Source: Ginglymostoma cirratum
Lineage: Eukaryota
Assembly (NCBI GenBank): GCA_024137785.1
Contig: JAHRHZ010000013.1
Coordinates: 18,701,010 to 18,765,009 of the forward strand
Direction of reading: 5' to 3'
Length of the DNA stretch: 64,000 bases
Numbering within the stretch: position 1 is the stretch's first letter; every line of letters starts with the position of its first letter. A program made the position numbers and the translations under genes. Under the pieces are notes generated by a model. It did no database searches and was not told the DNA's origin. It worked only from the letters and a program-made list of their open reading frames with translations. Shown here piece after piece: positions 1 through 64,000 of the stretch.

Positions 1-80
1 GGCCCGAAACGTCAAGTTTTCCTGCTCCTATGATGCTGCTTGACCTGCTGTGCTCATCCAGCCCCATGCTTGTTATCTCT
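1..80 (+). mobile_element. Penelope-like element terminal repeat fragment
   Basis: GGCCCGAAACGTCAAGTTTTCCTGCTCCTATGATGCTGCTTGACCTGCTGTG...; the same sequence terminates the GIY-YIG-containing element at 15002-15591. Confidence 0.75.
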
Positions 81-219
81 CATTTTTCATGCCAAACCTG
101 ACCAAAACATTGAAAATGCTACCATTAACCAGAAACTGTTAGACTGCATTCGATAAAAAGTAAGCAGCAGATAGAAGATACTGAGGTAAATTCCCATAAA
201 TTTTGCCACCAGTTTACCA

Positions 220-750
220 ACTTGCATCTAGTTCTGTTCTCCATCATCTCTGGGCTCACTGACCTGTACTAGCTCCTTGTCCAGCAATGGCTCAAATTGT
301 AAATTCTCATCTTTGTGTTCAAATCCTCTCAGTGTCTCTCCCATCCCTATGTGGGTAACTATCTTCGCTCTGTGATCTCTGCACTCTGCCTCTTTGAGCA
401 TTGCCAATTTCCTTTGCCCCACTATTGGGCTTTCAGTTGCTGAAGCCCCAAACTGGAAATCTTTCCCTAACCCTCACTGCTTCCCTCGCTCATTCTTCTT
501 CCTTAAGACACTCCTCAAAACCTACCACTCTGTGTTCTGAGGAAGGGTCACTCACCCCAAAACGTTAATTCTGATTTCTCTCCACAGATGCTGCCAGACC
601 TGCGGAGCTTTTCCAGCAATTTCTGTTTTGCTACCACACTGACCTAGACTTTAGTCACCTGTCCTAACATCTCCTTATGTGGCTTCACCAAACTTCATCT
701 GATAACCACTTCTGTTTGAGATGTTTTACTGAGTTAAAGACACTATCTTT
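220..750 (+). mobile_element. L2-type LINE 3' end, interrupted by a Penelope-type terminus at ~530-630
   Basis: Degenerate (L)HWLPV..RL.FKIL..VFKSL-like region and 3' TTAAGACACTCCTCAAAACCTACC...TTTAGTCACCTGTCC; CTACCAC is repeated at 522-528 and 631-637 around the insert. Confidence 0.6.
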
Positions 751-1554
751 ACTTGCTGCTGCTGGTAGCAAACCACACCTTTGGAGAATGGAAACCCCAG
801 AGATTGGATGCCTCTTCCAATACCAGCAGTAAACTGTAGCTCACAGCGGCATCCTTGAAGGACTCTCTCGATGATATTTCCACTCTTGTGAAACATATTG
901 GTTTGCACAGTTCACACCTCCAGTTGTTTAAACTGCAAAGATTATGAGCTTGCTTTGTGACAGAAGTGGTGTTGTTGATATAGACCCTGTCCTACCACTC
1001 AAAGTATGAATGTACCACATGGGACAACTGACAAGAATCCACATCCCAACCATTGAAACTCAGAGGCCTGGTTTCATCGGCTCTTTATATATTTGATAGT
1101 CAGCTCTGACTAACTCAGCAAGTACATCCTAGATTTAATAATGTGGAACTTTCAATTGTGACAGTCCATGCACAAGGCTATACTTTCCTACCTTCAAACC
1201 GTGTCTACACATTGGCCACACAGCATTGGTGACCATGAATAGCAATTTAAGAAAGCTTCATTTATTTATACGTGTACCCTGTTATTTATACTTCCAACAT
1301 TCAGAAGATTATCAGCTTATTTTTTAATTCTTAATTAGTTGAAACGCTATCTTGGTAAAGAAAGTGAAAAGTGATACACAGAACCACAAACACAAAAGGT
1401 ATAGGAAAAACAATTTACCTGCTGCATTATTTAAATGCAGAACAGCATATGTTCAGCATGCCATGTAAAGCATGGCATTCTGCATTGAAAAGGTACAGGG
1501 AATAATTACCACAGTTACAAGTTAATCAGTTTTTTTTGGAAAAAGGTCTTTGTA

Positions 1555-1810
1555 TAGCCTCTTAAGCAGAGGGTCCAAGCCCACTCCAAAGACTTCAGCA
1601 CATATTCTAGACTGACATCTGAGTTCAAGCTAAAGTTAAGCAACGCACTGTTGTAGGTGCCATCTTTCAAATGAGAGGTTAAACTGAGGCCCCTTTTGCT
1701 CTCGCAGGCAGACGTAAAAGATCTTGCGGCACTTTTTGAAGGATAGGGGATTTTAACAATTAGCCCTCAATCAAAACCTAAAACAAATTGGTCTACAAAT
1801 TGGGGGTGAC
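1555..1810 (+). mobile_element. Deu-domain SINE (SacSINE1/AmnSINE1-like), diverged
   Basis: GCACTGTTGTAGGTGCCATCTTTCAAATGAGAGGTTAAACTGAGGCCCC...GTAAAAGATC...GGCACT matches the Deu domain consensus. Confidence 0.7.
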
Positions 1811-2499
1811 CTGTTCAAAGCTGTGACATTGTGACGTGCCCGGCCGAGGTGAGGCAGACAGCATGCCAATGTACTGCTACCTGCTCTTCTTGCTGATTGT
1901 TGGCTGCAGCCCAGCATGTGCTGGGGTGGGGAGGGGGTGCTGGGGTGTGGATGTGGAAGATAAAGCCGGTGCTACCAGTCATAGAAGACAGATACAGGTC
2001 CAAACTTGATGTAAACGCAAGGAGAAAATGGGCCTGTCGTACTGAGAGCAAAACCAACAAGACTTCCTGAATCCAAAATATTTGCTTTTACTTCTTAGGG
2101 ATAAGTGGGAGTCAGACACCAACTTCAAAAGCTGGTGGAATTATGTGCATTGGTGTTTGTTAATCCCTTCCCTCAAAGCCTATAAATGATGCATACAAAT
2201 CAGAGAGAAGACTCAGGAGATTCTCAGAAGCGCTATTGCAGACCTTTGTGCAGGGCTTGGAAAAGGACAGAGGCCACGTTTCTGCAGAGGTCAGGATATC
2301 CCACTCAAGGAATGGGAGCAGCGAGCCACTGGAATCCATCCTGAGTTCGGTCTCATTGTAGTGTCTCCAAAGGTGTAATAACCTCAAACAAGTGTTTGAG
2401 GTTAGTGAGTTCATCTTCAAATGACATCTCCCTTTCAATTCCATCCTTACTCCTCTCACATCACTCAACTACAAGCCTATCTCCTCCAATTAGGATTCA

Positions 2500-2760
2500 T
2501 GCTGAGCATAACAGGAAGAAACAGTGGAAAATGAATAGGGAACAGGGACAACTGCATCACCTTAGCCTGTTGCTAGAGACACTGTTTCTCCTTACAGATC
2601 CACAAAGATTGAGATACAATATTGTAATTTCCATTTCTGAGATCCTTGAGGATGATAGTACGCTCGTCTTCTCAGATCCACTTCATCCACATACCGCTTT
2701 CTGTCATGTAATAAATGGAGAATGTAGATGGCGTTGCCATGGGCCCCCTGCTTTTCACCT
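2500..2760 (-). mobile_element. Probable Harbinger Myb-like fragment
   Basis: YVDEVDLRRRAYYHPQG resembles the LVxEVxxRRxxLxP Myb/SANT helix of the other copies; lies in a GC-elevated region ~1800-3500. Confidence 0.4.
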
Positions 2761-5074
2761 GCCCTACCATCTCTCAGACCAACTCTCCCCTTCTGCACTT
2801 TAGCCTTCAGAAACTTAAGAGGTGACACCTGGTCAGTCCATGCAGTCTGACCATGATGGACGAGAGCGATATTTACTGAGAAATTTCACTTGATCCGGGC
2901 TGTCCCCACAGTCACCAGCTCACATACTGGCATTGCCCATACTGGAGAGGGAATGACAGAGCTAGGGCCTGCCCGTGCTGAGCTATTTAACAGGAGGGGA
3001 CAACAGGCTGGCAGGTCGCAAACTGGTTCTCCTGCAGCAGATCAGTTGGGTACTTTGACAGGAGCAAGCTGGTAAACATGAACACAGAGAGGCTAGAGGC
3101 GGTGACAAGCCTGTCATAGAGCTTACGCTCACTGTCAAGGAGCAGGGAAGAGTCTAGTTCCAACTTGGCTCAGGATTTTGCATAGAGGCTGGAACCCATC
3201 CTTCCCTTTGGGTAAGATCATTGCCTCTATTGGCTCAAGAGCGACGAGGAAGGAACCTCTCATCTCCTGAACACCAGGGTCTGCCAGAAGCCGGTATTTA
3301 CCTATTTGGTCTCAGCCACTGGCAAAAACTAACACTGGCACAAAAAAGCCACTTAAGTGGCTTAAATTGGCATCTGATCAGGGGGTCATCTGCCATCATC
3401 CCCAGTGTTGGCAAGATGGCCTGGCAAAGAGAGGACAGTTAGCACATCACCCCCTGTTCACCCACATTATTTTACAGTCCCCATTGCACTAAACATCTGC
3501 AGTGGCCTGGTAAGAGTTTGATCATGATTTAATAAATCAATTAGTAAACAAAAGCTGTTTATTTTAAAATACAGCGAATGTTTCAGGTTGTTACAAATGT
3601 CACATTGTACTTGATGGCTATAAGATTAGGCATCATTTCGTTCTAAGTACTGTGGTGGGACATGGTTAAAGGTAAATGTTTGGAAGCTTTGAGGTCACAA
3701 ACCACAGCAGGCTGGCTCGACTGACCGCTTGGTGGGTCAAACTGTTCATCTCACAACTTCACAGCAAGGGTAGAAAGGTGCCTCCCCTTTCTGTCTGTCA
3801 GAAACAGTCAGTGAGCTGCATCTCAACATGTAGCAACTGGAAAACAGGAAGAGTGAACTTTGAACTGTTGAGCAATATCGTAGTTAAAGGTGTGCACATG
3901 TACATGAAAAACGTAAAATAAATGAAACTTAGTAGGACTCTCTTGGTAGGCCTTGTAAATTTCCAAAAAGGGGAAAGATATTTACAGTTAAGATTCAAAT
4001 AAAGTGTGAAGGGCATTGGTATTAATATTGCGACCTCTGCCTATGTCATTGTATCCATCACTGTTTGTTGCAAAACAGAATCAAAAGAACACGACAGCAC
4101 AATCTAGTGCTACTGCAAATACATGCCCTGTTTATTGTATTAGTTACTGAAGCCAGCTTTTGTTCAGATCTGGACGCTTGTTTGAGGCAAGCTGGTTAGG
4201 ACAAGTGACATTTCTTTTGAGATAAAACCACTTTTATTGACTGTCCTTTTCCTGGTTGGCTATTCCTTCTTTCCTTAGCCACTGGCCCCCTCCCATCGAA
4301 TAACTCAACCTGTACCATGGTCTCGGAAACTGCTTACAAAATATTCAAGAAAATTTCCCAGGATGGCAGGTTTACTCAATCACCTTACACAGGGATGCAG
4401 TACACTTACCTTGTACTTGATTAGTGCAATTTATTGTGGTTGTTTTCACAATTGATAGCCACTACAGCATTGGAAGTATCTAATGAATTAAACTAGAAGT
4501 GGTTCAATTGGGTTAAGTAAGGTTTTGCTGTACTTGGCCTTTCATTGTTATCTAACTAATTATTGGAAGCAATTTAATTCACAACACAGAAACAGAGTGC
4601 AGCATCAGACTCATGGAAGTGTGGGCAAAGGGAACTTAAATTGGGCAGGGAGCAAAAATTGCGTTTTCAAACAGCGTGTCAATGTTTGGCATTAAGTGCT
4701 CAGAAGCCTTCAGGCAGGTCGGCATTCCTGACTGTGATGGTCAGGAGCCATTTTTGCTTTCATTGAATATTCGTGAACACCCTGTGTCCACTGGAATAAC
4801 ATTCACAGGTTCAGTCTTGTTGGGAGCAGTGAGGAAAACAATGCGCTCACAAACCTGACTCTTCACGAAGCACGTAGATTGCGAGGTAGAGGCTTTCCTC
4901 CAAGCACCGTTGCACAGATCTTTGCACTAATGCGACTTCTTCAAAATCGAGGCTTTGTTCGCTCAAACACTTCTCGTCCAAGGCCATAATCCCCAACATG
5001 CAGATCCGGATAGACTGGTCAATCGCACAGTTTCAGATAAACAATCTTACCATTTCCCTGGCAGGTAAAATGAT

Positions 5075-5605
5075 TCCCCCCGGTTCAGGAGTTACGAGCA
5101 GGTCCCAGGCTTTAAACCCCTGGTCCAGACCCACCGGCTGAGCTGAGCTGAGGGTCCAGGTCTGCAGCTAGTCCCGGGCCCCTCACGGCGGTGTCGATGG
5201 CAGCTGCATTGGGGAGGCCGGCCGACCGTGAACTCATGGCAGTGACGGTGTTGACAGAGGCGAGATGGTGCCGGAGAGTGCTGACTCTTCGTTCCAGCGG
5301 TGGCACGCTCAAGCACAGTAGTAGCCATGTCATCGGTTTGGCCTCAGGGACCCGAAGCATCTGGGTGGAGGAGCCTGGATCCAGGCCCATAGCTGAGCTA
5401 AAACTGGGAGTTGTTCCAAAGACCACCTAACTCAAAGATGACAATAAGACTACAAGATGAACTTTGTTGTTTTATTTTCTGGCTTTTTATTCTGTGTTTC
5501 GGTTTATTTTCTGTATTTTAAGATGGTGCCAGAGACTGGCGACACTAAACAACACTTTTCACTGTATTTTAATTAAAACATGACAATAAATAAATCAAAT
5601 CAAAT
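5075..5605 (+). mobile_element. GC/CpG-rich non-autonomous retroelement-like insertion
   Basis: Abrupt GC-rich body ending in CTTTTCACTGTA...CATGACAATAAATAAATCAAATCAAAT, a typical non-LTR 3' tail; family not identified. Confidence 0.5.
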
Positions 5606-6758
5606 AGCCAGCGATGGGCCAGGGACAGGTATCCCAAAATTGGGCCCCGCTTGTCATTGCCCATCCAGTTCTGTTCTGATAAAAGTCTGGCACATAATCC
5701 TTGAAAGTATGACTGCAGGTAAATGAAATAATAAAACCAACCCGTTCTATAATTGAGGGATAGGCGGGAAGAGCAAGGAGGTTATATTGCTTAGATTTTA
5801 CAGTCAGAACAAAGTGATGGCATGCAGCACAGACGTCAAAGAAAGCTAGTTTGATAAAAAGACTGCCAGTCACTGTGGCACAGATTTCACTATCAGCTGG
5901 AGTCTGGTGAAGGAGATCTCCAAATGTCCAGCAATAGGAAAATCCTCTAATTTACTAAACAGCGAGCACAATGACATAGTCACACTGACAGCAAATTGTG
6001 TTGTTAAACATAACGACTACCCTTCAAAGTATTTAGTATAACTTTACAGAAAGAAAAATAGAGTGAGAAATACTTAAAGAAGTAGCTAGAAAAGCATACT
6101 TTAACCTTTTATTTTAATCGAGAAATTTGACAATCCACATATATAAAATCAGTTTGTCAGGGCCAGAGAGGTTGCTCATTAATAAATTATGGTTAAATAC
6201 ACCATTAAAAACCCAACTGGACCTCATTCAATGAGATGCAACTGTCTCAAGGATTTTTATTACAAGACCAAAAGTACAGAAGTGGCAGTACTCGTCAGTT
6301 AAATGGTTACTGATTATATTACAGATATCAGGAGTGTACCCTGTGAAGAAACACAAATGGCATAAAAGTTTGGAATTTCACTTTTACCTGCATACTTGCA
6401 GATCCCTGATTTCAGAGGTGAAATGATGGCAAAAGTTGATGGTTTTAATACCATTGCTACCGCAAAATCCAGGCCAACAATTTCAATGATTCGGCTACAG
6501 TTAAAGTTTTGTGTGAAGTTTGACTTATTCCATTATAAAAAATAGCACTAAAGCCATTGAAAGCACGTTGGTTCACTATGTTGATATCAAAATTGAAAAG
6601 CTACACTTGAGAAATACTTGAGACACTGTGACCAATTCCAATGGAATAGAGAATGCCAAGAGCATATTATTTACAAGATTCTTTAGTTGTAAAATATTTT
6701 GATAGGGCAAAAAGACAAATACTATTTTCTTTGGCTTCACTGTTGAAGAAGTGCAATC

Positions 6759-6790
6759 ATGAATGAATGAATGAATGAATGAATGAATGA
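6759..6790. repeat. (ATGA)8 microsatellite, probable retroelement tail
   Basis: Direct read; followed by TTTATTGCCACA...ATAGTGAAAAG, a reverse-complement LINE-type tail. Confidence 0.85.
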
Positions 6791-6877
6791 TTTATTGCCA
6801 CATACATCTAGGGAGATATAGTGAAAAGTCTTCATCAACGTAAAACAATCATGAACAGTTTGAGCTGAAGACAGACC

Positions 6878-7434
6878 TTTGAGTATAGGAGTTGGGATGT
6901 CATGCTGAGGTTGTACAGGACATTGGTGAGACTTCTTCTGGAGTATTGTGTACAGTTCTGGCCACCCTGTTGTAGGAAGGATATTATTAATCTGGACAGC
7001 GTTCAGAAAAGCTTTACCAGGAATGGCGGGTTTGAGATATAAAAATAGAACTGGATAGGCTAGGATGAAGGAGGTTGAGGGGTAACCTTATTGAGGTTTA
7101 TAACATCGAGGGGCATAGATAAGCTGAATAACAAGGGTCTCTTCCCTAAAGTGGGGAGGTTCAAAACTGGAGACATATTTTTAAGGTGAGGGGAGAAAGA
7201 CTTAGAAAGGACATGAGGGGCAACTTTTTTTTTTTACACAGTGGTTTGTGTGTGGAATGAACCGCCAGAAAATGTGGTAAATGCAGGTACAGTACAATGT
7301 TTAAAAGATATTTGGATAAGTTCATGAATAGGTAAGGCTCAGATAGAATATGGACACAGCACAGGGAGGTGGGACTAGTTTAGTTTGGGAACATGGTCTA
7401 GTTGGACCGAAGGTCTGTTTCCTTGATTCTATGA
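6878..7434 (+). mobile_element. CR1 LINE 3' fragment
   Basis: FEYRSWDVMLRLYRTLVRLLLEYCVQFW..., RLRGNLIEVY; CR1 3'UTR ending GATTCTATGAC. Confidence 0.9.
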
Positions 7435-9209
7435 CAAATTTCTTCATGCAGCAAGTTATCAGAGGATTGTAACAGGGAATGTTTGAGGTAGGCAACACTG
7501 CATCTTTTAAAGATGCACATGAATGTTTCAAGCAAAGGAAGAGACAGGGCTCTGGCAACTGGGCAGAGCAATAGAATTACTTTGTGAATTTGTTCCAAAG
7601 GCCAGAACAAACACAGTCACTTCTGTGTGAGGCTTGTAAGACTGTCTGTCTCAAAAAAACAGGTTGGTTTCCCGTGTTCAGTGTCTATTTTGTCATATTC
7701 AACAATAGATATTTAAAGAGTTAACGGCCCTCCAGGATTAGTAACATTTACACACGATTGAGGAGGGAAATTGGGATACCGCACAAATAGCATTGCTACA
7801 GTTTAAAGTTGGATCATAATTCTGAGCTAGTCTTAACAATACTGCGCATTTGCAGCACTGCTGCTTGTTTGTGAATTTTCTGGAGTTTCCTTTTTGTTTT
7901 TAATCCTTGTCATCAGCAGACACAGTGGCACCATTTCAGTTTTAATTATCCACATAAATGGGTTTGTCTTAAGTGCTGTTAAAATGCCACCAAAGCTTTT
8001 CACATTCTGCATCTTGCTGCTTATGCCAATAAAAAGCCCCAGGCAACTGCTCTAGCCAATACAGCAGTGGCCAAAAAAGGCTCCCGGCCCACCGCTGGCA
8101 ACGGAATGTCTTCTTTTCAGTGAAAGTACAACAAGACTTTAACAGACAGCAGAATCTGCCAAGGCACTAGTTTCTCTCCACCACACACAATACTGGCATT
8201 GTTCAAGAGTCATCGCACAGGCCACACTAGGTTTTCAGAAATTGCTACTGCTTTTGAAAAATAAAGGTCTTTTTACAAACTGTTCCCACATGACCGAGAG
8301 CTGCTCGATCTGCAAACAGTTCATAGTATGGGAAAATGTAAAATACGCCATCCCTCCTGTATCATGTCAGAGGATGGAGGGAAGGTGACAGAGGGCAGGA
8401 GAAGAATGTCAGTAAGATACAGAGATTGATTAACAGTCATCACTGAGAAATAAACTAGCACATTTACATGAGCAACACAAATTAAACCAAGAAGTGCCAA
8501 ATTAAATTTGTTTAATGAGGGAAAAGCAGGACAGTGTCAACAGGCTGGAAATTATGGGAAAGTGAACAGCTGACATAAGACCATAGTGAAAATGGAGCAT
8601 CCTTGCTCAAATTCTACATTCCATTTTAAAATCTGGGATTTTCATGGACTAAAAGTGGTTTTCAAAAAGACACTACTGACAAACCAATGTAATGCATATG
8701 GAATATATAAAACTGGCTAACATCAGAATTACCAACTTATCAACAGGCAGTGAAACTCTGTGAGGAGCCAAGAAACTTGCATCTCTTGCTTTAATTGCTC
8801 CTGTATAATGAATTTAAATGTTGAGAGATGAAAGGTCATTTATGGAGTAACCAGCTGAAAAAGACAATGCAGCTGGACTTGGAATATACAAATGAACCAT
8901 CTTTCAGCAGGTTGCTTTTGAGCAACAAAGAGAAAGCAATATGGAAAGACAGCAGCAAATATACTGGAAACTCTTCTTCCCTCCCTCTCTCTCAATATCA
9001 GAAACCACCACATGAAAAAGCTACTTGAATTAAAAAATGTTCGTTGAGAAATTAAGGTTATATGCTATCTTTGCCTGTTCTGAGAAAACAGGACAAGAGG
9101 TAAACATTTGGGACTCAGATTTCACTGTTGGAACCGAAAGCGTCTAAAAACTTTAAACTGGAACTGTGTTTACACTTCTGCCTGTACAGGCAGCTCTCCT
9201 ACTTGTTTC

Positions 9210-9420
9210 AGAGATAGTAGGAACTGCAGATGCTGGAGAATCTGAGATAACAAGGTGTGGAGCTGGATGAACACAGCAGGCCAAGCAGCATCAAAGGAGC
9301 AGGAAAGCTGACATTTCAGGTCTAGACCCTTCTTCAGAAAAAACCGAAACGTCAGCTTTCCTGCTCCTCTGATGCTGCTTGGCCTGCTGTGTGCATCCAG
9401 CTCTACACCTTGTTATCTCA
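9210..9420. mobile_element. Head-to-head inverted pair of Penelope-type terminal repeats
   Basis: Arms 9243-9320 and 9344-9420 are near-perfect reverse complements. Confidence 0.85.
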
Positions 9421-12400
9421 CCTCTCCGACTTGTTTTTTTATACTTTATTATCTGTGTTTGTTGTTGCAATTTTTTTTTCGTGTGTTTAGTAGGCATTAG
9501 AACTCCACTTCCTTTCATGGAAGGAAATCTTATCATTTGACTCCCTTGTTTTAAACTCGTTAATTACAATTTTAATTGAAATGTGATGGCTGAACGCTCA
9601 AAAAGCAATAAAAATATTTGTCATGATTGACCAAAGATATTAAAACAAAGGAGTACATTACCCCTCCTCACCTGTTTACATCAGGATCCTGAATAGAAAA
9701 TCAAACAACACAAGTAACTGGCAAAGTGCTAGAGAGAACTTATACCGAATTAAACGGATTGCCAATACATATTTCGCAAAACCCATGGACCTTTAAAGAT
9801 GCAAATTAATGTGCTATAAAAGAAAATTCACAAGGTTTTGCATAGACTATGTATTCAAAAGCAAGGTGCCTTAGGATCAACAAATATAATGGTCTGAATT
9901 TCACTGCGGTTGCAGGAAGTGGCTGGTGGTCAACAGGCCTAAAACAAGCCCTCTCCACAGTGATAATATGATGGCTGGAGGTTAAACAGGCCGGGAGTGA
10001 CACACAGTCATAGCCTCAAGAGCTACTGGCCAGAACTGCAGCTGTCCCCACTAGACCTCCATAACGGGCCCTGCCACAGCTTTGAGCAGACCCAGGAAGA
10101 AAAGTTTTACCCCACAGTCAGGTTTGGGAGCGGAGGGCGAATTGAGCTGACGGGGCTGGTGGAAGAGCTTTGAAGGCCAGGTGGGAAGGATCAAAGGGAT
10201 TAACATCTGTTCCCAATGCATGAGGTTACCCTCCGAATACAGTTCTAACCCTAACCCCAGATTTCCTACCTCCCTGAAAACATTTATATTTTTCAAAAGT
10301 GGCCTGCCGACTCTGCCCTGCCCACCTGTAGTGTGGGGTGGGCAGCATGAAATAGGAAGCAAGGGGTTTGATAACAAGCTCAACTGCTCATTAAATATTC
10401 GATTCAAGATGGTGGTCAGGCTGCTGGCTTCAGCAAAGAACCATAATATCCCACCTGGTAAGTTTCAGCAGCAAAACCATCCATGAGATATTGGCTAGAA
10501 TGTCCACAGCCCCGAGCGTGACCCTTAGAGGGCAGTGGTGGGCATGTTGTAAGCAAATTTGGAAAGAAGAGTGACATTTTCCCACATTTAGGATGTGTGT
10601 CCACAGGAGCCTGGCAACATGTCAGAGATGGAGTCATGACAGGAGGTCAAAGTATCATCATACCATCTTGTAGGTTCATGTGTAAAGAAACAGAAAGCAC
10701 ACCTGCCAACATTTGGAGCTGTTTCTCCTGCACACTGATTCATGGGATGTTCTGGAAGCTATTTAAAAGGCCCTGTTTACACTTTTAGATGGCAATGTCT
10801 ACCTGTGGTGCCCTCTCACTCTATCTGCCTGAGCCGTGTCAGCTTTCTCAGTGGGGCAGCTGGCCATTCCCTACTTCCCTCTCTCTGATGCACCCTGTCC
10901 TATCTGTCTGCTGCCTCCTGTCCTGAACTGGAAATGAATGGAGAAGCAGTCTGTTAGTTGGCTGCCTCCCCCAAGGTCATGCACTTGGACATAGGTGAAA
11001 ATAATCCTAAAACTTGTGATGTTTATAAGTTTGGAAGATTCGACCCACTATCCTCATACTCCAATTTCTTTTAATGCGTTAACACACCATTTAAAAAGGA
11101 CCGATCTACAAAAAGCCCAGCAATCAAACCAAATATAATGGAGTGGACCAATTATCTAAAGTAAATCTGCCAATTCCAATATTGTGAATCTCATACACCA
11201 TCTCAATACGACTGAAATTCAAACCAGTCTTTTATTATTTACCAACAGGCTTAAGTCAATGTGTTTAATTGTATCTTTATTTAATGCCTGAGAAAATCTG
11301 CAACGTAAAGTAGATGTATAATTTATCATGAAGCAATGTCAATAGTATTTTTTCCTGACAGAGCTAATTACTTCAAAACAGGTGTCAAAAGCTATTAGTT
11401 TGACACCACGCTAATCAAGTGCTTTCAGTGGATACATTGTGAAAGTTTACAATTGTAACATTTTTCTGGAGAAATTTAATTGTTCCAAGGTGCACAAGCC
11501 AAACCACCATCTAGATGTGCAGAGCACTGTTCAGGGTTGGAAATTTGTTACAGATATATTGATTTTCTTTGCTCAAGATGATAATGCTTGCAATACCTTA
11601 ATGATTTATTGATTCTGCACTATTTTAATATGCCCAATTCAATTGGTTGACCGGGAAGGAGAGTTTCTCTCTCTCGCTCTATTATCATGAATCATGGAGA
11701 TTAAAGTAATGCAAAAACAATAAATCATTCAGATATTACAGGTTCAGGGAACATTGCGAACAGAGAAATGTTATGGATTTTTCACAAAATCACAAGTGTT
11801 GATAAAGCTTTGTATATAGCACAGAGCACAGTGTCGGAAGGTAGATGAGCACTGCATGTAATACAAATTCTCACAATTGCAACAAACAAAGGCATACATT
11901 GTGTCTAAATAAAATAGTAGCAGGCAAATTGTAAATAGAAATAATGAAATAATGTACAGATTTTCAGACAAATAAGTCACCTCAAAATCACACAAATAAG
12001 ATCTCTATTGGTTATGCTCTGTGTGCCTTTTGTTGTCACTAACCGGCCTTGAGGAATTTAGAGAATACAAGACAGCTACATCCCGGAGATATACCCATTT
12101 GTGGTTGTTGCTTATTTTAAATGTCGGTTCTACATTTATAGATTTTTTTGCCTTTTTGCAGCCAAGTAAGCATCATTGTACTCCTTATTAAAGCAAATTA
12201 AAATTATCAAACTTGTCTTTCTAGAAAACTGGTGAAATGCACCAGTTATCTATTAAAAAGCAGGAAGCCATCAAGAAAATTGAGTGCATCCAAGAATTAA
12301 AAGGAAGTAAACAGAGTAATGTTATTATATACCCCTATGTAATATATATCCGTACATAATATTTATTACCCTGTACTCATTAATGTGAATGAAAACATTA

Positions 12401-14029
12401 ATGTAATTATAAAGCATGGAAATTCATCTTCAACTCTTAACATTTTTGGTGGTCTAACTAATTTAAATAAACACCCACTATTAATAACCTTTTATGACAA
12501 ACTGACTGTTGAGCTCTGAAAGGGCCCAGTACAGTGTCACCATCCTGAACCATGCCTACACTGGGAATACAGAATGGGCCAATACTGAGTAAAACACTAG
12601 AACACTCCAAATACTTACATTCCAGAGCTGCATGGGGCAGACAGACTGGCTTCTGACCAGTTGGTAAAGAGATTCACTGCACCAAGTCTGTCAGCCAATG
12701 TACTGCAATGAAATGTTGATGTATATTTGTGTTACGTTACACAATTGGACAATTACATTGACATTTTTAGATGGTCTGAAATTTCACCTGAGTTCTTTCC
12801 TTATGTTTGTCATGACCGTGTGGTGAGGATTATGAAAGGTCAAACTAATCCATTGTGGCTGGTGTGTTCACTTGCCATAGAAGAATATTCCCCAGCTTTT
12901 GATTGAGCTTCAGAGGAAGAGAGGTGTTACATCCTGCCGGGCATCAGTAACAGTGAGCAGGTTGAATTCCACAGCTTGTGAAACGCTGTCCTACATTGAT
13001 GGCTCATTTTTCTCCTGCTTCAGGGCCAAATGAGCAGGCTGAAGTGGTTTCAAAGTTACAGATGTACAGGAACCAACTGTGAAGACGTGAATTTTTTTTT
13101 TAAGAAGTGACTTTAGACTCTCAGGATTTTTACATTAAGTTGTGCCAAAGAAAATTGAATCAACAATTAAAGCATTTACATCAAACAGAGGCACAATAAT
13201 AAATTAATGTTCATATTTTCCCCAAGTAACTGCAGATATCACTCATCAGAATTTCAAGAGTCAAAAGGGCTGATGTTGTTTCCACCATCCAGAATGTAGG
13301 GCAGTTTGCCAATGTTGGTTCTGACTCATGTCAACCCTTTGCATTTTGAAGAATTCTACCTTTTTCACAGTGACAGAAGAACAGGTGGGCCCAGTGGAAA
13401 CAGAGTCCTCAATGATTCCATGTACCGCAGTGCTTGGAAAGTGCTCCACACCAAATTTAATGTGATGTCAGCATCATTCATTGTCAAAACAAAATACATA
13501 TTGAGAGATTCAGGCAGTAAAGAATAAAAGAATACCTCAGATAAATGCAATTTTTTTTAAAAGGAGTGTAAATTTCAAAATTGATAGGTATGAGTGAGGT
13601 TCCCATGTTAACACTTTAAATTTGTTCAAACAGCAACAGATCTAATTTGCCACTTTGATCTAGCTACAAAGAGAAACTCAGAGGTGGATAAGGATTGACT
13701 GAAAGAGGTTCAGCATAAAATATTAATTAGGGGAATAATATCGAACCGGGGAAACATATGCAGTGGCATATTCCATCAATCAGTGCACAGGCCCCTTTAA
13801 GTCTTGATCTCTACAAACTTAAACTAAAAAGGACATAGTAAACTGGTCAAATTTGCTTCATAGGTAATATTAAACTGGAAAGAGGAAGAGCAACAGATCC
13901 TGAATTAAGGATCTCGAAAGAACGTATTAAGCAATTGTAAATAGCAAGAATGATGATAGACAAAACTCTCCTGCTGGATAGTGCCTACGCAAAAGAAATC
14001 TGGAGAAAGATACAGAAGTTTTTGTTGAG

Positions 14030-14535
14030 GTTCATCTGTGACACAGGACTCTGTGCTCTACGGTCTGTTCCTGGGACATACACCAAGACAAACACTGACT
14101 GCATCTGGAGGACCATCAACTCAATGAAAGACACTGTTTGGTCTGCCTGAACCTTGTTGGTCTACCAGCGCAAAGAGCTGACCTTGAACAAGTGCTGCAG
14201 ACTGGCACATTCCAAAGTACAGGACTGTGTGCTGGGGGACGTGCTAAAGCTTAGGGCAGCTGCAGCCAATGCACAGTGGGGAAAGACCACTGTTTGAGGT
14301 CTTCCTGCCAAAGGTAAATGGGGGTCCGGTCAGTTATCAGACCCTTCCGCTGCCTCAAAATGAACATAGCTTCCTGCATAAATAGGAAACGTGTTTGTTT
14401 TTTGCAACTGTAGAGAAGCTCTGAAAAATGCCAAAATTCCAAGTTTTCTCGTTTTTTTCCTATCTGAAAAGACTGTACAGAACTAATTTTGAATCTTTGT
14501 AAGTTCTTATGGGTAATTTTTATGAATAAAGTAAA
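14030..14535 (+). mobile_element. Tx1/L1-group LINE 3' end
   Basis: PGTYTKTNTDCIWRTINSMKDTVWSA...CCRLAHSKVQD.VL.D.LKL.AAAANAQWGKTTV*, followed by a 3'UTR ending ATGAATAAAGTA. Confidence 0.75.
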
Positions 14536-14599
14536 TGTCCAAAATTTTTTTAAAAAATCACAACCAGAGCTCCACGCCCAAGCCACTATCCTTGAAATT

Positions 14600-16020
14600 A
14601 CCACTGGCCAAGTATAATGTGGGTAAATGTGAAGCTATCCACCTTGGGAATAAAAAACGGGGAGGCAGGTTACAATCTGAATGGCAATGGATTGGGAAAG
14701 GGGGGGGAGGTGTAATGAGACCTGGGTCCCCTTGTACACCTGTTGTTGAAAGTACACATGCAGGGTGAGCAGGCGGTGGATGTGGCAAATAATACACTGG
14801 CCTCCATAGTGAGAGGATTCACATACGGAAGCAGGGATGTCTTGCTGTAATGGTACAGGGCCTTGGTAAGGCCACACCTGGAGTATTGCGGTGGTTTTAG
14901 TCTCCTTATCTGAGGAAGGATATTCTGGCTTTGCAGTGATATCGACAAAGGCTTGCCAGGTTGATACTTGGGATGGCAGAATGATGTATGATGAGACACT
15001 GAGGTAACAAGCATGGGGCTGGATGAACACAGCAGGTCAAGCAGCATCATAGGAGCAGGAAAACTTGACGTTTCGGGCCTAAACCCTTCATCAGAAATGG
15101 GGGAGGGGAAGAGGGTTCTGAAATAAATAGGGAGAGAGGGGGAGGCGGATAGAGGATGGATAGAGGAGAGGATAGGTGGAGAGGAGGCAGACAAGTCGAA
15201 GAGGCGGGGATGGAGCCAGTAAAGGTGAGTGTAGGTAGGGGGGTAGGGAGGAGATAGGTCAGTCCAGGGAGGACGGACAGGGCAAGGGGGCGGGATGATG
15301 TCAGTAGATAGGAGATGGGGGTGTGGCTTGGGGTGAGAGGAAAAGCCAGTTAGGGAGGTGGAGATGAGCTGGGCTGGTTTTGGGATGCGGTTGGGGGAGG
15401 GGAGATTTTGAAGCTTGTGAAATCCACATTGATGCCATTGGGCTGCAGGGTTCCCAGGCTGAATATGATTTGCTGTTCCTGCAGCCTTCGGGTGGCATCA
15501 CTGTGGCATTGTAGGAGGCCAAGGATGGACATGTCATCTGAGGAATGGGAGGGGGAGTTGAAATGGTTCGCGACTGGGAGGTGCAGTTGTCTATGATGAG
15601 ACACTGCATTGGTTAGGACTATATTCACTGGAATTTTAAAAAAAAAGGGAGGTTCTCAGAATCCTATAAAATTCTAACAGGACTAGACAGTGTAAACACA
15701 GGAAGGATGTTCCCGACGACAGGGATCACAGTTTAAGGATACGGGGTAGGCCATCTGGAACTGCAGTTGGGGGAAATTTCTTCATCCAGAGAGTGAGCCT
15801 ATGGAATTCTGTGTGACAGAAAGTGGTGAAGGCCAAAACATTGAATGTTTTCAGGAAGGATTTAGATATAGTTCTTAGGGCTAAAGGCATCAAAGGGTCT
15901 GGGGAGAACCCTGGACCAGAATATTGAGTTAGATGGTCAGCCATTATCATATTGAATGGTGGAGTAGGCTTGAAAGGCCGAATGGCCTACTCCTGCTCCT
16001 ATTTTTGATGTTTCTATGAC
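14600..16020 (+). mobile_element. CR1 LINE 3' fragment with a nested Penelope insertion
   Basis: YNVGKCEAIHLG, ALVRPHLEY; the reading YDETL|HWLGLYSLEF continues across the insert; CR1 3'UTR. Confidence 0.9.
15002..15591 (-). mobile_element. 5'-truncated Penelope-like element (GIY-YIG endonuclease C-terminus plus terminal repeat)
   Basis: HLPVANHFNSPSHSSDDMSILGLLQCHSDATRRLQEQQIIFSLGTLQPNGINVDF; flanked by the 15-bp direct repeat TATGATGAGACACTG. Confidence 0.9.
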
Positions 16021-16029
16021 TAAACGTTG

Positions 16030-16575
16030 AACTGTACTAGCCATATAAATACAGCCAATACAAGAGCAGGTCGGGGCTAGGAATATTGCAGAGAGTAACT
16101 CACCTCCTGACTCCCCAAAGCCTGTCCACCTTCTACAAGGCACAAGTCAGGAATATGATGGAATACTCCCCACTTGCCTGGATGGGTGCAGCCCCAACAA
16201 CATTCAAGAAGCTTGACACCATCCAGGACAAAGCAGCCTGCTTGATTGGCACCACATCCACAAACATTCATTCCCTCCGCCACTGACGCTTAGTAACAGC
16301 AGTGTGTACATCTACAAGATGCACTACAGAAATTCACCGAAGTCACCTTCCAAAAGTGCTTCCATCTAGAAGGACAAGGATAGCAGATACATGGGAACAC
16401 CACCGCTACAAGTTCCCCTCCAAGCTGCTCACCATTCTGACTTGGAAATGTATCACTGTTCCTTCATTATTGCTGGATCAAAATCCTGGAACTTCTTCCC
16501 TAACAGCACTGCAGTATTACAAGAAAGCAGTTCACCTTCACCTTCTCAGGATCAATAGGGATGGGCAATAAATGC
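16030..16575 (+). mobile_element. Non-LTR retrotransposon 3' fragment (RT C-terminus, clade uncertain)
   Basis: LQRVTHLLTPQSLSTFYKAQVRNMMEYSPLAWMGAAPTTFKKLDTIQDKAACLI; tail AGGGATGGGCAATAAATGC. Confidence 0.85.
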
Positions 16576-18880
16576 CTTCAACCAACAAAATGCAGAACTA
16601 AATAAGATGACACCAGTAGAAAAGGCTGTCCTCACAGTTCCACTGCCAGCACTAAACATCTTTCCCCTCCAACTGCAAGGCCCGCTTGCTGGGACCCAGC
16701 AAGATGGCTGGCTCCTGCAGAAAGAAAACAAATCCCTGCTACCCCATCATCAAACTGAAGATGGTCTTGTGTTCTTCTTGGCGTCTCAGTGGATGCTTCC
16801 TCTGTCAGTGAGGCACTGTCAAAGCTGCAGGCCAAGTAGCCTTCTGATTGGGCCGGCAAAGTGGAAGGCCTATTCCTGAATTGGCCATCTCTTTACCCAC
16901 CATTTGTTCATGCGATTGGACGGCCTTGAGAATGTTGTCTTTTCACTCCTGCCACTGTCTTTGCACCTGGTACAAGGACAGCATCTTTGCTCGCAAAATC
17001 TCATCCCAGAAATCTCAAACCGTTCGGCCGAAGTCAGGTACTTTGATGGAACTACATCTTGATTCTCGATTCAATACCAGTCACCAAGGCACAAAGAAAC
17101 AGCTGACCCTGGAAGTGGAGCCGAGAAAGGCTACGATTGGTGAGTACTAGTGCTGAAGAAATGAAGAATAATTGGGAAAAAACTGAACTTTCCACCTTCT
17201 CATTTAAAGAGTGAGAAGAGGACCTTGTCAAAGTACATAAGTTACTCAGTGTCGGTGAAAATGCTCATCCTGATGATTGTTTCCAAGTTGAAAGCATGAT
17301 TGCATACAATTAAACAATGTAACAAATTGATAAAATAAAATCTGAGGTTCGAGAGAGAAGTAACCAATAACTGGAATAGTTATTCTGCAAAGATAGCTGA
17401 GAAAAATGTCGCACTCATTCAAGGAGCAATCAGACCGAGGTGGATGTTGTATATTTCGAGGGAAAAAAAACCTGGAAGGTCCAAAAGTCATCAGTCATTT
17501 GTGCTTCTCTTTGTAAACTTTATGACTTAATAAAAGGAAATCCAATCTCCACAAACAGGAAACCTGGGCAGTTTTCTTGAAGATTCTGTTATTTTTATTA
17601 TCTACTAATGAAACCTGAATATAGTGATGTTTAAACAAAGAATCAGACTCACTATTTAAATTCCGCGTCCAAGTGCAATCAATCACGCTTTCACATTTTC
17701 CAGGAGATTGAAATAGTGTAACCCTGGCTCCCATGAAAGTTTTAAATCCTGAAAACATCCCTCTGACTGGTTACCATAAAATGAATAACCACAGCCATTT
17801 CTGAAAGTGAGTTTCACGAATGAAATGAAATTATTATAAGATATTATAAACCGGCTGCCCTGACTTTGCAAATCGAATTAAGCAATCGCCCAAGACTGGT
17901 CAGCTATATTTAATGATTTTTTTTTTTGAAAAACATGGGCATCCTAAAAGAACCCAAAAGGCAGGCATTAATTCAAACGAAATGCACTAGTAAACACTTG
18001 GTAGGTTGAAATGACAAGGTCACAGAGGAGAACAGTATCTTCACTACATACCCCTTGCTACCCATTTCAGCATTTTTAAAAGTTTGTGTGTTGGCCAATG
18101 GATTAAATGGTGGCCATCAGTAATTGACATGAACTGATGTGTTCGAGTAATGGGAGCTAATGAGGGCAGGATGTAGGAAGTAAGTTTTCTGTGATGCTCA
18201 TGTAGTGTGCAGTTCGAAAGGATAGCAAGTCGGGATTTGTTGAAGTTTAGTCTAAAAGTAGCACAGAAGTAAATGAGCATTTGAGTGGCTGTCAGGGCAC
18301 TATGTGTATGGAGGCAGGCAGTATGCTGTTGGTGATCATGGTGATAGTGGGGCATGATTTAAAGCAAAACTCATTGTCAAAAAGAACACCAAGGTTCTGT
18401 GTTATCGAGCTTAAGTTGAGAAAACAGGAACGAGGGAATGTAATGAGTGGCTATGGTCTGAAGGCTTCAACAGGAGAAGAATCGGATGCTTTTGATTTCC
18501 TATAGTTTGAAAGGTACTGATGTATCTGTGATGTCCATCAGACAAACAGCTGAAGAGGCAGTTATGGGTGGTGGGAGGTTACTCTACATCAATGGGCAAT
18601 ATCACTGAGCATGTGGATGAAGAGTAAAGGACTCCTGGTGTACTCCTGAAGCTAACATGAGGAAGAGGAGACGTACTGATTATGTTCAGACAGTTGTAAG
18701 TAATTAATATCAGTCAGTTAGTTCTGGACCAGCTAAATTTAAGACATAAATATCTTCAAACAAGTACTAATGTTCACGGGCTGGGCTCCTGTCACACGAC
18801 CAGCCCCTATTGGCAGCAACAGCAGCTTGTAATGTGTGTGCCTGGAATGCCTATATGTTAGCACAAAGTTTTTTTTTTCC

Positions 18881-19222
18881 TTTATTCATTCACAGGATGA
18901 GGGTGTCGCTGACTAGGCAGCATTTATTGCCCGTCCCTAATTGCCCAGAGGGCAGTTCAGAGTCAACCACGTTGCTGTGGGTCTGGAGTCACATGTAGGC
19001 CAAACCAGGTAAGGATGGCAGTTTCCTTCCCTAACGGACATTTGTGAACCAGATGGGTTTTCCCGACAATCGACAATGGATTCATGGTAATCATTAGATT
19101 GTTAATTCCAGGTATTTATTGAATTCAAATTCCACCATCTGCCGTGGAGGTATTCGAACACAGGTCCCCAGAACATTATCTGGGTGTCTGGATTAACAGT
19201 CCAGCAATAACACCACTAGGCC
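18881..19222 (-). mobile_element. tRNA-derived SINE with a LINE-derived 3' tail
   Basis: Minus strand A-box GGCCTAGTGG, B-box GTTCGAATAC, tail GGGCAATTAGGGACGGGCAATAAATGC. Confidence 0.85.
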
Positions 19223-19229
19223 TAGAACA

Positions 19230-19368
19230 GAGTTCTGAGGAAGGGTCACCGGACCCAAAATGTTAACTCTGTTTTTTCCTACACAGATGTTGCCAGACCT
19301 GCTGAGCTGTTCCAGTAACTTTGTTTTTGTTCCTGATTTACAGCATCCGCAGTTCTTTCGGTTTTTGT
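19230..19368 (+). mobile_element. Penelope-type terminal fragment (second subfamily)
   Basis: TTCTGAGGAAGGGTCACCGGACCCAAAATGTTAACTCTG...CAGATGTTGCCAGACCTGCTGAGC; related copies at ~530-630, ~45080-45200 and ~56840-56905 (-). Confidence 0.65.
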
Positions 19369-19371
19369 TTA

Positions 19372-19598
19372 ATATTCTGGGACGTGGGCGTGAATCCCAT
19401 CATGGCAGCTGGTGAAATTTGAACTGAATAAAAAAAGTTAGCCCAGTGGTGTCTATGATTGCTCTTTAAAAAAGAAAGTCTGCCAATCCTGCCCCGTCTG
19501 GCCTACTTGTGACTCCAGGCTGCCCTCTGGGCAATTAGGGATGGGCAATGAATGCTGGCCTAGCCAGAGACACCCACATCCCAGCGAACAAATGAAAA
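19372..19598 (+). mobile_element. Internally deleted copy of the same tRNA-SINE, opposite orientation
   Basis: ATGGCAGCTGGTGAAATTTGAA...GGCCTACTTGTGACTCCAG...CTGCCCTCTGGGCAATTAGGGATGGGCAATGAATGCTGGCC. Confidence 0.8.
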
Positions 19599-19646
19599 AC
19601 TCCGAAGTACAAAACAATTCCTCTTCACAGCATGAGGCAGCCTTAC

Positions 19647-19795
19647 CTTGCAGCCTTCACAGGCACTGACTCCATAGTGATAGCCCGATGACTTGTCCTG
19701 ACACACAAAACAAGGTTTGTATACCCGTGGAGGTGGAATTGGAGACGGTGGACTTGGAACAATCTCTTCAGAACTGGTACTCTGTGTTTCAATTG
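19647..19795 (-). CDS. RARB: RARB common exon: proline-rich B region and first C4 zinc finger of the DNA-binding domain
   Basis: Acceptor ttttttcag|CA, donor AAG|GTAAGG, 149 nt. Joins the upstream exon in phase (T|CA = Ser) and reads [49 protein letters not shown], including the P-box start EGCK. Confidence 0.98.
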
Positions 19796-20994
19796 CTGAA
19801 AAACAAAACAAGTTATGCGTTCACTTATTTTTAAAAAGTAACATTAATACTGATAGAGAAAACACTGCAGAAGAGAATCACATAAACCGACTTTTTCAGA
19901 ATCCTCTCTCCCATCAATGTGCTAACAACCCCACAGCAAGAGTAGAAAAATTGGATGACCAGAATAAAAGAAGGAGTAAAGAGACAGAACACTATTTCTT
20001 CTCAAACACGATGATTCTATAACTGTGACTCTATGACTACCATGGATGGTGACCTAACCTCAAGTGCCATTACCCCTCAGACCACTGCCAATAAAATACA
20101 ACTTTAATACGTCATCCACACACATACAGCGTTTCTGCCAGTATTTAGTATTGCAAGAATTGTGAACACAACGCAGATTGAAAATTTTGGCATGAAAATA
20201 TGAGCGGAGGAGATTAGCTGTGTCCCACTCCTTTCTCAGGAATGTTTTCTTTCATAAAGCAATGAAAATATTTGGTGAGGAAACCAAATACACTTGGACA
20301 AAAATAATAATGATAGTTGAGTGAACAATTACCATAGATATAAATGCTATTTAATCATTACTTTGTTTTTCGTTGAAGAGCTGACATTTGCAGATACAAT
20401 CAGTCAACTGGATTCCTTCTGGGCTTTAAATTCCAGGAATCTATGGGGTTGATAATCAAAATTCATAGGATTCCTCTGTGACTGAGCCAACATATTTTCC
20501 AGTAAGCAGATGTCACCAGTGCGCAACTGTTCACAGTCCCACAAAAATTGACAGGATCAATCAGAATCAATGGCTGATGTGGAATATTCAACAGTTCACA
20601 CAGATGCAGTGGATGTTGGCCTTAGAGCACATTGGTGGGGCAAAGTGTGGGAAGCTTTATTCATTTCTATCATGCCAGATCTGAGTGAGGTTGAATTTCT
20701 CTGTGTTGGCTGTCAAACTAGAATAATACTGTTGTGTCCAGTACTATTACCTTTCACTTTAAACAACAATATTTTATCAATGGAATTGAATAAATGCTGA
20801 GGGTGGAATTTTCCTGTTGCCAGTGTGGCAAGATGAATGGCAAGCCAGGGTGAAGGATTCACAATGTCGAAAAACTCACCCAGTTAATATCTTCAAGTGT
20901 CCATTAGATGGGGAGTTCAGAATCTTGCCATCAAGTGGCAGCAAGTTCATTTTGATGCGTTTGGACCTCATGAAAAGCTGAAACTCACTATATT

Positions 20995-21755
20995 ACATAA
21001 GAACATAAGAACTAGGAGCAGGAGTAGGCCATCCAGCCCCTCTAGCCTGCCCCGCCATTTAATAAGATCATGGCTGATCTTTGAGACTCAGCTCCACTTA
21101 CCCGCCCGCTCACCATAACCATTAATTCCTTTACTGTTCAAAAATTTATCTAGCCTTGCATTAAAAATATTCAGCGAGGTAACTTCAACCGCTTCACTGG
21201 GCAGGGAATTCCACAGATTCACAACCCCTTGGGTGAAGAAGTTCCTCCTGACTTCAGTCCTACATCTGCTTCCCTTTATTTTGAGGCTGTGCCCCCTAGT
21301 CCTAGTTTCACCTGCTAGGGGAAATAATCTCCCTGCCTCCACCTTATCTATTCCCTTCATAATTTTATGTTTCTATAAGATCTCCCCTCATTCTTCGGAA
21401 TTCCAATGAGTATAATCCCAGTCTACTCAGTCTCTCCTCATAATCCAACCCTCTCAACTCTGGAATCAACCGAGTGAAGCTCCTCTGCGCCTCCTCCAGT
21501 GCTAGTATATCTCTTCTCAAGTAAGGAGACCAAAACTGCACACAGTACTCCAGGTGTGGCCTCACCAGGACCCTATACAGCTGCAGCATAGCCTCCCTGT
21601 TTTTAAACTCCATCCCTCGAGCAATGGCAGGCAAAATTCCTTTTGCCTTTTTAATCACCCGCTGTACCCGCAATCCCACCTTCAGCGATTCGTGCACAAG
21701 GACACCCAAGTCCCTCTGCACAGCAGCGTGCTGCAATTTTTTACCATTTAAAACA
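20995..21755 (-). mobile_element. CR1 LINE 3' fragment, relatively young
   Basis: ORFs 21365-21796 and 21088-21360 read QRDLGVLVH...LYRVLVRPHLEYCVQFWSPYLR...LGLYSLEFRRMRGDLIET...RTRGHSLK...RRNFFTQ.VVNLWNSLP; tail (TCTTATGT)2. Confidence 0.95.
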
Positions 21756-23989
21756 TAGGCCATTAACACTGTACTTTTAGTCTGCCTCTCCTCCACGCAG
21801 GAGCGCGATGATGCTAAAGCTCAAAACGTAGCTGGTGATTTGTCTTCATCGACACTGTCCATTGCAGTCACGGGCTAGCTATCCTAGCCATCCAACTTCT
21901 TTTTACACGCTCCCACTTTGACTGCACAAGGTCCCTGCAAGGTCCTAAGCCATTGTCTTCCTTGACCCTTCATCCACACAACTTGGGACCAGCTTCACAA
22001 CCTCAACAAGCCTGCTCTCCGAGACCAACTCAGCCAACATTTCAGAGTTTCAACAATTTACCCTGGAGCTCAGTGAAAACTAGGAGTTGCCTGCTTCAGC
22101 CAGGTTGCTTTGCACTCAGAATCAGGGAAACATCGCGTGTGTTATACAGGACCTTTTTGCACTGACACAGAGCCAGGCATTTTATGGGTCTGAGCTCACC
22201 TTGTAGTATAGGAGATCTTTAGTGTTTACATACAGGCTTTCAGGCACTGTCACTTACATTGTTCTTTAGCGCACAAGGTCTTTAGAACTGAGTTATAAGC
22301 GGGGACCTATATGGTTTAGCTTGCTGTTTAGCACAGAAAGAGGCAAACATCTTGCAGCACAGGGGTGCACTGAAGAGTAAATATTTCAGTCAGACAGGGG
22401 ATGGACATGTCACTGTCCTGCACAGCGCTACATCAATAACAGACTTAACAGCATGTGCCAGCAGCTTACATGGCAAATACACTGCACAGTGCCTTTTGGG
22501 TAAGCATAGTTAGTCAAGAAGCACCACAACAGTCAGTCAAGGACCTGATCCCATTATCATCCAGGAGTTTGGCCACAGATAGACATTCAGATGCAAATCC
22601 ATGGACGCAGTGCTATTGCAATCCAGGGACTAGGCCATGGTGGCTCCTTAAGGTCAAGTTCAAGCAGCCTGGAAATTACACACAGGTCAATCAGGTTGCT
22701 GCTCAGAGATCAGTCCAGGGTCAGTTGGAGCTGCACTGCTCCGGGGAGTCACTCCGGGGAGATGGTGGGACATGGTTAGTCATAACCGGCAATGGGAGCT
22801 CTCGGACTGAGGGTTCAAGCACGTCATGGTTACTCTTGCATCTGTCTGAGGAGATTGGCCCGGTGAGGCCACAGGAACCTCCTGAATTGTGGGCTTTGGA
22901 GGTAAAGCACGACCGTTAAACATGACATAAAGCAGCTTAACTGAAATGGAGGGAGGCTTCATGGTTATCAGGGGCTCGGGGACAGCAACACACAGAATGG
23001 GGGGATACTGGCGTATCACAGGGAGGAAGCCTGCAAGTTCGAATCTCACTATATCGGATTGCATGTCAACTGTGCAATACCTGCTGCAAGCACACGCAAA
23101 GTGGGAGGAGACAGTTCCTTTTTTCCCCCTTCAGGAGCAAACTTACAAACTTGGTTTTTGAGGCTCTGCTAAGAGCAATTGCAGCGTCTTTGTTGATGAA
23201 ACAATACAGTCCACCTACATTCATCCTCGCCTCATCTGGAAGGCAGTGGCTTGTCAAACTTAGAAGAAAACAAGTTATAGCTACAAGGTATGGTGAGTAT
23301 TACACTGCGTGTGCTCTGCTTCCTTATCATGTGAGATCAACATGTTTCATTTCAACAAGCAACTTATTAATGGCTCTTATGGCACAACAGTAGTGTCCCT
23401 ACCTCGGGTTCAGAAGTATGGGGACATTGCATACAGATTGATTAAAGAAAATATTGATAACAGGGAACTTGAAAGCAGAACCAGAAGTTCCCCTTTGATA
23501 GCGACTTGCCACAGCGAGAACTGGAGAACAATGTGTTACACGTATATCCTTACACAGAAAGTAGTTCCATAGGCTGTGATGGGAGCTTCTTTACGATGGG
23601 GAGGGGTGCATTCAAATGGTGGACTACCAACAGAAGTCTAATCCCAATGGAGTACAGACGCTTTGGATGTCCACAGTGAAACTGGATAAGGTCTCACAGC
23701 TCGGAGCTCAAGCTATGACAATGAGTTCCTTGGGTACACTGTATGACGGTATAACAGTGGTTGTTGAGGATGAGAGTGCTCAGAAGTCCCTTCAAAAACA
23801 GTGGGTGATCTCTCTGAATTTCCCCTCGGAGCCAAAATGTCTCAGGCCGTGTCTGGCTTCATGGGGGCCTATCCAGAAGAAACCAGAGAGGGAGAGAGAA
23901 GCTTCAGCAAGCCCAGCAGCAACAACAACCTCCACTGCTGTGCGTAGCCTCCAGAGGGAGAAACAGCAGAGCAAGATCCATTGATCAGG

Positions 23990-24930
23990 CACAGGTGAAT
24001 GGTGAGGGCCAGACTATATCAGCTTTGTTGAGTTCCTTTCAAGAGACCAAACAACATTGCTGGTGACAATTAAGGGCGCCCCACTGTACCAACCCTTATA
24101 GTGATGCCAGCTCTAGGAGCAGGGACAGGGTGGCATTCCTGTCTCAGTGGCCATCCGGACCACAACTGCCCTTAATCTTCCTGCTGGCAGCTGGAGCAAC
24201 TGGACATCTCTGTGGCATCTCCCGATCCTCCGGTCATCAGTGCATTTTTGCTAGAGGCCACCTCTTCATTTCCTTCCCCCTTGACAACGATGATCGAGCA
24301 GCCCAGGATATTGGGATATGCCACCATTGCTGGAGCCCCTCTGGTGCAGGGGTGATTGCTCCTACGTGACGGAGTACTCAATTGTAACCTGCAACATCTG
24401 TGAACAGGAAAGGATTCAACTCCAAATTATCTGTAACCATGACAGCCATATTTCAGAGGTCTACACCAGATATTCTGGGAGCTGCTGTGATGTGTATGCA
24501 CTGGACCACTCAACAGTCTCTGCCTCCTTACAAGATGCTCAGGGCACATAGGCAGCAAAGGGCTATCCCTCTAAGTAGGGCACCTTTAAGAAACCCAAGG
24601 ATAGGTGCAGAATGAGGGTATGACTCAAGGACCGTGATGGAACAGGCCATCGGTTTCCTGGAGATGAGGTTTTGATAGTGGGTTCACTCCGGTAGGGTCT
24701 CGTTTTATAGCCCAGAAAGCGTGTGCCCTATCAATGTGGTGTGCTGTGCTCCTCACAACTGGAGCAGATTAAAATGGAAATGTCTGGGAAGCAGACACAG
24801 TGGGGGAATTCAACACTATTCTTCTGAGGATGAAGGTGTGACTGGGGATCAGGACATGGACCAGCACAGCAGCCCAAGAAAAGATGACACAGCAATGCAG
24901 GAAGCCTGACAGGCCAGAGACAAACTCATT
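23990..24930 (+). mobile_element. Degenerate PIF/Harbinger DDE transposase (HARBI1-like) pseudogene
   Basis: Frameshifted motifs GATGHLCGIS, VQGV, VNRKGFNS, QIICNH..EVYTRYSGS..D, TVMEQAIGFLEMRF, YSPESVCPINVVCCAPHN. Confidence 0.85.
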
Positions 24931-39744: not shown

Positions 39745-40430
39745 ACACCACAACTGGCAGTACAACAAATCACCCACCTCCGTTCACCAGAACCCCAACT
39801 AGTCAATCCTTCTAACCAGACCCAGTTATTGTCCAGCCATGCAATTACCCGCCCACTTGACACTACAAGCCCCAACCACTCAACTCACCTTGACCCAAGT
39901 GCTTCCTGGCCATCAAAATACCCTCCTGACCACAGTTGACCACTCAACCAATCAGACCACTCTTGATCCCTTGATGACCTTCCCAAGTACCTGAAACCTT
40001 TTATCAACAACCCATCTACCTCCCCTGGCCAAACTTGACAGCCTTCGCCAGACCAAACGACACCCCCAGACCTGAATAAGCCCTGCACACCAGACTACCC
40101 TTTGAGACCAGCTGGATAATCTCCAACAGGCTGACCATTCCCCCAGCCGACATGACTGCCAGCTGACTACCCCCACCTTGGCCACCTAACCACTCCGCTG
40201 ACGCACCGGTCCACTCACCAACTGACCCAAACCACTCACATACCTACCCTCAACACCCATTCATTCATCTACTCACACACTCACCCCCTCAATGAGTCAT
40301 TCACTCGTCTAGTCACACTTCCACTCAGTTACCTACTCACTGTCCAACTCACTCAACTCGTCACTCATTCGTCTACTCGCATGCCCACTCCACTTATTCG
40401 CCCACTCACTCACTCACCCACTCACCTATT
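39745..40430. repeat. C/A-rich low-complexity tract with degenerate (CCACTCA/CTCA)n units
   Basis: Repeated CACTCACTCAC, CCACTCA and TGACC units; very G-poor on the + strand. Confidence 0.7.
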
Positions 40431-43429
40431 TACCGGGCTGGAGATTTAAATACTGACCAGAATAAGGCGGGTAGTGCCATAAGAGATGGACATGTTCCTT
40501 GTCCTCGTCTCTACTACAATCTGATGGAGCTTCCAGGAGATGGTGCGTTACATATTTCCTCTTCAGCCTGGATTGGAAGAACCCAGAAGAAATGCACACG
40601 GAGGTCGAGTGGGATATTCTTTGTTGGCAGCCACAATACTTACAGCAGTGACGGCCCAGATTGGCAGCCTCAGGCTAAAGAATCCACTGGAACAACAGAT
40701 TATCTCAACAACAACTGTAACAACTTACCTCTTAAGGAGTAAAGAAAAAGGAGGAAGAAAAGAAAGGAAGAAAGCAAGTTGGAAAGTTGTAAGAAACGTA
40801 CTCCAGAATTTCTGGCCTCGGAAACTGAAGGCCAATGATGGAACAAGATATCTCCAAAAGCGATGGGACGGGGGGTGATGACAGAAATGGGGAGGGTAAG
40901 AAAACAAGAATGAAACTTTTCAAGTCAACATGGTGCCTGACTGGGAGTCGACGTAGGTCAATAAGCACAGTGTTGTCAGTGAAACAAGATTTGGTTACAG
41001 TTATGATACAGGAGCAGGGTTTTATCTGACCTCAATGTGCAGAGGTAGAACCTCAGCAAATACTTCAAGTCTATTCACAGATAATCACGCAACTGTTTTT
41101 GAAGGATTTGATCCCTATTTTCTTGCAATGGTAGTTCATGGTAGCAACTCTACGAGTTTGAGTGAACATGTGATAAATGTAAACAAATATTATAATGGTT
41201 ATATTTATGTGCACATTGCTAAAACTCCTCTTGGGACTAAAATCAGTCTAAAGCTCTCTTTGCTGTGTTTGGGAGCTAAGTAGCCTGTGAATGACTGGAC
41301 ATTTTATGCTGTATGGCCTTATGCAAGGCTACATGAATGTCAAGTATTTTGGCTACAGACTGTTTGAGAGAAGAATTGAGAGAAGCTGGCCAAATGTATG
41401 TGTTGTAAGTGCATATAGATGTAGGCCATTCCTCAACTTATTCAGCTGCAATTACATGCCACTTCACCTTTTGATTCTGCTGCATTACTTTGCAATCTTG
41501 TTTATTATCTTACTTGGTGTTACTTATAGTGACCTGTTTCTAAAGCCTGTTCAATTCAGGTTATGATCAAACAAATTCATATAACAGCATACCAAACGAC
41601 ATGATGTATTTCATTTAGATTTATTTATAGATTTTTCTCACTCCTCACATTAGCACCTTCCTTTAAATCTGTCACTTTCTTCCAGATATCCTTCCATTTC
41701 CCTCGTGCAATTGTCTCTTGTATGACAGCCTCTCATGTTTCCTTCACTCTGTAGCTGTTGGCGGCTTGGTTTTTGCCTGTGAAGCGCACGTCACTGTGTC
41801 TTGACACCTTCTAAAATGATCTCAAGGTCATAATATGTGAATCTTTGTTTATATCTTTGGTGCTTGTTTATTGGAAGCTACTGATTCCACACCTACCTCA
41901 GCCCCTTTTGTCTGTCGAGCAGCATTTTTGCATTTGCCTTCCATTTGAGCTGTAAGTTGCGTGTTTTTTTAACCTTTTGTGTTACTGAGCTGCTAAGAAA
42001 CCATACGAAGTTGCCTGTTCCTGCAAATGCATTTCAAAACAAAGGTGACAATTTTACTCCCAGAACGTTGCAGTAATTTTACGCTGGCTTCTTTGGAGAA
42101 GAGTGTGTTAATTGAACAAGAGGAACTAATTCTCCTCAGGTAAAGAACAATGGATTTAACATGGAAGAACCATTTGACTTGCTTAAGTGCATGTTATTTC
42201 TAGTGATACCAGTGTAACAAAAATAAACAGTAAATCCTTTAATAAATACACAGACAACATTGGGAAAATACTTCAGGCACTGATTTCATTCTATTTTGGT
42301 CACCCGTAAAGGGAAACAATGGAACAGTGGGTGACAATGTGATAAGTTATGGGTTTCAAAACTATTATGGGGACCCTCAATCTATATCACTGAGAATCAC
42401 GTCTGTTGTAGGTTCGAATTGCGTTCCCAGCTCTGAAGTTTGATTTCAGCAATAAATAACCAAAAAACCTCCGTAATTCAGATCAATACTTAACAGCCAG
42501 ATGATAGACAATATTACAGGTCAGTAATTAGAGAGTACATTAGAAGTACCGAAATATTTGATTTGGATGACAGTTAGATATGGATCCCAGAGTTTACAAA
42601 AATAACGCTTTTAGTTTCAGGGTGAATAAGATCAGTTCTTCACACACCGAATCTTTGTCATCAGTGGCACTAGATCATGGAAAGTTGGACTGCAGGTTGG
42701 CAAATGGTTTGGTTTTGCCTATTCCCTAAATCGGTGGGTTTCTCCTTTGACAGCACTGAGAGACTGGGGCCGAACAGTGAAGCTCATTCACAGCAGCTGC
42801 CAATTTCAGCTTCCAACAGCAGAAACTTTGCTTGCAATCACCACTAGCAGAGAAGATCACACCCAGATGCTCTCCCTTATTTAATGGTGAAATAAAGCAA
42901 TCATTTATACGACTCTCACAAAATAAAAGCTGTTCATCAAGGCTGCCAAAAGTGGTTGAACTGGATTTCTGACACTTGGGCTGAAAATACATTTCCATTA
43001 TAATTTCGGTTTCCTTCTTCCACTGGCCTTCTTTTCTCAGAGACAATGCAATGGCTTTTCCAACGCCAGGTTTCTCTGGCATGAAACACTGGCCATCTCT
43101 CACTGAAATCAATGAAAATAAAATTCTTGCCATTTCGACAATAAGAATGTTAGAAGATTCATGACCAGGTAAGAAGTCGAAAAGCTACCCGAGTTACTCA
43201 TTGTCCTGCGTAGTTGCACAGGTCGATGGGTGACCCAGATAGCCTTCTTCATCTCTAAGCCTGGATGGTGAATATCAGAGCATTAGCATACTGGACATAT
43301 CAGAAGTGATCTTATCTCTGCCTTTAGCAATCTACACTACTCACTTTCCAGTCGACATCAGTAGATATCTGGTTGATTTCTGTCACTTAAGATAGAAGAA
43401 TGGACCTCTATTCAAAAACCGTCTTATGA

Positions 43430-43740
43430 TCTTAGGAAATCCCAAAGTGCTTCATACCCAAATTATTTTTGATATGTTGTTACTCTTGCAACATAGGGAA
43501 ATATGGTAGGGTGATTTGCAAACACTGCTATCACAGATAAACAATCAGATAAGATTCTATAATCTTGTTGTTTTAGCAGTAAATATTACACACAGCACTG
43601 TGAAGAACTCCCTTGCTTTTCAAATATTGCCATGGGATCATCTACTGACAGGACAGTACAGGCTCTGTCTAGTGCCCCATCCAAGAGAAAACATCAGTTA
43701 GTGCCATTCTAGATTATGTGCAAAATACCTCTGCTCTGGA
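43430..43740 (-). mobile_element. Deu-domain SINE remnant
   Basis: CCCAAAGTGCTTCA...GAAGAACTCCCTTGCTTTTCAAATATTGCCATGGGATC, the reverse complement of the Deu domain and tail. Confidence 0.6.
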
Positions 43741-44484
43741 ATTTACAACCAAAGAATCACAGAATACACAAGGGGCCAGTGATCTGACCACAAGAGACGA
43801 AATCTGTCAATAAACTAAAGCCGCCTTGTAGACCTCTCTACAGTTTATCCTAAATTAAGACAATCCAACACAATCCAGCAAAAAAATCCTGGGAACTTCC
43901 TGGTTTCTTTGGCCTGGATTCTCACACAGTCATCATAACACTGCAGACATTTAGAAATGGAGGTGCAACCTGGATGTGGAAATCCTGCCCCTATTTCTAA
44001 TAAGACATTACTTCCTCTAGTGGGGTAAGAGGGCGGGCTGTGACAGAGAGACCCTAACTCAGCAGGGCCGTCTGAACTCAGTGCTGAGTACAAACAAATA
44101 CCAGCTTTACTGGAACAACGGCCTTAACTCCTTTTGTAGGGGTTACAAATTTTTAGGGTAGCTATAAATGCTCTTGAAGGACAGATAAGATTGGTAGAAC
44201 TGACATGACAGGAAGTTATCTCCAGAGCTTTAAAAAGTAATTTTAAAAACAGGCTGCCAGTATCAATGAGAATTTAAAGACATTGTTCTAGCAGTTGCAA
44301 TAGCTGTTCTTTGCCATTTTTCCAAGTACTAACATCCTGTCCATATGAATGATTAGCTGCTTTCCATCAGCTATAATTTTCTCAGCAGAAGGTTATTAAT
44401 GGCAAGATTATTTTCAACAGGAGAGAATCTAACCATTGCCACATGACATTCTATTGTATCACCTTCACTGAATCCCGCACTAGT

Positions 44485-45072
44485 GACACTGTGGGACTAT
44501 CATTGACCAGAAATTGAACTGCACTAGTCATATAAGTATTGTGGCAACAAGAGCAGGTCAGACACTAAGAATTGTGCAGTGAGTAACTTAACCACTACCT
44601 CTCTAAAGCCTGTCCACCATCTAAAAGGCACAAGTCAGAAATGTGATGGAATACTCCTCACTTGCCTGAATGAGTGCAGCTCCAAGAACACTCAAGAAGC
44701 TTGACATCATCCAGCACAAAACTGCCCACTTGGTTGGCACCATATCCTTGAATATTTACCATTGCCAACATTCAGTAGCAGCAGTGTGTACTATCAACAA
44801 AATGCACTAAGGCTCCCTAGATATCCCCTTCCAAACCCACAACCGCTGCCATTTAGGAAGACAAAGGCAGCAGACACATGGAAATACCATCACATGCAAT
44901 TTGCCCTCCAAGCCACTCATCATCCAGACTTAAAAATATGTTGTCTTTACTTCAATGTCTCTGGGTCAAAATCTTGGAAATGCCTCCCTGACAGTATTGT
45001 GGGTGTACCTACACTAAATGAACTGCAGCAGTTCAAGAAGGAAGCTTACCACCACCTTCTCAAGGGGAACTA
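44485..45072 (+). mobile_element. Same LINE family as 16030-16575
   Basis: AAAGCCTGTCCACCATCTAAAAGGCACAAGTCAGAAATGTGATGGAATACTC... collinear with the 16 kb copy. Confidence 0.85.
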
Positions 45073-45779
45073 TGAAGAGTCACATTAAAACATTAACTCT
45101 GTCTTCTCTCCACAGATGCTGCCAGGCCTGTTGAGTTTCTCCAGCTATTTTGATCCTTGTTTATTTCAGACCTCTAGCGTCTGCAGTTCTTTGTTTTACG
45201 TTTATCTGAATGCAAGTTGTTCTTCTCACATCTCACATAAATTTTCCAAGCTCATAGATCACAACATAGGAAATTAAAGTCACTATATTCCCTCTAAATT
45301 TAAAAATGCAGAAAGCAAAATAAATTATTATAGCTGGATTTTACATAAAAGCTAAAATATAAACATAAGCAAAACAGAAAAAATGAAAATTCATGAACCT
45401 TGACATCACAATGGGAAAATGTGACATTAAAAAAAAACTTTTCAGAGTTAGTCAGTTTGTCTAGCAACAATCATAATAAGCTATTAAGCAATGTTTAAAG
45501 TTCATTCAGCAAGGTGCATCCTTTGAAAGGGTTTTTACATTAAGAGGAACTGTGTAAACGCGGTGCATTTTGAGAACTCACAAGTTGCTCAGGGAGTATA
45601 TCTGGAGGGACACGGACAGTGCACACTGAGGAAGAGTAAAGGATCACTGACAGCTCCTTCTCGATTTCAGGGTTTAACCCGTGCATTTGCAGATTCCTGA
45701 GGGTGCTGCCAATTACAATAGAATAATGATGGCAAATGCTAAAAGTTACACCTCCATTGCTATTGTAAGATCCAGGTCA

Positions 45780-45985
45780 TTGACTTAAAGGAGGACATCA
45801 AACGAACTCCTACTTTATTCCAAATATTCTCTTGAACATGCAATTCATGTCCAATTGAAAAGACAGTAGCTGACAATGCAGCAAGTGTTCTTCAGTTCTG
45901 CACCATTAGTGTTCAAGTCAAGAAGAGGTACTTGAACCTCTAACCTTCCGACTCAGAGGTGGCAATGCCATCAATTAAGGCAGAG
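45780..45985 (-). mobile_element. Deu-domain SINE remnant (head end)
   Basis: GAAAAGACAGTAGCTGACAATGCAGCA...CTTCAGTTCTGCAC...CTTGAACCTCTAACCTTCCGACTCAGAGG. Confidence 0.55.
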
Positions 45986-46140
45986 TCACATAAGGAGGAC
46001 AATAAAACCATTTCAACAAAAATGTTAAATAGAAAATATTGATGGAATCTCACTCTAATTAAAGCAGCCAGCTCTCACAATGCTCTTTCATTCATTATCC
46101 CCTATCCCTGCCTAAATCCTATTAGTTCAATCACTATAAA

Positions 46141-46144
<4 letters not shown>

Positions 46145-46193
<49 letters not shown>

Positions 46194-46202
46194 CGCGCAC
46201 GC
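46145..46202. repeat. (GT)20(GC)7ACGC alternating purine-pyrimidine tract
   Basis: Direct read. Confidence 0.95.
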
Positions 46203-46363
46203 CTGGAAAGGGAGCCATACTTAGCTCTGACACTGTAAACCAATCTCATAGTTTCAAGAACTGTTCAGGTTACATTTTTGTTGGGAGAATGTCAAGTTCT
46301 GTGAGCAGGCAGTGAAGGAGTTTGACTTGTTTAAAGCAGTAGGTATTTGCCGCTTGCCAAACC

Positions 46364-46388
46364 TGACTTAGTGAACTGCCAATGACCC
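46364..46388 (-). promoter_or_regulatory. Candidate intronic RARE (perfect DR5 plus overlapping DR2)
   Basis: Minus strand GGGTCA-TTGGC-AGTTCA-CT-AAGTCA, with an extra GGGTCA half-site at 46403-46408. Confidence 0.6.
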
Positions 46389-49300
46389 TTATTCGGTATG
46401 TTTGACCCAGGCATACACACAGGTCTGACTACTCAGTGCTGCTGGGATCTGGCTCTCTGCACTCCATGGTTCTGAACTGTTTGTGAAACAGGTGCACACA
46501 ACGTGACTCGAAATTTAGTTTATTTGGCAGTTCTCAAAGTTTTGATCAAATGGGAACCCTGAGGTAACTGACAGAACATGACTTAGGAGTAAAAGACAGA
46601 AATCTCTACTGGTCTCCAATGGCATATCAATCAGTTAAATGTTTGCAGTGTCATAAAACTGGGAAGGTGAATGAAACAAAGTTCCTTTCGGAAAATCGAC
46701 ACCACCTTGACACATCTGCTTCTCAAGGCAACTGTTTCCCTCATTCAGTGTATAATTTTAGGAGATTAAATGGATACAGTAACAATACAAGTAGGATTCT
46801 GCAAACTTGAAGCAAAAATGAAGCAAATTTTAGAAATGGGCAAAGGGAGCTGTAGACATTAATGAAATTACCCAAAAAGGAAGCAATATAGGATCGCATC
46901 AACAGAGTAATACTGGTTCGGATTGGTTCCCAGCTGGCTACAAGAACTGAATGCTGAACTTTACAAGACCGAGCTTCTCAGAGTCTTGAATAACATTTGC
47001 AATCAGACTTCCAAAAGGGTTTATAATATGCTTCATTTTGCAGGTTCTGATGAGACATCTGGCCGGAAAGCTGCAGTGGGTGGGAGAGTGGGGGGATAAA
47101 ATAGGAGAAAATTGGTTGTAAAAGGGATCCTTTTCCACATCATTGAAAACTACCTTCTCAGTGCAGCATGCTGTCGTGATGTGAAGTGTTGAACATATTG
47201 AAGTGAAAGGCTGACTTGAGGAAACAGCAAAATAGAAGATCACAATTCAAATAGAAAAGAAGTTGTTAAAGAAAGAAAATAGTTCTGGAAAATTAGGATG
47301 AGAAAAGATGAAACTGTTTATTTACCCTAGCAAAGAACTCCAAAGTGTTAAGACGGGGAAGTTATATGTTTTAGTCACTAGGGGTTATTCAATAATTCAG
47401 ATGTCCATAGGTCAGTACATTGCTTGCTTCATACTGAGTCAATTGGCAATGTCAGTTGTCAACCCTGTAACAAGCTCTGTTTGATCACACTTGTTACCCT
47501 GCTAGAATGGCTAATTCCATACAGGCACAGGCTGCAGCTTGAACTGATAAACATCAAAAGGCCAGCATTACAAAAAAAAAAGAAAATTAAATATTCATAA
47601 TGTGAAGCACTCATTGCTCTTTCTTGCATGCTTATTCATTTAGTCCATCTGTAAGCAAGCATAGAGAAGTTAAAACGTCAATCCATCTGTTCACCCCGAT
47701 AACGGCGCACAGTTTGTCCAAGTAGAAATGCATTTTCGGGTTCTGAAATCCAGATCAATATTCATTCAGCTGAAAAATAATATCCATCTGCAGATTACTG
47801 TCCACCTCAAAACAGTTCTTAGCTAAGATTTGGGTTTTTCATTGTAAAGTCTATTGTTAGCATTTGGACATACACAACGTGCTGTATGAATCATTGGTGA
47901 TTCCAAAAGATGACTGCATCTAAACTACGAGCAATCTATTTAGTTTGAAGATATAAATCAAAATATTGCAGTGTGTCTTTTTCTAGAAAAACTACCTTCA
48001 TTATGTTTTGAGGTTTAAAATGCAAACACGAAATTAGTATAGCAAAGTTACACACCAGGCATTTTCAAGAGATTAATTTCTACATTATTTCTATCCAAGT
48101 CATCAGGTCCCCATTATTAAATGATATAAGATACAACCAGAAAGTGATATTAAGGATTACAAGCACTTCAGAGATAATTTTGAATTACTATTGGAATTGT
48201 CAATACTAAACCCACGACTTATATAAATGTCATATTTAAATATTTCATTTGTCTGGCAGTCTCTCAGCCATCTTGGCCCAAAGCAAATTAACACCTTATC
48301 ATTTTAACAGCAGCAAGCACCGCAACTGTGACGTGGCTTTTCATACACAGAAATATTTAGAAGTATAGCAAAAGATGCCTGTCTGTAAAATGTGTTTGTC
48401 TTCTGGTTCATTCAGAAATGCTTTTAATAATTTATACATGTTGTAACAGCCATAAATAACCTGATTCATCTATCAAAAGATACCTTTAATGACTGAAAAA
48501 GGTGCTTACAATGTGAGCTCTCAGAGTGCATCCAGCTCCCATGGCCCCTCTTTTTTCTCCGAGCCAATTCCAAATTATATTACAAGAGCAGCCTCTGTCT
48601 TGAAAGCGCTTCCACATGATGTCTTGTGACATGGTTAATTCTTTGAAATTAAGCAAGATTCTCATAAAAGATACTCTCATTTTAGAAGTAGATGTTTCCC
48701 ATTGCAGTTCTATAGTTACAAGACAATACCAGCATTGTCATTACAATTTCAATAAAGCATAGTGGTGGGCACATCGAATTTTCATCCTATGTCCACTTCA
48801 GCTGTGAAAACCACCCAACAATGTAATAATAGACTTTGTCCTCCGTTGGGTTGCGCATTTGTATTATTTAACAGGAGGGTAAAACACTAGAGATTATCGT
48901 CCTGTGTTTGGAGTAATTAGAGGCAATGAATTAGACAATTGAGGCAGTTAGACCATAACTATAGAACTGGAGCAAGGCACTTTCGCCACATACCAAAGCT
49001 GCTGTATAAGTCCAGTCTAATTCAGGCATCAGTGAAGGAAGGAGTTCTCCCGTGCTTTGGTTTGGAATAAACTGGGACCCTCATAGCCAATTTCCACTCC
49101 AACTTATGGGATATAAAGGGCTTTGGCTTCACACTAAACCTCAACTTGTGGACAGTAAATGCACCTCAAAATATTTCCACATCAATCTGATTAATGAACC
49201 TACCGACAATATTGCAGAAAATATGCTGAAAAATACCCTAAGACAAGTCTGTTCTTTGGTTGCCATTCTTTTTGATGTTATATTTAAATACACAAGAAAG

Positions 49301-49599
49301 TAATTCAAGGGAAAATCTAAATATTAAAAGTTAACACTTAACTAGTACACAATCATTTCCATCAACCCACAAGCATTTATAATTAATCATGAGCTGCAGC
49401 TGTTTAAAACATGTCCCATACACTAGCATAATGTGTCAGATCATTCAATCATTGAAGAAAATTCACACCAAGGAACTTTGTTTGATTGTTGCTATTATAC
49501 TTGAATGATCTGAACCCCTTTTACCATGCAAACATCCTGGTTTTACCTATGAAACTTGAAGGTGGTAATGTTACCACACACATCTGGGCTTGTGAACAT

Positions 49600-50270
49600 A
49601 ACTGGCAATTAATATTTGCGCTACACAAGTGCCAGGTAATGAGCTAGTCCAACAATGGAAAGTACAACTACCTCCCTTTGACGTTTAATATACTATTGTT
49701 AAATTCTGTCACCAACATCTTGGGGTCACCACTGACCAGAAACATGATTGAACCAGTCACATAAATACTGTGGCTACAACTGCAGTTAAGAGTCTGGGGT
49801 TTTCTGTAGCTTGTAACTCATACCCCAATCTATTGGAGTACTATCTGCTTGTCTGGATAAGCACAGTTCCAAAACCACTGAAGAAGCTTGACAACATCCA
49901 CACGACAAAGCAGCACATTTAACTGATGCCCTATGCACTATTTTAAACACACTTCTGCCCCAGATTGGGCATGTTGCTGAAATGGTTTCATTCCCAAGCT
50001 GTGCTCAGCAACTCTCCAACAGCACTTCCTAAAGCCACAATTTCTATTTGAAGGAACCGAGTCAAAGAGAAAACAGCCTCCTGCAAAGTCCCCTTAAGTC
50101 ACATAGCAGTTTTTTGGAGATATGCCACCATTCTTATATTGTCATTGGGTAAATATCCAGGATCCCTACCTGACAGTTTTGCAGACTGCAGCAGCTGAAG
50201 AAGACAACTCAATACCACTTTCTCAAAAGCAACTAGGGATGGATGAGAAATGCCAACTCTACCAGTGACA
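49600..50270 (+). mobile_element. Older, degraded copy of the same LINE family
   Basis: TGGGGTCACCACTGACCAGAAAC...ATAAATACTGTGGCTACAA...GAAGAAGCTTGACAACATCCA...CTCAAAAGCAACTAGGGATGG. Confidence 0.65.
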
Positions 50271-52808
50271 GTGAAATCCTGTTAATACTTATTCTGAGAA
50301 AACAATGAACAGACCAGAAACTGCCAAATCCAATACTTTCTTTCCTTTCTTTCAATTTAGCTCTTTGGTGTTTTCACAAAAACATTTTTTGTGTTAACTG
50401 GTGTGACTGACAATCAGCATCATTTGTCACTGATATTGCTTGTCAGAAACAAATACTATCACATTCTACTTTAATATCTGGGTAATGTGCATGTGGTTAG
50501 TTCTAAAGGAAACCTCTAAGTGGCTCATTGCCAGTAGTTCCCTGCAATTTTGTAATTAAATATCAATGTCCAACCAGTACCTTGATTTAAAAAAAAATCT
50601 GAATCATGGCCATTTGACATATTCACTAATGACCACTGCGTATGCATCCCAGGATGGAAAGTGTCTAAGCTAATGAGATCATGACAATTTCCCCTGACAT
50701 TAATCCCATCTCAGCCTAGTAATTTACTCATCTAATCCATACTCTGGTATGCGATGCACAATGCACAAGCCTCTACGACAGTTCTCCTGCACTTTTATAA
50801 TGTGAAACATATTTGCTTTAGAGAAACAATAACCCTTTGAACATTAATCATCTTGCACACATGCTTTCTGTCATACAACAGGCACAAACTGGAAGCTATC
50901 AAATTAAACAATGAAACAGTCTAATTCTTAATCCATTGGAGTTGTTGATACACCAAAAATTGCAACAAAATTAGCACTGCAGTCCTTAATTTCGAGAGAA
51001 GATTTTCTCTTAAGGTGCAAAGATATTACATCTCAGAAACTTTTCAGACTATGCTAACAAAGCATGTGCTTATGCCTGAACTGCTAGTTTTCGTAGAGTT
51101 CGGTTTACCAGCCTGTCACCAGAGGCTATTGCTTGAAGAGTGCCAATTTGCTGAAGCAACACTGACCACTCTCACCACTTGTCATAAGCATTGGAAGGAC
51201 TGACAAGTTGATATCTGGCCATGTTATGAATGCATAATTTGTAGTAATCAAACTTAGGACTAGAACTCAAATGCTGTGCTTCTGACTCACAGCAAGGACA
51301 TTAACTAAAGTCTCAAGACCTCGCCTACGATATTATGCAGCCTGCACTAAATGCAATGGGGTGTGACACTGCCAAACACCTTGTTGTTTTTATGCATACA
51401 AAGCATTGGAAATTGCATTCTCCTTCCAGTTTGAATCTAATAGTCATAAAACTTGCAACCAGACCATCACTGGCTACCAGATAAAGATGAACTGAAGTCT
51501 GTGAAAAGCAGCATTTGAAAAAGTTACCTTATAAACCACCAAATATGATTTGAAAAACTAGAAATAAACACTCACACATTTCATGATTACCTTCTGAAAC
51601 CTCTTCCATAGTGCACTCTCAAATTGTCAAGTTTCATTGGATTTCATTTAATTAAGGTTGCAACGGAGCATTTGTTTAGATCACCTATGAGGTCAACTGA
51701 GGAAATGAGATGGTTATGTTGGTACATACACTGTCAAGGTATTTAAAGTTATGAATTTGGGTAATTAGGGTCAGGGAATGGAAGACGGATTAAGAATTTA
51801 CAAATGTGACACCCTGTGCTTATTCAATTCCACAATGAGGGGTCTGATACAGAGACAAGTGGTATTGTGTTGCTATTGTCTTTATAAATAAGTTACAATA
51901 TTAAATAAAATGCAGTTTAATTTTTCATAAAGGCTGGTAAAATTTCTTTTTTATTGGTTATTAAATCTTTGGAAGGTAACTGTAAAAAACTCAAAATTTG
52001 GTAATGTTAATTTTTAATAGAAATACATTGCTATTCATTAGTCATTGCAGTAATTACAGTCTACATGATTCATGTCATTCCAACATAAAGGATATTACTT
52101 AATATCACTGATAGATTACCAATCACTTAGGGAGCACAATTTTGTAATGTATTTATGCTGGCTCATTCAGTCAATCCAATCGCTCATTTCATTTAATTTA
52201 TCTACTGATGACCACTGTCACAACAGTTACCTGTTTTCACCCACAGACAGAGTGAACATGCAAACCCCTGCTTTCTTCCACATCACTAAGTATGGAATCA
52301 TAGAAAAAAAGATTAAGCATCCTGTCGCACATATAATTTTTACGCTGCATTTTTATTTAGAATGCACTCACTAATGCAGCAGCTCATTATTTTGAAGCCC
52401 CAAAAATGTAGACACCAGAAATAATCTTTTAATCATCTGTGATAACCAAATGCTGATTAGTTTATCTTTCCAACCATGAGAGGCTACAGCAGCAATCAAA
52501 CACCTAACCACAGATAAGGAGAATAGATCTGTGGGACAATCATCTGGTTTAGATCACACACCTCCTGGTGGATGGTTTTTGAGTAACATTGAGAGTCTCG
52601 ATTCTTTTTTAACTCCATGTTACCAATTCATGATTAAAATCCAACACAGGTAGGGAAAGAACTTTCAATTCGAGATGAAACAGATTTTACCCAAGGCTTT
52701 AATGTCCACCGACTGTTCTTACATATTTTTATTCTCCTTAAGCCTGAACACAAGAGTAGAATGTTGTGGTGGCACAAAGCAGTTTTACAAATCAAGACAA
52801 GACTGGGC

Positions 52809-53005
52809 TAATGAAGAACAGCAGACCAGGAAATACTAGGGTCTGTGGTCACTGGTATGCAAGAAGCAATATTACCTCCAGGTTCACCCTAGATTATCTG
52901 CTCTTATACAGAAGATGCTCTTTATGCACTAAATTACATTAAAACTATTATTCTGTAAAACTGCCTTGTATGTGTTTGAGTTTATATGGATTTTATCTGT
53001 AAATT
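52809..53005. repeat. Copy 1 of a 197-bp diverged direct duplication
   Basis: Aligns without gaps to 53664-53860 (offset 855). Confidence 0.9.
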
Positions 53006-53663
53006 GAAAATTGCAGCTCCATTGCAATCAGTGGAATTAAATTTAATTATTACAGGCAGCTGATTTAAGGACTGTCCACATTGCATCCCTGCCCAAGTTA
53101 AATGTTTATGCTATTGTCCCATTTGCATCATACACCCATGTCATTTTAGTTACATGCAATACTTATTCCAATTTGAAAGACAATGCTTAAATAGTTACAA
53201 CAGCACAACAAAATTAATAATTTGACGTAGAGAAACATCAAAAAGCATGGGTTGTTTCTGCAGTAAAACCATAATGAAATTGTTATATTTTCATTGATTT
53301 TCATGTTATTAATTTAATTACACCTTAAAAACACTGAGTTATGCCCATGAAACTTTGACGTGACTGGTGCTTAAGAAAAGCAGTGTACAGCTGGTATCAG
53401 CACACAGGGGACAAGTTACTGTACCATGGATTGATTTTTTTTTCCTTTCAACAGCTGAAATTACTGAATGTACATCAAACAGGTAATTTAAGTGTCCCGT
53501 ACAACATTATTACATTACTAAAACCTTAGTATTGTCAGCTCCCTCAATCTCCTTTTCATTACACTAGGACAATCAAAAAAAGGTTTTTCAAATATGTGGC
53601 AGGTCAGCGCAATCAATCTGCAGTCTCTGCTAGCCATTAATAAACACAGAGTCACAAAGTGCT

Positions 53664-53860
53664 TAATGAGGAACAGCAGACCAGGAAATACTCGGGTCTG
53701 CGGTCACTGGTACTCATGAGGCAATATTACCTCCAGATTTACCCTACATAGCCTGCTCTTGTAGTAAAGCTGCTCCTTCTGCATTAAGTCACAATAAAAC
53801 CATTATACCATAGCCCAGCTTTGTCTTGCTTTGCATATTCTTAAATGCTATCTGCAAATT
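53664..53860. repeat. Copy 2 of a 197-bp diverged direct duplication
   Basis: Shares TAATGA(A/G)GAACAGCAGACCAGGAAATACT(A/C)GGGTCTG(T/C)GGTCACTGGTA... with copy 1. Confidence 0.9.
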
Positions 53861-55099
53861 TCAACATAAGCGCGTCAAATTTTGTTTCTCGATTTGCATG
53901 AAAAAGCATCAAGTTTCCCGAAAAGGGAACCTCGAGTTATGAGAAACAAAGGTTGAAGGCAGAATGCGACTTTTGTTTAAAGCGGGTACAGGCGAGATCA
54001 CAATAGCAGGTTTGGACCTTGTTACAGTGGGATTTCGAAGAATTAAATAATTCAGTATTGTGATACGAATAAACGAAAAAAAACCTCCGCACCGAAAATG
54101 TCACTCGACAAATGTAGGAAGTGTCCTGCCAAATCTAACCAAAAAAAAACACGCACTCGAGTGAAAAAGCAGCAATAATGAAAACAAAATCGATGTTTGA
54201 CTGGTTATAATTGGAGTGCGGTGAAAAGCTCTGGTAATTTCTTTTGATGGTTTGATACTAATCTTTTATCCTCAATTCTCTGTTACCCGACCAGAAACAT
54301 ACAATTTGGCTCCTGATAAAGTCCTCACTTGTTTTCCTCTTTAAGAGCAGTTGCTGCTTTATTTGTGTGTGTGTTTTTTTAATATGAATGGTTTAATTTT
54401 GCGAGAGGAAACACGATCATGAAAAGGTACTTCATCTCACTGAAAATAATACATTAAACCTCCACCCAAACCGAACTAAGTGGAGTGCAAAACTAGTTCC
54501 AGAACTGTTTTAATAGCACTCCAGTTATTAAAATAAAACATCGAAATAATAACCGGTGGAAATGAATGAACAGAAGTGACACTTCCCTTGAAATTGTGGA
54601 GGGTGCTGCAGACAGACAGCTGAGGAGGGACTGCTGGAGATTTATTGAAATCACTGGCCGGCCACAGAGTAAGCCTCAGACTCAGCTCCTGTCCTGCTCA
54701 GACAGCGTCACAGAACCAGGGTCGGGTTTGCCACTCTTATGTCTTTCCTCACGTTTTTTGTAACGCTTGTGCCACTGTTTACCAACTGCATTCCTCGGCA
54801 CATGGAGGGGGGGGGGGGGCAACGGTATGAGCCGCGCAGTTGAAGTGACAAAAGTATCCAGTTACTTTTCAACTCTTGTCAGTCTGCCATCCACGGAGAA
54901 GCGCTCATGGAGATTAATATCGGTCACAACTAAGCACAACAAACAGTAGTGTTTGGGATGTGGGGAGGGGGAAGTAGGGAAAGCGGGGGGTACATGTGAC
55001 AGGAGGGAACTGTACTTCGAGAATTAAAAGGAAAGAGAGATAAAAATCCGCAAGATTTTGTAAATAAACATTATGAATAATAATGATAAAGAGACCTAC

Positions 55100-55256
55100 A
55101 TTGAGTGCTGTGCCTCTGTTGCCAGTCCCTGTGTGTCAGTCCATTGAAGCATGCAGTCAGAGCCTTCTCTTGCAGCATGCAAGAGGACGGGCTCGGAGTG
55201 TAGAAATCCAGCATTTGCCCAGGGCTGACTGCGAGCACATCCATACAGTCAAACAT
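55100..55256 (-). CDS. RARB: RARB isoform beta2 first coding exon (A region)
   Basis: Minus strand from ATG at 55256 reads [52 protein letters not shown]+T, the RARbeta2-type N-terminus. It is 157 nt and ends phase 1 at a T|GTAGGT donor (55094-55099). Confidence 0.97.
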
Positions 55257-55305
55257 GACGACAGGCTGTCCCCACAACCTGCGAAGAAATGTGTCTCTCC
55301 TCTCT

Positions 55306-55353
55306 CTAGGTGTGGGCAAATTTGCACAGAAAAAAAGTTGCTCCAACTCCCAT
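55306..55353 (-). CDS. upstream ORF (15 aa) [15 protein letters not shown]
   Basis: ATG at 55353; ends CAC ACC TAG, 49 nt before the main ATG. Confidence 0.6.
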
Positions 55354-55379
55354 CCAAACTCTTGCCTTTTGCTTTTTTT

Positions 55380-55451
55380 TTATTTTCTCTGTCCTCCCCT
55401 CTTTTTCTTGGCACGTGAGAACTGCTGGTCTTTTTCCCAGGGCAGAATCAT
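55380..55451 (-). CDS. upstream ORF (23 aa) MILPWEKDQQFSRAKKKRGGQRK*, uORF4-like
   Basis: ATG at 55451, TAA at 55380-55382. Shares MIxxWEKDQQ with the recalled mammalian RARbeta2 uORF4 (MIRGWEKDQQPTCQKRGRV). Confidence 0.72.
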   Translation of the reverse strand: MILPWEKDQQFSRAKKKRGGQRK

Positions 55452-55510
55452 GAATTATGACAGACAAGACAACTAAAAGCCTGTAATTGATCCAAATGAT
55501 CCTTTACCAT
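55448..55510 (-). CDS. upstream ORF (20 aa) MVKDHLDQLQAFSCLVCHNS*
   Basis: ATG at 55510; its TGA overlaps the ATG of the next uORF (ATGA). Confidence 0.7.
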   Translation of the reverse strand: MVKDHLDQLQAFSCLVCHNS

Positions 55511-55569
55511 TTCCCCCTTCCACACAACACCAAACCAACACACACCCCCCCACCCTCAAAAAAAAGTCA

Positions 55570-55800
55570 AGAAGACGGCGCTCAATTTAAAATGAGGAAG
55601 GGTGAAGGGGCGGAGAGGGGAAGTCGAGGTGCCTGCTCTCCAGTTTTAGCAGCTGCCCTTTCGCTGGGAGACTCTGTCGCTCGGGGCTCAGCGGGACCCG
55701 CGGAAATCTCCCGATCCCTGGTACAATTTGCACGAAACAAATCCGCAGCCGCGAGAATAGCTCCGCTCACCCCTCTTGTTTTCCAAAATGGCTCGTCCTG
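55570..55800. promoter_or_regulatory. CpG-rich island-like segment in the P2 first exon
   Basis: Dense CG dinucleotides (e.g. GTCGCTCGGGGCTCAGCGGGACCCGCGG, ATCCGCAGCCGCGAG) against a CpG-depleted background. Confidence 0.7.
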
Positions 55801-55863
55801 CCTTTTGACCAGCTTACTTCCTACTCCTTATGTCACACAAGCACAGTAAAAGATTGAATTGCC

Positions 55864-55870
55864 TAATGTA
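55864..55870 (-). promoter_or_regulatory. TATA-box position (variant TACATTA)
   Basis: CATACATTAGGC, 6 nt downstream of the betaRARE, at the position where mammals have CATATATTAGGC. Confidence 0.6.
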
Positions 55871-55876
55871 TGCAAG

Positions 55877-55893
55877 TGAACTTTCTCTGAACC
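55877..55893 (-). promoter_or_regulatory. betaRARE: DR5 retinoic acid response element of the RARB P2 promoter
   Basis: Minus strand GGTTCA-GAGAA-AGTTCA in the context GGGTAG[GGTTCA...AGTTCA]CTTGCATACATTAGGCAATTCAATC. The classic mammalian element is GGTTCAccgaaAGTTCA. Confidence 0.95.
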
Positions 55894-55906
55894 CTACCCA
55901 GGCTGC

Positions 55907-55923
55907 TAACCTTCAAATGACCC
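55907..55923 (-). promoter_or_regulatory. Second, imperfect DR5 RARE of the P2 promoter
   Basis: Minus strand GGGTCA-TTTGA-AGGTTA, 13 nt upstream of the betaRARE; matches the recalled mammalian distal element. Confidence 0.8.
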
Positions 55924-55932
55924 AACCCAGCC

Positions 55933-55940
55933 TGACATCA
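55933..55940 (-). promoter_or_regulatory. CRE-like element TGATGTCA
   Basis: Minus strand TGATGTCA just upstream of the two DR5s, as in the mammalian RARB2 promoter. Confidence 0.7.
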
Positions 55941-56364
55941 CCAGCTCCCAGGATTCCCACAGCACTTCATATTTCCAGAAGCCAAGCAGAGCAGATACGA
56001 GCTGCATCTAACATCCCAGTGAGCAGGAGGCGGACAAAACAAAATCCTATGCATGAAGCTAGAGAACGAGAAGGTTCACAAGCCCCACAAAACCAGACAC
56101 GCACGAAACTTGCTGCCTTGATTGTTGTCAGCAATGATTTTTTTACACCAGTCATTCGGAGAATTAAAACCGAATTTTGAAAGAAATCGCGTTCATCTAA
56201 CACTTCTTTTTCACTCGTACGCCCGTGTTTTATCAGTTAGGTAATTATTGTGCACGTTTATTCTATGCAGCAATTCTAATAAATTATCATGAAGCTAAAA
56301 TCAGAGCAGACTGGATGCCCAATTTCTGGAACTGCAATTTGTAAAAGTCCCAGATCTGACATAT

Positions 56365-56667
56365 CACGATGGCTCAGTGGTTAGCACTGGTGCCTCACAG
56401 CGCCAGGTTCGATTCTATCCTCGGACGACTGTCTGGGTGGGTTTTCCTCTGGGTGCTCCGGTTTCCTCCCACAGTCCAAAGATATGCAAGTTAGGTGTAT
56501 TGGCCATGCTAAATTGCCCGCAAGTGTCCAGGGGTGTGTAGGTTAAGTGGATTAGCCACGGGATATACAGGGTTAGGTTGGGGGTTGGTCTGAGTTGGAT
56601 GCTCTTTGGAGGATCAGTGTGGACTGGACGGGCTGAGTAGCCTGCTTCCACACTGTAGCGATTCTAT
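56365..56667 (+). mobile_element. HE1-like V-SINE about 0.45 kb upstream of the P2 core promoter
   Basis: ATGGCTCAGTGGTTAGCACTGG...GGTTCGATTC...GGTGCTCCGGTTTCCTCCCACAGTCCAAAGA...GATTCTAT. Confidence 0.9.
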
Positions 56668-59600
56668 ATCAGTGTGACAGCTTGGAGTGCACTCTAATTT
56701 GAAGGATTACTGGCACATCAGTTTGAATTTTACACTTTGATGTTTGTGATCAGTGGATGATGATGCTGCTGAACTTCTATGGAGAGCTCAAGCCTTTCCT
56801 GGATGTCAGCTAGCAGAAGATGAATGGAATATAACACTAAAGCAAAATGCTGCAGGTGTGGGAAATCTGAAACAGAAGCGAAAGATGCCAAAGATACTCA
56901 GCAGATTGGTGGCAAGCAGATGTGTATTGCATGGCAACGTTGCGAAATTGTTGGCATAACTGTCACTGTTCGCGAAAACAAGATCAACCAGCCAAGCCTC
57001 TTTTGACAAATGCTCAAATGTTTTGGTTATTTGTAAAGTGATGTAGAAGTTACTTTACTTTTGAGAAATTTAAATGATTTAAAATAGTTATTCTTACCTG
57101 CAAGTAAGCACAGTACATACATCATAATCAAACAGTGAATGGATAAATTCAATCCTGTTCTACCACACCCATTTCCTTTCAGCAACCATTAAGGCAGAGG
57201 CAAATGGCAAGTGATGAGTGATGGGCATTTATTGTTAAAGTGGGGACAATGCCAGGCCAGCAGTTTACATTCAGGATAAGTGGTGTCTCTTAGACCCTGA
57301 ACTGCCTGTTGCAAAGACAGAAATGCCTTTATGTCAATTAGTGGGAGAAGTAAAAAGAAGAAAGGAACAGCAGCAACAACAAAAGCCTGTTACTCAAAAG
57401 CTTTCTTTTCAGAGCATTATTTTATGATAACTGCAGAGTTCGCCCTATGGTTACAAGTGCAGGAGAAACCCTCACTGTTTCAACACTGAGCCAAAACATC
57501 TCTAAATCCAGCATCTGGAACAGATACAGCAGTTGTCGTTTAGTACCTGAATGTCACAGAAAGTGAAATGCAGAACATCTTACAGGTATGATCAGCAGAT
57601 GAAGGTAATCATATGAGGTTTTCCAAGATATTCAGACAGAGGCTTCTACACACAGAGCTCTTGAAATCCTGGAACTATGGAGGAATTTAGCAACATCTTC
57701 CACGCTTTCTGTTATGTTGCTGTGACTTTACTGGGGAATAATGCAATTGTTGAAAGAACAATACTGCAATACGAAACCAATGTTTTTAAATCAGATATTT
57801 CGTTCAGTATGAAATCATAAAGAAACTTAATGGAGGAAAAAAGGCAATGCTGGCAGAAGAAAACTAAGCAGTTTTGAATACAAAAGTGCTTTTTCTAAAC
57901 AAATAATCTGCAAGATAAATAATCGCACTGAATTTTGCAGTTCCTGTTGAAAAAAAACGACTTTAATCTTTAAAAGAAGAACGCTTTAAATCATGATGGT
58001 CATTTTTTAACCTACGAAAGCTTTATTCTGAATGAATAACAGAAGAGAAAGATGAGAAGTTAATATTTTGAGCCTACATAGACATATATCTATCTGCCTT
58101 CAATATATCTATTCAGTGAATCAAAATATTTGGCAGAATGAACTTAATTTTCATGGCCAAATATTAGCTCACCAGTAATTCTACCGATTTCCATCTACCT
58201 GTGTACATATTCTATTCTTCTTCCCCAAAAACACTGAAGTGCTGGGGTGCAACTGAACAGTTACCAGAAAGCCTTAAATACCTCACCCAAGAAGCCATTC
58301 TTCATGTGTGAGGCTAAAATATGAATGTCAGCAGGTCAGGAAATCACAGCAGAGTTTCATTGTGACATCAACAAATGTTTGTGAATGAACCCTTCCACCA
58401 AGGTGATTAAATTCCTTCCAGCGATTTCTTCTCTCCCGAAAAAAATTCCACTTGATAGTTTCAAATAGCAGTAAATAGTCAGCAGCTGGGAATGGGGCAC
58501 AAAGTTTTTTTCTGTCTCCTTATTTCCTGGTGCCAGTTCCAGGAATTTCTATGAGAAATGAAATGGGATTTTGCATGCACCCAACAGTACTTGTGCAGGC
58601 ATTTTCAAATGATAAGCTATTGTGTTAAATATGTCATCCAACGTTTTTCCATTATTTCTCCCTTTGCATGCTCAGCATTCCATTTTAGCCAGGTAATAAA
58701 GAGGGAATTTAAAAATTAAAGGACCATTTTGCTTACAGCTATCTATTTTTTCCCAGTCTGAGGATCCAAACTAAAAAATAACAGGTGACACACTATTTCT
58801 GTGCCTATAGCTAGGACAGGCAATTTCACGGCAGCATCTCGAGTCTTTTAGAAAACAAAATTGAGGGTGACAACGGCACAAGAGGAATAGCTTGGTAAAA
58901 TAGAATTGTAAAAGGTGATGAAAATTAATTTCATATCCAACATTTAACACTTTTAAACCACTTCATCTCATTGCTCTGAAGACTTTTTGTCTCATAACAA
59001 GGCTTTTCATAGGTACTTGAAAAGCTGACAATACAGTGACGAAAGAATTAATGCACAACAGATCATTTTGCAGATTTGCAAGAATTTACTTATCTCCTAC
59101 TACTTGTGTGGTCTGAAAAATCAGGAGATACTTTTTCCATATCTTTGCCCTTGAATTGTAAAAACATTTTAATATATCATGTTTGCAATGTATTATACAA
59201 ATAGAGCACATCATAACTCGGATATGATAACTATCTCAACTGCAAGACTGACCATAGTCCACACATGACTTTCTTGCTCCTGAGCTATCTGAGCAGATTC
59301 ACTCATGGAGATATTTACTTTTTGTTACTGCTGATCACAAAATAATCTTATTTTCATATTATTTCTATAACCACATTACATCACAGCGCAGGTTGAATTA
59401 GAGCAATGCTCTTGTAAAAGGATCACTGGACTTAAGTTTCCAACATTTTACATTGCATTTTGTACTATACAATATGATATTTGATCTAGTACATTATAAT
59501 AATCATAATGCTTGCTTTTGAGAACTCTACTCTGGTACATTTAGACAGCATTCAGAATTGATGGTCATGTTAATGTAATTAAGTGGCACAATAAAAAAGT

Positions 59601-61309
59601 TATATCCAAAATGAACAGTTTGGCAATGAAAACACCTTGAGAATTCTCCTCAGTAGAGGCAGGAACTAAATTGAAAGATCTGTCTCTGTTTTGTATGATA
59701 CTAATGTGTATAATGTAAAATGGTTGTATGACAACATGTAAAGATGCAAATTAGAATGTGCTGCCACAATTTCTATTCTAACACAGTTGTTACTTCTATT
59801 CTATGAAATAAGCACATTACTAATGCCATAGAGTTTGACATTAGTTCTAGTTCAAGTGTTAATATATTATATGAGCAATTTGTTAATAAAAAGAATGAAG
59901 TGTATTTTTGCTCTTTTTCACAGCCATTGTCTCAAAATATTTTATAATCAATGAAGGGTTGTTGAAGTGCAGTCGCTATTGCAATGCAGGAAACATGGCA
60001 GCTAATGATGTGATTCCTTTGATTTGGCCTCTGCTTATTTCCTCATGATTCCAGAAGGTGTTTTTCCACTAACAGCTTTTTTTAAAGGAAGTTGTCACTA
60101 TTGTTGTCAGTAATGCATGCCTCTGACGATGTGCCAAATCTTCCTGGTGCCAAGCTTCTAACTGAATGCTCTGTTAGTCAGACACTTCTCTGACACTTTC
60201 AGCTCAAGATATTTTTCACCAAAATTGCTGAAAGTGAAAGTGGTGCGATAAACAAAACAGAGCATCTGGGACCTCAATGATCACTGACACACTACGTCCA
60301 GCTAATGTGATTTAATTATTGCTAAGAAGAATGACTGTAAAGGAGGGTAATTTACAGTCAAACTAGGTAAGAGAAATAAAAATAGGGAAAGAGAGACTGG
60401 ATTGAGAAGGAGAAAAACAGACAGAAGGAAAATAAAAAGACATCTATGTTAATAGGATGACATTTTTGAAATCCCTAAAAGCAAATTGCTACCTGAAGGA
60501 ATGTGTCTCCAGTTTAAATTTTTTACTTTCTGGACCAGAATGATTGATCGACTTTATATTAATAATTACTTCGTCATTAAAAAAGCACTTTACCCCATTA
60601 ATGACCAGACTTAACGTTCTGTGGAGAGTTTAACGGAAATGAAAGAACAAATCCAGTAAATTATTTTTTAAAAAAACAGTGAGTTAATGCTGCTTATGCA
60701 AAGCTAATGGTGGAGTTCCACAAATTGACCTGTGCATTGTGGAGAATCAGTGACATATGTTATATCTCTTAATCCACTGAACTTCCTGGCCATTTTGTAC
60801 ATTAATGATGATGTATTTCTTTAAAATGCCATTACTTTTCCAGCAAGATCTGGTCAAATGTATCCAACTAAAAACCTTTCATGAAACTAATAGTTTCATT
60901 TATTACATTTTTAAATTAAACTTTTAACTATTGTCTAAATGACTAATTTGGTACGCACATTTGCGCATATTCGGCCAAGAAAGTACATCATTTTGACAAC
61001 TTCAAAAATAATTTAATTTTAGTTTTTCTTGTTTTCTAAAATTTGTGAGGAATAGTTTCTACAGTGGGAGAGCATCACACTGGAAAACTAAATAAGCAAC
61101 TTTTAAAGCACTTTCAATGCTGGAAATCCACTTAAAATTCAGATTTGTAGCATTGTTTGTCTCGGCATTTACGAAATGGAAAACCCAGATCTTCCAAGTT
61201 GCAAAAGGTTTATGAAAATTGCATGCAAGTATGGTAATTCTATTCCTAATATTAATAGTCTAGGTTTTGAATTCAATGGCTAAGCAACAGCATTTGATCT
61301 TGACCTTGA

Positions 61310-61760
61310 AGGAACATACAAGAAGGTTACTAATTTTCCACATCCTGCAAGGGTAAATATCACTATCCTCACTCTGCTATCTCAGACTCACAGTACCAGC
61401 ATTCTAACTCTGCCGCTACACACACATTTCACTAAAATCCATAGACCACAACTCTCACCATTGTAAACGATTCTCACCTGCCTCATCCTCCCATACTACT
61501 GACCTTTACCCTTCTCTGAGCTTCCTATTCATTCATTGGGTACAGTCTTCCTGTTCCTGCATCATCACTAACTGCTCTCCCATCCACTTCCATTATACTC
61601 ACTCCAGCCCTTTGTCTCATTGCAGGAGCAGTTAGCTCGCATCTGCACAGAGAGGGTAAAGACTAGTGGCCGGATGCTTGTCACCCCGAGTGAGGGGAAA
61701 GTTCTCGAGTTATCCAGAGAACAGCACAATTGTTCCTGTGGGAACAGGGAGACGTCAATG
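61310..61760 (+). mobile_element. Harbinger Myb/SANT-like gene remnant
   Basis: YKKVTNFPHPAR|gtaaat, then acceptor tgtctcattgcag and EQLARICTERVKTSGRMLVTPSEGKVLELSREQHNCSCGN, homologous to exon B at 25850-25993. Confidence 0.75.
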
Positions 61761-62879
61761 TCCAACCAACCCAGTACGCTTCGTTGTGCTATGCTGCTTT
61801 CCAAATATCACCAGTGCTAATGAATCTTGCAGAAGTTTGAATCCCCCTTGGTCAACTAATTCCCTCTCTTCTGTTACGTAGGCTCTTGTGACCATCAATT
61901 AATCTTCGCCAAGAGGCCAGCACTGGAGTCCGTCAGCTCCACCTTCACCTCTGAAGATCCCTCAAAGGGTGCACTGGCAACATTTTTACCTGCATCCTCC
62001 CCCAGCATGGAGTCACCTTCTCTCTTTCTAGATTAGATTTAGAGGCACAGTCGGGTGAACACTTCATTGATGTGTCTCTGCAGCTAACTGAGGAAAACAC
62101 CCCGGGTTTCTGGTGTTCAGAGGACTGTTGGAAATGAAGCACTTGCTTAGCCTCAGACAGACAACAATCCCACAGTCTTGCCCATTCATGACTGTGAAAA
62201 AGCACAAACAAGCAAAAGGACAGCAGTGAGGCCTGTCAGAGACAGTATTCTGCATCGAATGATGCAGTAGTCCAGGAATGTTATTAATACTCTGCTGGCT
62301 CCAGCATACACATGTCTGGACAGGATGGTGATTTCCATAAAGACACCGGTGCAGCACAGGCATGCTGGCTGCTGCCATGCATATGGACACGTGATCCTTA
62401 ACTGTTACCATTTATGGCTGGGCAAAGGGAACTGGAGCTCACTCCAGGTGCCCCTTCCAGGGAGGCAGCGCTGTGCCAGTATATATCCACAGGGAGGGGT
62501 AGCCACATACAGGACCCTCAGTAGCTTCTTCTCGGATCCTCCTGATATGCCAGCCTCTTCATCTCCGGCCTGCCTGTAAACCCAAACCCTGCTGAGGCTC
62601 CAGCCTGGAGAGTGAGCCTGTATCTTGCGAGGACACTCTCAGCATGCTAGGCCCCTCGAGACCTAAACCTCTCCCATGAATGACCACCTAAGCCTTTCCA
62701 TCCAATAGGGAGAACTACAGAACAGAATCCCTCCACCCCAGTTGCAGAAGTTGGCACTGCCCCTGAACATAGTAGGAGGGAAATGAAGCAAATGAAGCAC
62801 TGAGAGCACATGGGTGGCATCGGTGGCACATAATTGTAAATAATTTGCGTATTTGTAAAATGTCTGCTTTAGCACCGTC

Positions 62880-63720
62880 AGAGCTGCTGAAATTGCAGGG
62901 TCTTTATACATCATGAGAATGAAAGAAACTGTAATGGTCAAGATCATTTCATATGAATAACAGGCCCCTCGAATGCAGGTAGCCTCAGCCATCAACGACT
63001 CTTAAACTATGACGGTGATGATTGCAACCAAGGAGTTGTACTTTAACATGGGCAATGCTGAGGCCAAACACAATGTTCATCAAGCTGAGGGTCTCATAAA
63101 GATGTCATGAGCAATGTTTAGATGGGGGAGCCCTCATGTTCCGTTAACCATCCCCAGTGCGCCAACAGAAGGAGGTGGGTGCCTGTAGGTATCATGGAAG
63201 CATCTGGGGTATCTAGCCTACACCTCCAAAACCTGGCATCAATAGTCCCAGAGAATTTGAACATTGGTGGAATGGAAGCGTTCTCCATTGAAGAACTCTG
63301 CAGGTTGCTGATAGGGAACTTTCAAAGCAAAGTGGGAGCAGTCTATAATACCCTGTACACTGGGTAAGTCAGCAATGGTGGAGGATCCCACTGCCTGAGC
63401 TGCTGACTCTCATTGGACAGGGGAAGAATACAGGTGAATTTCCTGGAGAAAGCAACATCAGTGATATTCCGAATGCATTTGTGGTTTGAGGGTTGGGCAA
63501 TGCCACACAGCTCCCCAGTTGATCATTGAACTGAGCTGCTGGCGTAAACATTCTGGGCATTCGTGAACTTGGAAGCCATTAGGTTGGGATGGCACCCACT
63601 TCTTGTGAACTGCTCCAGCAGTTAATGCAGTTTGGTGATGATGGCTCAGGACAACTTTAATTGGCACAGCTTTTGTTAAAGTGGTAGAAATTAAGAGCAG
63701 GGCCAGTGGATATGGGGTCA
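62880..63720 (-). mobile_element. Degenerate Harbinger DDE transposase pseudogene, convergent with the Myb remnant at 61310-61760
   Basis: STGELCGIAQPSNHKCIRNIT; PSVQGIIDCSHFALKVP..PAEFFNGERFHSTNVQILWDY*..ARYPRCFHD; GWL...LLMT, with stops and frameshifts. Confidence 0.88.
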
Positions 63721-64000
63721 CATCATTCTCCCCAGTCTGACTGGAATCTCTTCACCTGCTGATTCCCACTCTGAAGGTTGCTAGGCAGCTCCTCGAAGTT
63801 GCTGTTCTTTCTGGGTTTGCTGAAGATGCTGTAATTTTTATCTACTTCCACAATGTATTTACATTTGAAGCAATACCACAGTCACAGCAACGTTAGTGTA
63901 AAATAGGTGAGGAGATAATCTGTGAGGAATGTCGGAAAGATAATACCATTTTATTGACAGTACTCCTGAGCCCTCACATCCATCAATATGAAGCTTCACG

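Follow-up and report, generated by a model that had tools for sequence, protein, structure and literature searches.

Upstream open reading frames of the RARbeta2 leader in Ginglymostoma cirratum and their AUG register in RARalpha2

The RARbeta2 first exon and its leader

The window analysed here, a 64,000-nt stretch of the 4.36 Gb genome of Ginglymostoma cirratum, carries the RARbeta2 leader on its minus strand. The retinoic acid-inducible P2 promoter upstream comprises an element at 55933..55940 that we take to be CRE-like, and that recurs in the teleost leader (L010) and the RARalpha locus (L002) discussed below, an upstream DR5-like element at 55907..55923 that is identical in the RARalpha2 promoter, a DR5 retinoic acid response element (RARE) of the beta-RARE type at 55877..55893 that is kept in both L010 and L002, and a TATA-like box visible in the sequence at 55862..55873. 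Comparison by eye with Fig. 1 of PMC2200052 would place the transcription start near 55836, so that the leader would measure about 580 nt, compared with 461 nt in mouse. The coding part of the first exon (55100..55256, minus strand), which encodes the A region and begins MFDCMDVL, runs from the ATG at 55256 to a donor at 55099. The next coding exon (19653..19795, minus strand, lower end approximate, acceptor at 19796) has CEGC in its translation and lies beyond an intron of 35.3 kb. RefSeq isoforms of shark RARbeta match the first-exon peptide with 100% identity, and a stretch of the shark RARbeta ligand-binding domain that is identical to the exon at the locus has RARbeta as its best PDB match; RARbeta identity, the RARE-bearing P2 promoter and the MFDCMDVL first exon are all found at this locus. 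Outside the window, in the last RARbeta coding exon (L025, G000:C13 near 18541900), the frame shifts after IPGSMPP at a run of eight C, and the expected continuation LIQEMLENS lies in another frame; the likeliest cause is a homopolymer error of the assembly. Three shark RARbeta isoforms (P0038, P0040, P0164) contain a 30-residue insert (SRQQGA...LLIPT) between the DNA-binding domain and the hinge, representing an alternative exon, and further nuclear-receptor matches some 0.7-1 Mb from each RAR locus (G000:C13 19.48-19.51 Mb; C56 2.37-2.45 Mb) are presumably what is to be expected of THR/NR1D neighbours.

Between the TATA-like box and the main start codon at 55256 the minus strand holds exactly three ATGs, at 55510, 55451 and 55353. 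The original prediction, made from the letters alone, had this count right, as well as the encoded peptides and the ends of the frames at 55448, 55380 and 55306. The first AUG of the leader opens uORF-A (55448..55510, 20 codons) in a strong context (-3 G, +4 G), the second opens uORF-B (55380..55451, 23 codons) in a weak context (-3 T, +4 A) and in the frame of the main ORF, and the third opens uORF-C (55306..55353, 15 codons) 26 nt after the uORF-B stop. Sequence comparison supports their orthology with mouse uORF2, uORF4 and uORF5, respectively. The predicted ATGA stop/start overlap joins uORF-A to uORF-B at 55448..55451, the WEKDQQ codons that had been singled out as a candidate nascent-peptide motif occupy 55422..55439 within uORF-B, and the main AUG sits 191 nt downstream of the uORF-A stop. 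ATGs are scarcer than chance in the leader, with three in 606 nt against a mean of 7.1 in dinucleotide shuffles (three or fewer in 3.85% of 2000 shuffles), and the first 350 nt contain none, which was the case in 1.1% of shuffles. The codon at 55501..55503, an ATG that starts uORF3 in mouse and human, reads AGG in the window, and the third frame is open down to the uORF-C stop. The absence of this start codon had been foreseen but its description as an extra mammalian ATG is to be dropped: it is an ATG in three carpet-shark gene models and is retained in the RARalpha2 leader of the same genome. Given carpet sharks among the third-frame proteins, the sequences identify the uORF3 ATG as ancestral and its absence in the window as a local loss.

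The uORF-A AUG is directly followed by a GT (55506..55507, minus strand) in phase 1 that fits the exon at 19795 and is likely a splice donor of the RARbeta4 type. We liken it to the mammalian beta4 donor on account of an in-frame CUG upstream of the human uORF2 AUG and of the exact mammalian donor position as we presume it to be; Nagpal reportedly described RARbeta4 in 1992 as an isoform with an alternative donor in the P2 exon and a CUG start. The human CUG lies three codons upstream of the uORF2 AUG (Fig. 1, PMC2200052), and the available text of PMC2797528 presents RARbeta4 as a CUG-initiated isoform arising by alternative splicing of the beta2 exon. Shark and mammal share the phase-1 GT after the uORF2 AUG and an open in-frame stretch upstream, but the shark has no CUG at the mammalian place and only GUG candidates. 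Splicing from this donor, if it occurs, would take out 408 nt, and with them the uORF bodies and the main AUG.

The leader in mammals, other vertebrates and RARalpha

The gene, promoter and leader of mouse and human RARbeta2 are orthologous to those of the shark, and their translational control is described in those parts of two earlier papers that were available. Zimmer 1994 reports five uORFs in the human and mouse leaders, overlaps between uORF2 and uORF4 and between uORF4 and uORF5, overlap mutants with tissue-specific derepression in heart and brain, and uORF mutants that alter protein and not mRNA (PMC2200052). According to Reynolds 1996, mouse uORF2 and uORF5 are required for efficient translation while uORF4 inhibits it, and the amino acid sequence of uORF4 is reported to matter (PMC2120959). 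The original prediction had named tissue-specific translation and the sequence dependence of uORF4, and its mammalian peptides agree with Fig. 1 of PMC2200052. In a comparison made by eye on the scanned figure, human uORF2 and shark uORF-A are identical at 18/20 residues and 60/63 nt, and the three differences all fall on third positions (non-synonymous in codons 3 and 14, synonymous in codon 13). The first ten codons of uORF-B differ from human at four nucleotides, of which three are non-synonymous (codons 3 and 4) and one is synonymous (codon 9). Eight of the first ten residues match mouse uORF4, after which two extra bases following codon 10 put the mammalian TCQK half into another frame in the shark. 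The ATGA overlap of uORF2 and uORF4, the position of uORF4 in the main frame and the HT* end of uORF5 are common to mouse, human and shark. On the other hand, the shark leader lacks uORF1 as well as the uORF3 start, and the uORF4/uORF5 overlap of mouse and human is replaced by the 26-nt gap, a lineage difference that does not speak against orthology.

Leaders of further vertebrates were seen through protein gene models. Searching by shared words for third-frame proteins gave no candidate, and a HMMER search with P0098 returned 29 proteins, four of them matching the leader part. The third-frame set consists of 18 proteins (7 distinct over 28 residues) chosen for a start at the uORF3 Met, including the three carpet sharks, and the second letter of each third-frame codon is a third position of uORF-A. 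Bird consensus and rattlesnake are identical at 39/39 third-frame residues, with no change at uORF2 third positions, and four more amniote-type sequences (a bird, a mouse-type, two unnamed) agree at 38/39. Over uORF-A the window matches birds at 16/18 residues, one of the two differences being synonymous, whereas 10/29 residues differ between the window and another tetrapod in the comparable shifted frame of the main exon. The corresponding deficit of synonymous-site changes (1/17 vs 9/28 in the main exon, one non-synonymous case dropped per side) amounts to a trend only (P=0.064). Conservation of the third frame equals that of the two uORF frames, so that synonymous sites in uORF2 and uORF4 are frozen as well; judging by the protein models, those of uORF2 are nearly so in amniotes, with the reading frames equally conserved. 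Conservation of this kind is what the original prediction had named as speaking against it, and the view that the peptides are what is conserved is not supported, though the changes are too few to weigh synonymous against non-synonymous ones in WEKDQQ. Conservation up to birds is already on record through the chicken RARbeta2 UORF3 entry (UniProt Q9DE22; 31 birds by UniRef label), which matches the third frame of the window at 23/28 residues and whose start codon is lost in the window.

The extent of the individual frames is labile. In carpet sharks a third-frame change from Y to D points to a stop at codon 9 of uORF-A, for which one base change suffices where Arg would need two, so that uORF-A likely ends early in these species; in P0225, P0229 and P0239 its stop is read through, and over all sequences uORF-A spans 7, 16 or 20 codons or is read through. 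Neither the frame of uORF-B nor its C-terminal region and stop are kept, given the frameshift in the window, 58 codons in a teleost and an in-frame fusion to the receptor in the snake P0072. Likewise, the stingray P0045 has uORF-C fused to the receptor, and carpet sharks, koala and P0098 have the third frame fused to it. RARbeta2 models that begin at a former uORF AUG (P0039, P0041, P0157, P0203, P0098, P0072, P0045, P0220) carry 22-107 additional N-terminal residues and may be real lineage-specific isoforms or products of longest-ORF annotation.

At the DNA level the comparison covers three distinct leaders, those of the window, RARalpha and a teleost. The teleost DNA comes from two metagenome records (2 loci from 170 candidates) that are two positions apart and were counted as one species; a viral scan for further leaders gave 0 matches, and a prokaryote scan gave three bacterial records that were taken as chance matches. 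This teleost-type leader has the same promoter as shark RARbeta2. Its uORF-A encodes MAKEHLEEAVEHFGSK* and stops 3 nt ahead of the uORF-B AUG without an ATGA overlap, and its uORF-B is the 58-codon frame, starting MIPLRDEGEE, in which 0/6 WEKDQQ residues are kept. Two blocks match exactly regardless of the frame: 12 nt with an ACGTG core (55405..55416, minus strand), which lie in a different uORF-B frame in the teleost, and 14 nt around the uORF-B AUG (55445-55458). We take the former to resemble an E-box/HRE-type core and the latter a POU/homeodomain-type site. An invariant ATGA overlap had to be discarded, with the frames uncoupled in teleost and RARalpha and the uORF-A stop lost in the three read-through models, and so had a strictly conserved frame of uORF-B relative to the main ORF (frame 0 in shark, 1 in teleost, 2 in RARalpha). 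Despite their lengths of 20, 16 and 7 codons, the uORF-A frames of window, teleost and RARalpha stop 0-35 nt before the uORF-B AUG.

The second RAR locus of the genome (G000:C56) is RARalpha by its best PDB matches and shares its promoter elements with RARbeta2. Its RARalpha2 first exon (L002 937-780) is 66% identical to that of RARbeta2, with more upstream AUGs in the leader; mammalian RARalpha2 is far less close to RARbeta2 than this. Only two RAR loci and no RARgamma were found in the assembly by a first look that was strict and may miss matches, and at two further matches to the promoter motif no RAR-type exon follows. P0227, P0228 and P0230 carry divergent first exons of the RAR '2' type (MFDYLDFEAFGPGEIMDFY...) that are 41-44% identical to the query, have no locus of their own in this assembly and are possibly RARgamma2 of a slowly evolving vertebrate.

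Aligned without gaps from the uORF-A AUG, RARbeta and RARalpha are identical at 26/31 positions, then at 6/27, and then at 8/9 at the uORF-B AUG, and the leader alignment score was reached by 0/300 shuffles. The two AUGs are spaced by 59 nt in both RARalpha2 and RARbeta2, with decayed sequence between the blocks. The RARalpha2 uORFs encode MVNEQLD* and MIPGPSHNNRSRTQT*, and identity runs on for 7 nt beyond the RARalpha uORF-A stop codon. Synonymous changes at 8 of 13 degenerate codons among the first 19 main codons argue against recent gene conversion. RARalpha and RARbeta separated in the early vertebrate genome duplications, and since they share the AUG register, the two-AUG layout would predate their duplication and hence the crown ancestor of jawed vertebrates, with the peptides having diverged since. 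The original claim that peptides and overlap date from the jawed-vertebrate ancestor therefore fares well as to the age of the orthologous uORFs, which this register supports, but not as to the conservation of peptides and overlap, given that all frames are frozen and that the teleost has RDEGEE. The conserved cassette is at least as old as the jawed-vertebrate ancestor and, by these alignments, probably older.

Peptide sequence, AUG position and nucleotide-level constraint

We lean, at slightly better than an even chance, towards upstream AUG position and spacing, rather than conserved peptides, as the means by which the cassette tunes RARbeta2 translation. The mechanism proposed draws on the genetics of the mouse leader and on the general rules of scanning. 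The majority of scanning ribosomes would initiate at the strong AUG of uORF-A and reach its stop right over the uORF-B AUG; having had no time to acquire a new initiator tRNA, they would skip uORF-B and resume initiation at uORF-C or at the main AUG, 191 nt on. Ribosomes leaking past uORF-A would instead enter uORF-B, which is inhibitory in mouse heart and brain, and cell-type differences in leaky scanning and reinitiation might thereby set RARbeta2 protein output. The freeze at the nucleotide level could be explained by the uORF-A AUG likely doubling as the exon end of the beta4-type donor and perhaps by DNA- or RNA-binding sites. AUG contexts and geometry, the RARalpha register, the frozen third frame and the fusions and frameshifts elsewhere support the positional account; a third-position lean in uORF-A, the synonymous-only changes in WEKDQQ and the reported sequence dependence of mouse uORF4 count against it. 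As uORF-A reads through uORF-B in P0225, P0229 and P0239, the shielding geometry is not universal. The arrangement resembles GCN4/ATF4-type reinitiation leaders, an analogy found in the available text of PMC2200052, in that a permissive short first uORF precedes an inhibitory one; in RARbeta2, however, the inhibitory AUG is not placed far downstream but coincides with the first stop in an overlap.

An unlikely alternative, which narrows the original prediction, is that WEKDQQ in the nascent peptide slows or stalls ribosomes in sharks and tetrapods, and that teleosts lost this element and RARalpha never retained it. Sequence-dependent arrest uORFs such as AdoMetDC MAGDIS and CMV gpUL4 uORF2 depend on residues adjoining a fixed stop, and the reported peptide dependence of mouse uORF4 is a point of likeness to them; the C-terminal half and the stop of shark uORF-B, by contrast, are not conserved. 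WEKDQQ is identical in window, snake P0072, human and mouse, a basic tail follows it in shark and mammal alike, and its two visible changes among the seven distinct third-frame sequences (K7, Q9) are both synonymous, whereas codons 2-4, with non-synonymous changes, and codon 11 onward vary. Two changes in 18 nt are nevertheless too few to part peptide from nucleotide constraint, the adjoining uORF-A block is equally frozen, and the teleost keeps none of the six residues. The distance to the stop also varies, with the stop at codon 20 in mammals and 24 in the shark and none in the snake P0072, and in the window, and apparently also in koala and P0098, the C-terminal half lies in another frame. 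Moreover, WEKDQQ had 0 matches in six supplementary files of the human Ribo-seq catalogue (PMC10032668). For sharks and tetrapods only, WEKDQQ stays a candidate on these alignments. That the selected peptide is instead the N-terminal heptapeptide of uORF-A (M-V/A-N/K-D/E-H/Q-L-D/E), common to RARalpha2 and RARbeta2, seems very doubtful. In codons 2-7 of window, RARalpha and teleost, 5/6 variable columns fall on third positions (P=0.004) and every change is either synonymous or conservative, a pattern that the main ORF shares and the promoter block does not; pooled with protein-inferred states, third positions outnumber second positions by 14 to 5 (P=0.03; proteins alone 8 vs 3, P=0.11). The three window-human differences at third positions, seen by eye, and the RARalpha uORF of exactly these seven codons point the same way. 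Yet the samples are small, the codon-7 boundary is partly post hoc and set by one of only three sequences, and the signal weakens on extension to codons 8, 9 and 10 (P=0.041, 0.055 and 0.17). Most of the changes are non-synonymous, koala P0203 implies L6 to S or a stop, the uORF-A stop ranges from codon 8 to read-through, and human uORF2, listed as Ribo-seq ORF c3norep30, has a negative PhyloCSF of -17.36 in mammals (PMC10032668, as far as available).

Both remaining readings involve the splice donor. It is quite unlikely that splicing and DNA-level control, through the beta4-type donor and transcription-factor sites downstream of the RARE promoter, account for the conservation of the whole block, with the shark uORFs as by-products of little translational effect. 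The GT follows the first AUG in both paralogues and is phase-compatible with the next exon, RARalpha identity passes beyond its stop codon, the 12-nt ACGTG block and the 14-nt uORF-B AUG block are indifferent to frame in the teleost, and the third frame is invariant between birds and rattlesnake, all of which would suit such a reading. In the teleost, however, the GT is gone while the AUG is kept in strong context, ATGs are depleted in the rest of the shark leader, mouse mutants are reported to alter protein and not mRNA (PMC2200052), and human uORF2 is translated according to the available part of PMC10032668. Folding of the leader is likewise no stronger than that of shuffles (z -0.12), and Rfam gave 0 matches to it at E up to 1. 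Similarly improbable is a combination in which the two-AUG module is an ancestral part of the retinoic acid-inducible RAR '2' isoform, older than the alpha/beta duplication and held in an exact 59-nt register in both shark paralogues, and in which the selected product is a heptapeptide (M-V-N/K-D/E-H/Q-L-D/E), not WEKDQQ, that overlaps the splice donor. If true, splicing could delete the whole translational brake.

Significance of the shark cassette

The RARbeta2 uORF cassette is a published system and its shark copy an orthologue; what is new, from the alignment of the two shark leaders, is the retention of both AUG blocks at their 59-nt register in RARalpha2. Neither this shared register nor the extension to sharks was found in the literature searched, which had subscription journals outside its scope, and WEKDQQ and related terms had no match there. 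Neither the ESUCA paper on animal CPuORFs nor a preprint on hyperconserved 5'UTRs mentions RARB in its main text; their supplements may list it.

Mouse RARbeta2 uORF4 is among the few vertebrate uORFs reported to be peptide-dependent, a claim that rests on transgenic work of the 1990s. The shark, teleost and RARalpha leaders act as natural mutants that part AUG position from peptide, drop uORF1 and uORF3 and shift the uORF4 C-terminus, which makes this old claim testable. They also call for caution, as peptide identity over more than 400 million years need not mean selection on the peptide when every frame is frozen. Finally, the AUG register common to the two shark paralogues suggests that RARalpha2 may be under similar control.

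Follow-up and report, generated by a model that had tools for sequence, protein, structure and literature searches.

A conserved upstream ORF start that doubles as a candidate RARβ4-type splice donor in the RARβ2 first exon of Ginglymostoma cirratum

Mammalian RARβ4 was reportedly described by Nagpal, Zelent and Chambon in 1992 as the product of alternative splicing combined with a CUG start. RARβ-prime is said to have been described by Chen in 2002 as a truncated product made from downstream codons of the β2 and β4 mRNAs. Work on cancer and retinoid resistance discusses both RARβ4 and the truncated RARβ-prime. PMC2797528 and PMC5778536 support the statement in an earlier note on this DNA that mammalian RARβ4 arises by alternative splicing of the β2 transcript and starts at a CUG. 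PMC2797528 ties a short human RefSeq transcript to β4 and cites a size of ~37 kDa, and PMC5778536 gives a RefSeq-annotated non-AUG start for human RARB; truncated RARβ-prime is mentioned in PMC1283145. In mouse, uORFs in RARβ2 regulate its translation, as stated in the abstracts (Zimmer 1994 PMC2200052; Reynolds 1996 PMC2120959), and the abstract of the latter singles out uORFs 2, 4 and 5. Searches for literature on a shark or non-mammalian RARβ4, or on a RARα2 twin of the element, found no paper among sources in which subscription journals are poorly covered. RARβ4 splicing and its CUG have been known since 1992, and what is added here is the RARα2 twin, the loss of the GT in a teleost and the reading frame of the ATG that splicing retains.

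We analysed a window of 64,000 nucleotides, which is the whole stretch of Ginglymostoma cirratum DNA presented above. The gene that hosts the element is RARB (retinoic acid receptor beta), on the minus strand, and the element lies in the first exon of the RARβ2 transcript that retinoic acid induces. This exon comes with the DR5 promoter element and a uORF-bearing leader, and splicing joins its β2 A region to the shared B/C exon. A pattern scan placed the promoter's DR5, a retinoic acid response element, at 55877-55893 (minus strand, as are all features below), and it has a similar offset in RARα2 and in teleost RARβ2. A TATA-like element follows it at 55871-55864 and carries a C where RARα2 and the teleost exon carry a T. 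The main ATG is at 55256, and the A-region coding part occupies 55100-55256; its 52 codons to 55101 encode 52/52 residues identical to the shark RARβ2 model P0039. The ordinary donor is the GT at 55099-55098, and spliced reads join 55100 to 19795, the first base of the shared acceptor exon (19647-19795, 149 bases, AG at 19797-19796), which encodes the B region and the first zinc finger.

Three upstream ATGs, at 55510, 55451 and 55353, precede the main ATG. The scan of 55876-55511 found no ATG, hence the one at 55510 comes first among those of the RARβ2 leader. It opens uORF1 (55448-55510), which has 20 codons and a stop. The second uORF (55380-55451) has 23 codons, and the third has 15 codons (55306-55353). 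The leader resembles that of mouse RARβ2 in that it is long and has several overlapping uORFs before the main ATG, although there are five uORFs in mouse and three upstream ATGs in the shark. The second shark uORF (55451-55380) is likely the counterpart of mouse uORF4, which encodes an inhibitory peptide.

The ATG of uORF1 (55510-55508) forms the final three exon bases of a candidate β4-type 5' splice site, the GT of which is at 55507-55506 on the minus strand; the earlier note had placed this element correctly. The exon end at 55508 is in phase 1, the same phase as the ordinary exon end at 55100. Splicing from 55508 to 19795 would bring into the receptor frame an open run of 26 codons plus one base (55508-55586), bounded on its upstream side by a TAA at 55589 and containing seven near-cognate codons. 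Among these is the GTG at 55521-55523 (T at -3, G at +4), and the proposal that splicing sets this codon in frame with the receptor also holds. The shark 55508 donor probably corresponds to the mammalian β4 donor. The locus is like mammalian RARβ4 (human RARB NM_016152) in that it has the same gene and first exon, the DR5 promoter and an internal phase-1 donor candidate, whose splicing to the shared acceptor would place a near-cognate codon upstream in the receptor frame; the internal phase-1 GT donor in the β2 leader is present as a sequence feature. The locus is unlike it in that the open run lacks an in-frame CUG. Thus, the shark element has β4-like anatomy but no CUG, its donor use is only a candidate, and we do not class it as a β4 isoform. 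As judged from sequence, it is likely the shark counterpart of the known mammalian element, with use of the donor as a candidate only.

The strength of the near-cognate codons was looked up in a mouse-cell reporter library of non-AUG contexts, in which the RefSeq-annotated CUG of human RARB has a value of 13.9 and the consensus AUG is set at 100 (PMC5778536 and its supplement). According to the same text, the human RARB context drops to 5.64 when CUG is changed to GUG, and G at +4 lifts GUG initiation ~5-fold. The supplement gives values for 7/7 in-frame near-cognate codons of the shark run: 0.6 for 55586, 0.2 for 55559, 0.2 for 55556, 3.9 for 55553, 0.2 for 55541, 0.8 for 55538 and 0.2 for 55523, all of them mouse-cell values for positions -4 to +4 only, in a table from which AUG contexts are absent (3/3 missing). 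The best candidate is the GTG at 55551-55553, which has A at -3 and G at +4. The nearest GUG to the donor (0.2) and the best one (3.9) compare with 13.9 for the human CUG. It had been suggested that the GUG at 55523 replaces the mammalian CUG; this suggestion is not supported by the comparison, and the codon was rejected as the preferred start (0.2 versus 3.9). GTG 55523 is predicted to be nearly inactive as a start, and GTG 55553, which would give an A region of 16 residues instead of 6, is the likelier start and also comes first. The 26 codons of the open run hold no in-frame CTG, the start feature of RARβ4. The closest one that has G at +4, at 55643, is cut off by the TAA at 55589.

When the 108 upstream bases, which are G/T-rich, were shuffled, an in-frame CTG, GTG or ACG with G at +4 occurred this close to the donor in 6% of shuffles and within 25 codons in 31%; for any of the seven near-cognate codons the figures were 43% and 82%. 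The offsets of the near-cognate codons from the donor position are -16 in shark β, -16 in the teleost (an ACG) and -19 in shark α2, and these could be read as conserved. The teleost exon, which bears GC instead of GT, also has an in-frame ACG and GTG just upstream, and their presence is most simply explained by chance, although the offset of the ACG equals that of the shark GTG. The three exon types (shark β2, shark α2 and teleost β2) show poor alignment of the bases before the uORF1 ATG. Therefore, the 6-nt insertion relative to mammals that had been proposed cannot be told from substitutions. None of the 228 fetched RAR proteins carrying the B-region motif (of 246 fetched, with 120 of the 1210 matches of one search covered) has a β4-type end of the A region, a result that is uninformative since mammalian β4 is absent from the set as well.

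These data bear on the reading that the donor is used and that initiation at a near-cognate GUG yields RARβ4 protein with a short A region in the shark, as CUG does in mouse, in which case the protein would more likely start from 55553. The right frame, the 26 open codons, the G at +4 with its ~5-fold effect on GUG (PMC5778536) and the 3.9 of the 55553 context all speak for it. The 0.2 of the 55523 context, set against 13.9, and the fall of the human context to 5.64 with GUG speak against it, as do the retained ATG and the teleost sequence considered below. We regard this reading as quite unlikely.

The splice at 55508 would remove 408 bases, which include the starts of two uORFs, what remains of uORF1, and the main ATG together with the A region. 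The ATG at 55510, which has G at -3, is on the exon side of the junction and would be kept. This contradicts the idea of a uORF-deleted isoform, since the retained ATG opens a frame that has no stop over the 49 full codons of the 149-base acceptor exon. Under the scanning rules, ribosomes that pass weak GUG and UUG codons would start at ATG 55510, and this start would compete, out of frame, with any GUG-initiated β4 protein. Thus, of the toggle proposed earlier, in which one element switches between uORF repression in β2 and a uORF-free isoform with a near-cognate start, the identity of the gene and exon and the frame arithmetic stand, and the uORF deletion and GTG 55523 as the preferred start do not. 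Past the acceptor, the receptor frame has its first Met at residue 113 of the shark β2 model. Protein models of white shark, whale shark and electric ray begin at the equivalent of Met-113, like the 336-residue mammalian models. In the first in-frame Met at 113 and in the shark models that start there, the locus is like RARβ-prime; the 5' exons of these models are not visible, hence the models are not tied to the 55508 donor.

The candidate donor is plausible by its sequence, yet it is not singled out. It matches 5/9 positions of the donor consensus and has neither G at +5 nor T at +6. Its predicted pairing with U1 is -5.3 kcal/mol (rank 7/43 among GT sites in 55860-55095), and that of the ordinary, used β2 donor is -5.1 kcal/mol (rank 8/43). 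U1 pairing is better at six other GT sites of the exon region, and we rejected donor strength as evidence. The early leader also has GT sites at 55770 and 55817 that match 5 and 6 of the 9 consensus positions, equal to or above the 55507 site.

RNA reads were aligned on the acceptor side. They came from 1/4 runs, of which ~24% was covered; the other three runs yielded no reads, which does not count as a test. Eight reads aligned, and seven of them had loose ends at 19795. The consensus of these ends is 55100-55129, the ordinary β2 end, with an agreement of 0.71. This value fits 5/7 reads (0.714) or a per-letter 4:3 mixture with the β4 end (0.70); a per-letter mixture with the β1 end gives 0.67 at 4:3 and 0.78 at 5:2. 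Accordingly, 2 or 3 of the 7 acceptor reads could have another 5' partner, the candidate 55508 donor among the options. The β1 exon ~203 kb upstream or a possible cassette near 35550-35010 are other candidates that can supply these minority reads. With 7 informative reads, even 0/7 would allow a donor share of up to 35%. We consider the chance of low-level use of the 55508 donor in the shark to be about even.

The GUG-initiated β4 protein discussed above gains from a U1 pairing that equals that of the used donor and from the minority reads at the acceptor, but these reads can come from the β1 coding exon ~203 kb upstream. The same data can be read in the opposite way, namely that the donor is never used in this shark, that the GT is only a valine codon of uORF1, and that its use for β4 splicing came later, in tetrapods or mammals. 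No 55508 junction was identified among the 7 acceptor reads, the site matches 5/9 consensus positions and lacks the G at +5 and T at +6, its +6 base differs from that of RARα2 and, as inferred from read-through models, from those of bamboo shark and gecko, and the teleost has GC. However, the informative reads number seven and come from 1/4 runs, so that 0/7 is compatible with the share given above, and the used donor pairs with U1 no better than this site. That the donor is never used has, in our judgement, a little less than an even chance.

Comparison with other exons showed which part of the element is old. The same genome has a paralogue on contig C56, which is RARα; its first coding exon matches a shark RARα model at 98%. 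A protein search with the α2 A region gave RARβ-type matches of sturgeon and paddlefish only (4 matches, 60%), and the name RARα rests on the first coding exon. No RARγ exon was found in the genome with two queries, and close matches to the shared RAR exon were limited to two, RARβ and RARα; an assembly gap or a limit of the search is possible. The paralogue comparison is thus between two paralogues, RARβ and RARα. The RARα2 exon (L011) has a DR5 element and the same ATG-GT element 282 bases upstream of its ATG, followed by ~30 similar bases. Its uORF1 is 7 codons long. The element of RARα2 lies near 1448300 of contig C56 (G000:C56, minus strand), matches the donor consensus at 6/9 positions and is in phase 1 to its acceptor; an open run of 18 codons with GTG and TTG codons lies upstream of the candidate donor. 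For RARα2, 3/6 in-frame near-cognate codons were looked up in the reporter table and have values of 0.2, 0.6 and 0.3 (supplement of PMC5778536). On its sequence, a β4-like splice form of RARα is possible.

Two of the six fetched comparison loci were used; L016 and L017-L019 were weak matches, likely due to chance, and were dropped. The two that were used (L014 and L015) are teleost-type RARβ2 exons from metagenome assemblies, which are near-identical and were counted as one species. Their uORF1 ATG is at -251, as against -254 in the shark, and 4/8 of the first uORF1 residues are identical to those of the shark, the others being conservative. The ATG is followed by GC instead of GT, and the predicted U1 pairing is -1.5 kcal/mol. 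Thus, where ATG and GT part, which is in a single lineage represented by one teleost species, the ATG has persisted and the GT has not, and the lack of GT there also argues against a GUG-initiated β4 protein. The uORF1 ATG is invariant across all three exon types, the start of the uORF1 peptide is shared by RARα2 and teleost RARβ2, and the next uORF ATG with its flanking bases also aligns in these three. As in mouse-type uORF leaders, upstream ATGs are thus conserved before the main ORF. Chance cannot account for the ATG element in RARα2 together with the ATG in teleost RARβ2, although the donor alone is unremarkable. Given the ATG plus GT in RARα2, the ATG-plus-GT element likely predates the RARα/RARβ duplication.

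In uORF1 codons 2-8, 5/8 variable columns are third positions, an excess that is suggestive but not significant (p = 0.088). Bamboo-shark and gecko models that read through the leader match the window translation from 55500 at 36/44 and 39/82 positions, respectively. This indicates that constraint extends over sequence that β4 splicing would discard. An overlapping second upstream ATG, 7 bases after that of uORF1, is found in RARα2 and is implied in the bamboo-shark and gecko models; in this shark it is AGG (55503-55501), and the same change alters the +6 base of the donor.

It is also conceivable that the block is conserved as a nucleotide element, such as a transcription-factor site near the promoter, an RNA-binding site or a structure, and that uORF1 and the donor are by-products. 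The similarity between RARα2 and RARβ2 continues past the early stop of the 7-codon RARα2 uORF, and the block lies ~370 bases downstream of the DR5 element. On the other hand, in the frame of uORF1, most of the teleost differences leave the residue unchanged or alter it conservatively (4/6 at third positions), and the ATG is invariant in all three exon types. We consider this explanation unlikely.

We favour, with moderate confidence, the interpretation that the element is an old uORF1 start, likely pre-duplication and likely kept for translational control, whose ATG-GT spelling would also serve as a weak donor, likely the equivalent of the mammalian RARβ4 donor. On the β2 mRNA, scanning ribosomes would meet the uORF1 ATG first, and the uORFs would lower the synthesis of the receptor, as they do in mouse. 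Upon use of the donor, the frame opened by the retained ATG would cross the DNA-binding exon outside the receptor frame. Since the in-frame GUG and UUG codons upstream are weak, the spliced mRNA would give little β4-like protein, and its outcome would mostly be an out-of-frame product, decay or a receptor from Met 113 that lacks the first zinc finger. The spliced form would be a damper of β2 output, not a switch to an efficiently made isoform.

This interpretation of an old uORF1 start is supported by the ATG kept beside GC in the teleost, the constraint on the leader, the low reporter values, the uORF regulation in mouse and the consensus of reads at the ordinary donor. It is weakened in that the third-position excess is not significant, the loss of GT is seen in one teleost species only, and the U1 pairing equals that of the used donor. 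The GT is also kept in both shark paralogues, there is room for 2-3 minority reads, and the mouse abstract names uORFs 2, 4 and 5, not uORF1. A bolder, improbable extension is that the first exons of α2 and β2 share a pre-duplication splice switch, in which the uORF1 ATG doubles as a donor and splicing makes a long out-of-frame ORF over the DNA-binding exon, so that the receptor is damped or gives way to a form that lacks the first zinc finger. The CUG of RARβ4 would then be a later in-frame read-out, and sharks would have an undescribed β4-like RARα transcript. The readings given here overlap, and the likelihoods attached to them do not add up to one. From the shark data, the ATG/GT element likely arose before RARα and RARβ split, and conservation seems to act on the uORF and not on the CUG isoform.

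Several other features were observed. The β1 coding exon (L008, G000:C13:18959064-18959240) lies upstream of the β2 exon by ~203 kb, and the α1 coding exon (L009, G000:C56:1511051-1511224) lies upstream of the α2 exon; the two-promoter layout thus holds in both genes. A DR5-like element at 46388-46372 (minus strand) in the first intron is one of seven direct-repeat pattern matches in the window and may be due to chance. The intronic stretch 35550-35008 is 61% similar over 183 codons to an extra exon of a Chiloscyllium punctatum RARβ model; it contains stops here and is perhaps a repeat or a non-coding cassette. The Chiloscyllium punctatum model with this extra exon starts at an out-of-frame ATG, which corresponds to 55152.
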